Both the position numbers and the translations under genes were made by a program. A stretch of DNA of 56,552 nt, from NCBI GenBank assembly GCA_043818095.1, contig JBDRGD010000005.1:1-56552 (forward strand). The letters run 5' to 3'. The stretch's first letter is position 1; each line of letters opens with the position of its first letter. Of this stretch, positions 1 to 56,552 are shown piece after piece. This stretch comes from Chloroflexota bacterium. Its GTDB lineage: Bacteria; Chloroflexota; Dehalococcoidia; Dehalococcoidales; RBG-16-60-22. The notes beneath the pieces were generated by a model. The model ran no database searches. It was not told the origin of the DNA and saw only the letters and a list, made by a program, of their open reading frames with translations.

Positions 1-582
1 CAATACATTCGTAGGATAGACAAATCGCTTTCCAAGCCAGTTTGAAACATTCTTGCCAAAACCGCTTCCGACCTTAGACTCATCTCTAATAAGGTCTTTT
101 TCACTCAGTTTCACTAATCTTTTTTTACTCCAATCACCTATCGGAACCATAACAGCTTCTTGGTACATCTTGAATTTCTTTTGCTTGTTGAACTGTAAGC
201 ATCGTTCCCAGGCATCCCTGAAACGATTAGGCCACTTACCTGGGTAACAGTTCTTCTTATGCCAGATATATTCCTCTGTCCAGAGCCAACCTTGTTTTTT
301 CATTTCGAGGATTAATTCAAGAACATAAGTCTGACGTTCGCCGTCTTCCGTTCTTTCTTTTATGTTTAAGATGAAAGTGCCGTCATTCTTTAAGACTCGC
401 TTCAATTCGGAGGATATAGGTAAAAACCAACTGACATATTCTTTTATGGGGATTCCCTTGTACGTTTTTTTCCGGTTATCAGCATATGGTGGGGAAGTAA
501 AAATCAGATTGATACAAGAATCCGGGAGAGATTTTAGAACAGTTAAGGAGTCACCCTGAATTATTTTATCTATTTCAAACAT
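1..582 (-). CDS. DNA methyltransferase, N6-adenine/N4-cytosine type (N6_N4_Mtase-like), partial; C-terminus runs off the window start
   Basis: Not in the supplied ORF track. Reverse-strand ATG at 582-580 is open to base 1 (194 codons): MFEIDKIIQGDSLTVLKSLPDSCINLIFTSPPYADNRKKTYKGIPIKEYVSWF... The GDS..L..LPD plus SPPY motif near the N-terminus is the beta-class amino-MTase arrangement. Region is visibly AT-rich compared with neighbouring rsgA. Confidence 0.75.
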   Translation of the reverse strand, partial: MFEIDKIIQGDSLTVLKSLPDSCINLIFTSPPYADNRKKTYKGIPIKEYVSWFLPISSELKRVLKNDGTFILNIKERTEDGERQTYVLELILEMKKQGWLWTEEYIWHKKNCYPGKWPNRFRDAWERCLQFNKQKKFKMYQEAVMVPIGDWSKKRLVKLSEKDLIRDESKVGSGFGKNVSNWLGKRFVYPTNVL

Positions 583-747
583 CAGCAAGCCCGTCTGAAA
601 TTATTATCTTTGAATTATAGTTTACTAAAAAATCGGATTTATAACCACTATTTAGGGGGGGAATTTTTTACTTTTATTTCCCCCTCAACCTCTTCATCAC
701 CGCTTTATAGTAAAGCCGCGCCAGGTTTTTGCCAGCTTTTACACCTG

Positions 748-1812
748 CTACCTCTTCTTGTGGTGCTTCATGACTGACTTGACGAACTGTCCGAACTTCC
801 GGTCTTTTTGCCGTTTTTCCAGGTATGACATCTGGTAATGTGCCGATTCCCGGACCAGTTTCAGGTAGCTCTGATAGCGGTCTTCGCCCAGCTCACCGGT
901 ACGGATAGCGGCCAGTACGGCGCAGCCGGTTTCGCCGGTGTGGGTGCAGTCGTTAAAACGGCACCTGGCTGCCAGCTCCAGGATATCGGCAAAGCTTTCG
1001 TCAATGCCGGCATCGGTAGCAATATTCCCCAGCTCACGCATTCCCGGGGTGTCCACCAGCATTGCCCCACCCTCGAGGACGACCAGTTGCCGCCGTGCCG
1101 TGGTGTGCCGGCCCCTCCCGTCTTTTTCTCGCACCAGGTTGGTTTTAAATTCTTCCTGGCCGATGAGGTGGTTCAGGAGGGTGGTTTTGCCGACGCCGGA
1201 CGAGCCGAGCAGGCAATAGGTATTACCGGGTTGCAGCGCCTGCCGGACCTGGGGCAACCCCGAGCCGGTATTGATGCTGTATCCAATGACTTCATCTTTA
1301 AAGCCCGTATCTTTTATCGCGGCGATGCGCTGTTCCAGTCCTTCCGGGCTGACCAGGTCGCTCTTGCTCAGGAGCACCAGCGGCCGGATGCCGCCTTCCC
1401 GCACCATCACCAGGTATCTTTCCAACCGCCTCAGGTTGAAGTTGAAATCGCAGGACTGGACGATGAGCGCGGTGTCGATATTGGCGGCAATCATCTGGTA
1501 GTCCACCTTTTTCCCGGCGGTCTTGCGCCGCAGGAATGTCTTCCGGGGAAATAGGGCGTGGATGATAGCGAGGCTGTTATCGTTGTGGAAGTCCGCGCAG
1601 ACCCAGTCCCCGACGACGGGGTAGTCCGCGCCGGTCTCCAGGGAAAACATAAAGTTCCCCGAAAGCTCCGCAAAGACTTCGCCGCCGGTACCCCGGACGA
1701 GGTAACCGCCCCGGTCCACCGCAGTCACGCGGGCGGTGTTGCCGCCGGGCGGAGTGTTCTCCGGCGCCCCCTCCCGGAACCAGTCCGTAAAGCCGAGTTC
1801 AACTAATTCCAT
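748..1812 (-). CDS. rsgA: Ribosome small-subunit-dependent GTPase RsgA (YjeQ)
   Basis: GSSGVGKTTLLNHL P-loop, permuted GTPase order (LLSKSDL before P-loop), C-terminal Zn knuckle CRFNDCTHTGETGCAV. Start placed at internal ATG (MELVELGF...) rather than the track's 1869. Confidence 0.9.
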   Translation of the reverse strand: MELVELGFTDWFREGAPENTPPGGNTARVTAVDRGGYLVRGTGGEVFAELSGNFMFSLETGADYPVVGDWVCADFHNDNSLAIIHALFPRKTFLRRKTAGKKVDYQMIAANIDTALIVQSCDFNFNLRRLERYLVMVREGGIRPLVLLSKSDLVSPEGLEQRIAAIKDTGFKDEVIGYSINTGSGLPQVRQALQPGNTYCLLGSSGVGKTTLLNHLIGQEEFKTNLVREKDGRGRHTTARRQLVVLEGGAMLVDTPGMRELGNIATDAGIDESFADILELAARCRFNDCTHTGETGCAVLAAIRTGELGEDRYQSYLKLVRESAHYQMSYLEKRQKDRKFGQFVKSVMKHHKKR

Positions 1813-2289
1813 AACGATATTGTGGAATATTATCGGGGATAATTGCAAGGGCAAGTCCGTGCCCGGCATCTCTGCCAGCCCTCCCCGCTTATAAAATCTT
1901 CATGATAACTTTGCGTAAAATTTAGGATATTTATGCCGTTGTTAATGGTCGCGTGATAAGGTTGATTCGTGATAGGGAAAACGTGGGGGAACAAAATTAA
2001 AATCGGGGAGGCGGGGTAAAATGCAGAGTTTTGTGATTACCGGAAAGGCCAGCACGGTTTTCCGCCTTATCGAGCTAAAGGCGAAGTATGAAAAAGCCAC
2101 CCGTGCGGTGCAGCAGCCGGCGGACAAAAAACAGAAACCGGCTTGAACCTGCGGCGGCGCATGCTTCAGCTATTGCGCTTTAGCCTCTTCATCACCGCGT
2201 CATAGTACAGCTGCGCCAGGTTTTTCCCGTGCTTCTGGATTTGCTCCTTCTTCTTGCGGAGCTTTCTCTCCCGGCGCTCCTGGTGCGTC

Positions 2290-4296
2290 TCAGCGTGGTT
2301 GTCGGACTCGTTCCTCATACTCCACCATGACCTCGCTTTTTCTCAGCTCGACGACGCGGTCGCGCAGGAGGGCGGCTTTCTCAAAGTCCAGCTTTTTCGC
2401 GGCGGCTTTCATCTGCGCTTCCAAATCCTTGATGAGCCGGGCGATTTCCTCCCGGCTGGGCGGGACGGCGGCGGTATAGTCGGCCCTGGTCTCCGCCACC
2501 GCTTTCACACGCTCCGTAATGTCCCGGATGGCCTTGCGGATGCCCTGCGGGGTGATACCGTGCTCCCGGTTATAGTCCTCCTGAACGCGGCGTCGGCGCG
2601 TTGTCTCGTCCATCGCCGCCTGCATGGAGCCGGTGACCGTGTCCGCGTACATGATAACGTGCCCGTCGATGTGGCGGGCGGCGCGACCCATCGTCTGGAT
2701 AAGCGCCTGCCGGGAGCGCAGGTAGCCCTCCTTGTCCGCGTCGAGAATCGCCACCAGGCTCACCTCCGGCAAATCCAAGCCCTCCCGCAGCAGGTTGATG
2801 CCGACCACGACGTCATAGACCCCGAGGCGCAGGTCCCGCAGTATCTCAATTCTTTCCAGCGTATCGATTTCCGAGTGCAGATAGTGGGTCTTGACGCCCA
2901 GCTCCAGGAGGTAATCGGCAAGCTCCTCCGCCATGCGCTTGGTCAGGGTGGTCACTAGGCAGCGCGTGCCCTTTTCTACGCGCTTCCGGATTTCCTCCAG
3001 CAGGTCGTCGACTTGCCCCTTCGTCGGCTTGATTTCAATCGTGGGCTCGAGGAGGCCGGTGGGGCGGATAAGCTGCTCCACCACCTGGGTGCTGTGGCTG
3101 AGCTCGTAGTCCGCGGGGGTGGCGGAGGTATAAACGACCTGATTGATGCGCTCCTGGAACTCGTCGAAGTTCAGGGGTCGATTGTCCAGCGCGGAGGGCA
3201 GGCGGAAGCCGTAGTCCACCAGCGTTTCCTTGCGGGAGCGGTCGCCGCGGTACATGCCGCGTATCTGCGGCAGGGTCATGTGCGACTCGTCGATAAAGAG
3301 GAGGAAGTCCTCCGGGAAGTAGTCCACCAGCGTCCAGGGGGCGCTGCCGGGGGCGCGCCCGGCGAGGTGGCGGGAATAGTTCTCCACGGAGTTGCAGTAG
3401 CCGGCCTCCCGCAGCATTTCCAGGTCATAGCTGGTGCGCGCTTCGAGGCGCGCCGCTTCCAGCAGCTTGCCCTGCTGCTTTAGCTCGGCGAGGCGCTCTT
3501 TCAGCTCCTGCTCGATGCTCTCCAGGGCACGCATGAGCTTGTCGTGGGAGGTCACGAAGTGGCGGGCGGGATAGATATCGATTTCCTCCAGCTCGCCGAG
3601 GAGCTCCCCGGTCAGGGGGTCGATGTTGATGATACGCTCGATGTCATCGCCGAAGAACTCGATACGCAAGGCGATTTCTTCATAAGAAGGCTGGACTTCC
3701 AGGGTGTCCCCGCGGATGCGGAACCGGCCCCGGGTAAAGTCCATGTCGTTCCGCTCGTACTGCATGTCCACGAGTCGGCGCAGCAGCTTCTGCCGATTGA
3801 ACGTCTCCCCCTTTTTCAGGCTGACGACGAAGCTGCGGTACTCCTCCGGCTCGCCGAGGCCGTAGATGCAGGAAACCGAAGCGACGATGACCACGTCCCG
3901 CCGCTCGAAGAGGGCGCGGGTGGCGGCGTGGCGCAGCTTGTCGATTTCGTCATTGATGTCGATGTCTTTCTCGATATAGGTGTCGGTGCGGGGGAGGTAA
4001 GCCTCCGGCTGGTAGTAGTCGTAATAGCTGACGAAGTATTCCACGGCATTGTGGGGGAAGAAGTCCCGGAACTCGCTGGAGAGCTGGGCGGCGAGGGTCT
4101 TGTTGTGGCAGATGACCAGCGCGGGGCGCTGCACGCGGGCGATGACGTTGGCCATGGTGAAGGTCTTGCCGCTGCCGGTGACACCCAGCAGGGTCTGGTG
4201 CTTTTCCCGCCTCTCCAGCCCCGCCACCAGCTTGTCCACCGCCTGCGGCTGGTCGCCGGTCATCTGGAAGTCGGCCACGATTTCAAACTGCGGCAT
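2290..4296 (-). CDS. uvrB: Excinuclease ABC subunit B
   Basis: 668 aa; [10 protein letters not shown] Walker A, helicase motifs, C-terminal UVR domain ([18 protein letters not shown]). Confidence 0.97.
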
Positions 4297-4558
4297 GTTA
4301 CTGCGGCGGAGCGGTGATGATGGCGGCGAGGACTACGCCGAACAAGGCGCCGAAAATAGCCCCTGACCAGGGGTTCCCGGTGGCCCCTCAGCCCGGGGCG
4401 CCGCCGCGGCTCCGGGCTCTCCCGAGCAGCCAGCCCAGCCCCCCGCCGATGATGCCGCCGATGACCATGAATAAATACGTCATTGTCCGCCCCCCTGTTT
4501 CCAGTATATCCTTATTTCGGGGGCGCGGGCAAAGTCCGGCGGGACGTCGGGGGGTATT

Positions 4559-4825
4559 TTAGCTTTTTTCCGCCTGTTCCCGGATGTCCCGGAGGCATTC
4601 CCAGAGGTAAGCGGCTTCCCGGTCATGGGGCGCCGTGGCGAGCATGCGGTAAACATTATCGAAGCGCCAGCGGCTGCCTATCTCCCCGGAGGCGGCAATC
4701 TCCCGCCCCCTTCTTACCGCCCAGCGCGTCTGCATCGGCTTGATGACGGTAAGGCTGAAGGCGATGACCGCGCCCAACGCCAGCAGCAGCAATATGTAGA
4801 AGAGTAACCATGTCTGCATGTACAT
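4559..4825 (-). CDS. Hypothetical small membrane-anchored protein
   Basis: 88 aa with a single N-terminal hydrophobic helix (WLLFYILLLLALGAVIAFSL). Co-oriented with uvrB. No family recognised. Confidence 0.45.
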   Translation of the reverse strand: MYMQTWLLFYILLLLALGAVIAFSLTVIKPMQTRWAVRRGREIAASGEIGSRWRFDNVYRMLATAPHDREAAYLWECLRDIREQAEKS

Positions 4826-4900
4826 AACAGTCCCCCTCAGTTTTAGTGTAACGTCCCCAGTTTAACCGCCCGCCCCGCGGCGGACAACGAGGTTAACTTT

Positions 4901-4953
4901 GGGGTGGGGTGGGGGGAGACATATAAAAAGGAGGATAGCGAGGTGGGGAGGGA
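4901..4953. repeat. G-rich direct repeat, copy A (downstream flank of TA cassette)
   Basis: GGGGTGGGGTGGGGGGAGAC-ATA-TAAAAAGGAG... The 20-nt core is identical to 5709-5728 and the following TAAAAAGGAG block is also shared. Confidence 0.75.
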
Positions 4954-4973
4954 CAAAAAGAAAGCGTCCTTAA

Positions 4974-5267
4974 TTACGGGTGCGGGGTAATCGCAATGAT
5001 GGTGATTGTTTCTTTTGCCGGTCCGTAATACCAGAAGACCCGGTAAGCAGCCGGGGTCTTTTGCTGGGCATAGGATTCAAAGACCTTTTCGCCGTTGGGG
5101 CCCTCTAAACTGAAGAACTGGTGGGACTGGAGACTGTTGTGTCTGGGATTCTGTGATAATAATTGAATAGTTTTCCTAACCGCTTTGTAGGGGATGTTTT
5201 GGGAAAGGGAAGCCTTAAGTAATGCGCAGGTCTTTTCGGCTTCTTCCGTCCATTCTATCTGAAACAA
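4974..5267 (-). CDS. Type II toxin, RelE/ParE superfamily-like
   Basis: 97 aa, 11 nt downstream of an AbrB-type antitoxin. The C-terminal AYRVFWYYGP...ITIIAITPHP pattern is typical of RelE/ParE-fold toxins. Confidence 0.75.
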   Translation of the reverse strand: MFQIEWTEEAEKTCALLKASLSQNIPYKAVRKTIQLLSQNPRHNSLQSHQFFSLEGPNGEKVFESYAQQKTPAAYRVFWYYGPAKETITIIAITPHP

Positions 5268-5278
5268 GACCGCAGACC

Positions 5279-5560
5279 CTATAAACTATCGAGGTCAACC
5301 CTGGAAACCCTGCCGTCAGCAGCGTCAGCCAGCCCGCGCCGGACGGATACAATGGCTTCTGGGTTTTGGAATAACCACGCCTCGGAAGCCGGAATGGTCA
5401 CCTGGGGGTCCAGAACGATTTGCCCAAGACTGTTCGAGTAGACATGATAGGTGATGCCTTCCTTTACCACGGTTTTGGGCAGGACCACCCTCTTTTTGGC
5501 ATCCGGCTTCACGCCTTCCGCTATCTTTTTAAGATTGTCATCTTTGATGATGGTTGTCAT
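5279..5560 (-). CDS. Type II antitoxin, AbrB/MazE/SpoVT-type DNA-binding domain
   Basis: MTTIIKDDNLKKIAEGVKPDAKKRVVLPKTVV... then EAWLFQNPEAIVSVRRGLADAADG. ATG at 5560 is preferred over the track's TTG at 5608, because a promoter sits at 5580-5608 and a GGGGA RBS lies 7 nt upstream of 5560. Confidence 0.78.
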   Translation of the reverse strand: MTTIIKDDNLKKIAEGVKPDAKKRVVLPKTVVKEGITYHVYSNSLGQIVLDPQVTIPASEAWLFQNPEAIVSVRRGLADAADGRVSRVDLDSL

Positions 5561-5579
5561 GTTCCAATCCCCATTTATT

Positions 5580-5608
5580 AATATATCCTTTGTGGGACGG
5601 ATTGTCAA
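5580..5608 (-). promoter_or_regulatory. Sigma70-like promoter of the TA operon with flanking GTCCCAC repeats
   Basis: Reverse strand reads GTCCCAC-TTGACA-ATCC-GTCCCAC-AAAGGA-TATATT. This gives -35 TTGACA, a 17-nt spacer and -10 TATATT. The 7-nt direct repeat sits on both sides of the -35 and is operator-like. Confidence 0.55.
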
Positions 5609-5635
5609 GTGGGACTAGCCCACATTTCCTTGTCT

Positions 5636-5690
5636 TTGCGAGCGCAGCGAAGCAATCTGGAGATTGCCGCGGGGCGGAAGCCCCTCGCAA
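5636..5690. repeat. Structured palindromic (REP/MITE-like) intergenic element
   Basis: Outer stem TTGCGAG (5636-42) / CTCGCAA (5684-90) encloses two hairpins: GCAATCT-GG-AGATTGC (5652-67) and GGGGC-GGAA-GCCCC (5671-84). It translates to the CERSEAIS / ASLRSQRQ-type pseudo-peptides typical of intergenic repeat families. Confidence 0.5.
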
Positions 5691-5708
5691 TGACGGAATT
5701 TAAGAGCG

Positions 5709-5762
5709 GGGGTGGGGTGGGGGGAGACCTCTAAAAAGGAGAGCGCTACTGGAGGGAGAAGA
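5709..5762. repeat. G-rich direct repeat, copy B (upstream flank of TA cassette)
   Basis: GGGGTGGGGTGGGGGGAGAC-CTC-TAAAAAGGAG... matches 4901-4953. Confidence 0.75.
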
Positions 5763-5814
5763 TGGGGCAAGAGTTTGTTATCGGCATGATTAAGCACCAT
5801 CTATTATCCAAAGG

Positions 5815-6840
5815 CTAAAATTTGAAAATTGTGTCTGAATCGAAAAAGGATATCTTATGTTTGTAAAAAATTTCATTGAAACGTGCTAAATCCTTAGAAA
5901 TCTGTCCTTGATTTTTTTCGTCGATATGGATAGCAATAGCCAATTCTTTATTACTTCTACGGCTTATCGCATTGACAATATGTGCATCTTGGGTTGATAA
6001 AGACGAGCCATAAATTATTAATTTATTATTGGAATCACGGAATTCTCTCAACGCAAAGGTTAAATAATCATTACTGCGGATTGCTTCTAACTTCTTTTCA
6101 GGTTTACCCTCGCTAATGAATAGAGGGATAATACCATCTACAATTGCTTCATCGATAAGGTCTATGAGTTCGTTTTTATTACCACGACGGATTATTTTTA
6201 CTGTGTGTATTGGTTCTTCAAAAATAAAAAGCGCACCATGAAGATAGTGGATATGTTTATTTGGATATTCATCGCTATCCATGAATTGGTTAAATCGGGC
6301 ATCCGCTTCATATTCTTTCCAGAAATAATCGCTGTATTTTTGCTTCGTTTTATCCTTCTCACATCTGTCCTTCACCAACATAATAATATGATATAAGAAA
6401 AGGTCGTAGTTCAATGTATAAATATCGCCAAATTCATCAAGTTGTATAGCTATTCGAGTTAATTGAGCTTGATTAATATTTGAATATGAAGGGTGGTTGC
6501 TTTTAATGGACTTTATTAATCCGTTTCTTAAAATATCAATAGCACGTATAATTCCATCACTAGGTTTTATCTTAAATAATTTGTTAACTTCCAGAGCATT
6601 AATCAGTGTTTCTTGGATGAGTTCGAAGTTATTATTATGAAAGCTAGTGAAAATCTCTTGGTCTTCAAATTCTAGATTATCAACAAACTTTTGGAACAAT
6701 GATTCATATTTTAAATGACCTACTAAATTAATTGAAAATCCGTTACCTAATAACAAATCAGCGCCAATAAAATCGGGAGAAATCTCTGACCAATTATGGA
6801 TTTTAATGCCTTCCTTTAATTTGCCGGGATATATATCCAT
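5815..6840 (-). CDS. DUF4917-family protein (SIR2-like fold suspected)
   Basis: 341 aa. LLLGNGFS near the N-terminus, IYTLNYD mid-protein, then HYLHGALFIF and PLFISEGKPEKKLEAIRSNDYL, which match my recollection of DUF4917 family motifs and echo the SIR2_2 GxGxS / TTNYD / HLHG pattern. Strikingly AT-rich against a GC-rich background. ATG lies 6 nt after the stop of the upstream GC-rich gene. Confidence 0.8.
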   Translation of the reverse strand: MDIYPGKLKEGIKIHNWSEISPDFIGADLLLGNGFSINLVGHLKYESLFQKFVDNLEFEDQEIFTSFHNNNFELIQETLINALEVNKLFKIKPSDGIIRAIDILRNGLIKSIKSNHPSYSNINQAQLTRIAIQLDEFGDIYTLNYDLFLYHIIMLVKDRCEKDKTKQKYSDYFWKEYEADARFNQFMDSDEYPNKHIHYLHGALFIFEEPIHTVKIIRRGNKNELIDLIDEAIVDGIIPLFISEGKPEKKLEAIRSNDYLTFALREFRDSNNKLIIYGSSLSTQDAHIVNAISRRSNKELAIAIHIDEKNQGQISKDLARFNEIFYKHKISFFDSDTIFKF

Positions 6841-6846
6841 TCCCTC

Positions 6847-7287
6847 CTACACCTCCAGCAAATCAAACCCACTCCTCTCATCCGGCAGGCGGGCGGCTTT
6901 CGCCCCCGTGATTTCCGTGACTATCGCCTCCGCCACCAGCCACGTTTTAACCCCGGGGCGCAGGCAGCCGGCGGCGGCTTTGCCCGCCCGCCCCAGCGCC
7001 GCGTGGATGTGCAGCACCGGCTTGCCGTCTTTGTCCGGGGCGATGATGCCCGCCCCCACCACCTCGTGCGCGCCGTCCACGGGGAGAAGGAGGGGGTCGG
7101 GGGGCATCTCCTCCGTCCTGCGCGGGCCCGCCACGATTTCTCCACTCCCGACTCCGCCCACCAGGACAACCTGCGCCACCCTGATGCCCTGCCCCGCCGC
7201 GAACTGCTCCAGGCAGTCCGGGATAACGTCGCCGTCTTCCAGCCGGAGCACGAAGACCCGCCCCAGCCTGCCTTCACTCGCTTTCAT
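6847..7287 (-). CDS. PPC (DUF296) domain DNA-binding protein
   Basis: MKASEGRLGRVFVLRLEDGDVIPDCLEQFAAGQGIRVAQVVLVGGVGSG... ATG at 7287 is preceded by AAGGAGG, so the track's longer N-terminus to 7353 is rejected. Confidence 0.82.
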   Translation of the reverse strand: MKASEGRLGRVFVLRLEDGDVIPDCLEQFAAGQGIRVAQVVLVGGVGSGEIVAGPRRTEEMPPDPLLLPVDGAHEVVGAGIIAPDKDGKPVLHIHAALGRAGKAAAGCLRPGVKTWLVAEAIVTEITGAKAARLPDERSGFDLLEV

Positions 7288-7367
7288 CGGAGACCTCCTT
7301 ATTGCTTTTCCAGTATAGCCGCCGACCCCGCTGGTTGCAATCGGCGCTTTCACCTATAATAAGGAGA

Positions 7368-8093
7368 ATGGCCAGCGAAAGTATTATAAAACTGCTTACC
7401 GGGGCGGGCGTCGGCTCGCGGCGGAAAGTTGCCGCGCTCATCAAGGCGGGCGAGGTAACCGTCAACGGGGAGGCCGTTACCGGCTTCAACCACCCGGTGG
7501 ACGCCGCCCGTGACGAAGTCACCGTCTCCGGAAAGCCCGTGGCGCTGCGCGGGGAAAAGGTGGTCTACCTGCTGATGCACAAGCCGGCGGGAGTGCTTTC
7601 CACGGCAGAAGACGAGCGGGGGCGGCGCACCGTGCTGGACCTCCTGCCCGCCCGGTACCGTCGCTTGCGCCTCTACCCGGTGGGGCGGCTGGACCTGGAC
7701 AGCACGGGGCTGCTGCTGCTCACCAACGACGGCGACCTCACCTACCGGCTGACCCATCCCCGCTACGAGATGCCCAGGGAATACCTCGTGCAGACCGTCG
7801 GCACGCTGAGTCGCCAGGATATTGAGCGACTGGAGGCGGGACTGAACCTGGAGGACGGCAAAACGAGCCCGGCGCGGGTGCGCCCCGTGGTGGCGGACCC
7901 CTTCGATTACAGCATCGTCATCCATGAAGGGAAAAAGCGGCAGGTGCGGCGCATGTTCGGCGCGCTGGGGCACCCGGTGAAAGCGCTGAAAAGGGTGCGC
8001 CTGGGGAGCCTGCAGCTCGGCGCCCTGAAAGAAGGCGAGGTGCGGGAACTGACCGCCGCGGAGGTCAAAGCTTTGCGCGGCAAGCCGAAATAA
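7368..8093 (+). CDS. rRNA pseudouridine synthase (RsuA/RluB family) with N-terminal S4 domain
   Basis: MASESIIKLLTGAGVGSRRKVAALIKAGEVTVNG (S4), and GRLDLDSTGLLLLTNDG catalytic Asp motif. Confidence 0.9.
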   Translation: MASESIIKLLTGAGVGSRRKVAALIKAGEVTVNGEAVTGFNHPVDAARDEVTVSGKPVALRGEKVVYLLMHKPAGVLSTAEDERGRRTVLDLLPARYRRLRLYPVGRLDLDSTGLLLLTNDGDLTYRLTHPRYEMPREYLVQTVGTLSRQDIERLEAGLNLEDGKTSPARVRPVVADPFDYSIVIHEGKKRQVRRMFGALGHPVKALKRVRLGSLQLGALKEGEVRELTAAEVKALRGKPK

Positions 8094-8100
8094 AATGGCC

Positions 8101-9570
8101 CTATTTCTTGCGCTTGCCCGGCCGGTTAACGTCGAGGATTCCCTTCTTCCGGGCCAGCTCGCCCGGCGTGGGGGTCTTGCCGAACTTCCGGAAAAGCCGT
8201 CGGTACTGCGGCAGTGTCTCCGCGGGGAAAGATTTGGGCTTCTCGGAAACGCCCGCATCCGGGGCAGAGGGCGAAAAATCGGGGAAGTGGGGCATCCGGG
8301 GACGCGGTATCCTGAAGACCCAGCCGAAGGGGTCGGCCGGGAGGCGGGGGTTGAAAAACCAGGCGTAGACCGCCCGCAGCGGGGTGCCTTCCAGGAGCAG
8401 CAGTAAGATTGACGAGCCGACGATGCTCAGCAGAATCAGGCCGTAGGTCAGGTCCCGGATAAACTCGCCGCCGACGACCCCACGCTGCAGCGGGACCACC
8501 GCCAGCACGGCGGCCGCCAGCCCTTTCGGCACCATAATCGCCATGAGGGAGGCGTCCCGCACCGGCACGGAACGGGCGACGGTCAGCTTGACCGCCGGGA
8601 TGCGCAGGATGAAGACCAGCACGGTGAAAATCAGCGCCATCTGCACCATCCAGCCGGTGATGATTTGCAGGGAGATTCCCAGGTACACGAAGAAGAACGT
8701 TTTCAGCAGGAAGGCGACCTCGCTGAAGAAAATCCGCTCCGTCTGGTTAAGCCCGCCCGCCTCGCTGTTGCGGGGCTTGCGGAAGACGTAAAAGCGGATG
8801 GATTCGATGTTCCCCAGGGTGATGCCGAAGGCCAGGGAGGCGATGGCGCCGTTAAAGCCCAGTATCTCCACCACGCCGAAGATGATAAAGACGAAAGCCG
8901 GGGTGGTGAACAGGGTGTTCTTGATGGCGTGTATCCGTTTCAGCAGCTTCGCCCAGATAAAGGCGCCGACAATACCGATGATGATAGCCACCAGGAAAGA
9001 AGCAATCAGGCTCCCGGCGACGGGCGCCAAATTGAATTCCCCCATCGTGTAAGCCTCCACGAGGGCGATGGTGAGGACGATGCTCAGGACATCATTCACC
9101 GAGGACTCGACGCCGAGAATCGTCTGGCTGTCCTTGCGCATCTTGAGCTGCTGGATAAGAGGGATGACGATGGCCTCCGAAATGGAGCCGACAATCGCTC
9201 CGAGGATAAAGGAGGGTATCAGCTCCAGGTCCGTGAAAAAGTAAGCGACGCCGGCGGTGGCAAACATCGTCAGGAAAAAACCGACCGTCGCCAGTGCCAT
9301 CGCCCCGGCCACGGAGCGGCGCAGGGTAAGCAGCTCCAGGGTGGTGCCGCTTTCAAAGAGGATGATTATCAGGGTAATCATCGCCAGGACGCCGCCCACA
9401 GCGCCGAACTGCTCCGGAGACGCCAGTCCCAGGACGGGACCGATAGCGATGCCGATGAGTATCAGCAGCAGGACGTCAGGCACCCGCGTGCGGCTGAAGA
9501 TAGCCGTAAAGAGATGGGCGAGGAAGACCATGACGCCCACGAACGCGATGACGGGAGCGATTTCCTGCAT
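8101..9570 (-). CDS. Cation:proton antiporter (Na+/H+ exchanger, CPA1-like)
   Basis: 489 aa polytopic membrane protein with Na_H_Exchanger-like helices and a basic cytoplasmic tail. Confidence 0.88.
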   Translation of the reverse strand: MQEIAPVIAFVGVMVFLAHLFTAIFSRTRVPDVLLLILIGIAIGPVLGLASPEQFGAVGGVLAMITLIIILFESGTTLELLTLRRSVAGAMALATVGFFLTMFATAGVAYFFTDLELIPSFILGAIVGSISEAIVIPLIQQLKMRKDSQTILGVESSVNDVLSIVLTIALVEAYTMGEFNLAPVAGSLIASFLVAIIIGIVGAFIWAKLLKRIHAIKNTLFTTPAFVFIIFGVVEILGFNGAIASLAFGITLGNIESIRFYVFRKPRNSEAGGLNQTERIFFSEVAFLLKTFFFVYLGISLQIITGWMVQMALIFTVLVFILRIPAVKLTVARSVPVRDASLMAIMVPKGLAAAVLAVVPLQRGVVGGEFIRDLTYGLILLSIVGSSILLLLLEGTPLRAVYAWFFNPRLPADPFGWVFRIPRPRMPHFPDFSPSAPDAGVSEKPKSFPAETLPQYRRLFRKFGKTPTPGELARKKGILDVNRPGKRKK

Positions 9571-9600
9571 GCCTGTCCGCCGTCCCTAAAGATATTCCTA

Positions 9601-9629
9601 ACTTTAAAGGGCACTACGGGTATTGTCAA
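9601..9629 (-). promoter_or_regulatory. Sigma70-like promoter for the antiporter gene
   Basis: Reverse strand TTGACA-17 nt-TAAAGT, about 30 nt upstream of the ATG at 9570. Confidence 0.45.
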
Positions 9630-9640
9630 GGGTGCGCCCC

Positions 9641-10222
9641 CTATCCGGTACTGAAGTACTGGAGGGCCAGCCTTACCTTCTCTTCGAGCCCGAGGTCGGC
9701 ATTATCCGGCAGGGAGGCAACGGCCTTGGTGGCTTCCGCGGCGGAGTAGCCCAGGGAGGTGAGAGCGGCCAGCACGTCCGCGTTTTCCCGGACCATCTCC
9801 GGGACCGGCGCGGCGATGCCGGCGCCGATTTTGTCCTTAAGCTCCAGGATGATGCGACTGGCGACTTTTTTCCCGATGCCGGGGACAATCGTGAGCAGGT
9901 CGACGTTGCCGGTAGCAATCGCCAGGATAAGCTGTCCCACGTTGATGGCGGAGAGCATTGCCAGCGCCAGCCTGGGTCCCAGTCCGGAGACGCTGAGGAG
10001 CAACTGGAAAAGGGAAAGCTCTTCCGGCGCGCTGAAGCCGTAAAGGGCGACACCGTCCTCCCGCAGATGCAGGTGGGTGTAAAGTTTGACCTCGCTGTGC
10101 GGCGCCCCCAGCGAGCCCAGTGTGGCCGCGCCCATGTGTACCAGGAAACCGACGCCGCCCACGTTGATTATCGCCCAGCCGGCGCCGATGGTCTCCAGTT
10201 TCCCCTGGAGGCTGTAAATCAT
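9641..10222 (-). CDS. ruvA: Holliday junction DNA helicase subunit RuvA
   Basis: MIYSLQGKL... OB fold, then HhH motifs (LLSVSGLGPRLALAML, IVPGIGKKVASRIILELK). Confidence 0.95.
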   Translation of the reverse strand: MIYSLQGKLETIGAGWAIINVGGVGFLVHMGAATLGSLGAPHSEVKLYTHLHLREDGVALYGFSAPEELSLFQLLLSVSGLGPRLALAMLSAINVGQLILAIATGNVDLLTIVPGIGKKVASRIILELKDKIGAGIAAPVPEMVRENADVLAALTSLGYSAAEATKAVASLPDNADLGLEEKVRLALQYFSTG

Positions 10223-10722
10223 CGCTCCCCTTCCCGGGCCAGCAGCCGGCTCACGTATGTTTCCTGCAAATGGCAGAGGGCTACCGCCAGGGCGTCCGCG
10301 GCGTCATGGGGCTGGGGTATCTCCGCCAGGTTAAGCTGGAGGCGGACCATCTCCTGGACCTGCTCCTTGCTACCGGCGCCGTAGCTGGTGACCTGCTGCT
10401 TGATGCGCGTGGGCGGGTATTCGTAGGAGGGGATTTTCTGATTTGCCGCTGCCAGGAGGGCGATTGCCTGGGCCCGGCCGATTGCCAGCGCGGAGCGGAC
10501 GTTCTTGGCGACGAAAGGCTGCTCCACGGCGACGACGTCCGGACGGTGGCGTGAAATGATAGCGGTAAGCTCCCGGTAGAGATAGCTGAGGCGCTCCGCG
10601 CCGGAGGCGTTTCCCGGGCTGCGCAGGGCCCCGCAGTCAATCATCACGAGGTCATCCCCGCGGGACTCGACCACGCCGTATCCCATCACCAGGGTGCCCG
10701 GGTCAATACCCAAGACCTTCAT
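10219..10722 (-). CDS. ruvC: Crossover junction endodeoxyribonuclease RuvC
   Basis: MKVLGIDPGTLVMGYGV... and DAADALAVALCH. 4-nt overlap with ruvA. Confidence 0.95.
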   Translation of the reverse strand: MKVLGIDPGTLVMGYGVVESRGDDLVMIDCGALRSPGNASGAERLSYLYRELTAIISRHRPDVVAVEQPFVAKNVRSALAIGRAQAIALLAAANQKIPSYEYPPTRIKQQVTSYGAGSKEQVQEMVRLQLNLAEIPQPHDAADALAVALCHLQETYVSRLLAREGER

Positions 10723-10768
10723 TCCTGTCTCTTCTTACCGGGGACAATATTCCGCAGGTAGCGGCGGC

Positions 10769-11527
10769 TTACGCATGCTCGGTCTGGTAGGCTTCCAGCA
10801 CCGCATCCGGGAAGTCAGCGTTGCTGTAAACATTCTGCACGCCGTCGATTTCCTCCAGCCGGTCCAGCAGCTTCAGGGCCTGCTCGGCGGCTTTATCGTC
10901 CAGCGCTACCAGCGATTTGGGGACCATCTGCAGCTCCGAGGAGGTGATGGTCGTGTTCTTCTCTTCGAGTGCTTTCCGAATGTTCTCCATGGAGTCGGGG
11001 CTGGTATAGACCTCCAGGTAGCCGGTATCCACCTTCACATCCTCCGCCCCGGCGTCAATCGCGGCCAGCGCCAGGTCGTCCGTATCACTGTCTCCGGGAT
11101 CAATGGCGATGACGCCCTTGGACTCGAAAAGCCAGGCAACGCAGCCGTTCTCTCCCAGGTTGCCGCCGTGGCGGGTGAAGGCGCTCCTCACGTCCTGGAT
11201 GGTGCGGTTGCGGTTGTCGCTCAGTCCCACGATGAGGATTGCCGTGCCGCTGGGCCCGTAGCCCTCGAGGGTGACCTCGGACAGCCCAGCGCCTTCCAGT
11301 TCGCCGCTGCCCTTCTTGATGGCGCGGTCGATATTGTCCATGGGCATGTTGTTATCGCGCGCCTTCTGAACGGCAAGGCGCAGGCGGAAATTAGCGTCGG
11401 CGCTGGGCCCCGCCTCACGGGTGGCGATGATAATTTCGCGGGTGAGCTTGGTAAAGAGTTGTCCCCGGCGGGCGTCCGCTACACCTTTCTGGTGTTTGAT
11501 TGAATGCCACTTGGAATGCCCCGACAT
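10769..11527 (-). CDS. YebC/PmpR family DNA-binding transcriptional regulator
   Basis: MSGHSKWHSIKHQKGVADARRGQLFTKL. AAGGAG RBS upstream of the ATG at 11527. Classic yebC-ruvC-ruvA order. Confidence 0.95.
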   Translation of the reverse strand: MSGHSKWHSIKHQKGVADARRGQLFTKLTREIIIATREAGPSADANFRLRLAVQKARDNNMPMDNIDRAIKKGSGELEGAGLSEVTLEGYGPSGTAILIVGLSDNRNRTIQDVRSAFTRHGGNLGENGCVAWLFESKGVIAIDPGDSDTDDLALAAIDAGAEDVKVDTGYLEVYTSPDSMENIRKALEEKNTTITSSELQMVPKSLVALDDKAAEQALKLLDRLEEIDGVQNVYSNADFPDAVLEAYQTEHA

Positions 11528-11642
11528 TTCTGCGTACTCCTTGACCTGTTCCGCCGACAGTGCCCATTCTAACATTTTCAAAGGGGGAAAGCAAAGGGGT
11601 TGACGTGATAATTACCCCTTTCCGGGGAGCCCCTCAGGCCGT

Positions 11643-11670
11643 TTGACAGGAAGCCCGGTATAGTTATATC
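11643..11670 (+). promoter_or_regulatory. Possible sigma70-like promoter upstream of the ThDP-enzyme gene
   Basis: TTGACA-16 nt-TATATC. Would give a leader of about 110 nt before the GTG at 11790. Confidence 0.35.
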
Positions 11671-11789
11671 GTTTATTTATCCTGAACAAGCCCCATGAGA
11701 TTCAACCTGGCGGTACAACCCCTGCCCCCGGGACCGTAATCGCGCCGGTGATATAAGAAAAGAGTGATGAATTCGGGAAGGAGCGTCGC

Positions 11790-13511
11790 GTGAATCATTG
11801 CGGAGGCGATATCCTGCTGGCCCTGTTCGAGCGCTACGGCATCGAATACGTCTTCTGCTCGCCGGGCTCGGAGTGGGTGGCCGTCTGGGAAGGGCTCGCC
11901 CGCTGCCGCCAGGAAGGCAGGACCACGGTAAAGTATATCAACTGCCGGCATGAGAGCCTGGCGGTGACGATGGCGATGGGCTATGCTATGGTTACCGGCA
12001 AAGTGCCCGCCGTGCTGCTGCATACCGGACTGGGGGCGTTGAACGCCGCCATGCCCATCCGCATGGCTTATAACACCCACATACCCCTGATGATTTTCAG
12101 CGCCGAGGACGCGGCCCACGGCGATGACGCGGGAGAAATAAAGGGACCCGGACCTCACTGGGTAAGCCAGCTGTCGGACTTCGGAGGCCCCGCGGAACTC
12201 GTCCGGCGTTATGTTAAATGGAGCAACACCGTCCGCAGCCGGATGACCATGCTGGACTCCTTCCACCGGGGCTACGAGATTGCCCTGTCCGCACCGCGGG
12301 GACCCGTCTTCCTGGGCGTAGCACGGGACCTGCTGGTGAAACCCATGTCCCCACTCCCCGCGGGGGCGGGACCGGTAACGGGACAGGACGCCTCCTGTAC
12401 GGGGACGGAGCCCCGGGACCTGGCGGAAGCCGCCCGGCTGCTGGTGGCCAGCCAAGAGCCCGTGATTATCACCGAGTACGCCGGGGCGAACCCCAGGGCG
12501 GTCGACAAGCTGACCGAACTGGCGGAAACGCTGAGCATCCCGGTTTTCCAGAGCATCTATCCCTCCGCCTGTAGCTTCCCGAGAGAGCACCCCCTTTTCC
12601 TGGGCTATAACTCCGCGGAAGCCCTGGCTGAGGCGGACACGGTGCTGGTGGCGGGGAGTGTCACCCCCTGGTACCCGCCTACCGCTTTTCCGCAGAACGG
12701 CGCCAGGGTCATCCTCCTCGATGAAGATACCCGGCACGAGCAGCTCCCCTACTGGAACTACCACGTCGACATCGCTCTCCAGTCGCCGCTGGAACAGGGA
12801 CTGGAAGCGCTGACCGATGCCGTGCGCGAGCAGCTTCCCGGAGAAAAAGCCGCCGGCGGCGGGATTGCCGCGCGGCGGGAACGCTGGCAGCGGAAGCATG
12901 ACGAGCTCCTGGCGCGATGGGAGCAGGAGGCCCTTGCCGGACAGAAAGAGAGCCCGCTCTCTCCCCGCTGGTTCTTCCGGGCGCTCCAGGGGCTCATGCC
13001 CGCGGACACCCTTTTCCTCGAAGAGAGCGTCACCCACAGCCAGCTGGTGCAGCAGAACCTGGCGAGCCCGGGACACTACCGCCGGGTGCATAGCGGCGGA
13101 CTGGGCACGGGATTTGGCATGGCCTGCGGGGCGAAACTCGCCCTGCCGGAGACACCGGTCGTGTTCTTCGTCGGCGACGGCTCTTTCAACTACAGCCCCG
13201 CCCTCGCCGGGCTGGGCGTCTGCCAGGAATACCACCTGCCCCTCTTCACCGTAATCGCCGATAACCGCTGCTACCAGGCGATGCGCCACGGTATCCATTC
13301 CTATTTCCCGGAGGGGTGCTCGGTCAATCAGGGCAAGTACTACGGCGTGGATATCGTTCCTACTCCGGACTACGCCGCCCTGGCGCCGGCTTTCGAGGCC
13401 CACGGGGAGAAGGTGGAAAAGCCGGAGGACATCAGGCCGGCGGTGGAAAGGGCATGGCAGCAGGTGGGACGGGGGAAAGCCGTCCTCCTCGATGCGATAC
13501 TCAGCGCCTGA
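11790..13511 (+). CDS. Thiamine-diphosphate-dependent enzyme (acetolactate synthase / 2-oxoacid decarboxylase superfamily)
   Basis: 573 aa. N-terminal Pyr domain (GIEYVFCSPGSEW), C-terminal ThDP motif GDGSFNY...ADNRCY. Confidence 0.9.
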   Translation: MNHCGGDILLALFERYGIEYVFCSPGSEWVAVWEGLARCRQEGRTTVKYINCRHESLAVTMAMGYAMVTGKVPAVLLHTGLGALNAAMPIRMAYNTHIPLMIFSAEDAAHGDDAGEIKGPGPHWVSQLSDFGGPAELVRRYVKWSNTVRSRMTMLDSFHRGYEIALSAPRGPVFLGVARDLLVKPMSPLPAGAGPVTGQDASCTGTEPRDLAEAARLLVASQEPVIITEYAGANPRAVDKLTELAETLSIPVFQSIYPSACSFPREHPLFLGYNSAEALAEADTVLVAGSVTPWYPPTAFPQNGARVILLDEDTRHEQLPYWNYHVDIALQSPLEQGLEALTDAVREQLPGEKAAGGGIAARRERWQRKHDELLARWEQEALAGQKESPLSPRWFFRALQGLMPADTLFLEESVTHSQLVQQNLASPGHYRRVHSGGLGTGFGMACGAKLALPETPVVFFVGDGSFNYSPALAGLGVCQEYHLPLFTVIADNRCYQAMRHGIHSYFPEGCSVNQGKYYGVDIVPTPDYAALAPAFEAHGEKVEKPEDIRPAVERAWQQVGRGKAVLLDAILSA

Positions 13512-13528
13512 TTGCCGGAGGAAAACGA

Positions 13529-13801
13529 GTGGGCACAAGCATCAGGATACCGCAGCTCTGGGTTGAACTCACGGACGGGGCCTCTGCGGTCGCGGTTTGC
13601 GGCAGCACCGTGGCCGAATGCCTGGACGAACTCACCCGGCGGTATCCCCCTCTCAAAGAAAAGCTCTTTGCCGGGAGCGGCAACCTCCACACCTATATCG
13701 AGGTTTATATCAACGGCGCGAGCGCCTTCCCCGGCGAGCTGAAAAAGCCCGTGGCGGAAGGCGACGAGCTGCAGCTATTGAACATCATCGCGGGCGGATA
13801 G
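13529..13801 (+). CDS. MoaD/ThiS-family ubiquitin-like sulfur-carrier protein (C-terminal GG)
   Basis: 90 aa from a GTG preceded by GGAGGA. Ends ...DELQLLNIIAGG, directly upstream of AOR. Confidence 0.78.
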   Translation: MGTSIRIPQLWVELTDGASAVAVCGSTVAECLDELTRRYPPLKEKLFAGSGNLHTYIEVYINGASAFPGELKKPVAEGDELQLLNIIAGG

Positions 13802-13826
13802 CCCATCGATATCAAAGGAGGAAAAC

Positions 13827-15677
13827 ATGGTCACCAGTGCCGGAAGATTCCTGCGGATTAACCTCTCCACGGGGAAAACGAGCCGGGAGGCAGTCGATGA
13901 GCAGGCCAGGCTGGACTTCGTCGGGGGGCGGGGCTACGGCATCCGCCAACTCTACCGGGAACTTGCCCCGGGAGCGGAGCCGCTGAGTGCCGACAACAAG
14001 CTTATCATCGTCGCCGGAGTGCTGGCCGGGACCTCCGCCCAGGCGGTGTCCCGCTGGATGGTTTACACCAGGAGTCCCCTCACGGGCGCGGTGGCGCGTT
14101 CCGTCTGCGGGGCGGACTTCGGGGCGTGGCTGAAGTTTGCCGGCTACGACTTTCTCCTCCTGGAGGGCAAGGCGGAAAGGCCGGTCTACCTGCACATCAC
14201 CCCGGAGAACTGTGAAATCAAGGACGCCGGGGAGCTCTGGGGAAAGGACACTAAGGTTACCCAGGACATCCTCCTCAAGCGCCACGGGAAGGACACCCGC
14301 TTCGCCTGCATCGGCCCGGCGGGGGAAAAACTGGTGCGCTATGCCTCCGTGGTCAGCGGCCGGCGCACGGCGGGGCGCTGCGGTACCGGCGCGGTCTTCG
14401 GCGCCAAGAACCTGAAAGCCATCGCCATTACCACCCAGCGTAACCTGGACCACCTGCATGACCCGGAGCGCGTGCGGGAGCTGGCGAAGGCGCAGATTGA
14501 TTCCATGATGCAGAGCAAGGGCTTCCTCCGCCATAAAGACATGGGCACGACGGGGACCCAGGTGGTGACCAACGAGGCCGGTATCTTCCCGGTGAAGAAC
14601 TTCCGCTACGGCAGATTGACCGGCTGGGAGAAGCTGCAGGGGGAAGACTACCGCAAACTGCGCACCGGCGAGTTCGGCTGTTACAGCTGCGCCGCCCGCT
14701 GCGGCAAGGCTCACCACGTGAAGGGAGGGCCTTATGACGGGGCCTACAGCGAAGGCCCGGAATACGAGACCATCTGGGCGTTTACCGCCCCGACGGACTG
14801 CCATTCCATCGAGGCGACCATCGCCGCGGACGAGCTGTGCGACGACTTCGGCATGGATACCATCAGCACCGGCAGCAGTATCGGCTTCGCTTTCGAGCTT
14901 TACGAGAAAGGGATTTTAACCAAAAAGGACGTGGACGGTCTGGAGCTTACCTACGGCAACGACCGGGCGATGGTGGAACTGGTCAAAAAGATAGGTAACC
15001 GCGAGGGCATCGGCGACCTCCTGGCGGAGGGCACCCGGCGCGCCGCCGCCACCATCGGCAAGGGTGCGGAGCACTATGCCATCCACGTCAAGGGGCTGGA
15101 GCTGCCCGCTTACGAACCCCGGGGCGCCAAGTCCCAGGGTTACAGCTACGCTACCTCCGCCATCGGTGCGAACCACACCTATGGCTATGCGCGGCAGGAA
15201 ATCTTCGGAGTGCCTATCCCCAGGCCCGTGGACCGCTTTGCCGAAGAGGAGAACGCCGAAATCGTGGTGTACAACCAGGACCGCATCGCCACTTCGGAAA
15301 CGGGCACCGTCTGCGCCTTCGCGGCGGGCTGGCCGTGGTACGATGAAATCTTCCATACCCTGCTGGCGGCGGCCACCGGCGTCGCCGCCTTTGACGATAT
15401 CGAATACATGCGCCAGGTGGGCAAACGCATCGTCACACTGGAAAGAGCATTCAACGTGCGGGAAGGCTTCGGCCGCAAGGATGACAGCCTGCCCGCCCGG
15501 CTGCGGGAAGAGCCGCTGATGACACGGGGAGCGCCCGGCGAAGGACAGACCGTGAGCCACCAGGACGAGTTCCTGGACCGGTATTACCAGCTCCGGGGCT
15601 GGACAGAGGACGGCGTCCCTACGCCGGAGACCCTCCGGGAACTGAACCTGGCTTTCGTGGTGCCGGATATGCCCTGA
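13827..15677 (+). CDS. Aldehyde:ferredoxin oxidoreductase (tungstopterin AOR family)
   Basis: 616 aa. AFOR N-terminal domain (GRFLRINLSTGK...) and AFOR C-terminal domain. AAGGAGG RBS. Confidence 0.95.
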   Translation: MVTSAGRFLRINLSTGKTSREAVDEQARLDFVGGRGYGIRQLYRELAPGAEPLSADNKLIIVAGVLAGTSAQAVSRWMVYTRSPLTGAVARSVCGADFGAWLKFAGYDFLLLEGKAERPVYLHITPENCEIKDAGELWGKDTKVTQDILLKRHGKDTRFACIGPAGEKLVRYASVVSGRRTAGRCGTGAVFGAKNLKAIAITTQRNLDHLHDPERVRELAKAQIDSMMQSKGFLRHKDMGTTGTQVVTNEAGIFPVKNFRYGRLTGWEKLQGEDYRKLRTGEFGCYSCAARCGKAHHVKGGPYDGAYSEGPEYETIWAFTAPTDCHSIEATIAADELCDDFGMDTISTGSSIGFAFELYEKGILTKKDVDGLELTYGNDRAMVELVKKIGNREGIGDLLAEGTRRAAATIGKGAEHYAIHVKGLELPAYEPRGAKSQGYSYATSAIGANHTYGYARQEIFGVPIPRPVDRFAEEENAEIVVYNQDRIATSETGTVCAFAAGWPWYDEIFHTLLAAATGVAAFDDIEYMRQVGKRIVTLERAFNVREGFGRKDDSLPARLREEPLMTRGAPGEGQTVSHQDEFLDRYYQLRGWTEDGVPTPETLRELNLAFVVPDMP

Positions 15678-15693
15678 CGCCGCGGGGGCTTTA

Positions 15694-16728
15694 CTATACC
15701 CGCGACCGCACGTATTGGCGGTAGAGATCCTGCGCCCGGTCGGCATCGAGGGTGTTGCGGATGATGGCCCGGCCGTCCGGGAAGACGGTGATTTCCACCT
15801 CGTCAACCTCGAAACGCAGCTGGTAATCGGTGGACTGCGTGTTGCGCGCTTCCCGGAGACCCGCCGCCAGCCCCGCCAGGTCCACCCTGCCCACCGTGGT
15901 GTCGACCACCTGGACCGCCCGGCTCTGCCCGCACAGCGGCGTGACGCGGGTGGTAAACCGCTTCTCCAGGAACTCGTATCTGCCGCCGCAGGTGGGGCAG
16001 TCCTCCCGGGGCGCGACCCGTATCCGCTCGAAGGTGTCCCGCCAGACGTCAAGGACGATGATGCTGCGGTTTAACTCCGCGGCGCCGACGAGTATCTTGA
16101 GCGCCTCGGTGGCCTGCAGCGCGCCGATGACCGCGGGCGCGGTGCCCACGACCCCGGCGGTCTCACAGGTGGGGGCATTCTCCGGGGCAGCGGTAATCGG
16201 GTGCAGGCAGCGGAAGCAGGGCGGCCTGCCGGGGACAACGGTCATCGTCATCCCGCTGGCCCCGATGGCGCCGCCGTAGACCCACGGTATTTTATGCTTC
16301 AGCGCCACGTCGTTCAGCAGGAAGCGGGTCTCCACGTTGTCCAGCCCGTCCAGGATGACGTCCGCCCCGGCGCAGAGCTTCTCCACATTGCTGAAATTGA
16401 CGTCGGCGACGATGCCTTCAACTTTAACCGTGCTGTTCACCCGGGCAAGATGGCGCGCCGCCGCGACGGCTTTGGGCAGGCCCTCGCGGATGTCCTCCTC
16501 GTCGAAGAGCACCTGCCGCGCGAGGTTATGGTATTCGATAAAGTCACGGTCGACGATGCTGACGTTGCCGACGCCGGCACGCACCAGGGCCCCGGCGATG
16601 TTTCCACCCAGCGCCCCGCAGCCGATAACCACGGCGCGGCTCCGCAGCAGCTTCGCCTGCCCCACCTCGCCGATGCCCGGGAAGATGGTCTGCCGGGAAT
16701 AGCGGTCTCTCAGATTACGGTCCAGCAT
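15694..16728 (-). CDS. ThiF/MoeB/HesA-family E1-like adenylyltransferase
   Basis: RYSRQTIFPGIGEVGQAKL, GCGALGG nucleotide loop, CxxC...CPTCG zinc site, and about 100 aa of C-terminal extension. Confidence 0.9.
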   Translation of the reverse strand: MLDRNLRDRYSRQTIFPGIGEVGQAKLLRSRAVVIGCGALGGNIAGALVRAGVGNVSIVDRDFIEYHNLARQVLFDEEDIREGLPKAVAAARHLARVNSTVKVEGIVADVNFSNVEKLCAGADVILDGLDNVETRFLLNDVALKHKIPWVYGGAIGASGMTMTVVPGRPPCFRCLHPITAAPENAPTCETAGVVGTAPAVIGALQATEALKILVGAAELNRSIIVLDVWRDTFERIRVAPREDCPTCGGRYEFLEKRFTTRVTPLCGQSRAVQVVDTTVGRVDLAGLAAGLREARNTQSTDYQLRFEVDEVEITVFPDGRAIIRNTLDADRAQDLYRQYVRSRV

Positions 16729-16759
16729 CGCGCTACCTTTTCGCGCCGCGGAAACGGCG

Positions 16760-17167
16760 TCAGATAATCAGTATCAGGGGGACGACCAGCGCAATGAGCC
16801 CGGTGAACACCACCACGAAGAGGAAAAGGTTGTAGCGCATGGCATAGTTGCTCAGCAGCGAGGGGTCGTAGTAGCCGGCAACGCCCTGGTCCTCGTACAT
16901 CTTCAGCAGCCCGTTGATGAGCTTTATCCGGGTCTGTTTCCCCTTCAGCAGGCCGACCTCGACGACGAAGCTGACCACGATGACGAGGGAAAGGAAGGTG
17001 AAGAACACCACCCACTGGGTAACGTCTTTACTGTTCCCCTGGGCCACCGCGGAGTTGACGCCCAGTGCCAGCAGGTTCAGCAGGATTGCCGCGACGATGA
17101 AGACCGTATCCGTGCGGGCATTCTGCTGCAGTTCCGTAATGATGTGTTCGTGGACACGCTGAATCAT
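16760..17167 (-). CDS. Hypothetical integral membrane protein
   Basis: 135 aa from ATG 17167 (GGGAGGAG RBS) with three predicted TM helices. The track's longer N-terminus is rejected. Confidence 0.5.
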   Translation of the reverse strand: MIQRVHEHIITELQQNARTDTVFIVAAILLNLLALGVNSAVAQGNSKDVTQWVVFFTFLSLVIVVSFVVEVGLLKGKQTRIKLINGLLKMYEDQGVAGYYDPSLLSNYAMRYNLFLFVVVFTGLIALVVPLILII

Positions 17168-17460
17168 AAATGTTCTCCTCCCGCTGCGGTTCAGCGGATT
17201 TTCACCCTTACCTTTGATGATAGCCCGGCAGCCTGCAGAATGCAAGGATTCGCCATCCCGGCATGTCCGGTTTTGGCTGTTTCTCAGGCTCTCCCCAGGC
17301 CACTGGATACCGACGAAACCGTCCCCCTCTCCGATTGACGCCCGGAAACGCATATGGTAAGATTGGGATGCTTCACCGACACATGATAGGGTTGGATTGA
17401 CTCGTTTTCCCCCCGTTTTTTATCTCGGGGATTTGTCATAAACTGGTTCAGGAGACAAGC

Positions 17461-18390
17461 GTGCTGCTTGAGGAGGAGCTCGCCCGGTTTTCACCTCGGC
17501 AGGAAACCCTGCTCACCATCGGCGTTTTTGACGGCGTTCACCTCGGGCACAAGCACCTGATTGCCCGGCTCATCAAGCAGGCCAGGAGTGAGCGCTGCCT
17601 CGCCGGGGTGGTCACCTTCCGCCAGCACCCCCAGGACTTCTTCAGTCCCGGCACCAGACTGCCCTTCCTGACCGACCTGACGGAGAGAACGGCGCTCCTC
17701 GAGGAAGCCGGCGTGGACCTGATTGTGCCCCTCTCTTTCAACGCCGAGCTTACCCGGCTGAGCGCCCGGGAGTTCCTCACCCGGCTGCAAAAACACCTGA
17801 AAATGCGCGGCCTCGTCCTCGGTCCGGATTTTGCCCTGGGGAAAGACCGGGAGGGGGACGTGACGGCGCTGCGGCGGCTGGGCGAGGAGATGGGCTTCAG
17901 CGTCAGCGCGGTAGCGCCGTTGACGGCCGGCGCCGACATCGTGAGCAGCACGGCCATCCGGGAGGCAATTATCATCGGGGACGTGGAGAAAGCGGAAAGA
18001 CTGATGGGGCGCCCCTTCAACCTGCACGGCACGGTGGTCAGCGGGACCCACCGTGGCCAGCAACTGGGCTTTCCCACGGCGAACCTGAAGTTGAACCACG
18101 AGCAGGCGCTCCCGACGGACGGCGTTTATGCCGGCTGGGCTTACGTCAACGACAAGCGTTATCCGGCGATGGCCAACATCGGCAAGAACCCCACCTTCAA
18201 CGGCAGGGTCCGGACGGCGGAGGTCCACCTGCTGGACTTTCACGGCGACCTCTACGGCAGCGAGCTGAAGGTGGACCTGGTGAAATACCTGCGCGGGGAA
18301 AAGAAGTTCGACACCGCCGAAGAACTGAAACAGCAGATTACGGATGATATCGTCATGGGGAGAGCGGCGCTGGGCTGCCGCACGGGATAA
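17461..18390 (+). CDS. ribF: Bifunctional riboflavin kinase / FMN adenylyltransferase
   Basis: GVFDGVHLGHKHL, then a C-terminal riboflavin kinase domain (GFPTANL...). Confidence 0.95.
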   Translation: MLLEEELARFSPRQETLLTIGVFDGVHLGHKHLIARLIKQARSERCLAGVVTFRQHPQDFFSPGTRLPFLTDLTERTALLEEAGVDLIVPLSFNAELTRLSAREFLTRLQKHLKMRGLVLGPDFALGKDREGDVTALRRLGEEMGFSVSAVAPLTAGADIVSSTAIREAIIIGDVEKAERLMGRPFNLHGTVVSGTHRGQQLGFPTANLKLNHEQALPTDGVYAGWAYVNDKRYPAMANIGKNPTFNGRVRTAEVHLLDFHGDLYGSELKVDLVKYLRGEKKFDTAEELKQQITDDIVMGRAALGCRTG

Positions 18391-18396
18391 CCGGCC

Positions 18397-19584
18397 ATGA
18401 GTAAGACAGAAAACAGTCAGGACATGGAATACCTGCTGCGCCGCGGCGTGGCGGAAATTATCGTTGCCGCGGAGATGCGGGAACTGCTGCGCTCGGGTAA
18501 AAAGCTGCGGCTGAAAGAAGGCTTCGACCCCAGTTTCCCGGATATCCACCTCGGGCACATAGTGGCGCTGCGGAAGCTCCGCCAGCTACAGGAGCTCGGG
18601 CACCAGGTCATCCTCATCGTCGGCGACTGGACGGCGCAGATCGGCGACCCCAGCGGGGCGTCCGTCACCCGCCCGATGCTCACCGCGGAGCAGGTGAAAA
18701 AGAACGCCGAGACCTACATGCAGCAGTTTTTCAAGGTGGTGGACAAGAGCCGCACGGAGGTCAAGTGGCAGAGCGAGTGGTTCGGCAATTTCAGCCTCGC
18801 GGATGTCATCCGCCTGACCAGCAAGTTCACCGTGGCGCAGCTCCTGGCACGGGACGACTTCAGTGCCCGCTACGCTGACAACCGCCCCATCGCCATTACC
18901 GAGCTGCTTTACCCCCTCCTCCAGGCTTACGATTCCATCATGGTGCAGTCGGACGTCGAGTTCGGCGGGACCGACCAGAAATTCAATCTCCTCATGGGAC
19001 GCGAGCTCCAGCAGATGTCCGGGCAGCGCCCGCAGCAGTGCTTCATGACTCCCCTGCTGGTGGGCACGGACGGCACCCATAAGATGAGCAAGAGCCTGGG
19101 GAACTACATCGGCGTGGCGGAGCCGCCGGAGCAGATTTACGGCAAGGTCATGTCCGTGCCGGACGACCTGATTATCCAGTACTTCGAGCTGGTGACCGAT
19201 GTCTCCGAGGCGGAACTGGATGAATTCAAAACGCAGCTCGACGGTGGCAAGGTCAACCCGATGGCCCTGAAAAAGCGCCTGGCGCGGGAAATCGTCGGGC
19301 AGCTTTACAGCGCCGGAGAGGCGACACAGGCGGAGGCCCATTTCGCGAAGGTGGTGCAGAATAAAGAGCTCCCGGAGGATATCCGGGAGTTCGAATGCCG
19401 GAACCTGCCCATCAGCCAGGTGCTGGTCAAAACGGGCCTGGTCTCCAGCCGCAGCGAGGCTTTCCGCATGATACAGCAGGGGGCTGTCAGTATTGAGGAA
19501 CAGAAGGTCACCGATGCCAACCTGCCCGTCCCCCCGGGTATCGTCATCAGGGTGGGGAAGAGGCGTTTTCTGAAATCCATGTAG
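18397..19584 (+). CDS. tyrS: Tyrosine--tRNA ligase
   Basis: HIGH-type motif (DIHLGH), KMSKS, C-terminal S4-like domain. Confidence 0.96.
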   Translation: MSKTENSQDMEYLLRRGVAEIIVAAEMRELLRSGKKLRLKEGFDPSFPDIHLGHIVALRKLRQLQELGHQVILIVGDWTAQIGDPSGASVTRPMLTAEQVKKNAETYMQQFFKVVDKSRTEVKWQSEWFGNFSLADVIRLTSKFTVAQLLARDDFSARYADNRPIAITELLYPLLQAYDSIMVQSDVEFGGTDQKFNLLMGRELQQMSGQRPQQCFMTPLLVGTDGTHKMSKSLGNYIGVAEPPEQIYGKVMSVPDDLIIQYFELVTDVSEAELDEFKTQLDGGKVNPMALKKRLAREIVGQLYSAGEATQAEAHFAKVVQNKELPEDIREFECRNLPISQVLVKTGLVSSRSEAFRMIQQGAVSIEEQKVTDANLPVPPGIVIRVGKRRFLKSM

Positions 19585-19631
19585 CACCGGGAGCGGTGCT
19601 GCTTTAGCAAAATAAAGTTAAGGAGTCGAGC

Positions 19632-20720
19632 ATGGCACAGTTGCGCATCCCCGGCCCCACCCCCTGTCCTGAGGAGGTCCTCAAGGCGGTGGGTAAACAG
19701 ATGGTAAACCACCGCGGTCCCGAGTTCATCGCCCTGATTAACAAGGTCACGGACCAGCTGAAGCAGGTCTTCAAGACCAAAAACGACCTCTTCGTCCTGA
19801 CCGGCTCGGGTACGGGTGGCCTTGAAGCGGGGGTGGTCAACGTGCTCTCCCCCGGCGACAAGGTCCTCTCCGTGTCCATCGGCGTCTTCGGTGACCGTTG
19901 GGCGCAGATTGCGCAGACCTTCGGCGCCCAGGTGGTGCCCCTGAAATACGAGATGGGCAAGGCCGCGAAACCTGATGATATCCGCCAGGCGCTAAAGGCG
20001 GACCCGCAGATAAAAGCCGTCCTGATAACCCATAACGAGACCTCCACCGGCGTCACCAATGACCTGAAAGCCCTCAGCGCCGCGGTCAAGGAGTCCGGCA
20101 AGCTGCTGCTGGTGGACGCCATCAGCAGCCTCGGTTCCATTGAGCTGCCGGTGGACGAGTGGCAGGTGGACGTTGCCATCAGCGGCTCCCAGAAGGGCTG
20201 GATGGTCCCGCCCGGCCTGGCTTTCGTCAGCGTCAGCCCCCGGGCGTGGCAGGCTTTCGAAAACGCGAAGATGCCGCGCTTTTACTGGGACTTCGGCAAG
20301 GCGAAGAAGTACCTGGAAAAGGGACAGACCCCCTGGACCCCCGCCGTCTCCGTGCTTTACGGCCTCGAGGTCGCCCTGGATATGATGTTCAAGGAAGGCC
20401 TGGAGAACATCGTCGCCCGCCACAAGCGCATCGGCAAGGTGGCGCGGGAAGGCGTCAAGGCGCTGGGGCTGCCGCTGCTGGCGGATGAAGCCTATGCCTC
20501 AAACACGGTGACCGCGGTGGCCGAAGTGGCGGGGCTGGAATCCAAGAAGCTCACCAAGGTGATGCGCGAGGAATACCAGATTGTCCTCGCCGGCGGTCAG
20601 GGCAAGCTGGAAGGCAAGATTTTCCGTATCGGGCATCTCGGCCTGGTTACCGAGCAGGAAATCGCTGAGGTGATGGCCGCCCTGAAGGAGGCTTTACCCA
20701 AGGCGGGATTCCAGGGATAA
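19632..20720 (+). CDS. Class V aminotransferase (serine-pyruvate / phosphoserine aminotransferase-like)
   Basis: 362 aa, SGSQKG PLP-lysine region. Sits directly upstream of serA, suggesting the phosphoserine aminotransferase role. Confidence 0.88.
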   Translation: MAQLRIPGPTPCPEEVLKAVGKQMVNHRGPEFIALINKVTDQLKQVFKTKNDLFVLTGSGTGGLEAGVVNVLSPGDKVLSVSIGVFGDRWAQIAQTFGAQVVPLKYEMGKAAKPDDIRQALKADPQIKAVLITHNETSTGVTNDLKALSAAVKESGKLLLVDAISSLGSIELPVDEWQVDVAISGSQKGWMVPPGLAFVSVSPRAWQAFENAKMPRFYWDFGKAKKYLEKGQTPWTPAVSVLYGLEVALDMMFKEGLENIVARHKRIGKVAREGVKALGLPLLADEAYASNTVTAVAEVAGLESKKLTKVMREEYQIVLAGGQGKLEGKIFRIGHLGLVTEQEIAEVMAALKEALPKAGFQG

Positions 20721-20754
20721 ATTCACGGTAAATACCGTGGAAAGCAGGTGTACG

Positions 20755-22329
20755 ATGAAGGTACTGGTAACGGACGCCATATCCGAAGAAGGACTGGCAC
20801 TATTGCGGGAACACGCCCAGGTGGACATCAAGACCGGGCTGAAACCCGAGGAGATTATCCAGATAATCGGCGACTATGAAGCGCTGATGGTGCGCAGCCA
20901 GACCAAGGTCACCGCCGACGTTATCCGGGCGGGGAAAAAGCTGATGGTGATTGCCCGGGCGGGAGTGGGTATCGACAACGTGGACCTGGAGACAGCCACG
21001 CAGCACGGCATTGCCGTGGTCAACGCCCCCACGGGAAACACCGTTTCCGCGGCGGAGCACTCCGTCGCCCTGATGATGGCGCTGGCCCGCCATATCCCCC
21101 AGGCGAACGCCTCCCTCAAGGCCTGCCAGTGGCGCCGCAACGATTTCATGGGGGCGGAGCTGCGGGGCAAGACGATGGGGATTATCGGACTGGGTAACGT
21201 CGGTTCGGCGGTGGCCCGGCGCGCCCAGGGACTGGAGATGAACGTCCTCGGCTTTGACCCCCTGGTCTCCGTGGACTACGCCGATAAGTTCCACGTGAAA
21301 CTGGTCTCCCTGGAAGACCTGCTCAAGCAGTCGGACTTCATTACCCTGCACATCCCCCTGAATGACAAGACACGGGGGCTGCTCGGGGAGAAACAACTCG
21401 CGCTGGTAAAGCCCACGGTGCGCATTATCAACTGCGCCCGCGGCGGCCTGATTAACGAGAAGGCGCTGGTCGCCGCCCTCCAGGAAAAGAGGGTGGCGGG
21501 CGTCGCGGTGGACGTTTTTGAGAAAGAGCCCTGCACGGAAAGCCCCCTTTTCGCCTTCGAAAACGTTATCGTCACCCCCCACCTCGGCGCCTCGACCGCC
21601 GAAGCCCAGGTCATGGCGGCAATAGACGTCGCCGAGCAGGTGGCGAGCATCTTCCAGGGTAAGCCGGCGCGCTATGCCCTCAATGCCCCCTTCATTGCCC
21701 CGGAGACCATGACAGCGCTGAGCCCGTTTATCGGGGTGGCGGCCGCCCTGGGTAAGCTCATCTACCGGCTGGCGGAGGGTCAGGCGGAAACCATCCGCAT
21801 CCGCTACGAGGGCGAAATCGGTAACTATGACACCAACGCCCTGAAGCTGACCGTGCTGGGCGGGCTGCTGGAGGGGACCAGTGAGGAAAGGGTGAACCTG
21901 GTCAACGCCAGCCTGATTGCCGCCCGCCGCGGCCTGGCGGTGGTGGAAGAGCGGGAAGGCTGCTGCGAGAACTACAACAGCCTGCTGACGGTCACGGTGA
22001 CCACCACCAAAGGGAAAACGACGACCGCCGGGACGGTGATGCACGGCGAGACCCACATCGTCCGGGTGAATGACTACTGGCTGGACCTTGTGCCCTCCGG
22101 GGGCTATTTCCTCTTCTCGGAACACGTGGACCAGCCGGGGCTCATCGGCAAGGTGGGACAGATTACGGGCGATGCCGATATCAACATCAGCGCCATGCAC
22201 CTGGGCCGATTGAAGCCGCGCGGGCAGGCGATGCTGGTGCTGGCACTGGACGAGCCACTGCCCGAAGAGCAGCAGCAGAAAATCCTGTCCCTGCCGGATG
22301 TTTACAGCGTCAAGCAGGTCAAGCTTTAG
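20755..22329 (+). CDS. serA: D-3-phosphoglycerate dehydrogenase with C-terminal ACT domain
   Basis: MKVLVTDAI..., GIIGLGNVG NAD loop, long form of about 525 aa. Confidence 0.95.
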   Translation: MKVLVTDAISEEGLALLREHAQVDIKTGLKPEEIIQIIGDYEALMVRSQTKVTADVIRAGKKLMVIARAGVGIDNVDLETATQHGIAVVNAPTGNTVSAAEHSVALMMALARHIPQANASLKACQWRRNDFMGAELRGKTMGIIGLGNVGSAVARRAQGLEMNVLGFDPLVSVDYADKFHVKLVSLEDLLKQSDFITLHIPLNDKTRGLLGEKQLALVKPTVRIINCARGGLINEKALVAALQEKRVAGVAVDVFEKEPCTESPLFAFENVIVTPHLGASTAEAQVMAAIDVAEQVASIFQGKPARYALNAPFIAPETMTALSPFIGVAAALGKLIYRLAEGQAETIRIRYEGEIGNYDTNALKLTVLGGLLEGTSEERVNLVNASLIAARRGLAVVEEREGCCENYNSLLTVTVTTTKGKTTTAGTVMHGETHIVRVNDYWLDLVPSGGYFLFSEHVDQPGLIGKVGQITGDADINISAMHLGRLKPRGQAMLVLALDEPLPEEQQQKILSLPDVYSVKQVKL

Positions 22330-22354
22330 CCGTCACACTCCGAAGGAGCATCCC

Positions 22355-22381
22355 AGAGGGGCTTGCGCCCCTCTTTTCTTT
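22355..22381 (+). terminator. Rho-independent terminator after serA
   Basis: AGAGGGGC-TTGC-GCCCCTCT (8-bp stem) followed by TTTTCTTTATT. Confidence 0.7.
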
Positions 22382-22429
22382 ATTCCAGGGGGTAAAGGTG
22401 TGGTTTGAGAGAATCGCGACGCGGGGGGC

Positions 22430-22458
22430 TTGAAAAATGACGTTTTCGGGTGTATAAT
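22430..22458 (+). promoter_or_regulatory. Near-consensus sigma70 promoter
   Basis: TTGAAA-17 nt-TATAAT (with TG at -15/-14), about 120 nt upstream of the Zn-ribbon gene. Confidence 0.65.
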
Positions 22459-22578
22459 GATTTGTGATAGTTACAGTTAAGGTTATTACAAGCTTCCAGG
22501 AATCCTGTTGGCACAGAACCGCCTCAAGTATTGGATGACCGGGCTCTAACTAGAATAACAGAGAGAGGAGGTCATCCG

Positions 22579-22881
22579 ATGGCATTCGAGGACAAGTCTA
22601 TCCAGTGCGCTGATTGTGGGGCGACGTTTACCTTTTCCGCGGAAGAGCAGGAGTTCTTCCAGTCCAAGGGTTACACCAATGAGCCCAAACGCTGCCCGCC
22701 ATGCCGCCAGACACGCAAGTCCGAGCGCTACGGAAGCGGCGGCGGCTACGGCAGCAGCCGCCAGATGTTCCCCGCGGTTTGTGCGGAATGCGGCAAAGAC
22801 ACGCAGGTCCCCTTCGAACCGCGCGGCGACAAACCGGTCTATTGCAGCGATTGCTACCGCAAGGTAAGGCCGGCGAGATAA
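22579..22881 (+). CDS. Zinc-ribbon protein with two CxxC-(n)-CxxC units
   Basis: MAFEDKSIQCADCGATFTFSAEEQEFFQSKGYTNEPKRCPPCR ... CAECGKDTQVPFEPRGDKPVYCSDCY. GAGAGGAGG RBS. Confidence 0.8.
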   Translation: MAFEDKSIQCADCGATFTFSAEEQEFFQSKGYTNEPKRCPPCRQTRKSERYGSGGGYGSSRQMFPAVCAECGKDTQVPFEPRGDKPVYCSDCYRKVRPAR

Positions 22882-22897
22882 ACCAAGTCTAATAGTG

Positions 22898-22930
22898 CAC
22901 GTCCGGGTCAGGGAAACCGACCCGGACGTG
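22898..22930 (+). other. Perfect 12-bp hairpin between the Zn-ribbon gene and rpsU
   Basis: CACGTCCGGGTC-9 nt loop-GACCCGGACGTG, with no following U-tract. Confidence 0.6.
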
Positions 22931-22949
22931 ACCCTGAAAGGGGTTAGTT

Positions 22950-23135
22950 TTGTCATTAGAAGTATCCATACGTGAAGGCGAATCACAGGAATCACTGCTG
23001 CACCGCTTCCAGAGAATGGTGCAGATGAGCGGCGTCCTGCGCGAGGCAAAATCCCACCGCAGGTTTGTTTCCAAGCGGGAAGCTGCCCGCATCAAGTCCA
23101 AGAACAGCGCCCGCAGAAGGCGTCGTCAGGACTGA
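22950..23135 (+). CDS. rpsU: 30S ribosomal protein S21
   Basis: 61 aa, TTG start. ...ESLLHRFQRMVQMSGVLREAKSHRRFVSKREAARIKSK, basic tail. Confidence 0.88.
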   Translation: MSLEVSIREGESQESLLHRFQRMVQMSGVLREAKSHRRFVSKREAARIKSKNSARRRRRQD

Positions 23136-23174
23136 TACCCCGGAAACAAGATTCGCATTAATGAGGAGGCAGTC

Positions 23175-23537
23175 ATGAGGATTTATGTAGGGAACCTGTC
23201 CTACGAAACGACCGAAGAGGAATTACGGGAAGAATTCGCCGCTTTTGGTGCCGTAGAATCCGTGGCAGTCCCCACGGACCGCTATAGCGGAAGGCCCCGG
23301 GGATTTGCCTTCGTCGAGATGCCCACCGTATCTGAGGGCCAGGCGGCCATCGCCGGCCTGAACGGAAAGACCCTCAGGGACCGGACGCTCACCGTGAACG
23401 CCGCCCGTGCCCGCGAAGACCGCGGTGGAGGCGGGTTCGGTGGTGGTGGTGGCGGTGGCGGCGGTGGCGGCAGGCGCGGCGGCGGCGGCTTCGGTGGTGG
23501 TGGCGGCGGCGGCGGCGGCAGACAGCGCCGCTATTAG
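23175..23537 (+). CDS. RRM-type RNA-binding protein with Gly/Arg-rich tail
   Basis: RNP2 IYVGNL, RNP1 RGFAFVEM. C-terminal GGGGFGGGGGGGGGGGRRGGGGFGGGG... is encoded by a (GGN)n tract. Confidence 0.95.
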   Translation: MRIYVGNLSYETTEEELREEFAAFGAVESVAVPTDRYSGRPRGFAFVEMPTVSEGQAAIAGLNGKTLRDRTLTVNAARAREDRGGGGFGGGGGGGGGGGRRGGGGFGGGGGGGGGRQRRY

Positions 23538-23686
23538 GAAATCGGCAACCGCGGGTGGCTCAGGCCACCCCCGCCGCTTTAAGGCCGTGCCCGTCCGGCG
23601 CGGCCGAAATCTTTAAACGCGCATATCACCACTGGAATCCTGAAACAACCGATGTCTAAGTTGTTCTGCCTGTTGGCCTGGACCTG

Positions 23687-24739
23687 TCAGGCTACATTCA
23701 CTTCCTGGCAGAGATAGACGTCCTGAACCGCGTTCAGCAGTTCTACGCCCTGCTTCATTGACCTCTGGAAAGCCTTCCGCCCGGAAATCAGCCCCATACC
23801 CCCCGCCCGCTTGTTGATGACCGCCGTGCGCACCGCCTCCGCCAGGTCGCCCTCGCCGGTGGATGCCCCGCCGGAATTAATCAGGCCGATGCGTCCCGCG
23901 TAGCAGTTGAGCACCTGGTAACGCGTCAGGTCGATGGGATGGTCCGTGCTGAGCCTGGTGTAAACCAGGTCGCTGGTCTTCCCGAACTTGAGGGCGGTGA
24001 AGCCGCCGTTGCAGTCCGGGAGTTTCTGCTTGACGATGTCCGCCTCGATGGTCACCGCCAGGTGGTTCGCCTGCCCGGTCAGGTCGGCGGCGGTGTGGTA
24101 GTCCTTTTCCTTGGTCTGAAAGGCATTGTTCCGCAGGTACGCCCAGAGCACCGTTACCATGCCCATCTCGTGGGCGTACTGGAAAGCCTCCGAGATTTCC
24201 TGAATCTGCCGGTTACTCTCCGCGGAGCCGTAATAGATGGTCGCCCCCACCCCAACTGCCCCCAGGTCAGCCGCCTGTTCAACACTGGCAAAGAGTATCT
24301 GGTCATGGGTGTTCGGGTAAGTGAGCAGCTCATTATGGTTCACCTTGACGATAAAGGGAATGCGGTGGGCGTATTTCCGCGAGACGATGCCAAGCACCCC
24401 CAGCGTGGAAGCCACGGCGTTGCAGCCGCCCTCGATGGCCAGCTTGACAATGTTCTCCGGGTCGAAGTAAATGGGATTCGGCGCGAAGGAAGCCCCGGCG
24501 CTGTGCTCGATGCCCTGGTCCACCGGCAGTATCGAGAGGTAGCCCGTTTTCGCCAGCCGCCCCTGGTCAAAGAGCGTTTGCAGGGAACGCAGCACGGCGA
24601 GACCGCGGTCGGAAGGGATAAATATCCGGTCGACGAAGTCCGGACCGGGCAGGTGGAGCTGCTCTTTAGGAAAAACGCAGTGATGTTGGAGAAGGTTGTC
24701 GGCTTCTTTGCCAAGCAGTTTCCTGATTTTATCCAGCAT
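23687..24739 (-). CDS. fbaB: Class I fructose-bisphosphate aldolase (DhnA/FbaB type)
   Basis: 350 aa, collinear with my recollection of E. coli FbaB ([12 protein letters not shown]..., [38 protein letters not shown]). Confidence 0.93.
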
Positions 24740-24833
24740 GACGGACCCCCTGATGTTTTACTCGCGCCCGTTGCCACGGGCTCAGCCCGGGCGGACCGCT
24801 AGCGGCCATGCCCCGTCCGCCGGGGATATGCGT

Positions 24834-25952
24834 TTACTGGCACTCCTGGGGAAGTATAGTACGCCGCCCGTTATAACGCCCGGTATCATACTGGGTTTCC
24901 ACGTTCACCCGGCTCAACTTGCCCTCGAGAGAGGACAGCGGGCAGGCGGTAATCCGGCCGCTTTTCAGGCAGACCAGCTTCCCGAAATTCTCATTCACGA
25001 TCAGGTCTACGGCGGCGATGCCGAAATGCCGCCCCATCCGGCGGTCATAAGCTGACGGCGCCCCGCCGCGCTGCAAATGGCTCAGCACCACGCTGCGCGA
25101 TTCCAGCCCGGTGCCCTTGTGAATCTGCTCCGAGACGAATTCGGCCACCCCGCCCAGCGCCTTATGCCCGAAGCTGTCCTGCCCTGCCCTCTTGACGAAC
25201 TCGGTGCCCCCCTGCGGCTTGGCACCCTCCGCCGCCAGCACTATCTCGTACCGCGCGCCGGAACGCCGCCCCTCCGCCACAACCTCGTTTATCCTGTCCA
25301 TGGAAAAATCATGCTCCGGGATGAGAATGATAAACGCGGCACATGCCTCGCCGCCTTCCAGAGCCAGCCATCCTGCGGACCGCCCCATGGTCTCTACCAC
25401 GAAGATACGCTTGTGGGAGCCCGCCGTCGTGCGCAGGCGGTCCACCTCCTCGGTGACCACATTCAGTGCCGTGTCGAAGCCCAACGTGTATTCGGTCACC
25501 GGCAAATCTTTATCGATTGTCTTAGGGATGCCGATGACGTTGACCCCGTCTTTCGCGAGGCGGGTGGCAATCGCCAGGCTGCCGTCCCCACCCAGCACCA
25601 CCAGCGCGTCCAGTCCCAGTTTCTTGATATTACTGATAACCTGCGCGGAGGTATCCTTCTTGGGGTCGTATGGGCTCAGGCGGGAGGTGCCCAGGAAGGT
25701 CCCGCCGTAGCGGTCCCAGGTGCGTACCTTGTCCTCGTCCAGCGGGACGATGTGGCCCTCGATGTCCGCCTGGTCCGGGTCCACCAGCACCAGCCCCCGG
25801 AAACCGTCCCGGATGCCCAGCACCTCGAAGTGGACGTTCCGTTCCTCCTCCAGGCGCTCGTCCAGCGCCGTCTTCACCACCCACTTGATTGCGGGATTCA
25901 GTCCGGCGCAGTCACCGCCGCTGGTCAGAATACCGATTCGACGCTTTGGCAT
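24834..25952 (-). CDS. pfkA: 6-phosphofructokinase (PfkA family; ATP or PPi dependence not resolved)
   Basis: RIGILTSGGDCAGLN, GGDGS, TIDKDL, MGR..G motifs. Confidence 0.9.
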   Translation of the reverse strand: MPKRRIGILTSGGDCAGLNPAIKWVVKTALDERLEEERNVHFEVLGIRDGFRGLVLVDPDQADIEGHIVPLDEDKVRTWDRYGGTFLGTSRLSPYDPKKDTSAQVISNIKKLGLDALVVLGGDGSLAIATRLAKDGVNVIGIPKTIDKDLPVTEYTLGFDTALNVVTEEVDRLRTTAGSHKRIFVVETMGRSAGWLALEGGEACAAFIILIPEHDFSMDRINEVVAEGRRSGARYEIVLAAEGAKPQGGTEFVKRAGQDSFGHKALGGVAEFVSEQIHKGTGLESRSVVLSHLQRGGAPSAYDRRMGRHFGIAAVDLIVNENFGKLVCLKSGRITACPLSSLEGKLSRVNVETQYDTGRYNGRRTILPQECQ

Positions 25953-25978
25953 AATCGCACCACCACCAATTTATCCCA

Positions 25979-26007
25979 ATTGTAAAAGGAGACACCCGGC
26001 TTGTCAA
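25979..26007 (-). promoter_or_regulatory. Sigma70-like promoter for pfk
   Basis: Reverse strand TTGACA-17 nt-TACAAT. The -35 is embedded in the palindrome GTCAA-CA-TTGAC. Confidence 0.5.
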
Positions 26008-26022
26008 TGTTGACCGCGGCGC

Positions 26023-27432
26023 TTATCTCCGCTTGTCCAGCTTGTGCCATGAATGGAAACTGACGATGCTGTCCCGGTCCAGCGTCGCTTCCCGCAGCAT
26101 CCGTACCGCCTTCAGGTGGTCGGCCAGCCGGTCCGGCATCAGGAAGTGCTCCCGCACGTATTCCCGGCCCCGCCGCCCCATCAGGTCCGCGGCCTGCGGG
26201 TTGGTCAGCAGGTAAATCACCTTTTCGGCGCTTTCACGGGGGTTGCTGTAAAAATAGCCATACTCGCCGTCACGGAGCTGGAGAGAGATGCCCCCGATGG
26301 GGCTGGCGACCACCGGCTTATGTTTCCACAACGCCTCGGTCACCGTGAGGCCGAAACCCTCCCGGGTGGAGGGCTGGAGGATGACCCGGCTCGCCCGCTG
26401 GATGGCGTTGATGGTCAGCGCCGCGGTCGGCGGCAGATTCAGGATGTGCACCATGGGGTCTTTCTTCACTTTCTGGCGCACCTCGTGCAGGACGACCGCT
26501 CCCTCCGGGTCATCGGCCGCGGTACCCCCCGCCAGCACCAGCTGACAGGGCACGCTCTGCCGGACCATCTGGTAGACCTCGATGGTGCTGGTGATGCCCT
26601 TCCAGGGGTCGAAGCGCCCTATCTGGGAAATTATCGGCACCGCCGGGTCAATCTCGTGTTCTGCCAGGACGGAGAGTATTTCCGCGGGTGTGAGCTCCCG
26701 GTTTTTCTCCGAAAGCGGGTCAATAAACGGCGGCACGATAAACTTGGGGAGGGGCCAGCGGCAGATGATATACTGCGCGGCGGAAAACATGGCGCCGTCG
26801 TAGCTTTCCAGCCAGTAGTCCATGAAACGCTCCAGGTCCGCGTTAGCGCGCAGGGTTTCCTCGTCCATATCGATATGGCAGCGCCAGAGCCACTTCACGT
26901 CCCGGGTCTGCCGGGAGCGCAGCCCCGCCGCCAGACCCATGGGCTGCGGGTCATGAACGATGACCACGTCCGGCTCGGAATCGAGGATGTTTCCGTGACC
27001 GTTCCCCCCGAGCGTCTCGAAATAGATCCGCTCCATGTCCGCGGTAAAACAGCCGCCTTTCCCCTGGAGCATATTGTGAATGCACTTGGTCACCTCGAAG
27101 AAGGGGCCGGACCCGTGGATTATCCGCCACTCGTCGTCCACTCCCAGCCGATTGAGAAACGGCACGCTGGAGAGGAACATCTCCGCCACCCCGCCGCCCA
27201 GGGACGTGGAGTTCAGCTCCAATATCCTGACCCCCTGCACGGCCTCCGCGGCCCGGTACAATCGCTCCATCTTCGCTTCGCCCACCAGCGGCGTGTAGTC
27301 CGCCACCGGCGCGCTGCCGAAGGGGAGCGTTTCCGGGCAGATACCTTTCCGCCGACTGTAAACGACGCCGTCCGCCCGGAGGGGCGGGGGCGCTGCTGCA
27401 GCCGGAGGCTGCGCCACTTTATTTTGCTGCAA
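26023..27432 (-). CDS. GT4 glycosyltransferase, trehalose-synthase (TreT)-like
   Basis: RILELNSTSLGGGVAEM N-terminal region, C-terminal GT1 domain (STREGFGLTVTEALWKHKPVV). Exact start uncertain. Confidence 0.78.
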   Translation of the reverse strand: MQQNKVAQPPAAAAPPPLRADGVVYSRRKGICPETLPFGSAPVADYTPLVGEAKMERLYRAAEAVQGVRILELNSTSLGGGVAEMFLSSVPFLNRLGVDDEWRIIHGSGPFFEVTKCIHNMLQGKGGCFTADMERIYFETLGGNGHGNILDSEPDVVIVHDPQPMGLAAGLRSRQTRDVKWLWRCHIDMDEETLRANADLERFMDYWLESYDGAMFSAAQYIICRWPLPKFIVPPFIDPLSEKNRELTPAEILSVLAEHEIDPAVPIISQIGRFDPWKGITSTIEVYQMVRQSVPCQLVLAGGTAADDPEGAVVLHEVRQKVKKDPMVHILNLPPTAALTINAIQRASRVILQPSTREGFGLTVTEALWKHKPVVASPIGGISLQLRDGEYGYFYSNPRESAEKVIYLLTNPQAADLMGRRGREYVREHFLMPDRLADHLKAVRMLREATLDRDSIVSFHSWHKLDKRR

Positions 27433-27571
27433 TTCTGTCCTCGCATGTGCCGGAGGCGCCCGGCAAATCTGATGACCCGTTATAACAATTTAGCCGGGAG
27501 AGCCGCGGACGACAACAGGGTGGGCAGGTAAATAAAGTCCGTGGCAACCCCCAAGTTACTCATGTCCCCGT

Positions 27572-27601
27572 TTGACAATCGGCGCGTAACCCCGCTAGAA
27601 T
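27572..27601 (+). promoter_or_regulatory. Sigma70-like promoter upstream of hbd
   Basis: TTGACA-18 nt-TAGAAT. Confidence 0.45.
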
Positions 27602-27713
27602 GCTACGGAGCTTGACGGATGCTGCATTTCACGAGTTCTGACACCGTTCCCCATTTAAAGGCTTTTCTCCGCACCGTCCGACCGCGCCCATTACCGAGAT
27701 AAGGAGGCGTACC

Positions 27714-28595
27714 ATGAAGTTCGAGGACATTAAAACGGTCAGCGTTTTCGGCGCCGGGCTGATGGGCAACGGGATTGCCCAGATCTGCGCCCTCCAGGGC
27801 TACCGTGTCTTCATGAGGGACATGAAGGAGGAGTTCACCCGCTCCGGGATGGAAGCCATTAAAAAAAGCCTGGGAAAAGCTCAGGAACGAAGCATCATTA
27901 CCGGAGACCAGGCCAAACAGGCCCTGGCGCTGATTACCCCCACCACCGACATGGAGAAGGCGGCGAAATCCGCCGATATCCTCGTCGAGGCCATCCCCGA
28001 GAAGCTGGAGATGAAAAAGGAGTTCTACCGCCAGGTGGACCCCCTCGCCCCGCCGGAGGCCATCTTCGCCTCCAATACCTCCACCCTGGGCATCACGGAG
28101 CTGGCGGCGGCGACCGGCCGGCCGGAAAAGTTCATCGGCATGCATTTCTTCAACCCGGTGCCGCTGATGAAGCTCGTGGAGATTATCCGCGGGCTTTCCA
28201 CCTCGGACGAAACGGTGTCGGTCGCCGAAAAACTGGCGGTCAAGGTGGGCAAGGACCCCGTCATCGTCCGGGACGCCCCCGGCTTTATCACCAGCCGCCT
28301 CGGTATGGCGCTCTACCTGGAAGCCAGCAAAGTCCTCGAAGCGGGCATCGCCACGCCGGACGCTATCGACAAGGGGATGCGGCTGGGCTACGGCTACCGC
28401 ATGGGCCCCTTCGAGACCTGCGACCTCGTCGGGCTGGACGCCCGCCTGAATAATATCAACGCCATGTGGGAAAGCACCCGCGACCCCTTCTGGAGACCGC
28501 CCCAGCTCCTGCGGCAGCTGGTCACGGCGGGGTACCTGGGGAAAAAGCCGGGCAGCAAGGGCGGGTACTACACCTATTTCGGAGTAGAAACGTAA
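27714..28595 (+). CDS. hbd: 3-hydroxyacyl/3-hydroxybutyryl-CoA dehydrogenase
   Basis: VFGAGLMGNGIAQ NAD loop, HFFNPVP motif. Confidence 0.92.
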   Translation: MKFEDIKTVSVFGAGLMGNGIAQICALQGYRVFMRDMKEEFTRSGMEAIKKSLGKAQERSIITGDQAKQALALITPTTDMEKAAKSADILVEAIPEKLEMKKEFYRQVDPLAPPEAIFASNTSTLGITELAAATGRPEKFIGMHFFNPVPLMKLVEIIRGLSTSDETVSVAEKLAVKVGKDPVIVRDAPGFITSRLGMALYLEASKVLEAGIATPDAIDKGMRLGYGYRMGPFETCDLVGLDARLNNINAMWESTRDPFWRPPQLLRQLVTAGYLGKKPGSKGGYYTYFGVET

Positions 28596-28630
28596 TCGGG
28601 AACGGTATCAACCGTTCATAAGGAGGCAAA

Positions 28631-29869
28631 ATGACGGAAGCGGTATTTGTCAGCGCCGTGCGCACACCCATCGGTAACTTCGGTGGCTCCCTGAAGGACA
28701 TCCCCGCCTATGACCTCGCCGCCCTGGTGCTCAACGAGTTAATTAAAAAAGTCGGCCTGTCCGCCGAGCAGATAGAGATGGTCCTCCTGGGCCAGAACTA
28801 CCAGAACGGGGAATACGTCAACATCGCCCGCATGGCGCTGCTGACCGCCGGGTGGCCCGTGGAGATTCCGGGCCTGACGATTGACCGGCGCTGTCCCAGC
28901 GGCCTGGACGCCCTCTGCCTGGCGAACACGCTGGTGGAAAGCGGGCAGGTAAGCACCATCGTCGCCGGCGGCGTCGAGAGCATGAGCACGTCTGAACTCT
29001 ACCTTCCCGGTGATATCCGCTGGGGCCTGGGCGGCAGCGGTGACGCCCCCCGCGGCCACGGCAGCCTCGCCACCTGGGGGGTCCCGCTCTACGACCGCGT
29101 GCAGCGCGGTCGGGTCATGTCCCAGCCCTCGGGACGCTTCGGCGTGCTGCCCTCCATGATGTCCTGGGCGGAAACCGCCGCCAAAGAACACAATCTTTCC
29201 CGGGAAGAGGTGGACCGCTGGGCGCTCGCTTCCAACCAGCGCGCCTGCGCCGCGATGGACTCCGGCAAGTTCGATAATGAAATTGTCCCGGTGCCTATCC
29301 CGCAGCGCAAAGGCGACCCGGTAATGTTCACTAAAGACGAGCGCCCCCGCGCCGATACCAGCCTGGAAGCGCTGGGCAAACTCCGCCCGGTCATGGACGG
29401 CGTCTGTACCGCGGGCAACTCCTCCGGCGAGAATGACGGCGCCTCCGTCTGCCTGCTGATGACCCGCGCCCGCGCGGAAGAGCTGAAGGTCAAGCCCCTG
29501 GCGCGCCTGCGCAGCTTCGCCTTCGGCGGGGCGGACCCGCGCTACGCCTGGAAAGCCGCCACCATCGCCGTGCAGAAGGCCCTGGCGAAAGCCGGGCTCA
29601 CCCTCGACCAGATAGATTTGATTGAAATCCACGAGGCCTTCGCCGCCCAGGCACTGGCGAACTTCCGGGAGCTGGGCATCGCGGAAAAGGACTACGACAA
29701 GGTGAACGTCAACGGCTCCTGCGTCTCCCTGGGACACCCGCTGGGGGCCACCGGCGCCCGGATTACCACCACCCTGCTCAACGAGATGCAGCGCCGCCAC
29801 GCCCGTTACGGACTCATCGGCATCTGCGGCGGCGGCATGGGCATCGGCGCTATCCTGGAAAGCGTGTAG
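28631..29869 (+). CDS. Acetyl-CoA C-acetyltransferase (thiolase II)
   Basis: 412 aa with a thiolase N/C domain pattern (NGSCVSLGHPLGATGAR, GLIGICGGGGMG-like end). Confidence 0.94.
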   Translation: MTEAVFVSAVRTPIGNFGGSLKDIPAYDLAALVLNELIKKVGLSAEQIEMVLLGQNYQNGEYVNIARMALLTAGWPVEIPGLTIDRRCPSGLDALCLANTLVESGQVSTIVAGGVESMSTSELYLPGDIRWGLGGSGDAPRGHGSLATWGVPLYDRVQRGRVMSQPSGRFGVLPSMMSWAETAAKEHNLSREEVDRWALASNQRACAAMDSGKFDNEIVPVPIPQRKGDPVMFTKDERPRADTSLEALGKLRPVMDGVCTAGNSSGENDGASVCLLMTRARAEELKVKPLARLRSFAFGGADPRYAWKAATIAVQKALAKAGLTLDQIDLIEIHEAFAAQALANFRELGIAEKDYDKVNVNGSCVSLGHPLGATGARITTTLLNEMQRRHARYGLIGICGGGMGIGAILESV

Positions 29870-29882
29870 CTGTCCGGGAAAA

Positions 29883-30242
29883 TCAGTCCAGGGTGACGAT
29901 TATCACCTGGCGCAGCCCGTCCGCAGTGCTGCGGCTGATGTGCCCCCGTCCCGTGGTGTCCTCCGCCAGCAGGATATCTCCGGGTTTCAACGCCTGTTTG
30001 GTGCCGTCGCCCATCTCTATTTCCCACTCCCCCTGCACCGTGATGACAAACTGCCGCCGCGGCGCGTTATGCCGGGGGTATTCGTAAGGGCCGTCACTCT
30101 CCCTGACGGCAACCCCGGTGGCTTTCATCAGCGCCCACTGGCGTGCCTTCCCGCTATGGCTCTCCAGGAAGTTAACCGACATTTCCCCGATGTGGGACTC
30201 GCCGTCGGGCCCGGTATAAAGACGGATAATCTTGCTCTCCAT
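29883..30242 (-). CDS. Cupin-domain protein
   Basis: 119 aa small beta-barrel pattern (PRHNAPRRQFVITVQGEWEIEMGDG...PGDILLAEDTTGRGH). Confidence 0.65.
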   Translation of the reverse strand: MESKIIRLYTGPDGESHIGEMSVNFLESHSGKARQWALMKATGVAVRESDGPYEYPRHNAPRRQFVITVQGEWEIEMGDGTKQALKPGDILLAEDTTGRGHISRSTADGLRQVIIVTLD

Positions 30243-30316
30243 AACCGCTCCTTCTCGTAAGATAGCCCGGTGATACCCCGCCGTGGCCCTATTCTAGGCG
30301 AGCCCGGCCCGTTCCG

Positions 30317-30949
30317 TCAAGCTCGGCTATCCGATTTTTTCTGCGCTCCGCCCCTCAACCGGCGGAGAACACGGCGGCTCACCGGCAGGCGCACCAGCAG
30401 CAGGACGGCCACCAGCACCACGCTCGCCAGCGGCAGGCGCAGGTCCAGTTTTGCCTGCCAGACGAAGTGCGTCACCGCCAGCAGGGACGCGGCATACACC
30501 AGGTAATGCAGCCGCCGCCAGCGCGGTCCCAGGCGTTCCCTCCACCCGCGGGTAGAGGTAACCGCCACCGGCAGGAGGCAGAGATAAGCCGCCAGCCCGA
30601 CCAGGGCATAACGCTTTTCCAGGATGTCCGCCCGGAGGAAGGTCAGGTTGAACTGGTAGTCCACGCCGAGGAAATTAAAGAGGTGCAGGGTGGCATACCC
30701 GAAAGCGTAAAGCCCGGTAAGACGGCGCAGCCGCCCCCACCAGTTTCCCCCGAAGAGGGAACGCAGCGGGGTGCTTGCCAGGGAAATCACCAGCAGCGCC
30801 AGGGCGTACCGGCCGGTGCGGAGTTGAATATCACGTATGGGGTCGGCGCTCAGGTCACCGAAGAGCAGGTCCCGGAGAAGCCATGCCAGCGGCAGCAGCG
30901 CCAGGAGATGCGGCAGGTAAAGCGCGCCCCTTTTCCTCAACCACGACAT
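30317..30949 (-). CDS. msrQ: Protein-methionine-sulfoxide reductase heme-binding subunit MsrQ (YedZ-like)
   Basis: 210 aa, six-helix ferric-reductase-like membrane protein. 1-nt ATGA overlap with msrP. Confidence 0.82.
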   Translation of the reverse strand: MSWLRKRGALYLPHLLALLPLAWLLRDLLFGDLSADPIRDIQLRTGRYALALLVISLASTPLRSLFGGNWWGRLRRLTGLYAFGYATLHLFNFLGVDYQFNLTFLRADILEKRYALVGLAAYLCLLPVAVTSTRGWRERLGPRWRRLHYLVYAASLLAVTHFVWQAKLDLRLPLASVVLVAVLLLVRLPVSRRVLRRLRGGAQKKSDSRA

Positions 30950-31878
30950 CAGAAAAACTTGCGCAGGTCCATGCCCTGGTAGAGAGACGCCACCTCATCG
31001 GCATAGCCGTTGAAGAGCAGCGTGGGACGGCGGGACAGCTCGCCGATCCGCCGCTCGCTCGACTGCGACCAGCGCGGATGGGGCACATCCGGGTTGACGT
31101 TGGCGTAGAAGCCGTACTCGTTCGGCGCCGCGGACATCCAGGCGGTGGCCGGCATCTCCTCCACCAGGTCGATTTTCACGATGGACTTGATGCCCTTGAA
31201 GCCGTATTTCCAGGGCACGACCAGGCGGAGGGGGGCGCCGTTCTGCGGTAAAATCGCCTTGCCGTAAATACCGCTCGCCAGAATCGTCAGTTCATGCATT
31301 GCCTCGTCCAGGCGCAGTCCCTCCATGTAGGGCCAGTCCAGGATGTCCATTCTCTGCCCGTGCATCTGCTCCGGGTCATAGAGCGTCTTGAAGCCAACAT
31401 ACTTCGCCGCGCCCAGAGGCTCGACCTCCTTCAGCAGTTTCCCCAGGGAAAAGCCGTCCCAGGGAATGACCATGGACCATCCTTCCACGCAGCGCATGCG
31501 GTATATCCGTTCCTCCGCCGGGAATTTCCGCAGCAGGTCCTCGATGGCGAACGTCTGGGGTTTCTGTACCAGCCCCCCTACCTCCACCGTCCATGGTGTC
31601 GTCTTGAAATTCTTGGCGATACTGCCGATGCCTTCCTTGGCCAGAGAGAACTCGTAATAGTTATTGTAGCTGATAATGTCGTCGTAAGTCGTTAGCTCGT
31701 CCTCCGGTCCCGGGGACGCCGTGCCGCCGTTTTCGCCCGGCGCCGGGTTAATCCCCGTGGCCCGGCAGGCACTCGCCACCAGCCCTCCGGCCACCGCTGT
31801 CCCCACCCCGGCCAGGAACTTGCGCCGGGAAAGATAAAGTCGTTCCGGCGTGATTCCCGACGAAGGTATCTTCTTCAT
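30949..31878 (-). CDS. msrP: Molybdopterin-dependent protein-methionine-sulfoxide reductase MsrP (YedY-like)
   Basis: Twin-arginine signal ([16 protein letters not shown]), sulfite-oxidase-family Moco domain (RMRCVEGWS). Confidence 0.9.
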
Positions 31879-32121
31879 TTCCGATTACCTCCCCACACCA
31901 CGGTATATTTTCATTGTAAAGCGCAAGCGGTGAGAAAACAACTTTTTCGCGAAACAGCTCAGGGGCGTGGAAGGAAGGCCTGACCGTAGGGACCACCTCG
32001 CCGGACCTTCCGTGATTCTCCTGCTTTATCTCTGAATAGACAGGTGGTAACATGGAGGTATAGTTGCAGGACCGCAGCTGTTTCCCTGGCGCCCCGATGA
32101 CCGGGGAACGATGACAGGAGG

Positions 32122-33357
32122 ATGATGGATACTGCGGCGGAGATATATCAGGTCCAGCCGTCCTACCGGCGCTTCGACCAGAAGTATAATCTGACCCGCC
32201 AGAGCCTGTGGAACCCGCAGGTAATCGAGCTCCGGCGGGTGCAGCAGGAGAACCTGGAAAAGCACATCAATACCCGCCGTCCCGGTTATTATCTCCGGGA
32301 CTGGGCGTTCTTCGCCGGGGCTACCGCCAACATGAACAACACCGGCTTCAGTATCAACTCGCCCAACCAGCGGGGGAATTCCTGGCAGCCGATTTCCCGG
32401 CTGAAGAAGCCCACGGCCATGATGGCCCCGTCCGAGAACTACGGCCGGCTCGATGTCGACCCGGCGGAAGCGTCCCTGCTGGTGAAAAAGATGAGCCGGC
32501 GCTTCGGGGCGGACGAGGTGGGTATCTGTCTTCTCGACCGGAAGTGGGTCTATTCCCACTGGTTCGACGAAGAAACCCGGGAACATTATCCCATCAGGTT
32601 TTCCGACGAGCCGGGTTACGAGGAGTACGAGGAACCGGTACAGCTCGAGGACCGCACCCAGGTCATCCCGGCAAAAATGAAATACGCCATCGTCCTTATC
32701 CATGAGATGGACGAGCGCGGCATGGCGACGGCGCCCACGCTGACGCAGAGCGCCACGACGCTGACCACCTATTCCCAGATATCCTTTACCACGGTCATGC
32801 TGGCGGAGTTTATCCGCGGCCTGGGCTACCACGCCATTCCCAGCGCCAACGATACCGCCATCAGCATTCCCATGGCTATCGATGCCGGTCTCGGTGAGCT
32901 TGCCCGTAACGCCAAGCTGGTAACTCCCCGTTTCGGTCCCCGCTGCCGCGTCTCCAAGGTCATCACCGACCTGCCCCTCCTGCCCGGAAAGCCCCGGCTC
33001 TGGGGGGTGACCGAGTTCTGTGAGAGCTGCGGGAAGTGCGCCCGGGAATGCCCGCCGGGGGCGATACCCACGGGGGAACGCAGCTTCGAACCGGTGGGCG
33101 ATTTCAACAGCCGCGGCGTCCTCGTCTGGCAGCTCGACCATCTGAGCTGCCACGGGTACTGGGCCAAGGTAGGCACGAACTGCGGCATCTGCATCCGGGT
33201 GTGCCCCTTTAACAAGTCGCACCATCCCGCGCACGGCCTTGTCCGCGGCATTATCCGGATGAGGCAGCGCCCGCTTGACCGCCTGCTGGCGAGAGCGGAT
33301 GACTGGTTCGGCTACGGCAAATTCCGGGACCCGGAGACTTTCTGGGCGGCAAGGTGA
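32122..33357 (+). CDS. Reductive dehalogenase (RdhA) family homologue, no TAT signal
   Basis: 411 aa with two C-terminal ferredoxin motifs, CESCGKCARECPPGAI and CGICIRVCPFNK. RdhA-like core (IPSANDTAISIPMAIDAGLGELARNAKLVTPRFGPR). N-terminus lacks RRxFLK. Confidence 0.78.
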   Translation: MMDTAAEIYQVQPSYRRFDQKYNLTRQSLWNPQVIELRRVQQENLEKHINTRRPGYYLRDWAFFAGATANMNNTGFSINSPNQRGNSWQPISRLKKPTAMMAPSENYGRLDVDPAEASLLVKKMSRRFGADEVGICLLDRKWVYSHWFDEETREHYPIRFSDEPGYEEYEEPVQLEDRTQVIPAKMKYAIVLIHEMDERGMATAPTLTQSATTLTTYSQISFTTVMLAEFIRGLGYHAIPSANDTAISIPMAIDAGLGELARNAKLVTPRFGPRCRVSKVITDLPLLPGKPRLWGVTEFCESCGKCARECPPGAIPTGERSFEPVGDFNSRGVLVWQLDHLSCHGYWAKVGTNCGICIRVCPFNKSHHPAHGLVRGIIRMRQRPLDRLLARADDWFGYGKFRDPETFWAAR

Positions 33358-33373
33358 TATCCGCGAATCCCGG

Positions 33374-33402
33374 TTGACATCCCAACGTGATTTTAATATA
33401 CT
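33374..33402 (+). promoter_or_regulatory. Sigma70-like promoter upstream of the M24 peptidase gene
   Basis: TTGACA-17 nt-TATACT. Confidence 0.5.
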
Positions 33403-33473
33403 CTGCCCGGCGCGGGAGCGTCCGGCGGAACTAAGTTCAAAATCAATGCAATATCAATGAAGGAGTAAGAGAA

Positions 33474-34730
33474 ATGCCTGAATTCGGAACCATGGGAGTG
33501 GACTGGGAAGAACGCATCGATTTCGACCGCCTCCGCCGGGAGCGGTTGCAGAAGGCGCGGGACGCGATGGCCGCCGCCGGCGCGGACGTGCTCCTCGTTT
33601 TCCGGCAGGAGGACGTCCGCTATCTTACCGGCCACCGGAGCCACATGGCACCGGTAATCCCGCATAAGGGCCCGGTCGTCGTCCTCCCCAAAGACGGCGA
33701 CCCCCTGCTCTTTACCCCGGACTTCGTCCATGCCCGGATGCGCCATACCTGGCTGAAGCCGGAAAACGTCCAGGGGGGCGCCAACAACCGCTACGAAAGC
33801 ACCTTCCTGAAATGGGCGGAGGAGATTCGCGGCAAGCTCGGCAGCCTCCTCGAAGGCAGGGTCGGCATCGACCTGTGGACCCCGCCGATGGTGAAATGGA
33901 TGCCGCAGGCTTTCCCCAAGGCGGAGTTCGTCGACGGCAAGGAGATTCTCTACCAGGCGCAGATGGTCAAGACCATCGACGAAATCGAGTGCCAGCGCAC
34001 GGTCACCGCGATTACCGAGGCCGGCTTCCAGGCGCTGCTGGACAGCCTCAAGCCCGGCGTCCGGGAGTGCGAGCTGCTGGCCGTCGCCTGGCAGAAATTC
34101 ACCGAGCTGGGCAGCGAGTGGACCCAGTGCTCCAACATCGTCACCTCCGGGCCTTCCACCGCGCCCTACCGCCGCTTCACCTCGGACCGCATCATCCGCG
34201 AAGGCGACCTGGTGATTGTCGATATCGGCGCGTGCTTCAACGGCTACTGGGGGGACTTCACCCGCACCTTCGTCTGCGGCAACATCATGCCCACCAAAGA
34301 GCAGATAGCCCTGTGCCAGGAGTGCTACGATACCCTCTTCAACGCCTGCGCCCAGGCAAGAATCGGCAAGACCAACGTGGACGTGGCCAAAGTCCTCAAC
34401 GACCCCGAGACGAACCCGAACTCCCAGGGCCTTTCCAGCGGTCACGGCGCCGGCATCAGCCCCTGGGAGCCCCCGTATTTCGATATCCGGAGCATCCTGC
34501 CGCTGCCCCCCGATTCCGAAGCTATCGTCCCCTTCCAGAAGAACATGTACTTCAGCATCGAACCGTACGCGGGCCAGGAGGGCATCGGCGGCTTCCGGCT
34601 GGAAAACCAGATGCTGGTCACGGACGGCGACCCGGAGATTATCACCACCTTCCCCTTCGATGAGCGCCTGCTGAAGAAAGTCCACCCGCTGGACAAGACC
34701 ACCGGCAGGGTGTTCCGCCCGGGGAGGTAA
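33474..34730 (+). CDS. M24-family metallopeptidase (Xaa-Pro peptidase / creatinase-like)
   Basis: Creatinase-like N-terminal domain plus pita-bread fold (DLVIVDIGACFNGYWGDFTRT, HGAGIS, FSIEPY). Confidence 0.9.
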   Translation: MPEFGTMGVDWEERIDFDRLRRERLQKARDAMAAAGADVLLVFRQEDVRYLTGHRSHMAPVIPHKGPVVVLPKDGDPLLFTPDFVHARMRHTWLKPENVQGGANNRYESTFLKWAEEIRGKLGSLLEGRVGIDLWTPPMVKWMPQAFPKAEFVDGKEILYQAQMVKTIDEIECQRTVTAITEAGFQALLDSLKPGVRECELLAVAWQKFTELGSEWTQCSNIVTSGPSTAPYRRFTSDRIIREGDLVIVDIGACFNGYWGDFTRTFVCGNIMPTKEQIALCQECYDTLFNACAQARIGKTNVDVAKVLNDPETNPNSQGLSSGHGAGISPWEPPYFDIRSILPLPPDSEAIVPFQKNMYFSIEPYAGQEGIGGFRLENQMLVTDGDPEIITTFPFDERLLKKVHPLDKTTGRVFRPGR

Positions 34731-34747
34731 CAGCTTATGCCGTCAGA

Positions 34748-36391
34748 TTACCGGGACGGAATTACGGGCAGGAGCAGCCGTGAGGGAGCCCTGCCCCCTT
34801 CCAGTATCGTGTTCGTGGCGGGCACGGGCAGGGACTGGTGGCACCTCATGAACTCGGACTGGTCGTCCCCGCTGGCAATCTCCAGCCGCAGGCGGTGTCC
34901 CGCCTTGAAGAGATTGCTCGTCGGCCAGAGCTCGATGGCGTACTCGTAAGCCTGGCCGGGTTTCAGCGGCGCGGACGCCAGGTGGGGGTGGAAAGGACGC
35001 CACGGCTGCGAGCGTTCCGCGTCCAGCTCACGGTGGGAAGCCCGCAGCCAGCCGCGGCAAAGCTCGCGTTGACTGCCGTCCGGGGCCTCGTCCCGGAAGC
35101 TGGCAAACCAGTCGGTATCCGTGGCGCTGGAGGCCGCGTTCAGATAGAGCGCAATGGGCCCCGTGACCTCCATCTCCCTCTCCAGGGGCTCGGAGCGATA
35201 GACCAGTTTCGGCTGTCCCAGGCGCGCCGCGGGGCTTACCGGGTCGTAGCGGTAGCTGCCCTGACCCTCCGCACCTTTACCCGGCAGCAGCTGGCGCAGG
35301 CTCTCGCCGTCTTTTCCCGCTAAATAGAACTCCTGCCACTGCGTCCTGCCCAGCGGCCACTCCTTTTCCCCGCGCCAGCGTCCCAGGCCGGGGATATAGA
35401 ACTGGATAGGCGGACCTTCCCTGACCCGGGTGTCCATGCCCTTCAGGTGGTGGTCGTACCAGCGCAGGGCTTCCTGGTGGTATGCGCCCAGCGGGCGGGC
35501 GGGGCGGGGAGAGGGCCCGACGAGCATTTTCTTCGGGATATCCCCCACGCCGGCCCAGCCCTCGAAGGCGCCGCGCAGGTGCAGGCAGTAGAAAGCCCAG
35601 TCGCAGACGAAGTAGACCGGAATGCGGACGCGGTCCAGCCGCGGGTTGGAAAGCCTTTCCCGGTAGTAGGGGCCGTCGAAGGGATGCTCCCAGGAAAGGA
35701 CGTGCCGGGCATGTTCCAGTATGCCGGTGGGGTCTTTCAGCCGTTCCCCGCGCAGGTCCAGGGAAAAGAGGGCGGGGAACCAGGAGTTGGCAAAGCCGGA
35801 GTTGAAGATGCCGCCGTGGAAGCAGACGTCCCGGTAGAGGTCGGTGGCGGCGTCGAAGGCGAAGACCGCCTTCAGGTGGGGCGGCTGCTGCGTCGCCGCC
35901 ATCATCTGGCTCCACCCGAAGTAGGAGCAACCGGTCATGCCCACGCTGCCGGAGCACCAGGGCTGCTGCGCCACCCACTCGATAATGTCGAAAAGGTCGC
36001 CCTGCTCCCGGGGGCCCATGAGGTCATAGGAGCCCTCGGAGTCGTTGGAGCCGCGCACGTCGACGATGACGTGGGCGTAGCCGCGGGGGACCCAGAACTC
36101 GGTAATACCGGCCTCGTTCTGCCCCAGGGGAATCGCCGTCTGCTGGAGCTGCCGGGTATAGGGCGAGACCGCCACCAGGGCGGGGAATTTCTGCCCCGGC
36201 GCCGAGGGGCGGTAGATGTCCGCCGCCAGCCGGACGCCGTCACGCATGGGGATACGCACGCCGCAGTCCGCCTGGACGGTATAATCGGGAGCGGACGATT
36301 CCGGGATGCGGGGCGGAGAGTCGAAAGGGAACTGGGGTATACTGGAGGGATTTACCGTGCGGATATTCTCCGGGTCGGGTTGAAACGTCAT
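34748..36391 (-). CDS. CocE/NonD-family hydrolase (S15 X-Pro dipeptidyl-peptidase-like)
   Basis: 547 aa. GxSYxG nucleophile elbow (TGCSYFGW) and C-terminal PepX_C-like domain. Confidence 0.87.
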   Translation of the reverse strand: MTFQPDPENIRTVNPSSIPQFPFDSPPRIPESSAPDYTVQADCGVRIPMRDGVRLAADIYRPSAPGQKFPALVAVSPYTRQLQQTAIPLGQNEAGITEFWVPRGYAHVIVDVRGSNDSEGSYDLMGPREQGDLFDIIEWVAQQPWCSGSVGMTGCSYFGWSQMMAATQQPPHLKAVFAFDAATDLYRDVCFHGGIFNSGFANSWFPALFSLDLRGERLKDPTGILEHARHVLSWEHPFDGPYYRERLSNPRLDRVRIPVYFVCDWAFYCLHLRGAFEGWAGVGDIPKKMLVGPSPRPARPLGAYHQEALRWYDHHLKGMDTRVREGPPIQFYIPGLGRWRGEKEWPLGRTQWQEFYLAGKDGESLRQLLPGKGAEGQGSYRYDPVSPAARLGQPKLVYRSEPLEREMEVTGPIALYLNAASSATDTDWFASFRDEAPDGSQRELCRGWLRASHRELDAERSQPWRPFHPHLASAPLKPGQAYEYAIELWPTSNLFKAGHRLRLEIASGDDQSEFMRCHQSLPVPATNTILEGGRAPSRLLLPVIPSR

Positions 36392-36571
36392 CGCTGGTCT
36401 CCTTGTTCAGAGTTAGAGTAAAATTCATCCTGCGGCTTGTTGCCCTGCGCCAGGTGGATTATAATAATATATAGACATATCATTCACAGCATGTCAAAAC
36501 AGTCCGGGCAGCGGGCTATGATTTTCCCGAGTTTTCCGGCAAGGCACTAATTTTATCGTTTGGAGGCAGTG

Positions 36572-38434
36572 ATGAGCGGAGGCTACGCCGGCAAGATAAT
36601 CAACGTTGATTTGACCCGCAGCAAGGTCGAAATCCGGGAACTTGACATGGCCGATGCCCGGAAGTATATCGGCGGGGTAGGTCTGGCCGCCAGGATAATC
36701 TGGGAGTCCACCAACGCGGAAACGGAACCTTTCTCACCGGAGAACCCGTTGATATTTATGGCTGGTCCTCTTACGGGTACGAGTGCTCCGAGTAATAGTC
36801 GTTTCAGTGTCGCCGCAATATCTCCCTTGACCGGCATCTGGGGCGAAGCTCACTCGGGGGGCAGCTGGGCGTATCAGCTAAAGCATGCCGGCTTCGACGG
36901 CGTTGTCTTCGAGGGCCGGTCCGAGAAGCCCGTTTACCTCTGGGTCCATGATGGCGCAGCGGAACTCCGGGACGCCGGTCATGTTTGGGGCAAACTGGTC
37001 TACGAGTCAAGTGACACACTCCAGAAGGAAACCGATGCCAGAGCGAGCGTGGCCACCATCGGCCCGGCGGGCGAGAAACTTGTGAGAATCGCCGGCATCA
37101 TCACCGAAGGCAGGATTGGGCGGGCCGCCGCCCGGTGCGGCCTGGGGGCGGTCATGGGTGACAAAAACCTCAAGGCCGTCGTGGTCAGGGGGACGCAGGG
37201 TCTCAATGTCCATTCCCGGGCAGAACTGAAAGAAAGTGTCAACAGCTGGTACCAGGTCCACGAAACCAAAGCGATAGAAATCAAGGATGAAGAAGCCAAG
37301 AAAGCGCATGAAAGAGCCTTCGTCGAACGCTACTGGCAGAGGGGCATGGCTTCGATTAAAAATTTCCTGGAAGGTGAGTTCCTCGAATTTCCTTATAAAT
37401 ATAGCGATGCCAAGCATACCGGCGTCAACTATTTTTGCCCCGCCTGCCGCTTCAGTTCCAGCGAGTGTTGCCTGATAGAGGGGCGCCGGCGTAACTTGGC
37501 GGAGTCCATGGTCCCGATCGGCGCCCGGTGCCTGATACACGATATGGACGCCTTGCAGGAAGCCCTCGACTTATGCCAGGAATACGGCATAGATGCGATT
37601 TCCGCGGGCGGTGTTCTTGCCTTTGCCATCGAAGCGTTTGAGAACGGACTGCTCACCGAAGACGATACCGAAGGTATCAAGCTGGCCTGGGGTGATGCGG
37701 AAGCAATGCTCCGGATGCTGCATAAGATAGTCAGGAGAGAAGGGTTCGGGTGGTGGCTCGGGGAGGGCAGTAAGAGAGCGGCGGAGCACCTGGGAGGGAA
37801 GGCGCCGGAGTATGCCATTCATGTCAAGGGGCTGGAAATACCCGCGCATGACCCGAGAAGCAGTAACAGCCTGGCGCTGGAATATGCCACCGCCAGCCGG
37901 GGGGCAGACCATTTGTCAGGCTTTATGGCGATATTTCCCTATTTTTCTCCCGAGCTGGGCCGAAATCCGGAGTCAGACCTGCTGGAAAACCGGTTCAAGG
38001 TAGAGGGGAAGGCCGAAGAAGTCGCCAACTCCCAGGACTACATGTGTCTGCTGGATTCCCTGGTAATCTGTAAACAGTTACTCTGGCACGGCCTGCAGCC
38101 ATCTGAACTGCTGAATTGGTTGAATCTGACCACTGGGCTTAATATGGATATCCGTGAATTCTTAAAATGCGGCGAGCGAATTTTCAATCTGAAGCGGCTC
38201 ATTAATGTCAGAAGGGGAGTAAGCAGCAAAGACGACCTTTTACATCCCCGACTCATGACCCATCCTCGCGGCGGCACCAGCGATGCGGCGGTAAATCTGC
38301 CCCCTGTCGGAGAAATGCTAAGCAGATACTATGCCTATCGCGGGTGGACGGCGGAAGGCATTCCTTCCGACGAGAAGCTGGCGGAACTCGGACTGCCGCA
38401 GCTGCCCAAAGTGCGGGCGGCACGGTCCGCCTAG
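36572..38434 (+). CDS. Aldehyde:ferredoxin oxidoreductase family protein (second copy)
   Basis: GYAGKIINVDLTRSK..., AFOR N and C domains. ATG at 36572 after a GGAGG is preferred to the track's TTG at 36560. Confidence 0.92.
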   Translation: MSGGYAGKIINVDLTRSKVEIRELDMADARKYIGGVGLAARIIWESTNAETEPFSPENPLIFMAGPLTGTSAPSNSRFSVAAISPLTGIWGEAHSGGSWAYQLKHAGFDGVVFEGRSEKPVYLWVHDGAAELRDAGHVWGKLVYESSDTLQKETDARASVATIGPAGEKLVRIAGIITEGRIGRAAARCGLGAVMGDKNLKAVVVRGTQGLNVHSRAELKESVNSWYQVHETKAIEIKDEEAKKAHERAFVERYWQRGMASIKNFLEGEFLEFPYKYSDAKHTGVNYFCPACRFSSSECCLIEGRRRNLAESMVPIGARCLIHDMDALQEALDLCQEYGIDAISAGGVLAFAIEAFENGLLTEDDTEGIKLAWGDAEAMLRMLHKIVRREGFGWWLGEGSKRAAEHLGGKAPEYAIHVKGLEIPAHDPRSSNSLALEYATASRGADHLSGFMAIFPYFSPELGRNPESDLLENRFKVEGKAEEVANSQDYMCLLDSLVICKQLLWHGLQPSELLNWLNLTTGLNMDIREFLKCGERIFNLKRLINVRRGVSSKDDLLHPRLMTHPRGGTSDAAVNLPPVGEMLSRYYAYRGWTAEGIPSDEKLAELGLPQLPKVRAARSA

Positions 38435-39450
38435 TCCAGTTTCAGCAGCCGCGCGGCGTTGGCGTAGAGGATTTTCTCCCGGTCCTCGTCGCAGATCGGC
38501 GCGTCTTCCATGAACCGTACCATTCTGGGCGTTTTCCCGTAAGGGTAGTCCGAGGCGAACATGATTCTCTCCGCGCCCAGCGCCAGGTAGGCGCACAGGA
38601 ACGCCGGGGTGAAGGGCATGCCGCTGACCGTGATGGCGAAGTTCCTCTTGATATAATCGCTCGGGCGGAGGCTGATGGGGGGATGGGCCCTTACATCTTT
38701 CGCGCCGTCGAGGCGCGGCAGCCAGAAAGGCAGTGCCTCCCCCATGTGCCCCAGCACAATCTTCAGGTTGGGAAACCGGTCGAACAAGCCGCTCCAGATA
38801 AGGCGCATGACGTGAAGGGTCACCTCCGCGGCAAAGCCGAGGGCCCCTCCCAGCAGCACCCCCTCGTAGACCTGGAAGGGCTCAATCATCTGGGGCGACG
38901 GCGCCTTGGGGTGTAGCCAGACGGGGACGTCGAGCGCCGCGGCGCACTCCCAGAGTACCCGATATTTCTCCTCGTCCAGGTATTCCCCGCCGCGGACGTG
39001 GGAGTTGATACAGGCACCGCGGAAGCCCAGTTTCTTCACCGCCCGCTCCAGCTCCCGGGCCGCCGCTTCCGGTGCCTGGGGTGCCAGCGCCGCCAGGCCG
39101 ATAAAGCGGCCGGGATGCCGTCCGCACAATGCGGCAATCTCGTCGTTGACCTCCCGCGCCCGGGCGGTACCCTCCTCCGGCTCGAGCAGCTCGCAGCCGG
39201 GCAGGCTGAGGCTGAGCACTTGGGTGGCGATGCCGGCGTTATCCATCTCTTTGAGACGCGTCTCCTCCAGGTCCAGCAGGGAGTCAAAGACCCACTCTAT
39301 CGACTGCGTCCAGGACGGGCCGTAGCGGATAAAGTGCTGTTTCCGCCCGTCCGCCTCGGTGATTTCCATGCGGGGCAGTCCCCGGCTCTCCTGCAGACGC
39401 TCCACGAAATTCTTCGTCAGGAAATGGGTCTCCAGATCGATGATTTTCAT
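38431..39450 (-). CDS. Amidohydrolase_2 (ACMSD superfamily), gamma-resorcylate/LigW-type decarboxylase-like
   Basis: MKIIDLETHF (Glu-x-His), RLKEMDNAGI, LGFRGACINSH, LHP, LGHMGEALPFW. Confidence 0.88.
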   Translation of the reverse strand: MKIIDLETHFLTKNFVERLQESRGLPRMEITEADGRKQHFIRYGPSWTQSIEWVFDSLLDLEETRLKEMDNAGIATQVLSLSLPGCELLEPEEGTARAREVNDEIAALCGRHPGRFIGLAALAPQAPEAAARELERAVKKLGFRGACINSHVRGGEYLDEEKYRVLWECAAALDVPVWLHPKAPSPQMIEPFQVYEGVLLGGALGFAAEVTLHVMRLIWSGLFDRFPNLKIVLGHMGEALPFWLPRLDGAKDVRAHPPISLRPSDYIKRNFAITVSGMPFTPAFLCAYLALGAERIMFASDYPYGKTPRMVRFMEDAPICDEDREKILYANAARLLKLD

Positions 39451-39481
39451 AAGCTTCCTCCCCGGGCGTTTCCGGATACGG

Positions 39482-40474
39482 TCAGGCGGGCAGATTGAGC
39501 AATGCCGCGGCGGTCTTGCCCAAAATTTTTTCCCGGTCGGCGGCGGTTATCCCCGGGGTATTGCGCACCGTGGCTACCGGGTCCAGGTCCCCCATCTGGT
39601 GGGGATAGTCGCTGCCGAGCACCACCCTATCCGCGCCGACCGAACTCACGAGGTAAGCCAGCGCCGGCCCGAAATGGGTAACGGTATCGAAATAGAGCCG
39701 CGAAAAGTATTTGCTCGGTGGCTCCGGAATGGACCGGCACTCGGCAACCTGCTCGTAACCCCTCTCCCACCGCCCCCGGATATACGGAGCGCAGCCGCCG
39801 GCGTGGGAGAAGAGGAACTTCAGCCGGGGAAAGCTCTCCAGCACCCCGCCGAAGATGATGCTGCCGATGGCGATGGTGGTCTCCACCGGGTTGCCGATGA
39901 GGTTGGCGAGCCAGTACCGCGGCATCCGGTCGGCGCCCGCCACGTTGCCGGGGTGAACGTAAACCGGGATGTCCAGCTCCTGTGCCGCCTGGTAAAAGGG
40001 CCAGAACTCCTTTGCGTCCAGGTTTCTGCCCTCGACGTTGGAGAGAATCTCCACCGCCCGGAAGCCGAGCTCGCGGACGGCCCTCGTTAATTCTGACGTC
40101 GCCATATTGATGTCCTGCAGCGGGACGGTCGCCATCCCGATAAACCGGTCGGGGTAAGCCCGGACCACCTCGGCAATCGCGTCGTTGTGGCGCCGGCAGA
40201 AGCGCAGGCCGTCCTCCGCGTTGACCCGGTAGCTGATAGCTGCGGGCAGTATGGAGATAACCTGCATCTCCACGCCCGTCCGGTCCATGTCCTCCAGCCG
40301 CCTTTCGGGGTCGCAGAGATGGGCCACGGAGGGCTCCCCGGAACGCTTGCCGATGACCAGGACCTCCTGCCCCGCCTCGTTCCTGCCGACGCCCGGTCCG
40401 CAGGGGTTGCCTTCCCGGTCCGTCATCCCGAAGCAATCACGGGGCATATAGTGGGTGTGCAGGTCTATCCTCAT
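39482..40474 (-). CDS. Amidohydrolase_2 (ACMSD superfamily), His-x-His type
   Basis: MRIDLHTHYMP..., VYVHPGN, FSHAGG, LGSDYPH. ATG at 40474 after a GAGGAG. Confidence 0.87.
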   Translation of the reverse strand: MRIDLHTHYMPRDCFGMTDREGNPCGPGVGRNEAGQEVLVIGKRSGEPSVAHLCDPERRLEDMDRTGVEMQVISILPAAISYRVNAEDGLRFCRRHNDAIAEVVRAYPDRFIGMATVPLQDINMATSELTRAVRELGFRAVEILSNVEGRNLDAKEFWPFYQAAQELDIPVYVHPGNVAGADRMPRYWLANLIGNPVETTIAIGSIIFGGVLESFPRLKFLFSHAGGCAPYIRGRWERGYEQVAECRSIPEPPSKYFSRLYFDTVTHFGPALAYLVSSVGADRVVLGSDYPHQMGDLDPVATVRNTPGITAADREKILGKTAAALLNLPA

Positions 40475-40554
40475 TCCCGGATTTCTCCTCCGCGGTCTTA
40501 AGACCAATTATGGCAAGAATTTCCCGCCATTGTCCAGTGCATGTTTGACAACCG

Positions 40555-40584
40555 CCTCGGGACGCTCCTATAATTTTCCAATAG
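40555..40584 (+). promoter_or_regulatory. Sigma70-like promoter upstream of the Zn-ADH gene
   Basis: TTGACA-18 nt-TATAAT. Confidence 0.5.
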
Positions 40585-40689
40585 CTCCCCGGATACCTAC
40601 CGGCAACACTGACATCACGCCGGCAGCATTCCCGGATATTTGAAACTGTAGCCTTTCTCTTATTAAACCGATTGTGGAGGTAAAGCAAG

Positions 40690-41715
40690 ATGAAAGCAGG
40701 GATTCTCAAAGAGGTCGGACGGTTTGCCATCGAAGAGCTCCCCATGCCCAAGGCCAAGCCGGACTCGGCGGTGGTCAAGGTGAAATACTGCGCCGTCTGC
40801 GGGGCTGACCTGGGACGGTTCAAGCGAGAGACCAATTTCGGGGTGGGGCTGATGGGCCACGAGTTCTGCGGCGAGCTGGTGGAAGTCGGCAGCGAGCTGA
40901 CCGGCTGGAAGGTGGGCGACCGCGTGACCGTCGACCCGATTACCTACTGCCACCAGTGTTACTACTGTCTCAGCGGTCGCCAGAACCTCTGCCGCAACCG
41001 GAAGGTCGGCGGCTACTTTGACGTTCCGGGGGCGTACGCCGAATATATCGAGGTGCTGCCGGAGCAGCTTTTCCGCACCCCGGAGGGGATGGATGACAAG
41101 AAAGCCACGATGACCCAGTGCCTGGCGGTCTCCCTGCATGGCGTGAAAATGGCGGAGGTAAAGCTGCTGGATAACGTCATCGTCATCGGTGCCGGGCCCA
41201 TCGGGCTGATGGCGCTGCTGCTGGTCAAGGCCATGGGCGCCGGGCAGACCATCGTCTTCGCCAAGGGCGAAGGCCGCAAGAAGGTCTCTAAAAAGCTGGG
41301 CGCGGACCACGTCATCGATGCCAAAGATATCGGGGAAAGGGACGAGGTCAACAAGCTCACCAACGGGATAGGTGCCGACGTCGTCCTGGAATGCTCCGGC
41401 GGCGCGGATGCCTTTATCAATGCCCTGACCATGGCCAGGGTCGGCGGCCGGGTGACTATCGTCGGCGGCTACAAGGGCCCCTCCACGATTCATACCACGG
41501 ACATCTACCAGCGCGAAGTCACCGTCAACGGCAGCCTGGCTTACACCCACGAGGAGTTCGGGGAAGCCCTGGAACTCATCGCCCGCGGCATGGTGAACGT
41601 CGACCCCCTGATTACCTCCATCGAGCCCCTGGACAATATTCAGGCGGGCTTCGAGAGGCTGCGCGAGCTCGGCGACGAGGTGAAGGTGGTCATCGCTCCG
41701 ACGGGCAAGGTGTAA
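40690..41715 (+). CDS. Zinc-dependent medium-chain alcohol/polyol dehydrogenase
   Basis: GHEFCGELVEVG, structural Zn Cys cluster (CHQCYYCLSGRQNLC), GAGPIGL NAD loop. Confidence 0.92.
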   Translation: MKAGILKEVGRFAIEELPMPKAKPDSAVVKVKYCAVCGADLGRFKRETNFGVGLMGHEFCGELVEVGSELTGWKVGDRVTVDPITYCHQCYYCLSGRQNLCRNRKVGGYFDVPGAYAEYIEVLPEQLFRTPEGMDDKKATMTQCLAVSLHGVKMAEVKLLDNVIVIGAGPIGLMALLLVKAMGAGQTIVFAKGEGRKKVSKKLGADHVIDAKDIGERDEVNKLTNGIGADVVLECSGGADAFINALTMARVGGRVTIVGGYKGPSTIHTTDIYQREVTVNGSLAYTHEEFGEALELIARGMVNVDPLITSIEPLDNIQAGFERLRELGDEVKVVIAPTGKV

Positions 41716-41746
41716 AATATCGTTCGGGACGAGGCGAGGGAAGCCC

Positions 41747-42679
41747 ATGGTCCGACTAGCTTTTGCGCACCACGCCGTAACCGTCAGTGACGTTGACCGC
41801 GCCATCGCCTTTTACCGTGACGCCCTGGGCATGACCGCGGAAGCCGATGCCCATGTCGAAGGGGAAAATATCTCCCGGGGCATCGGCCTGCCGGGAGCGC
41901 GCCTCCGCATCGCGCGCGTCTCCTTCTCGGACAACCAGGGCGTCCACCGCCTGGAGCTTATCCAGTATCTCTCTCCTGAGGGCAAGAAACAGTTCGAGGA
42001 GAAGCCGTACGATGTCGGCGCTTCCCACCTCGCCCTCCGCCGGGATAACGTCCCCGCCGCTTATGAGGAACTCCGGGAAAAAGACGTTCCCTTTTTCCAT
42101 CCGCCGGCACGCACTTCCCTGGAAACCAGGAACTATATCGCCTTTCTGCGCGACCCGGACGGTAACCGGATAGAGCTGACGGAGATGGCCACGCACCACC
42201 AGCACACCGTGAAAGACATGGCACGGGCCGTCGCCTTCTACCGTGACAGCCTGGGCATGGAGGTGGTGAAAAACCTGGAAATCGGCGGCGAATCCGTCGA
42301 AAGGATGACCGGGACAAGCGGCGCGCGGATGAAGTCCACCCACCTGGTGCCGCCCGGGAGCCGGTGGGGCGAGGAGTCCATCGAGCTGCAGCAGTTCCTC
42401 CATCCCGTGGGGAAACTGCGCCAGGAGCTCCGCCCCTGTGACGTCGGCTGCTCCCACGTGGCTTTCGGGGTCGATGATGTTGACGAAGTTTACCGGGAGC
42501 TCCTTGCGAAGGAGGTAAGCTTCATATCGCCACCCTTCCACCCGCGCCCCGGCAGCGTCCGCAAGTGCGTGCACCTGCGCGACCCCGACGGCTATTACCT
42601 GGAACTGGCGCGCCGGGACGCCTGGTCCGGACCGACAGGCTACGATGGATCAGTTGACAACACGATGGGTATATCATAA
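41747..42679 (+). CDS. Two-domain VOC (glyoxalase / extradiol dioxygenase) family protein
   Basis: Two tandem units (HHAVTVSDVDRAIAFYRDALGM... and HHQHTVKDMARAVAFYRDSLGM...), each ending in RDPDG..(I/L)EL. Confidence 0.85.
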   Translation: MVRLAFAHHAVTVSDVDRAIAFYRDALGMTAEADAHVEGENISRGIGLPGARLRIARVSFSDNQGVHRLELIQYLSPEGKKQFEEKPYDVGASHLALRRDNVPAAYEELREKDVPFFHPPARTSLETRNYIAFLRDPDGNRIELTEMATHHQHTVKDMARAVAFYRDSLGMEVVKNLEIGGESVERMTGTSGARMKSTHLVPPGSRWGEESIELQQFLHPVGKLRQELRPCDVGCSHVAFGVDDVDEVYRELLAKEVSFISPPFHPRPGSVRKCVHLRDPDGYYLELARRDAWSGPTGYDGSVDNTMGIS

Positions 42680-42815
42680 CATTAGATTTATTAGTCATAT
42701 TCAGTTTATTAAGGGTGCCCGATCTCAACACCGGTGTTATGTCTCCGGGCTGTTGATATCCCAATCCAAAATGGTGTTGAGTATTTCGTTATTCTGCGAC
42801 ATGAGGTAAGAGAAA

Positions 42816-43631
42816 ATGGTTGATTTCGTGTCGAGGCCGAAGTTCGAAGAATACCGGGAACAGTTCAAGGAATTTTTCGTGATGGAACGCCGGAACGGCA
42901 TCATCATGCTGCGGATGCACACGGAGGGAGGGCCGGTGAGATGGACCTGGCAGGCCCACAATGCGGTAGGCCAGGCCTGGCACGTCATCGGCAACGACCC
43001 CGAAAACGAGGTGATGATTCTGACCGCTACGGGCCCGCACTGGGTGGGTTACCTCGATGCGGACATGAAAGCGATGGACAAGCGGGGAAAGGTAGGCTAC
43101 GATTACACCATGTACGATGCCTGCAAACTGGTGGAAAACCTGGTTTTCGACCTTGATATCCCCACTATCGGCGCCGTGACCGGCCCGGGGATTCACACGG
43201 AGATGGGCCTGTTTTGTGACATCACCCTCTGCTCCGAGCAGGCGGAGTTCAGTGACCCCCATTTTCTCGGGGGAGAGGTCCCCGGTGACGGGCAGGGCCT
43301 TTCGTTGCAGGGCCTGATAGGCATCAAGCGCGCCGCCTATTGCATGTACACGGGCCAGCGCATTGACGCCCGGACCGCCCTGGAACTCGGTCTGGTGAAC
43401 GAGGTCCTACCCATGGACAAGCTCCTGCCCCGCGCCTGGGAAATCGCCGAGGAGATTATGAGAGCCCCGCGCGTTGCCCGGCGCATGACCAGCCAGCTCA
43501 TCAAGCGCCCCTGGCAGCGCCTTATCATGAACGATTTCCGCATGCAGATGGCTTACGAGTTTTATGCCCACAAGGAGGAAAAAGCCACCTGGGGAAGCGC
43601 CCCGATACCGACCTGGGGAGAGGACAAGTAA
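42816..43631 (+). CDS. Enoyl-CoA hydratase/isomerase (crotonase) family protein
   Basis: Oxyanion-hole region IGAVTGPGIHTEMGLFCDITLCSEQAEF. Confidence 0.86.
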   Translation: MVDFVSRPKFEEYREQFKEFFVMERRNGIIMLRMHTEGGPVRWTWQAHNAVGQAWHVIGNDPENEVMILTATGPHWVGYLDADMKAMDKRGKVGYDYTMYDACKLVENLVFDLDIPTIGAVTGPGIHTEMGLFCDITLCSEQAEFSDPHFLGGEVPGDGQGLSLQGLIGIKRAAYCMYTGQRIDARTALELGLVNEVLPMDKLLPRAWEIAEEIMRAPRVARRMTSQLIKRPWQRLIMNDFRMQMAYEFYAHKEEKATWGSAPIPTWGEDK

Positions 43632-43754
43632 GACTCACGGCGCTCTTCCGCCGTGACCGGCAACCCCCGATATTCTGTAAGGAGGTGATGGTTGAGAGAG
43701 CTAAATAAAAAGGAATTCACCCTGTCATCGATAAAGAACCAAGGGAGGAAGAAA

Positions 43755-44843
43755 ATGATTCGGAAAAAAGGTTTTGCACTCGGTAGTCTCCTGCTGGTCA
43801 TGGTGCTGGCTATCCTGACGCTGGCCGCCTGCACCCAGCCGGCACCCGCTCCGGCGCCAGCACCGGCACCCGCTCCGGCGCCAGCCCCGACCCCGGCCCC
43901 GGCACCCGCACCGGCTCCCGCGCCCATCAAGCTGCAGTTTTCCACGGGGCTCGCACCGACGAACCCGATGGTTGATTCCATGATGTTCTTTGCCGACGAA
44001 ATGAGCAAGAGGACCAATGGCCGGGTCACCATCGATACTTACGTGGCGGGCCAGCTTTACACCCATGACCAGGGCGTCGAGGCGGTCTCACGCGGCGGTA
44101 TTGCCCTGGCGCTGATGGACAACGGCCACTGGGGCGGCCGGAACCCCATTTTCGACTACGGCAACTACATGGGGACGGTCCCCAACCTGGATACCTGGTT
44201 GAAGGCCCGGGAGCAGGCAAGGACAATCCTGGAACCCCTGTTTGCCGAGCAGAACGTAGGGGTCCTCTTTGAGGTCGCCAGCGGCGGCCAGAGCCTCGGC
44301 ACCACCATCCCGGTAACCGTACCGGATGACCTCAAGGGCGTACAGATGAACGCCCAGTCTCCCGGCTACCAGAAGAGCCTGGAAGCCTGGGGCGCCAGCA
44401 CCACCCGCATCCCCACTGCGGAAATCTATGAAGCCCTTCAGCGCGGCACCATCAAGGGCGTGCTCACCGGGAATGTCGCCTTCACCTCGCGGAAATGGAA
44501 CGACCTGACGAAATGGTATGTCAGCCCTTTGAACTATGCCGTCTGGATTGCCACGGTAAACACCGGCATCTGGAACGGCCTGCCGGCGGATGTCCAGCAG
44601 ACCATGATGGCGGTGGCGAAAGACGCTCAGGACCTGGCCGTCAAGAACGCCAGGACGGGCGATGAGGATGTTGTCAACACCTTGAAACAGGGCGCCACCG
44701 TGTTCACCGAGGACCCGGCGAAACTGAAGCTGTGGCTGGACGGCGTGCAGCCGGCAATCGATTCCTGGATTGCGGCATGCGCCGAGAAGGGCTACGGCGA
44801 CCAGGCTAAGGCGCTGGCAGCGGCGCTTAAAGCCGCAAGATAA
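43755..44843 (+). CDS. dctP: TRAP transporter solute-binding protein (DctP family) lipoprotein with Pro-Ala linker
   Basis: MIRKKGFALGSLLLVMVLAILTLAAC lipobox, then a (PA)n linker and the DctP fold. ATG at 43755 after AAGGGAGGAAG. Confidence 0.88.
   Translation: MIRKKGFALGSLLLVMVLAILTLAACTQPAPAPAPAPAPAPAPAPTPAPAPAPAPAPIKLQFSTGLAPTNPMVDSMMFFADEMSKRTNGRVTIDTYVAGQLYTHDQGVEAVSRGGIALALMDNGHWGGRNPIFDYGNYMGTVPNLDTWLKAREQARTILEPLFAEQNVGVLFEVASGGQSLGTTIPVTVPDDLKGVQMNAQSPGYQKSLEAWGASTTRIPTAEIYEALQRGTIKGVLTGNVAFTSRKWNDLTKWYVSPLNYAVWIATVNTGIWNGLPADVQQTMMAVAKDAQDLAVKNARTGDEDVVNTLKQGATVFTEDPAKLKLWLDGVQPAIDSWIAACAEKGYGDQAKALAAALKAAR
43836..43925 (+). repeat. In-frame tandem repeat encoding the (Pro-Ala)n linker
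   Basis: The 24-nt unit CCGGCACCCGCTCCGGCGCCAGCA occurs twice in tandem (43839-43886), followed by degenerate CCNGCN repeats. Confidence 0.8.
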
Positions 44844-44930
44844 AGCGCCGCCCGGCAAACCGGTTTGCCGTCGTTAACAACGGAAAGTAACTAGACACAG
44901 GAAGGCGAGACAGCGTTCGGAGAGAACTTG

Positions 44931-46835
44931 ATGCGTGCTGTATCGAAGGGCATTGACAAGCTCCTGGCGGGCAGCAGCCTGGTCGGCACCCTTATTCTGG
45001 TGTCCCTGGCGATACTCGTCACGGCGCAGGTCGTTGGCCGGTATGTTCTTCATGTCAACATGTCGAGCATCACGGACATCTCCATCTACGCCGTCTACGC
45101 CTTCCCCTTCCTGACGGTCGCTTACACGCTCTCGAAAAACCGGCACCCTTCCCTCAACGTTCTCACGTCCAGCATGCCGGAGAGGACGAAGACCGGGCTG
45201 AGCGTCGCCACCAATCTTTCCGCCCTGGCCTTCTCCTCTCTGCTCGGCTGGAATACTTTCGACCTGGCAAAAGGGTCTTTCGAGCAGCACGTCCTGACCA
45301 TCAATACCTGGCAGATACCGCTGGGCGTCCTCCAGTCCTTCATGGCCTACGGCTGCCTGCTGCTGACACTGCAGATTCTTCGCATGCTGGTCAAGGATAT
45401 CTCCTTCCTCATCAGCAGCCGCGGCAACCAGCCGCCGCCGCGGGGGATCCAGGACAACATCTTTTTCTACCCCATCTTTTACGCGATAGGCCTCACCCTC
45501 AGCGCCTGGCTTTTCCTCAACGTCGGGCAATTCGTCGGCGTGTTCGCCATCACCGCGGTCGTCCTGATTTCCGGCATGCCGATATTCCTGGCGCTGGGCG
45601 TCGGCGGCTATCTCGGTCTCTACCTGTTCCTGGGCAGGATGCCCGCCCTGATTGCCCCCATCAGGATCCATGACGTCGTCTTCAAGTTCGAACTGACCGC
45701 CCTGCCCCTCTTCGTCCTCGGCGGGCTCATCATGGAAAGGGGCAAGATCGTCGAGCGCATGTTCAAGTTCTTCGAGTTGATGGCGGGGCGCTATGCGCCG
45801 TCCCTGCTCATCGCCACCGTGCTGGTGGGCCTCGTTTTCTGCGCTACCACCGGCTCGACCCTGGGCGCCACCGTCGTGGTTGCCGCCGCCACCTACCCCG
45901 AGCTGGTCAGACGCGGCTATAACAAGGCCCTCTGCGCCGGCCTGATCGGCGTGGCCACCATCGGCAACCTGATTCCCCCGTCGGGCGGCTTTATCGTCTT
46001 CGGCCTGTTGACGGAAACCTCCATCAGCCAGCTTTTCATGGGCGGCTTCATGCCCGGGGTGGCCCTCTTCAGCTTTTTCATCCTCTTCCTCGTCGTTATC
46101 GGCATGGTGAACAAGAAATTGCTCTTCGAGGACGGGAAAATCCCGGACCAGGTCTTCCTGGAGAAAGTCCCCGCGAAGGCCAAACTCATCGCAGCCAAAG
46201 ACTCGATGTGGGGGATATTGACGCCGATAATCGTGCTCGGCGGTATCTATCTCGGAATTTTCATCCCCACCGAGTCCGCGGCGATACTGGTGCTTTATGC
46301 GGTAATCGTCTGCGTATTCGTTCTCAGGACAGTAAAGTGGCGCGACCTGATTGCCGCCGCCCTGAACAGTGCCGGGGTGACCTCAATGGTCATGGCGATA
46401 CTTACTTTCGCCTACGTCTTCGCGGGGATGGTGGTCCAGCTGCAAATCGGGCCCAAGCTGGTCGCCTGGAGCGATGCCGTCAGCCTCAGCCCGGTATATA
46501 TTCTCCTTATTATGTTAACCATTCTGGTAATCATGGGGCTTTTCCTCACCCCGGCGGCGATATCGGTAATGACCCTCCCCGCCTTCTTCCCCTGGGCGCT
46601 GGCCGCCGGTATCGACCCCGTGGTCTACGGCGTTTTCCACATCATCCTGATGGAAATCGGCGGGTTGACGCCACCGGTAGGAGTATGTGTTTTCGCCCTG
46701 GCGAGTATTACCGGGCTACCGCTGAAGCGGGTTACCCTGGGGCTGCTGCCGTTCCTGGTAATGATGGTAATCCTCTGCCTGGTCATTTACTTCTTCCCGG
46801 ACCTGGTTCTCTGGCTGCCCGGCACCATGAGATGA
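44931..46835 (+). CDS. TRAP transporter fused small/large permease (DctQ-DctM)
   Basis: About 634 aa polytopic protein: a DctQ-like N-terminal region of about 170 aa followed by a DctM-like domain. Confidence 0.9.
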   Translation: MRAVSKGIDKLLAGSSLVGTLILVSLAILVTAQVVGRYVLHVNMSSITDISIYAVYAFPFLTVAYTLSKNRHPSLNVLTSSMPERTKTGLSVATNLSALAFSSLLGWNTFDLAKGSFEQHVLTINTWQIPLGVLQSFMAYGCLLLTLQILRMLVKDISFLISSRGNQPPPRGIQDNIFFYPIFYAIGLTLSAWLFLNVGQFVGVFAITAVVLISGMPIFLALGVGGYLGLYLFLGRMPALIAPIRIHDVVFKFELTALPLFVLGGLIMERGKIVERMFKFFELMAGRYAPSLLIATVLVGLVFCATTGSTLGATVVVAAATYPELVRRGYNKALCAGLIGVATIGNLIPPSGGFIVFGLLTETSISQLFMGGFMPGVALFSFFILFLVVIGMVNKKLLFEDGKIPDQVFLEKVPAKAKLIAAKDSMWGILTPIIVLGGIYLGIFIPTESAAILVLYAVIVCVFVLRTVKWRDLIAAALNSAGVTSMVMAILTFAYVFAGMVVQLQIGPKLVAWSDAVSLSPVYILLIMLTILVIMGLFLTPAAISVMTLPAFFPWALAAGIDPVVYGVFHIILMEIGGLTPPVGVCVFALASITGLPLKRVTLGLLPFLVMMVILCLVIYFFPDLVLWLPGTMR

Positions 46836-46851
46836 CGCAGGAGTCATAGTA

Positions 46852-47871
46852 ATGCGCTTGGTTTCCTATCGTTTGACCACCGTCCTCGGTGAATCTGTCC
46901 GGATTGGCGCACTGGTCAATAACCGCGTCATCGACCTTAACCTTGCCTACGTGACGCACCTCGCCGCGAGCGGTGCCACCGGCCGGCCTTATGAGGTAGC
47001 GGCAGGACTGCTGCCCCCCGACATGCTGGCTTTCCTGACCGGCGGCAAGTTAGCCGGGGAGACCGCGGACGCGGCGATAAAATACGTAACTCAACGTCTC
47101 GAACGGGGTGAGGCGGTTACGGGCCCGCGGGGGGAGAAAGTCATCTACGACCGGAAAGAAATCAAGCTGCTCGCGCCGGTCCCCCGTCCGAATTCCATCC
47201 GGGACACGATGAGCTTTGAGGGACACCTGCGCAGCGGCGTCCAGCGCCGGGGGAAGACCATGCCGGAGGAATGGTACCAGATACCCTTCTACTACAAGGG
47301 CAACCCCGGCAGCGTTATCGGCACGGAAGAGCCGATATGGTGGCCCGCCTATGCCGAAAAGCTTGACTATGAACTGGAGTTCGGCATCTACATCGGGAAA
47401 AAGGGAAAGAACATCAAAGCCGAGGACGCGCCGGAGTACATCGCCGGCTATACCATTTTTAACGATATCAGCGCCCGGGACATCCAGGAAAAGGAGCGCG
47501 CCCTGCCCCTGGGCCCGACCAAGGGGAAGGACTTCGACCACGGTAACGTCATGGGGCCCTGCATGGTCACCCCGGATGAACTGGACCCCCGTAATCTCAG
47601 GATGACCGCCAAGATTAACGGCGAGACCTGGTCCGACGGCACCTCTGCCGACATGTATTGGGACTTCCCCCGGATTATCGCCTACATCTCCGCGGAGGAA
47701 ACCCTTTACCCGGGGGACTTCATCGCCTCGGGGACGGTGGGCGGCGGCTGCGGTCACGAACTGGGGAGATGGATACAGCCCGGAGACGTCATTGAGCTTG
47801 AGGTCGAGGGCATCGGCGTCCTGCGGAACCAGGTCCTGAAAACCGGCGGCGCTACTTCCCCAGGACAATAG
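46852..47871 (+). CDS. Fumarylacetoacetate hydrolase (FAH) family protein
   Basis: YELEFGIYIGKKG, FNDISARD, GDFIASGTVGGG. Confidence 0.92.
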   Translation: MRLVSYRLTTVLGESVRIGALVNNRVIDLNLAYVTHLAASGATGRPYEVAAGLLPPDMLAFLTGGKLAGETADAAIKYVTQRLERGEAVTGPRGEKVIYDRKEIKLLAPVPRPNSIRDTMSFEGHLRSGVQRRGKTMPEEWYQIPFYYKGNPGSVIGTEEPIWWPAYAEKLDYELEFGIYIGKKGKNIKAEDAPEYIAGYTIFNDISARDIQEKERALPLGPTKGKDFDHGNVMGPCMVTPDELDPRNLRMTAKINGETWSDGTSADMYWDFPRIIAYISAEETLYPGDFIASGTVGGGCGHELGRWIQPGDVIELEVEGIGVLRNQVLKTGGATSPGQ

Positions 47872-48631
47872 CGGCGGGGTCTATCTCCTCGCGCAGAATC
47901 CTCAGGTATTCCTCACCCGGTTCCGGGCTCGTCGCGACTTTCTCCGGGATGATAATTTCGAAACCGGAGTTCTCCCTGACCTCATCGATGCTTACCCCGG
48001 GGTGCCGGGAAATCAGTCTCAGACGCTTGCTTTTTTCTTCAAAATCGTAGATACCCAGCTGCGTGATGACCCGGTAGGGCCCCGTGCCCGCGGGCAATCC
48101 CGCCCGTTCCCTGGCTCCCGGTCCGTCAAGGTAACCGGGCGAGGTGAGAAAGTCCAGTTTCGGGACGAAGGTCCGCGGCGACTGGCTGGCGATGATAATG
48201 ATGAGCCGCCGGGAGAAAGAGGCGCAGTCGTTCGCCCCACCGCTCCCGGGCAGGCGCACCTTCGGCCGGTCGTGGTCGCCGATGACCGTGGTATTGATGT
48301 TGCCGTATCTGTCCATCTGGGCGGCGCCGAGGAACCCGTAATCGATATAGCCCGCCTGGGAGAGCGACATGACATCATGCATGCTGGAAGCCGCGACGGC
48401 GCGGTAATAGGTCCGGGACTCGCCGACGGACACCGGCAGTTCCGGTATCTGCGGACCCAGACCGCCGGCTTCAAAGACGATGAGCAGACCGGGGGCATGG
48501 GTCTTCTGGGCCAGCGCCGCCGCGATGATCGGTATTCCGGTACCCACGAAAACGGACTTCTTATCTTCCAGTATCGTCGCCCCGGTGAACGCCAGGTATT
48601 CCCGCAGGCTGTAGGGCGCGTCGCTTTTCAT
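47852..48631 (-). CDS. CoA-transferase subunit B (glutaconate-CoA-transferase-like)
   Basis: MKSDAPYSLREYLAF..., SGGANDCASF region. The ATG shares one base with the subunit A stop (TGATG). Confidence 0.87.
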   Translation of the reverse strand: MKSDAPYSLREYLAFTGATILEDKKSVFVGTGIPIIAAALAQKTHAPGLLIVFEAGGLGPQIPELPVSVGESRTYYRAVAASSMHDVMSLSQAGYIDYGFLGAAQMDRYGNINTTVIGDHDRPKVRLPGSGGANDCASFSRRLIIIIASQSPRTFVPKLDFLTSPGYLDGPGARERAGLPAGTGPYRVITQLGIYDFEEKSKRLRLISRHPGVSIDEVRENSGFEIIIPEKVATSPEPGEEYLRILREEIDPAAIVLGK

Positions 48632-49677
48632 CACGGCTTTTTCCTCCAGGGTGCGGTCATCGGCTCCCGCAGGAACTCTCTTCGCTTCAGGTATTGCCGG
48701 CGTTTTACTCCCGCACACAGCGCCAGGTATTCTTCAAAATCGGCCACACCGTAAACGTATTTCCGCAGGTAATCCTCCGCCCCTTTTTCCGTCCGGCTCA
48801 GTTGCAGCCATTCCGCAATGTGCTCCTCGTCGTAGTAATAGACCCCCGGCATTTCGCAGGGGTGCGAACCGTACGGGGCTTCCACCACGGCGTCCACGAC
48901 GAAGAAGGGAATCACCGTCCTCCACGGTTCTCTCCTGATATCCTCGTTGTCCACGATTTCTTCGGTGGTGATAATCAGCCTCCGCGCGCACCGGGAAAGC
49001 TCAAAGTCCTCGACCATGATGCTGTCGATTTGCGCGTTGCCGTAGATATCGCAGCGGTGCACGTGAATGAAAGCGACGTCCGGGTAAGCGGCGGGAACCA
49101 GGCTGATGGGCTTGCCGGAGAAAGGGTCCTTGACCACCTTGCAGGAGCTGTATGCCAGGGTGTCGGTGCCCAGCATCGTCCGGGCGGGGATGAAGGGCAG
49201 CCCCATCATCCCCGCCAGCCACCGCCACTGGTAGCCGGCGTTGCTGATTTCCGCGATGACCCGGCACTGCCCGCTTTCCACCCTCCTCCGCGACCCCGGA
49301 GAGAGGCCCCGGAGCTCGTGGCCGAAGCAGTAAGCGGCCTCGACCCGGTTGACACAGCCCGAGGTCACCAGGATATCCATGTCGTGGCAGGCCGTCTTCC
49401 CCGCCATCGTCAGATTGCGCTTCTTCTGCCTGACTATCTCGTAGACTATCGGCATGGAAATCCGGACATGCCCGAATCCCCCGCTGGCGATAAAAGCCCC
49501 GTCACTCACGAACTCCCTGACCGCTTCCTGCGCGGACATCCTTTTATCTTTCAGTTCCCGGGACTTGTTTTCCGCCACCCAGCTCCTGGCTTCGTCAGGG
49601 TCGTGCCAGCCGATAAGCTCTCCTTTTCCTTCCTGGAACAATTCCACTTCCTGCCTCCCGGCGTCAAACGCTCGCAT
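48631..49677 (-). CDS. CoA-transferase subunit A (glutaconate-CoA-transferase-like)
   Basis: 348 aa; DGAFIASGGFG motif. Confidence 0.88.
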   Translation of the reverse strand: MRAFDAGRQEVELFQEGKGELIGWHDPDEARSWVAENKSRELKDKRMSAQEAVREFVSDGAFIASGGFGHVRISMPIVYEIVRQKKRNLTMAGKTACHDMDILVTSGCVNRVEAAYCFGHELRGLSPGSRRRVESGQCRVIAEISNAGYQWRWLAGMMGLPFIPARTMLGTDTLAYSSCKVVKDPFSGKPISLVPAAYPDVAFIHVHRCDIYGNAQIDSIMVEDFELSRCARRLIITTEEIVDNEDIRREPWRTVIPFFVVDAVVEAPYGSHPCEMPGVYYYDEEHIAEWLQLSRTEKGAEDYLRKYVYGVADFEEYLALCAGVKRRQYLKRREFLREPMTAPWRKKP

Positions 49678-49866
49678 AAGATTTGAAAAGAGACCGGCAA
49701 CCCGGCACGTCTGGATATGGCAATTATACCCCCGAATCCGCCGGCAGGCAAGGAATACCTCTGTCGGGGATTCTGCGGTTATGCCCTGTAAGGGTTGTGC
49801 TCCCCCGGCAGGTTTCCGTTATAATAGAGGGTAATTCGGAGCGCCCCCGGGCGCGGGAGGAGAGTC

Positions 49867-50883
49867 ATGAAAGCCATTGACCTGGAAGCCCATTTTCTCA
49901 CCCGGGAATACCTGGACTACCTGCGCCAGCGCCGGGACGTGCCCCGGGAAGTCCGCGAAGGCGACAGCTATGTCCTCTGGTACCATGAGGACGTTTCCTC
50001 CCCGCGGAGCCCGGCGATTGACGAGCAGATGGCGGACATGGGGGAGGGGCGGTGGCAGCGGATGACCGCCGGCGGCGTTACCGGGCAGGTCCTGAGCCTG
50101 AGCCCGCCCACCGTGCAATACCTGGAGCCGGAAGAAGGCGTCTACTGGGCGAAAAAAATCAACGATACCCTGTCCGGGGTCGTGAAAAGCCACCCGGAGC
50201 GTTACGTCGGCCTTGCCTGCGTGGCGCCACAAAAACCGGAAGAAGCCGCGGCGGAAATCGGCCGGGCGATGACGGAGCTTGGTCTGAAAGGCGTGCTGAT
50301 GCAGTCGCACGTCGGCCGGGAATACCTCGATGCCGCCAAATACCGGGTGATTTTCGAGGCGGCGGAAAAATACGGTGCCCCCATCTACCTCCACCCGGAC
50401 ATCCCCATCGTGCCCATGCTGAGCGCTTATTCCGATTACGGTTTCGACATGTGCGGTCCTATCCTCGGCTACGCCGCGGACGCCGCCCTCCAGACCATGA
50501 GGCTCATCCTCAGCGGCCTCTTCGACGAGTTCCCCAAGCTGCAGATAATCCTGGGGCACATGGGGGAGGGGCTGCCCTACTGGATGGGACGCATGGACTT
50601 CAGCTGGCTGCGCTCCTGGACCGGGGAAAAACCGTTCAATATCGAGCGCCGCCCCAGCGACTACCTGCGGACGAACTTCACGGTGACCACCAGCGGCATG
50701 TCTTTCCTGCCGGCGTTCATGTGCGCTTACATGGCATTGGGCGCGGACCGCATCGCTTTCGCCGTGGACTATCCCTACGAGGACAGCGGCGAGGCCCGCA
50801 AATTCATCCTGGAAACACCCATCAGCGATGCGGACAAGGAGAAAATCCTCCACGGGAACGCGGAGAGGCTCTTCCACCTTTAA
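49867..50883 (+). CDS. Amidohydrolase_2 (ACMSD superfamily), gamma-resorcylate/LigW-type decarboxylase-like
   Basis: MKAIDLEAHF, LGLKGVLMQSH, IYLHP, LGHMGEGLPYW. Paralogue of 38431-39450 and 55184-56215. Confidence 0.88.
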   Translation: MKAIDLEAHFLTREYLDYLRQRRDVPREVREGDSYVLWYHEDVSSPRSPAIDEQMADMGEGRWQRMTAGGVTGQVLSLSPPTVQYLEPEEGVYWAKKINDTLSGVVKSHPERYVGLACVAPQKPEEAAAEIGRAMTELGLKGVLMQSHVGREYLDAAKYRVIFEAAEKYGAPIYLHPDIPIVPMLSAYSDYGFDMCGPILGYAADAALQTMRLILSGLFDEFPKLQIILGHMGEGLPYWMGRMDFSWLRSWTGEKPFNIERRPSDYLRTNFTVTTSGMSFLPAFMCAYMALGADRIAFAVDYPYEDSGEARKFILETPISDADKEKILHGNAERLFHL

Positions 50884-52085
50884 GGCAGTGTGTCTGTTAC
50901 CTGCCGCCGGCGGTCCCGCGCCGGGTCCGGGGCGCGCAGCATCAACGCCGCCACGAATACCGCCAGTATTGCCGGGATGATGAACGGCACGGAGTTAATC
51001 GCCACCTGCCCCGTGTACTGGGCGATATAGGTCACCGTAATCGGACCGATAACCATGCCCAGGTCCCCGACGACGCGGTAAACGCCCATCGCCGTCCCCA
51101 GCTTGTCCTTGGGAGCGACGTCCGCGGGCCAGGCGGCGAGGGAGCCCTGCAGCCCGGTAGCGAGGCCGTAAAACGCCATGACCATCACCAGGGTGGTCAG
51201 GGTGCTCATCGCGGGCACCAGCATCACGGCGAGCGCGCTCAGGAGCAGGCTGCTCATTATCGGTATTTTCCGGCCGATTTTATCCGAGAGCCAGCCGGAG
51301 GGGAAGGTGCAGAGAGAGGTCACCACGGCGGCGACGGTGAGCAGCAGCCCTATTTTATCCTCGGAAAATCCCAGGTTCAGTGCGGCGTAAAGGGGGAAAA
51401 GCGTGGAGCGCACGCTGGACCTGAGGAAAAAGAAGGCGAAGACGGAGCAGGTCACCAGCATAAAGGGCCCGGTGCGGAGGACCATGGGGATGTCCCGCAG
51501 CCTGACCGCCGTGCGCGGCTGGAGGGGGTCCCCGGTCGTCTCCTTCAGCGGGATGGTCGCCAGCAGCCCCAGTAAGGAAATCCCCCCGTAGACGAAAAAG
51601 GGCGCGTTCAGGCCGAAGTGGTAGGCGCTGTAGCCCCCGATGGTCGGGCCGAAGGCATTAGCGGCGAAAATCAGCCCGGAATAGGTGGACATGAAGCGCC
51701 CCCGGTATTCCCCGGTGGAGACCTGCGCCACCCACGTCGTCGCCGCGGTGGCGTACAGGGCGGACCCGGCGCCCTGGATGACGCGTCCCACAATCAGCCA
51801 GCCGTAGCTTGTCGCCGTGCCGGAGACGAAAGAGGAAAGGATGATGAGCACCAGACCGGTGATCATGTTCCGTTTCCGGCCATAGCGGTCGGCGAGGAAA
51901 CCGGCGGGCAGGTCCACGACGAGGCGGCACAGCGCAAATGCCGAAATCGCCCACCCCGTCAGCGCCACGGGGATATTGAAGGAGAGGGCGTACTGCGGCA
52001 GTATCGGGGAGACGATGTTAAAGCCCAGCATGACGAACCCGGAAACCACGGAGAGGTTCAGAATGATGAAGAGGCGCTGTCTCAT
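50880..52085 (-). CDS. MFS transporter
   Basis: 12-TM pattern with the GFLADRYGRK motif. Start at the ATG at 52085. Confidence 0.87.
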   Translation of the reverse strand: MRQRLFIILNLSVVSGFVMLGFNIVSPILPQYALSFNIPVALTGWAISAFALCRLVVDLPAGFLADRYGRKRNMITGLVLIILSSFVSGTATSYGWLIVGRVIQGAGSALYATAATTWVAQVSTGEYRGRFMSTYSGLIFAANAFGPTIGGYSAYHFGLNAPFFVYGGISLLGLLATIPLKETTGDPLQPRTAVRLRDIPMVLRTGPFMLVTCSVFAFFFLRSSVRSTLFPLYAALNLGFSEDKIGLLLTVAAVVTSLCTFPSGWLSDKIGRKIPIMSSLLLSALAVMLVPAMSTLTTLVMVMAFYGLATGLQGSLAAWPADVAPKDKLGTAMGVYRVVGDLGMVIGPITVTYIAQYTGQVAINSVPFIIPAILAVFVAALMLRAPDPARDRRRQVTDTLP

Positions 52086-52230
52086 GATGCTGCCGACGGT
52101 GCCATCCGGGGATGGCCTTGTCCTTCCCGGTGCCATTGGAACCCGGCCTCAATATACGGTCGGCCAGCATACGGCACCCTGAAAATATTACCACAATCCC
52201 GGCGTTGACTGCGAAAATGAATCCCGCCGT

Positions 52231-53478
52231 CTACGACTGCCGCGCCGTCAACGTCTCCGGCATACCGATGAGCAGGGGAATCCGGATAAGGATATCGAGG
52301 GCGATTAATGCCAGGAAGATATACTGGGGACCGATGCTGTCCCAGATAAGCCCCGCCAGGAAAGCGGTCAGGGCGGCAAGGGACATGCGGAAGAAAGCGA
52401 TGATGCCCACCCATTTCGCCATGTGCTCCGCGGGAACAAGCTCGAACTGCATGGCGGCGGTAATCACCTGGTTGATGAAGAAGAAGCCCTGCAGGGCGCT
52501 GGCGATAATCAGGAACAGCGGGTTCGGCGCCCAGATGAGCAGCAGGCTGGAAAGCCAGAACAGGGGAGCGATGGCGAAGAGGACCTTTTTCCGGCCATGC
52601 CGGTCCGCCATCCTGCCCAGGGGGATGCCCAGCACCAGCGGGGTAAGGGCAAAGGCGGTGACCATCACGCCCAGAACAATCTCGTCGGCCCCCTTGAACT
52701 CGTTCGCGAAGGGCTGGGTATACGGGATAATCATGCCCAGGGGCAAGTAGGCGACGACGGAGATGCCGATAAAGCGCCGGATACCCTTACCCTGCCGGTA
52801 TATCTCGAGCAGCCCCTGCCGGAAACCTGCCGTGGCGTCGGCCTGCGGCCAGCGGCGGTCCGAGAGACGGGTGAGCACCAGGAAAAAGGTGAAAACAGTG
52901 CCTGCCAGGGTGATGAAGAACAGCGGGCGGATGCTATCGACGTTGAGGCCGCCGAAGTAAGCGACCAGCAGCGCCCCGAGCATCGGGCCCGCCATCCCCA
53001 GTATCCCCGCGGCCAGGCTCTCGCAGCAGCTCATCGCCGTCGCCCGGTCGACCGTCGCCAGGGAGTTGCCGCAGACCACGGCGCAGCTGTGGATGCTCGT
53101 GCGGAAACCTATCCAGTAGGCCAGCATGGCGACGATGATGATGGGCCAGCTCTGCGCCACGCCGTAAATGAGCCAGGAGACCGCCAGCAGGACGATGCCG
53201 ACGAGATAGACCCGCTTGTTGCCGAAGCGGTCGATAATCCAGCCCGTCATCGGGGCAATCAGCCCGGCCACGCCCATGCCGACGCTGTTGACGATGCCCA
53301 GTTGCGTCCCCGTCGCCCCCAGGGCGAGGGTGTAGATGGAGAGGTAAGGCAGCAGCATCTGGTAAAAGAAACGGAAGATGGATGTCCGCGCCGCAGAGAC
53401 TTTCCAGTCAGTCGGCTGCCGGCCGATAAAGTCAATCCCCTGTTGGACTGCCCCCTTTACGCCCGCATCGGCACGCAT
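52231..53478 (-). CDS. MFS transporter
   Basis: Polytopic protein with GWIIDRFGNKR and GRMADRHGRKK motifs. Start uncertain (53478 is preferred to 53571). Confidence 0.83.
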   Translation of the reverse strand: MRADAGVKGAVQQGIDFIGRQPTDWKVSAARTSIFRFFYQMLLPYLSIYTLALGATGTQLGIVNSVGMGVAGLIAPMTGWIIDRFGNKRVYLVGIVLLAVSWLIYGVAQSWPIIIVAMLAYWIGFRTSIHSCAVVCGNSLATVDRATAMSCCESLAAGILGMAGPMLGALLVAYFGGLNVDSIRPLFFITLAGTVFTFFLVLTRLSDRRWPQADATAGFRQGLLEIYRQGKGIRRFIGISVVAYLPLGMIIPYTQPFANEFKGADEIVLGVMVTAFALTPLVLGIPLGRMADRHGRKKVLFAIAPLFWLSSLLLIWAPNPLFLIIASALQGFFFINQVITAAMQFELVPAEHMAKWVGIIAFFRMSLAALTAFLAGLIWDSIGPQYIFLALIALDILIRIPLLIGMPETLTARQS

Positions 53479-53716
53479 ATCAGGCTTTTCTCTCCGGGAA
53501 ATTCCAGTCTTATCCTGCCGCCCGGTCTGTTTCGAGCATCTCTGCAATCCCGCGGCAGGCCTTTGCCGCAAACCAGTAGTATTATCTTACATTCTCGCGC
53601 GCAGTTCAACAACGGCTTTACCATGGATAGAAAAGATGCGACTTTAGTCACAGCAGTCCGGCGGCTGACACATTATCATTTATAATGAAGAAAATGCGCA
53701 GGAAGGAAAGTTTGAT

Positions 53717-54166
53717 ATGAGCATGTTGGATAATGTCGACCGCAAGCTGATGCAATTGATGGAGCGTAATGCCAGCCAGACCAGCGAGAAATTAGCCAAG
53801 CAGTTGAAGGTAAGCTCGGCAACGGTCCGGCGCCGTCTTAAGAGGCTCATGCAGAGCAATGCCCTGCACGTCATCGGCGTGGCGGACCCGGCGCTGCTGG
53901 GCTACAAACTGGCGGTGGTTATCGCCCTGGACATCGTCCCGGAAAAGCTGGGTGCGGCGATGGATATGCTGGGAGACCGCCCGGAGGTAAAGTGGGTCTC
54001 GCCGACGACGGGCCGGTTCGACGTTATCGCCATCGCCCGCTTTCCTTCTACGGAGGCCCTCTCCCAGTTCATGATGCATGACCTCTCCAGGCTGGAAGGC
54101 TTGAAGGACAGCGAGACATTCATCTGCCTCGACGTGAAGAACGGTCATCGCATACCGCTTATCTAG
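53717..54166 (+). CDS. Lrp/AsnC-family transcriptional regulator
   Basis: LDNVDRKLMQLMERNASQTSEKLAKQLKVSSATVRRRLKRL HTH, plus a C-terminal RAM/AsnC_trans_reg domain. Confidence 0.92.
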   Translation: MSMLDNVDRKLMQLMERNASQTSEKLAKQLKVSSATVRRRLKRLMQSNALHVIGVADPALLGYKLAVVIALDIVPEKLGAAMDMLGDRPEVKWVSPTTGRFDVIAIARFPSTEALSQFMMHDLSRLEGLKDSETFICLDVKNGHRIPLI

Positions 54167-54336
54167 CGGAAGCACGTTAGCTGTGCCACTTCTTCCCCCC
54201 GCTCCGGTACCCAAAAAACCGGGTGGGGGGATTTTTTTATGGCCGGCCGCGCCCCGGCCGATTTTACAGCGGCGCTTTTATCATTATAAAATCGGGTGCC
54301 GGATGCTTGAACAGGAGCGCGGCCCGGGAGGAAAGC

Positions 54337-55173
54337 GTGATACAGATTAGCGCAAACGTTTACGTGGAACATGATTACCCCGTCTGCAACGTGGGGATGG
54401 TGACCACGGAGGCGGGCGTGGTGCTGGTCGATTCCCCCATGCGCCCCTCGGACGCGGTACGCTGGAGGGAGGAAGCCGCCCGCCGGGGCGAGATCCGCTA
54501 CCTGCTGCACACGGACCCGCATAAGGACCACTTCATGGGCGCCTGGTTTTTCCCCGGCGTGATGGTATCCCACCGGACCTCCCGGGAAAGGCTGGCGCGG
54601 GAAAACCTGGAAGAGGTCATGACCCGCTTCCGCCAGATTGACCCCGCGTCAATGCACCTCATCGGGGGCTACCGCGTGCGGCTGGCGGACATCGCTTTTA
54701 CCGGGGAACTCGATTTGCGTCTCGGGAAGCATACCTTCCGGCTTTTGGAGCTGCCGGGGCACTCCGAGGGGCTGTGCGGCGTTTACCTACCGGAGGAACG
54801 CGTCGTCTTTGCTTCCGACTGCGTTTTTTACCACGTGCGGAGCGCGCTGTACGAAGCGGACCCCGCGGCCTGGCTGGAGTCCCTGCGGCGGCTGAACGAG
54901 CTGGACGTGGACGCGATTGTCCCGGGGCACGGCAGCAGCGTCTGCAAGAAGGACCACCTGGCGGAGCAGACCGATATCATCCGGCGCTGGGTGGACGCCG
55001 TCCGTGCCGCCAAACAAAAAGGAATGGGCCCGGAGGAAGCCGTCAATACGATTTCCTGCCCGGACCCTTACCCGATGATACCCGGAGCGCCGATGACCGC
55101 CGCCGACCTGGACAAAGCGATTATCCACCGCCTTTACCGGGTGCTGGCGGAGGAAGAACGGACATCCCGATAG
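54337..55173 (+). CDS. MBL-fold metallo-hydrolase
   Basis: LLHTDPHKDH (HxHxDH variant), LPGHSEG, VPGHG. GTG start after GGAGGA. Confidence 0.86.
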   Translation: MIQISANVYVEHDYPVCNVGMVTTEAGVVLVDSPMRPSDAVRWREEAARRGEIRYLLHTDPHKDHFMGAWFFPGVMVSHRTSRERLARENLEEVMTRFRQIDPASMHLIGGYRVRLADIAFTGELDLRLGKHTFRLLELPGHSEGLCGVYLPEERVVFASDCVFYHVRSALYEADPAAWLESLRRLNELDVDAIVPGHGSSVCKKDHLAEQTDIIRRWVDAVRAAKQKGMGPEEAVNTISCPDPYPMIPGAPMTAADLDKAIIHRLYRVLAEEERTSR

Positions 55174-55183
55174 TTACCGGAAG

Positions 55184-56215
55184 CTAGAGCTTCAGAAGCT
55201 TTTCCACATTAAGGTGGCAGATTTTCTCTTTGTCCGCGGCGGGCAGGTCCACCTTTTCGATAAAGTCGGCGGCCACCTTGTTCTGCTCGTAAGGATGGTC
55301 CACTGCGAAGAGCACCCTCTCCACGCCCAGCACCTGGCAGACGTATTTCAGCACCGGCTCCCAGAACATCCCGCTGGTGGTGACCATGAAATTCTGTTTA
55401 ATGTAGTCCGTGGGGTTCTTCGCCAGCTTGGGCAGGGAGGGGTCGGGGTTGAGCTTTTCCTTGCTCCAGCGGTTGTCCAGCCGCCACATCCAGAACGGCA
55501 GGGCCTCGCCGAGGTGCCCGAGGATAATTTTCAGGCCGGGGTATTTGTCAAAGACCCCGCCTAAAATCAGGCGCATGGAGTGCAGGCCCGCCTCGGCGGC
55601 GTAGCCCCACATCGAGCCGGTCAGGGGCTTGTAAGCCATGAAGGGCTTAATCATAGCGGCGGAGGGTGACTTGGGGTGCAAGTAGATAGGCACACCCAGC
55701 TTTTCCGCCATCGCCAGGACAGGCCCGAACTCGGGCTCGTCGAGGTATTTCCCCTGGACGTTCGAGTTCAGCTTGGTCCCCTTGAAACCGAGTTCTTTCA
55801 CGGCGCGCTCCAGCTCTTTCGCGGCATTCAGGGGGTCCTGGGGAGCGATGGTCGCGAAGGCGGCGAAGCGGTCCGGGTGTTTCTTGATGGCGGCGGCGCA
55901 GGAGTCGTTCGCCTTCCGGGCGAGCATGGTGCCGTCCGCGGGGGTGAAAGCGTCCACGCCGGAAGAGAGGCAGAGGACCTGCATGTCGATCCCGGCGTCG
56001 TCCATCTCCTTCAGCCGGCCCTCCCCCAGGTCAAGCAGCTTGCCCCCGATTTCCGCGCTGAAGGTCGCCTTGATTTCCGGGGTGTACCACATTTCTTCTT
56101 TCGTTTGCCCTTTTTCATCTTTCACGGTGACCATTTTGGGAAAGGTCTTGCTGGCACGCATGAAATCGAGGATTTCCTGCACGACAAAATGCTCTTCGAT
56201 GGCGATTTTTTTCAA
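55184..56215 (-). CDS. Amidohydrolase_2 (ACMSD superfamily), gamma-resorcylate/LigW-type decarboxylase-like
   Basis: MKKIAIEEHF, RLKEMDDAGI, LGFKGTKLNSN, IYLHP, LGHLGEALPFW. Confidence 0.9.
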   Translation of the reverse strand: MKKIAIEEHFVVQEILDFMRASKTFPKMVTVKDEKGQTKEEMWYTPEIKATFSAEIGGKLLDLGEGRLKEMDDAGIDMQVLCLSSGVDAFTPADGTMLARKANDSCAAAIKKHPDRFAAFATIAPQDPLNAAKELERAVKELGFKGTKLNSNVQGKYLDEPEFGPVLAMAEKLGVPIYLHPKSPSAAMIKPFMAYKPLTGSMWGYAAEAGLHSMRLILGGVFDKYPGLKIILGHLGEALPFWMWRLDNRWSKEKLNPDPSLPKLAKNPTDYIKQNFMVTTSGMFWEPVLKYVCQVLGVERVLFAVDHPYEQNKVAADFIEKVDLPAADKEKICHLNVEKLLKL

Positions 56216-56243
56216 CGGCGGACCTCCTTAAAGATACCAGACT

Positions 56244-56273
56244 AATTTAGCGGTATTCGCGCCGGTTTGTCAA
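56244..56273 (-). promoter_or_regulatory. Sigma70-like promoter for the 55184-56215 gene
   Basis: Reverse strand TTGACA-18 nt-TAAATT. Confidence 0.45.
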
Positions 56274-56379
56274 TCACCGGAGCGGGCTGTCTTTTTTATC
56301 TTTATTGTAGCCCACTTTACACCATCTCCGGTAACATCGCTAAATGCCCATTTACAGGAGGCCGGGGGAGATTAATAAC

Positions 56380-56472
56380 GAGAGGGGGCAAAGCCCCCTC
56401 TCAAAATAACTAACTCCCCCTCTCAAACAGCAGAAAAAGCGTGACGCAGGGCGAAACATGTTTGAGAGGGGG
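56380..56472. repeat. Pair of hairpins built from the same GAGAGGGGG / CCCCCTCTC core
   Basis: GAGAGGGGGC-AAA-GCCCCCTCTC (56380-56402). Then CCCCCTCTCAAACA (56416-29) pairs with TGTTTGAGAGGGGG (56459-72) across a 29-nt loop. Confidence 0.7.
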
Positions 56473-56552
56473 CAAGGGGGTGAGCCTGAAGAATAACGAA
56501 GGACAGGCAACACCCCTTTAGTTCAGGCCGCCGGTTTTTCCCCGACGGCGTT

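Follow-up and report, generated by a model that had tools for sequence, protein, structure and literature searches.

The region between the 3' end of the PCC/DUF296 gene and uvrB is probably a core-genome hotspot of defence genes in Dehalococcoidales (a probability of roughly 70%, in our estimate). Hotspots of this kind are known, and this one is found in an uncultured group. The window, i.e. the whole stretch of 56,552 nucleotides analysed here, carries at this site a DUF4917 gene, a candidate toxin–antitoxin (TA) pair and the gene of a small membrane protein (tm88), and PCC and uvrB bound this islet (Table 1). According to the gene calls, all of these genes lie on the minus strand, in agreement with the earlier note on this DNA, which had described co-oriented elements between PCC/DUF296 and a small-protein/uvrB block.

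Table 1. Positions of the features of the islet and its anchors, counted from the first letter of the window.
Feature	Position	Strand	Remarks
PCC/DUF296	6847..7287	-	Pfam PCC, E=1e-20; conserved left anchor
DUF4917 gene	5815..6840	-	341 aa; Pfam E=2e-49; cargo of the variable slot
Repeat copy B	5709..5741	-	in the spacer 3' of DUF4917; 31/33 identical to copy A
MITE/REP-like palindrome	5632..5694	.	63 nt; terminal inverted repeats and fold
TA promoter and operator-like sites	5580..5623	-	TTGACA-17-TATATT at 5608-5580; GTGGGnnnnnCCCAC and GTCCCAC
Antitoxin candidate	5279..5560	-	93 aa; paired with the 97-aa gene
Toxin candidate	4974..5267	-	97 aa; TTG start; predicted RelE/ParE/YoeB-superfamily fold
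Repeat copy A	4901..4933	-	in the spacer that separates the TA pair from the tm88 promoter
Promoter-like site of tm88	4859..4887	-	TTGTCC-17-TAAACT
tm88	4559..4825	-	88-aa membrane protein; homologues at the same place in relatives
uvrB	2290..4296	-	conserved right anchor

Gene content between PCC and uvrB across Dehalococcoidales

The comparison sample consists of about 30 related Dehalococcoidales genomes and 64 related loci (given below as L numbers). The gene order ruvC-ruvA-PCC-(1–4 kb)-uvrB is kept in 15 loci plus L087, L119 and L120, in which uvrB lies on the same strand as PCC, 1–4 kb away, with amino-acid identities of 75–85%. PCC is 60–83% identical in about 70 related loci. Its probable start codon is the ATG at 7287, giving a protein of 146 aa, the form found as entry P0241 in the protein collection.

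The position where homology ends should be noted. Among 27 related genomes, pairwise nucleotide identity amounts to 0.65–0.83 in PCC as far as its stop codon and drops to 0.28 at 18 nt and more beyond it, placing the end of homology at most about 17 nt after the stop. The gene that follows PCC changes in almost every genome, the 53 downstream ORFs from 28 genomes falling into 47 clusters. These observations bear out the earlier view of the locus as a hotspot rather than one operon. The alignment with relatives that had been proposed to find empty sites and alternative cargo revealed both the different cargo and a locus without the TA pair (L119).

The first gene after PCC is low in GC in the relatives (0.26–0.45). 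The cargo includes AbiTii (1e-43), TIR_2, N6_N4 methylases, DUF5343 with DUF5677, DUF3800, HNH, PDC-M41A/B (2e-73, 1e-118) and a Type II MTase, and known or candidate defence-type genes are frequent by a tally of families. Other cargo has no recognised function or a non-defence look, namely a 174-aa HExxH membrane protein (L119/L120), a Lactamase_B gene (L087) and a methyltransferase (L012). None of the 64 related loci carries DUF4917. No recent swap is directly observed because the nearest relatives are only 82–83% identical in PCC, and the right edge of the DUF4917 replacement has no significant placement (126 of 1000 shuffles as good).

The GC and GC3 contents of the genes fall into three classes across the islet and the host genes, as had been described before. 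The DUF4917 gene has a GC of 0.32 and a GC3 of 0.29, the TA genes have values of 0.48–0.52 and 0.57–0.63, and the host-type genes PCC, uvrB and tm88 have values of 0.60–0.69 and 0.79–0.86, respectively. A profile scan of the islet genes and 10 further window ORFs finds no integrase or transposase, in line with the previous observation, and the Pfam lists of L087, L119 and L120 contain no mobile-element hallmark genes.

The site resembles cDHS1 and cDHS2 of Pseudomonas aeruginosa (PMC10250203) and the defence hotspots of the E. coli pan-genome (PMC10121019) in that fixed core genes bound variable content, known or candidate defence genes are enriched, GC is below that of the host and no obvious mobile element is present. 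Unlike those hotspots, whose median size is 26 kb, the site spans 1–4 kb with usually one or two genes, its first gene often begins no more than 11 nt from the anchor stop codon, and its modules are parted by C-rich spacer repeats and MITE-like elements. Here, moreover, species of an uncultured order are compared instead of strains.

Homologues of tm88 occupy the same place in L008, L014, L021 (two copies), L036, L037, L039, L061, L119 and L120, and tm88 is a semi-conserved resident adjoining uvrB. The block ..CCCCGTTGTCC-17/18-TATACTT upstream of tm88 is kept in L008, L021, L037, L039, L061, L119 and L120.

Variable genes are also seen elsewhere. At the left end of the window, rsgA and a low-GC methylase gene are separated by about 85 nt left over from the 3' end of sm50. 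The small ORF behind uvrB is directly followed by variable genes in L120, L091 and L087, where no rsgA intervenes.

The DUF4917 gene and its junction with PCC

The variable slot (slot 1) would open directly 3' of the PCC stop codon, where it is filled here by the DUF4917 gene. The junction (6838..6862, minus strand) reads ..CTGGAGGTG TAG GAGGGA ATG, with the DUF4917 start following the PCC stop after 6 nt and purine-rich Shine-Dalgarno-like motifs reaching across the stop codon. In L001, L002, L003, L037, L087, L119 and L120, too, the cargo start is at most 11 nt away from the PCC stop or overlaps with it. This arrangement suggests that DUF4917 probably shares a transcript with PCC and is translationally coupled to PCC. 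Turnover of slot 1 would be explained most simply if DNA, once taken up, recombined through the conserved flanks without a dedicated recombinase.

The DUF4917 gene has probably been acquired horizontally. The closest homologue of its product is only 58% identical, another Chloroflexota MAG (L086) has a solitary homologue between dnaX and gap, and remote relatives are found on 24 viral contigs. The product matches DUF4917 (PF16263) at 169 bits against a cut-off of 28, with residues 29–337 covering model positions 1–307 of 311. It also matches the PADLOC HMM PDC-S21 (E=4.8e-81 over residues 13–338), and the PDC systems are untested candidates (bioRxiv 10.1101/2024.01.29.577857).

The AF2 model of the protein has a pLDDT of 90.6. 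In a Foldseek search with this model, the SIR2 subunit of SIR2-HerA is matched at E=5e-10 (probability 1.00, TM about 0.5), ThsA at 7e-4 and KomC at 1e-3, while deacetylating sirtuins are matched at E>0.03. Some DUF4917 homologues also match PF13289 (SIR2_2). Judging from the model, the predicted fold is SIR2-like. Residues G32-N33-G34-F35-S36, Y145, D146, H201 and G202 are invariant in 54 DUF4917 sequences, and T142 and N144 are nearly invariant. The conserved Asn and His would be the equivalents of the catalytic Asn and His of ThsA and SIR2.

The protein thus resembles the SIR2 NADase effectors (ThsA of Thoeris, SIR2-HerA/Nezha, DSR and KomC) in its predicted fold and in keeping the GNGFS, TLNYD and LHG motifs. 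It differs from them in having only 9–16% sequence identity and a separate Pfam family, and in being a single-domain protein that lacks a neighbouring HerA, SLOG, TIR or Argonaute partner. By analogy with the SIR2 defence families, the product is most likely an NAD+-consuming abortive-infection effector.

As a quite unlikely alternative to such an effector, the product could be a protein deacetylase, or a different NAD-dependent enzyme serving housekeeping or a niche, whose gene happens to occupy a permissive insertion site. SliP of C. jejuni, the only characterised DUF4917 protein, is described as secreted, is predicted to be sirtuin-like and is reported to be a deacetylase of the sirtuin type (PMC10421069), and part of the cargo of the slot is not recognisably defensive. 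However, the top structural matches are the defence SIR2 NADases listed above, not the deacetylating sirtuins, and a PADLOC candidate match exists. The dominance of Abi, TIR and R-M genes in the slot of relatives and the family members on viral contigs also argue for a role in defence.

The candidate toxin–antitoxin pair

The antitoxin candidate most likely starts at the ATG at 5560, which gives 93 aa, the same length as in all homologues; an alternative start, the TTG at 5608, falls within the -35 box. The 93-aa gene is always accompanied by the 97-aa gene, with an 11-nt gap in all genomes, and the pair is retained in four different genomic contexts. Its promoter agrees with the consensus at 11 of 12 positions, consistent with the earlier claim that the cassette has a promoter of its own, and the promoter/operator arrangement with inverted repeats is kept in L003, L039, L042 and L120.

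The pair had been read as an AbrB/RelE module, and of this assignment the RelE part stands by structure prediction. The AF2 model of the toxin candidate (pLDDT 91) matches the YoeB/ParE structure 6n90 (E=6e-5, TM 0.70/0.78) and RelE structures 1wmi and 4fxe, as well as 7v6w and 3oei, all at E<1e-3, with TM values of 0.65–0.78 against the YoeB, ParE and RelE structures. The predicted fold is that of the RelE/ParE/YoeB superfamily. The curated sequence models are failed: Pfam gives no match, TIGR02385 (RelE_StbE) is matched at E=0.054 and 14 bits, below its threshold of 27.9, and a profile search of the PDB gives nothing relevant. The toxin family has 2789 members, and the best 120 are listed without any Pfam domain.

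The AbrB part was not demonstrated. The antitoxin candidate has an AbrB/MazE-like KKRVVLPK stretch, and hhalign against approximate AbrB, Abh, SpoVT, MazE, Kis, VapB and PrlF sequences aligns residues 18–52 in the expected register at a probability of only 5.5%. Searches of Pfam, NCBIfam, PHROGs and the PDB give no match even at E<=10. The pair is thus like RelBE, YefM-YoeB and ParDE in its small upstream gene, toxin of about 95 aa, 11-nt gap and inverted repeats in the promoter, and unlike them in that the toxin falls below the curated models and the antitoxin matches no known family. We propose that slot 2 holds a type II TA module with an autoregulated-looking promoter and a predicted RelE/ParE-fold toxin, and that it works independently of DUF4917.

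The pair is found at the same position in L003, L039, L042, L087 and L120. Its pairwise identities (63–68, 74–77 and 81–85%) run parallel to those of PCC (68–73, 76–78 and 90–94%), and they also track those of ruvA. The TA pair therefore looks, from sequence comparison, like an older resident that is vertically inherited, and not like the freshly swapped cassette for which it had been taken. It is present in L120 and absent in the close relative L119; this indel is bounded by a direct repeat, with two copies in L120 and one in L119. Elsewhere, the pair adjoins DUF5677, and DarT.

The earlier note had also considered SIR2-like and TA genes as one two-layer abortive-infection locus. DUF4917 and the TA pair are adjacent and co-oriented, and both lie inside the hotspot, as such a system would have it. 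Nevertheless, the TA pair has nine other neighbours at this site in relatives, none of them DUF4917, its associations with DUF5677 and DarT are formed elsewhere, and the DUF4917 homologue of L086 stands alone. In the window, the two modules are separated by a C-rich spacer and the palindrome, the TA promoter is separate, and GC3 changes from 0.29 to about 0.6. The two-layer system is largely refuted already by the distribution of its parts, and we regard it as highly improbable.

Spacers, direct repeats and the palindrome

The sequence GGGGTGGGGTGGGGGGAGAC occurs exactly twice in the 56.5-kb window, at 4901 and 5709, and two matches were obtained in 0 of 100 shuffles. Outside these 56 kb, the genome may contain further, dispersed copies. 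The direct repeat described earlier as bracketing the TA pair is thus real, at a shorter length: the ungapped repeat is 33 nt, not about 50 nt. The flanks outside the 33 nt have no significant similarity (141 and 209 of 1000 shuffles equal the score).

The base composition around the repeats should be noted. On the coding strand, the 78-nt stretch that includes copy B comprises 37 C and 8 G, and the first 78 nt past the toxin stop, on the side of copy A, contain 33 C and 6 G. Only four sites on this strand in the 56 kb have such a C-rich, G-poor stretch; each is directly 3' of a minus-strand ORF, and two of them are the repeats. Neither spacer folds beyond shuffles on either strand (z from -0.38 to +0.72; 0.26 for copy B). 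As RNA, each spacer is thus an unstructured stretch of about 80 nt, rich in C and poor in G, directly 3' of a gene, which is a rut-type feature, and the spacers most likely end the transcription of each module in the manner of Rho-utilisation-type sites.

The tm88-upstream spacers of L119 and L120 align with copy A at scores of 46 and 42, respectively, each unequalled in 1000 shuffles, and blastn homology with L119, which lacks the TA pair, picks up again at 4928. Judging from these alignments, copy A is orthologous to the native tm88-upstream spacer of L119 and L120, which leads us to read the repeats as inter-module spacers. Spacers of one family would part the modules, and the 33-nt repeat would be the best-conserved piece of two of them. 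As direct repeats, these spacers may also serve as substrates of homologous recombination for the loss or gain of modules, as suggested by the pattern of L119 and L120. The repeat core was not found to flank other accessory cassettes, an association that the earlier note had proposed to look for: the core is absent from the 64 related loci, its 21 metagenome matches have unrelated flanks and copy A corresponds to a native spacer. In L001, a dodecin gene is bracketed by 83-nt repeats.

The organisation of the islet allows several readings. We tentatively consider, at well below even odds, that the islet is an integrase-less array in which modules, each made of one or more genes and a C-rich, unstructured 3' spacer of a single family, are gained, lost or replaced by recombination at the spacers and at the PCC stop, with the cargo carrying short pieces of the hotspot boundaries. 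If true, this would cover both the 33-nt repeat and the sm50 remnant beside the second low-GC cassette, slot 1 would be expressed via translational coupling to PCC, and the array would represent a distinct way to organise defence-gene turnover in Dehalococcoidales.

It is unlikely, though worth weighing, that the repeat is instead a scar of the arrival of DUF4917. The donor would be a relative lacking the TA pair, where the cassette adjoined the tm88 promoter in the manner of L119. The cassette would have arrived with about 33 nt of that boundary and been inserted 5' of the resident TA pair, by illegitimate joining or by way of the MITE. The identity of copy A with the native tm88-upstream spacer, the existence of TA-less relatives with the order cargo-spacer-tm88 (L119, L037 and L061), the position of copy B on the DUF4917 side followed by the MITE, and the sm50 remnant as a second such case are all consistent with a scar. 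However, a GTCTCC(A)CCCCCC box lies directly upstream of the TA operator in L120, which has different cargo, suggesting that the box at the position of copy B may predate DUF4917. Gene conversion between two old spacers also accounts equally for the 31/33 identity, and the donor genome is not known.

Attachment sites for site-specific recombination in trans, by which the 33-nt repeats and their analogues in relatives would make the islet a CALIN-like cassette array, are very improbable. A repeat follows each module, direct repeats lie on both sides of the TA pair in the window and in L120, with L119 resembling an "empty" one-copy site, and repeats of one genome resemble each other more closely than those of different genomes, a feature of chromosomal integrons. 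Against this, neither the scanned window ORFs nor the gene lists of L087, L119 and L120 include a recombinase, the repeats lack the hairpin potential of attC (z from -0.4 to +0.7), their exact sequence is private to this genome, and the TA pair looks vertically inherited.

The likeness to integron arrays and CALINs extends to the succession of cassettes that are promoter-poor or self-contained, to the repeat behind each of them, to the closer likeness of repeats within a genome than across genomes, and to the probable expression of the first cassette from a fixed upstream point. The differences are the lack of IntI beside the array, and repeats that are not imperfect palindromes and have neither hairpin potential nor an evident GTTRRRY core. 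Next to the array lie PCC, rluB and a Na/H exchanger gene on one side and uvrB on the other. Membership of the integron/CALIN class was rejected, as there is no attC-type folding and no IntI among these adjoining genes.

The REP/MITE-like palindrome reported earlier between DUF4917 and the TA pair was corroborated. Its terminal inverted repeats are GTCWTTGCGAG...CTCGCAATGAC, with the ends GTCTTTGCGAG / CTCGCAATGAC, and its fold has a z of -2.86 (3 of 200 shuffles as stable). In terminal inverted repeats, stable fold and dispersed relatives, the 63-nt element is like REP/BIME and MITE-like palindromes; unlike them, it has a single copy in the window, no evident target-site duplication and no known cognate transposase. 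Six more full copies of 85–109 nt and 34 end-motif matches lie at other intergenic sites in the related loci, and the palindrome is a member of a MITE-like family dispersed in related genomes. With sequence share, not intergenic length, as the baseline, MITE-like families are concentrated near PCC, where 65% of the matches fall in 27% of the sequence (p=1e-10).

Layout of the islet and turnover of the cargo beside PCC

The islet lies on the minus strand between the genes for PCC/DUF296 and UvrB. The position directly past the PCC stop codon (slot 1) is occupied by DUF4917, with a GC content of 0.32 and a GC3 of 0.29 in a window with a mean GC of ~62%. GC3 is 0.57–0.63 in the gene pair (slot 2) and 0.79–0.86 in PCC, tm88, and uvrB. 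Given this gene order and these GC3 classes, the description of co-oriented modules of contrasting composition in the earlier note stands. A tRNA search found no tRNA gene in or near the islet, and no Rfam family was found there, the scan of 4200–7400 at E ≤ 10 yielding three chance-level miRNA/snoRNA matches.

Features of the islet, listed in the order of the minus strand
Feature	Positions	Strand	Remark
PCC/DUF296	6847–7287	−	first in minus-strand order
DUF4917	5815–6840	−	next after PCC
C-rich spacer with repeat copy B	5709–5741 (copy B)	−	3′ of DUF4917
63-nt palindrome	5632–5694		between copy B and TA promoter
TA promoter	5608–5580	−	TTGACA-17-TATATT
93-aa gene	5279–5560	−	upstream partner of pair
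97-aa gene	4974–5267	−	downstream partner of pair
Second C-rich spacer with repeat copy A	4901–4933 (copy A)	−	3′ of 97-aa gene
tm88 (88-aa membrane protein) with own promoter	4559–4825	−	
Small split gene	4298–4483	−	between tm88 and uvrB
uvrB	2290–4296	−	last in order

A PCC protein scan with one genome per species gave 64 related loci, mostly from Dehalococcoidales MAGs. The order ruvC-ruvA-PCC is followed by uvrB on the same strand within 1–4 kb in 15 loci, and DUF4917 is present in none of the 64. The final 30 nt of PCC are alike across all loci compared, and divergence starts directly past the stop codon: averaged over all pairs of 27 genomes, identity is 0.65–0.83 inside PCC and 0.28 from 18 nt beyond the stop. 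A recombination site marked by heightened conservation at the 3′ end of PCC was rejected, since the third-codon identity there (0.58) is within the range of the other parts of the gene (0.38–0.62). The gene after PCC has a GC content of 0.26–0.45 and is different in nearly every genome; when the 53 ORFs of 80 aa or more in 28 genomes are clustered, 47 clusters result. Recognizable cargo includes AbiTii, a Zn-ribbon-TIR protein, N4/N6 methylases with partner genes, DUF5343 with DUF5677, DUF3800, HNH, PDC-M41A/B, and a TIR-like TPR protein. In several genomes, that of the window included, the cargo starts no more than 11 nt from the PCC stop or overlaps it, suggesting that slot 1 cargo may be expressed through PCC.

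The turnover of cargo and the break of homology at the stop codon support well the earlier interpretation as a hotspot, for the slot adjoining PCC. The layout agrees with that of core defence hotspots in Pseudomonas and E. coli (PMC10250203, PMC10121019), though on a far smaller scale. The hotspot is of a known kind; its tight coupling to the anchor gene and its spacer repeats, if confirmed, could set it apart as a distinct variant. The palindrome is part of a MITE-like family whose copies are scattered through relatives, and such families are enriched around PCC in counts not normalized for intergenic length.

Dehalococcoidales are mostly uncultured, and to our knowledge almost nothing is known of their phage defence. 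PCC and uvrB locate a site with different small cargo in nearly every genome, through which defence genes of the group can be sought cheaply, by "guilt by location". Several cargo families at the site are wholly unannotated. One of them, a family of 306–323 aa with the N-terminus ..YWLCPLFYFE.., lies directly after PCC in three of the related loci (L001:4385–5353, L003:10448–11368, and L050:10454–11425); it has no Pfam or PADLOC match and is a candidate new defence gene by position. Annotation is also lacking for the cargo genes of L002, L036, and L061.

Spacer repeats and the closest relatives

The window contains exactly two occurrences of the 20-nt G-rich core, which is C-rich on the coding strand; two matches arose in none of 100 shuffles. 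The actual repeat measures 33 nt, of which two are mismatched between the copies. The previously proposed length of ~50 nt did not hold, as extension to about 50–60 nt fails and the flanks are not significantly similar. Nor was the core found to flank other cassettes: the 64 related loci give chance-like matches only, with up to 4 mismatches, and all 21 exact matches in metagenome contigs have unrelated flanks. The repeat was therefore rejected as a widespread element. The two copies appear to be a pair of inter-module spacers and not a mobile-element end found elsewhere.

Two closer relatives were obtained by a PCC protein search, L119 (83%) and L120 (82%), both syntenic with the whole window, Na/H exchanger and rluB included. 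Slot 1 in both is occupied by a 174-aa HExxH membrane protein, and the homology of the window to them ends at 6849. It restarts at 4928, within repeat A, in the comparison with L119, which is without the TA pair, and at the TA operator in that with L120. An ATAACAA motif common to L119 and L120, considered as the right edge of the DUF4917 replacement, is not significant (126 of 1000 shuffles). L119 and L120 are 86% identical as far as the C-rich box 3′ of the cargo. There, L120 has the TA pair and then a second copy of the box, whereas L119 has one copy only. The TA site, with a direct repeat at its bounds, is occupied in L120 and empty in L119. Along its full length, repeat A aligns with the tm88-upstream spacer of L119, and it aligns partly with that of L120 (0 of 1000 shuffles each), which indicates that copy A is native and old and copy B a paralogous copy. 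Comparable but unrelated repeats flank a dodecin gene in L001 and are also found in L008 and L061.

Both spacers in the window are C-rich, G-poor, and unstructured. Such stretches occur only four times on the minus strand in 56 kb, each directly 3′ of a minus-strand ORF. The spacers would be module-end elements, probably Rho-type termination sites, and as direct repeats would also permit loss or gain of modules by recombination. Cargo may be exchanged via recombination in the spacers and in the conserved flanks; L119 and L120, the nearest genomes, are too far removed to show a recent event, and the genome itself is represented by 56 kb. The set of genomes is small and suits the study of cargo exchange at hotspots without any recombinase, with the TA sites of L120 and L119 in hand. 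Hairpins of the attC or terminator type in the spacers were rejected, with z ~0 and no T-run terminator there on the coding strand. The small plus-strand ORFs after each G-rich box (15 and 18 aa) have no common sequence and were judged to be chance. The other two C-rich, G-poor stretches (78 nt, in the minus-strand RNA), at 1938–2029 and 22386–22468, may be further terminator-type sites. It should also be noted that L021 (12613–13241) has a tandem duplication of tm88 together with its upstream region, and that a degenerate second copy is present in L008 (12240–12400 and 12997–13245). Segmental duplication is thus common within the islet.

The DUF4917 protein and the toxin-antitoxin pair

The DUF4917 protein matches its Pfam family far over the threshold and also fits PDC-S21, one of 145 untested "phage defence candidates" of PADLOC (bioRxiv 10.1101/2024.01.29.577857). 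Its confident AlphaFold model (pLDDT 90.6) has as its top structural match the SIR2 subunit from the anti-phage complex SIR2-HerA (E = 5e-10), followed by ThsA and KomC. The sole studied DUF4917 member, SliP of C. jejuni, is predicted to be sirtuin-like and is reported to be a deacetylase (PMC10421069); deacetylating sirtuins give far poorer scores with the model. The GNGFS, TLNYD, and LHG motifs are invariant or near-invariant in 54 homologues. The closest homologue in a search of 5.8 billion proteins has 58% identity, and exact-protein look-ups with the PCC (168-aa form) and DUF4917 of the window gave no match. PDC-S21 at slot 1 is a compact one-gene SIR2-like candidate for testing. Distant relatives (27–32% identity) are found on 24 viral or proviral contigs (L095–L118, IMG/VR), and phrog_30889, a PHROG of function not known, matches the protein at 1e-37.

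The 97-aa protein has no significant sequence-model match (Pfam, NCBIfam, PDB profile), while its model (pLDDT 91) resembles YoeB/ParE/RelE toxins (E = 6e-5, TM 0.70–0.78). Its family has ~2800 members, the best 120 of which are listed without a Pfam domain, and provides a compact test case for a RelE/ParE-fold toxin. The start is a Leu codon in five of five genomes compared, TTG in the window. For the 93-aa partner, searches of Pfam, NCBIfam, PADLOC, PHROGs, PDB profiles, and, by tblastn, plasmids gave nothing informative. Its identity as AbrB/MazE is an idea drawn from two signs: the stretch KKRVVLPK and, with hhalign, a weak match whose register is the expected one.

The two genes are invariably paired, with a gap of 11 nt. 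The TA promoter is flanked by GTGGG/CCCAC inverted repeats, which are kept in L003, L039, L042, and L120; in these four and in L087, the pair also lies between cargo and uvrB. Compared genome by genome, the identities of the pair parallel those of PCC and ruvA, which indicates that descent is mostly vertical, and the pair is an older, slower-moving resident than the slot 1 cargo. In other genomes, it lies past uvrB adjoining a DUF5677 gene, or adjoins a DarT gene, and a DUF4917 homologue is solitary between dnaX and gap in another MAG. These contexts argue that the modules are independent. The proposal of a two-layer SIR2 and TA locus is unsupported, each module being found without the other.

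Small genes and a second site near uvrB

The small split gene just upstream of uvrB encodes a two-helix membrane protein and contains an in-frame TGA (4388–4390) that is kept in five other genomes (L120, L010, L036, L005, and L042). A hairpin (4360–4373 in the window) is always located 15–22 nt past the TGA; its loop is GGUC and its stem shows compensatory changes. A Cys residue is often found a few residues ahead of the TGA. The hairpin looks like a bacterial SECIS, making the gene a candidate small selenoprotein gene or programmed read-through site.

A second hotspot probably lies past uvrB, where there would also be another direct repeat derived from a boundary. The ~85 nt directly after rsgA (680–770, minus strand) repeat the 3′ end (2166–2250) of the 50-aa ORF after uvrB and also match the corresponding ORF of L120 (77%). 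A 39%-GC N4/N6 DNA methylase gene (1–591) adjoins this copy and is cut off by the window edge. Relatives, too, are variable at the position past uvrB and its small ORF: L091 and L092 have a TA pair with DUF5677, L087 has unknown genes and an AAA_15 ATPase, and in L120 two copies of a 52-aa ORF enclose a 210-aa gene.

Follow-up and report, generated by a model that had tools for sequence, protein, structure and literature searches.

How did a gene with a GC content of 0.319 come to lie directly behind a conserved host gene of a Chloroflexota bacterium, and what would its product do there? The window, the whole 56,552-nt stretch of DNA that was analysed, has a GC content of 0.607. An earlier note, made from its letters alone, had described the gene as a promoterless and recently acquired SIR2-like cassette and as a candidate for a single-gene defence effector. 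The features that frame the question are as follows, all on the minus strand:

5815 to 6840, minus strand: DUF4917 / PADLOC PDC-S21 gene, 341 aa, ATG start, TAG stop (ORF and translation)
6841 to 6846, minus strand: spacer GAGGGA, 6 nt (sequence read directly)
6847 to 7287, minus strand: PCC/DUF296 gene, a conserved host gene (PF03479, E=8.5e-21)
9641 to 10222, minus strand: ruvA, the upstream anchor (yebC-ruvC-ruvA), by tblastn synteny, 51-70% identity across loci
2290 to 4296, minus strand: uvrB, the downstream anchor, 76-83% identical across 80 metagenome loci

The ORF call and translation place the 341-residue reading frame and all of the motifs quoted in the earlier note where it had put them: LLLGNGFS at residues 29-36, IYTLNYD at 140-146, HYLHGALFIF at 198-207, and a fourth motif, PLFISEGKPEKK, at 239-250. 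The junction with the host gene can likewise be read from the sequence. On the gene strand, the PCC stop (TAG, 6849-6847), the spacer, and the start codon run TAG-GAGGGA-ATG, and the G of the stop codon together with the spacer makes up the purine-rich, SD-like GGAGGGA; both this GGAGGGA directly before the ATG and the 6-nt gap after the PCC/DUF296 gene are thus as the earlier note had described them. This PCC gene is 62-77% identical to the PCC genes of relatives, which hold the same position behind ruvA. The novelty of the locus is below what was first assumed: NCBI names the gene a DUF4917 family protein, and the family is already among the candidates of PADLOC.

The DUF4917 gene is accessory cargo. 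It is present in one of 28 complete ruvA-uvrB slots of relatives and is missing from 47 of 48 loci that are anchored on UvrB and extend 1.3 kb or more upstream of it. Other relatives carry different cargo in this slot, including Mrr (PADLOC mREase_IV, 3.8e-89), GmrSD (PDC-M55C, 6.8e-69), DUF3800, a DNA methylase, HEPN_Swt1, and a PD-(D/E)XK-like ORF. Six different cargo genes begin within 35 nt of the same conserved PCC stop, and one of these six overlaps it; the spacers in relatives are purine-rich and 6-35 nt long where there is no overlap. This repeated use of a single stop codon strengthens the suggestion of a promoterless cassette made in the earlier note. The slot is a small swap-in hotspot for defence genes at the 3′ end of the yebC-ruvC-ruvA(-PCC) string, upstream of uvrB, and no integrase or other mobility gene was found in it in Chloroflexota. 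Seven carriers, the window included, hold the DUF4917 gene behind ruvA, six of them with uvrB downstream. The best homologue (P0002, 58% identity) begins 12 nt behind the ruvA stop, and the nearest homologues, 46-58% identical, are in other Chloroflexota. Close homologues are also found at unrelated loci (prs-secA and coaE); in another Chloroflexota genome (L001) the homologue adjoins dnaX-ybaB-recR-recO, and a Leifsonia homologue lies 8 kb from yebC-ruvC-ruvA.

A consensus scan offers one place from which the gene could be transcribed:

7312 to 7340, minus strand: sigma-70-like promoter candidate TTGCAA-17-TATACT, upstream of PCC

This is the only candidate in the scan able to drive both PCC and DUF4917, and the 6-nt gap between the two genes leaves no room for a promoter-like site. 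PCC and DUF4917 probably form a bicistronic unit with PCC in the lead, in which DUF4917 would lack a separate promoter and depend on read-through transcription that begins at the PCC promoter. A box similar to this promoter candidate, TATACTGGAAA, precedes uvrB (repeat D6). On the other side of the gene, a terminator scan of the minus strand found no terminator, the downstream fold was not significant (z=-1.8), and an Rfam scan of 4200-7600 returned no match.

In base composition, the gene is far more AT-rich than its surroundings, as the earlier note had said. Its GC content compares with 0.69 for PCC, 0.65 for rsuA, and 0.63 for uvrB, its GC3 is 0.29 versus 0.80-0.86 in the neighbours, and the lowest 500-bp bin of the entire window (6001-6500, GC 0.338) falls within it. 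The earlier note explained this contrast by the gene having come recently from a low-GC donor and not yet having ameliorated, and the contrast is indeed extreme, with edges that are sharp at the ORF of a gene that is accessory within its lineage. The nearest homologues speak against that explanation, as they are found in Chloroflexota, share the slot, and are similarly AT-rich. Each of the seven slot copies, those of the window and P0002 included, lies 10-29 GC points under its flanks, and every homologue of at least 46% identity with context is in a Chloroflexota contig, with flanks of GC 0.48-0.57 and a like deficit of 10-23 points. At four-fold sites, comparison of the window copy with the five co-oriented slot copies gives 0.22-0.39, where random expectation is 0.24-0.33, and yet the window copy has a GC4 of about 0.22 versus 0.93 in its own uvrB. 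Because the deficit is shared by seven carriers across saturated four-fold divergence, low GC appears to be a long-kept trait of the clade; a low GC3 that lasts across such divergence in GC-rich hosts is unlike unameliorated recent DNA. AT-rich codon usage thus seems to have been long maintained in the Chloroflexota DUF4917 clade, and the insertion is not demonstrably recent. A recent, one-off insertion is unlikely overall, even with two further points in its favor: the GC of the family equals that of the host in Bacteroidota, which fits a low-GC ancestral home, and the nearest UvrB among the genomes compared is at most 83% identical, which would allow a late arrival in the window's own lineage. 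The contrast in GC alone is a poor clock in this case, because the GC3 that looks freshly foreign (0.29 versus 0.8) belongs to a clade that has long resided in GC-rich hosts.

Strict co-divergence of the gene with its host, as for a core gene, was also considered and rejected. Among six slot carriers, both trees place the window as outgroup, locus L115 is discordant, and the Mantel test gives p=0.15. Since the distance matrices agree only in part, strict vertical inheritance was rejected.

The family of the encoded protein is given by a full-length match to PF16263 (DUF4917), which scores 169 bits (E=2.2e-49; gathering threshold, 28 bits) with residues 29-337 aligned to positions 1-307 of the 311-position profile and also matches all 69 aligned relatives. 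The PADLOC PDC-S21 HMMs agree (PDLC04961, E=4.8e-81 over residues 13-338; PDLC04960, E=7e-68). The second profile named in the earlier note, PF13289 (SIR2_2), did not reach its gathering threshold of 24.5 (13.3 bits, E=0.093). SIR2_2 cross-matches were obtained at E<=0.01 for 22 of the 69 relatives (best, 2.8e-5), and the relation of the two families is best described as remote homology, not membership. The family is represented by 2,063 sequences at 50% clustering, and the best 150 listed are mostly 320-350 aa long. No conserved partner gene was found in any homologue context examined, whether in the slot, at other loci, or on plasmids. The DUF4917 protein is a stand-alone, single-domain protein.

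Structure prediction places this single domain among the SIR2-like folds. The AF2 model (pLDDT 90.1, pTM 0.88) is Rossmann-type, and the Gly-rich loop, the N-x-D motif, and the H-G motif follow successive strands as in SIR2 proteins: strand 28-31 leads into GNGFS, 140-142 into LNYD, and 195-199 into LHG. A Foldseek search of the PDB with this model returned 15 significant matches, all of them chains of SIR2-HerA/Nezha, BcThsA, or KomC entries. The top match was 8suw_B of SIR2-HerA (E=1.3e-9, probability 1.00, TMq 0.52), followed at lower significance by BcThsA (8btp_A, E=4.6e-4) and KomC (E about 8e-4), with TM-scores that are moderate at about 0.5. The parallel that the earlier note had drawn with SIR2_2-type motifs is matched by a comparison of predicted structure with defence SIR2 NADases, ThsA included. 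When the PDB was searched by sequence with a profile of the 69 sequences, neither a SIR2 protein nor any other relative was returned, so the solved structures are tied to DUF4917 by fold comparison only. Twelve residues are invariant in the 69 sequences (G32, N33, G34, F35, S36, Y145, D146, H201, G202, E244, K250, and D285), and N144 is conserved in 62 of them. The dN/dS of the gene, 0.25-0.29, indicates that it has been kept functional by purifying selection. C160 is the only cysteine among the 341 residues, and the protein therefore has no Cys4 zinc module of the kind found in canonical deacetylating sirtuins. Taken together, the fold matches, the invariant motifs, and the missing zinc module make a SIR2-like NAD-consuming effector a well-supported identity for the modelled protein, from which we infer NADase chemistry.

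We read the DUF4917 protein as a stand-alone enzyme of the immune SIR2 branch, a single-gene, Abi-type effector that would deplete NAD+ and that travels as accessory cargo in a variable slot, and we put the probability of this reading at roughly 0.5. In such an enzyme, NAD+ would most likely bind through the G32-N-G-F-S36 loop and would most likely be cleaved by N144/D146 and H201. Sensing of an invader would lead to NAD+ depletion with an abortive-infection-type outcome. Candidate sensing surfaces are the loop at 161-180 and a helical insert of lower conservation (about residues 41-136).

Known defence enzymes of this fold bear on the reading by their likenesses as much as by their differences. 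The best structural match, SIR2-HerA (Nezha; 8suw, 8sub, 8j4u), is a defence SIR2-fold NADase that also has no zinc module, although the sequence identity of its SIR2 to the window protein is only 12-16%. The Nezha SIR2 is dodecameric and works with a HerA ATPase whose gene is adjacent; in the contexts examined, neither the window gene nor its homologues had HerA or any further ATPase as a neighbour. Thoeris ThsA, a SIR2-fold NAD+-depleting effector with a significant structural match to the window protein, has its SIR2 joined to a sensor domain (SLOG or TM) and needs the TIR partner ThsB. The window protein has a single domain, and neither a Thoeris match in PADLOC nor a TIR gene among the scanned neighbours was found. 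DSR1 and DSR2 are also SIR2-fold NAD+-depleting effectors, much longer proteins in which SIR2 is joined to a large sensor region, and the C-terminal phage-sensing domain of DSR2 is large, whereas the window protein is one domain of 341 aa, with no partner gene and no Dsr match in PADLOC. The closest in build is AbiH of Lactococcus (PF14253), which is from a different family and yet is, like the window protein, a stand-alone, single-domain product of a single gene that is predicted to be sirtuin-like. Phage resistance by AbiH was reported by Prevots et al. 1996 (reviewed in PMC13064643), and AbiH has been grouped with the immune "SIRim" SIR2s (bioRxiv 10.1101/2024.09.18.613514). No AbiH match was obtained for the window protein at E<=0.1 (Pfam) or E<=1 (PADLOC), and weak matches occur in 5 of the 69 relatives (best, 5.6e-4). 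Direct membership by HMM is seen for PDC-S21, which shares the single-gene, stand-alone architecture of the window gene. The PDC families of PADLOC are guilt-by-embedding candidates that were seeded from genes inside BREX, DISARM, and type I R-M loci (Payne et al. 2024, bioRxiv 10.1101/2024.01.29.577857). The window copy instead lies between repair genes, outside any such system.

The same catalytic motifs would serve an NAD+-dependent protein deacylase or an ADP-ribosyltransferase that acts on a specific target and does not deplete NAD+, as proposed for SliP of Campylobacter jejuni (Cjj81176_0779). SliP is the only DUF4917 protein to have been studied, and the statement in the earlier note that the family has no experimentally defined role is outdated, because SliP has been reported to consume NAD+ in a manner that needs its G-N-G motif (PMC10421069). 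Its authors read it as a secreted enzyme that deacetylates lysines of host histones rather than as a defence NADase, and they observed lysine deacetylation in vitro that was modest, was stimulated by NAD+ and Zn, and was lost in G24A/G26A mutants (PMC10421069). SliP and the window protein share a Pfam family and the G-N-G loop, a comparison at the level of family and motif, and come from organisms with entirely different ecology. For the window protein, deacylation or ADP-ribosylation is quite unlikely in our judgment. The activities reported for SliP are small, about 2-fold (PMC10421069), and the sliP gene adjoins the gene of a type I R-M R subunit in the same operon. The lone C160 rules out the Cys4 module, and the best canonical sirtuin, 1m2h, is matched at E=0.057 and TMq 0.24, compared with E=1e-9 for the defence NADases. 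A patchy, accessory distribution that extends to plasmids and a hotspot fits conflict systems better.

The surroundings of homologues in other genomes are consistent with conflict of some kind. Within 2.5 kb of the homologue in 67 other genomes, the neighbours include AbiEii (4), type I R-M subunits, DruA, conjugative-element genes, and transposases, and one neighbourhood has a type ISP R-M enzyme. Defence genes flank the homologue in only about 10-15% of the 67 loci, and some R-M genes and integrases also occur in the control set of distant neighbour ORFs; this comparison, made by Pfam, is qualitative and not a statistical enrichment. Homologues are found on 37 plasmids, beside TA modules, DUF3800, or a HaeIII-type REase, as well as partition and mobilisation genes. 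No homologue was found among 50,697 phage records, which is neutral for a host defence gene and gives no support to prophage competition. In the literature searched, PDC-S21 is not mentioned, and none of the five papers that name DUF4917 concerns defence. A putative phage-defence role for the DUF4917 protein is plausible, and the defence candidacy proposed in the earlier note gains from the PDC-S21 match and from the defence genes in the slots of relatives and beside homologues.

The window itself has no classical defence island: the neighbours of the DUF4917 gene are housekeeping genes and one TA-like pair, which is accompanied by a direct repeat:

4974 to 5608, minus strand: two-ORF cassette, putative TA type (ORFs 5279-5608 and 4974-5267), GC about 0.49
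5709 to 5741, no strand: 33-nt direct repeat, copy 1, 73 nt beyond the DUF4917 stop; C-rich when read on the gene strand (CTCCTTTTTAGAGGTCTCCCCCCACCCCACCCC)
4901 to 4933, no strand: 33-nt direct repeat, copy 2, downstream of the two-ORF cassette

The earlier note had called the pair a TA cassette. Its gene layout is TA-like, but the family signal is a RelE/StbE match below threshold (E=0.054, 14 bits; cut-off, 27.9), and Pfam and PDB sequence searches with both ORFs gave no match. The pair also has a strong promoter-like site of its own at 5608-5580 (11/12 consensus matches), which fits a TA type and makes the ATG at 5560 the probable start of the first ORF. The repeat elements of the earlier note are real, with two copies that are 94% identical where 0.01 would be expected in the window, but they bracket the two-ORF cassette and not the DUF4917 gene. 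In relatives, C-rich motifs akin to this repeat lie behind cargo genes. They were considered as attC-like sites for cassette recombination and rejected, as they also occur at other intergenic sites of related genomes and even in ORFs; the motif was demoted to a lineage-wide intergenic element. A 20-nt palindromic element at 5638-5657 is present in one copy in the window.

Proximity to this pair, together with the plasmid homologues beside TA, partition, and mobilisation genes and the frequent conjugative-element genes and transposases, could point to a selfish gene that stabilises mobile DNA, an addiction-type toxic NADase with no part in phage defence. We regard this as distinctly unlikely. 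In none of the contexts examined does the gene have a conserved neighbour that would be its antitoxin or immunity gene, the Chloroflexota copies lie between housekeeping genes in a slot with no integrase or mobility gene, and what takes its place in that slot elsewhere is genuine restriction enzymes. A housekeeping role in DNA repair or recombination, suggested by co-orientation with ruvCA and uvrB, by the position behind ruvA in seven divergent lineages (six with uvrB downstream), and by the repair genes beside the L001 copy and 8 kb from the Leifsonia copy, is very improbable for a gene that is missing from 27 of the 28 complete slots in which the repair genes are retained, that shares its slot with restriction enzymes and other cargo, and that has foreign codon usage and close homologues at prs-secA, at coaE, and on plasmids.

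Returning to an accessory SIR2 effector in a variable slot, a wider picture of this Dehalococcoidia-like lineage can be drawn, which as a whole is a long shot. Promoterless, AT-rich, single-gene cargos (DUF4917, Mrr, GmrSD, HEPN, DUF3800, and others) may be swapped in immediately behind the last host stop, and lineages may exchange this cargo through recombination in the conserved flanks. Read-through from the DNA-repair operon may couple the dosage of defence to DNA damage. The AT-rich codons of DUF4917 may be actively kept rather than a relic of transfer; one benefit could be slower translation of a toxic, stand-alone NADase.

For specialists in defence systems, these results hold little surprise, as the family was already flagged as a candidate. 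If DUF4917 proteins are NAD+-depleting defence effectors, a widespread single-gene system would be added to those known, and SliP, encoded beside a type I R-M subunit, would merit a second look. How a stand-alone SIR2 enzyme with no sensor is held off and then switched on is a question common to DUF4917 and AbiH. For uncultured Chloroflexota, the locus reveals a small hotspot between core genes in which defence cargo is placed at the 3′ end of a string of repair genes.

Minus-strand gene order around the DUF4917 gene is yebC, ruvC, ruvA, an antiporter gene, rsuA (on the opposite strand), PCC (a DUF296 gene), DUF4917, repeat, two-ORF cassette, repeat, a small membrane ORF, and uvrB. The features of the window that concern this analysis are as follows.

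53-247 and 362-559, plus strand: two small ORFs upstream of ORF 748-1869
4297-9640: variable slot between uvrB and ruvA (91 nt to 6 kb in relatives L087-L159)
4498-4511 and 7307-7320, minus strand: shared box TATACTGGAAA (repeat D6), upstream of uvrB and of the PCC gene
4901-4933 and 5709-5741: 33-nt direct repeat, 94% identical, GGGGTGGGGTGGGGGGAGACNTNTAAAAAGGAG on the plus strand, flanking the 4974-5608 cassette
5630-5700: GC-rich palindromic element (…TTGCGAGCGCAGCGAAGCAATCTGGAGATTGCCGCGGGGCGGAAGCCCCTCGCAATGAC…) downstream of the DUF4917 gene, one copy in the window
5815-6840, minus strand: DUF4917 gene, ORF of 341 aa, ATG start, TAG stop
6847-7287, minus strand: PCC/DUF296 gene, upstream neighbour (PF03479, E=8.5e-21)

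The reading frame called in the earlier note is real from ATG to TAG and contains all four of the quoted peptides at the positions given there. The tight junction was also borne out, with the 6-nt gap and GGAGGGA reading TAG-GAGGGA-ATG on the gene strand behind the PCC stop. With a GC of 0.319 against 0.607 for the window, the gene is as AT-rich as had been claimed and forms the lowest-GC stretch of the whole 56.5 kb; its codon-position GC is 0.41/0.25/0.29, and GC3 of its neighbours is 0.80-0.86. A second low-GC stretch (GC 0.40-0.46) occupies the contig end at 1-1000, where the two small ORFs have no Pfam match. The only promoter-like site in the window able to serve the DUF4917 gene is at 7340-7312, upstream of PCC, and no terminator-like site was found 3′ of the gene on its own strand. 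The TATACTGGAAA box overlaps the -10 of this site and of the promoter-like site at 4532-4503, and it may be the -10 region of the lineage.

The neighbouring "TA cassette" and "repeat elements" were only partly upheld. The ORFs at 4974-5608 are laid out like a TA pair, but the best family match they give is to RelE/StbE (E=0.054), and neither Pfam nor the PDB yielded any. The direct repeat is present, but it brackets the cassette and is separate from the DUF4917 gene. Because this repeat has just two copies in the window, the cassette may be its own insertion or duplication unit, and since it is repeat-bracketed and has a strong promoter-like site of its own (5608-5580, 11/12 matches), it is a unit separate from the DUF4917 gene. 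The palindromic element may be akin to the short palindromic intergenic repeats of many uncultured bacteria.

Family, fold, and defence candidacy were correctly named in the earlier note, but its novelty was overstated, as the gene joins an already listed candidate family and is annotated by NCBI, on this Chloroflexota MAG contig, as "DUF4917 family protein". The Pfam match scores 169 bits against a cut-off of 28 and covers the whole domain, and a PADLOC match (E=4.8e-81) places the protein in PDC-S21, a single-gene phage defence candidate. PDC models mark putative single-gene defences and were built from genes that lay inside BREX, DISARM, or type I R-M systems (Payne et al. 2024 preprint). 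The SIR2_2 Pfam match of the window protein falls below threshold (E=0.093), and no solved structure is detectable by sequence-profile search. Foldseek comparison of an AF2 model from a 69-sequence alignment (pLDDT 90.1, pTM 0.88) with the PDB returned 15 significant matches, to chains of SIR2-HerA/Nezha, BcThsA, and KomC entries. The best is SIR2-HerA/Nezha (E=1.3e-9, TMq 0.52), and a canonical archaeal sirtuin matches marginally (E=0.057). Invariant in 69/69 aligned sequences are G32-N-G-F-S36, Y145-D146, L200-H-G202, E244, K250, G278, and D285, with N144 kept in 62/69. These conserved motifs come after beta-1, beta-2, and the 195-199 strand of the model, the same fold positions as the GAGxS, TQNxD, and HG motifs of sirtuins. 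With a single cysteine the protein therefore has no Cys4 zinc module; its SIR2 fold carries intact, invariant nucleotide-binding and catalytic motifs, and it is very probably an NAD+-utilising enzyme of that fold. Cross-matches to SIR2_2 (22/69) and AbiH (5/69) occur among the relatives. Clustering at 50% leaves 2,063 family representatives at E<=1e-3, and because the best 150 of them are mostly 320-350 aa long, DUF4917 is a stand-alone domain.

Five other lineages carry homologues (46-54% identical) at the position and in the orientation seen in the window, with ruvA on one side and uvrB on the other: L002 (a JGI metagenome contig), L004 (a Dehalococcoidales MAG), L166, L167, and L115. The best match overall, protein P0002 (58%), starts 12 nt past a ruvA stop codon, and further close homologues lie elsewhere, at dnaX-recR-recO (L001), prs-secA (L174), and coaE (L176). 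Non-carrier slots hold other ORFs, most of them low in GC and on the strand of the repair genes. Cargo found in relatives, and an intergenic motif recurring in related Chloroflexota, are listed here.

Mrr type IV restriction enzyme (PADLOC mREase_IV, 3.8e-89)
GmrSD-like enzyme (PDC-M55C, 6.8e-69)
DUF3800 protein (L127:2593-3408); N6/N4 DNA methylase; HEPN_Swt1 protein
PD-(D/E)XK-like ORF; M48 peptidase; TPR proteins; unknowns
Motif [CT]TAT[CA]T[AT]TT-CCCACCCACCACCC: L166:11040-11110, L167:11040-11075, L172:1100-1170, L110:9395-9450, L102:9540-9570, L095:245-300, L092:9010-9040, L109:8645-8675

The slot of the Dehalococcoidales MAG has a heliorhodopsin gene (L004:9082-9873) directly 5′ of DUF4917, so it accepts non-defence cargo too. 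Six different cargo genes start no more than 35 nt from the conserved PCC stop (...GFDLLEV-stop), one of them overlapping it and most with a purine-rich SD in front; other cargo genes begin 12-75 nt past the ruvA or Endonuc_Holl stop. The description of DUF4917 as a promoterless cassette gains support from the six genes at the PCC stop, which make this arrangement something that recurs in the slot rather than a single event. The intergenic motif occurs just 3′ of cargo genes and at other intergenic sites, often followed by a AGAGAGGC...GCCTCTCT-TTTT hairpin, and may mark the 3′ ends of operons or serve as a terminator module.

Recent acquisition without amelioration, the origin first proposed, is wrong or unproven in light of AT-rich slot homologues in Chloroflexota and saturated four-fold sites. 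Each of these Chloroflexota copies is AT-richer than its flanks (gene GC 0.31-0.38 vs 0.48-0.57; GC3 0.30-0.38). Four-fold-site identity between the window copy and five compared slot copies of matching orientation is 0.22-0.39, where 0.24-0.33 is expected at random, and GC4 is about 0.22 in the window DUF4917 gene vs 0.93 in the window uvrB. Low GC has therefore persisted through saturating synonymous divergence in GC-richer hosts, a pattern at odds with recent, unameliorated DNA. Gene GC averages 8.8 points under the flanks across 84 loci from many phyla and equals host GC in Bacteroidota, which makes a low-GC ancestral home of the family plausible at depth.

DUF4917 is not a core gene either: only 1/28 complete slots carry it. 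Among 80 UvrB-anchored metagenome loci (76-83% identical), it is absent from 47/48 with >=1.3 kb upstream and present in that one of the 28 showing both ruvA and uvrB. DUF4917 and flanking core-gene distances agree only in part; both place the window as outgroup, but L115 is discordant (Mantel p=0.15). Between L002 and L166/L167, dS is 0.54-0.63 for DUF4917 and 0.85-2.3 for flanking genes, and protein identity is 72-73% for DUF4917 and 85-87% for UvrB. This lower dS with more divergent proteins hints that alleles have been exchanged laterally inside the slot. DUF4917 is under purifying selection, looser than on core genes (dN/dS 0.25-0.29 vs 0.05 to 0.21).

In 67 other genomes, Pfam annotation of 147 ORFs lying up to 2.5 kb from a DUF4917 gene gave as commonest families AbiEii (4), the type I R-M subunits N6_Mtase (3), Methylase_S (3), HSDR_N (2), and HsdM_N (2), ResIII (3), DruA (1), RteC (3) and TraG/TraD (3) of conjugative elements, and transposases; a type ISP R-M enzyme is also among the neighbours. 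A control set >6 kb away held mainly housekeeping genes and integrases, with R-M genes also present. Homologues occur on 37 plasmids (27-33% identity) and in none of 50,697 phage records. The four plasmid contexts examined share no conserved partner gene and contain VapBC/PIN or Phd-PIN, DUF3800, a HaeIII-type REase, and relaxase/partition genes. On Leptospira interrogans plasmid Laicp (L169, 5959-8027), DUF3800 directly adjoins DUF4917. DUF3800 also appears in the Chloroflexota slot; two uncharacterised families from defence contexts may recur together here. On L001, the Chloroflexota contig of homologue P0042, phage-like genes at 17954-21017 (a weak P22 portal match and an SU10/HK97-type capsid) lie 7-10 kb from DUF4917; a prophage may be close by. 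The window gene is partnerless accessory cargo under purifying selection, in a slot that in relatives also takes defence genes.

We give roughly even odds (about 0.5) to the full reading of the protein as a defence NADase. NAD+ depletion is established for the SIR2 effectors in Thoeris, DSR, SIR2-HerA, and pAgo systems (PMC13064643; "SIRim" grouping, bioRxiv 10.1101/2024.09.18.613514). The DUF4917 protein would be a latent NADase, activated by a phage-derived cue to cause NAD+ collapse and abortive infection. Its least conserved blocks (0.49-0.62, with motif-bearing blocks at 0.68-0.74), namely the helical insert (~41-136) and segments 161-180 and 221-240, are proposed as possible sensing surfaces. 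Read-through from the PCC promoter-like site would provide expression, and strongly non-host codon usage might, speculatively, hold the basal level low. By HMM or by partner/domain features, the protein belongs to none of SIR2_2, AbiH, ThsA, DSR, or Nezha; the Nezha SIR2 subunit is closest in fold, and AbiH, a stand-alone SIR2-like Abi protein, is closest in concept.

That DUF4917 lacks an experimentally defined role is outdated. The gene of C. jejuni SliP, the only studied DUF4917 protein, shares an operon with that of a type I restriction R subunit (Cjj81176_0779/0780). SliP consumes NAD+ dependent on its G-N-G motif and was interpreted as a deacetylase with a virulence role (PMC10421069). 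Genes lodged in this way are what PADLOC drew on to nominate PDC candidates. SliP may have a defence function alongside its virulence role or hidden behind it. Two by-products of the analysis are the ruvA-uvrB defence-cargo slot of Dehalococcoidia-like Chloroflexota and an AT-rich codon usage that persists across saturating divergence. The deacetylase reading of SliP and its type I R-M position are worth re-examining in a defence frame.
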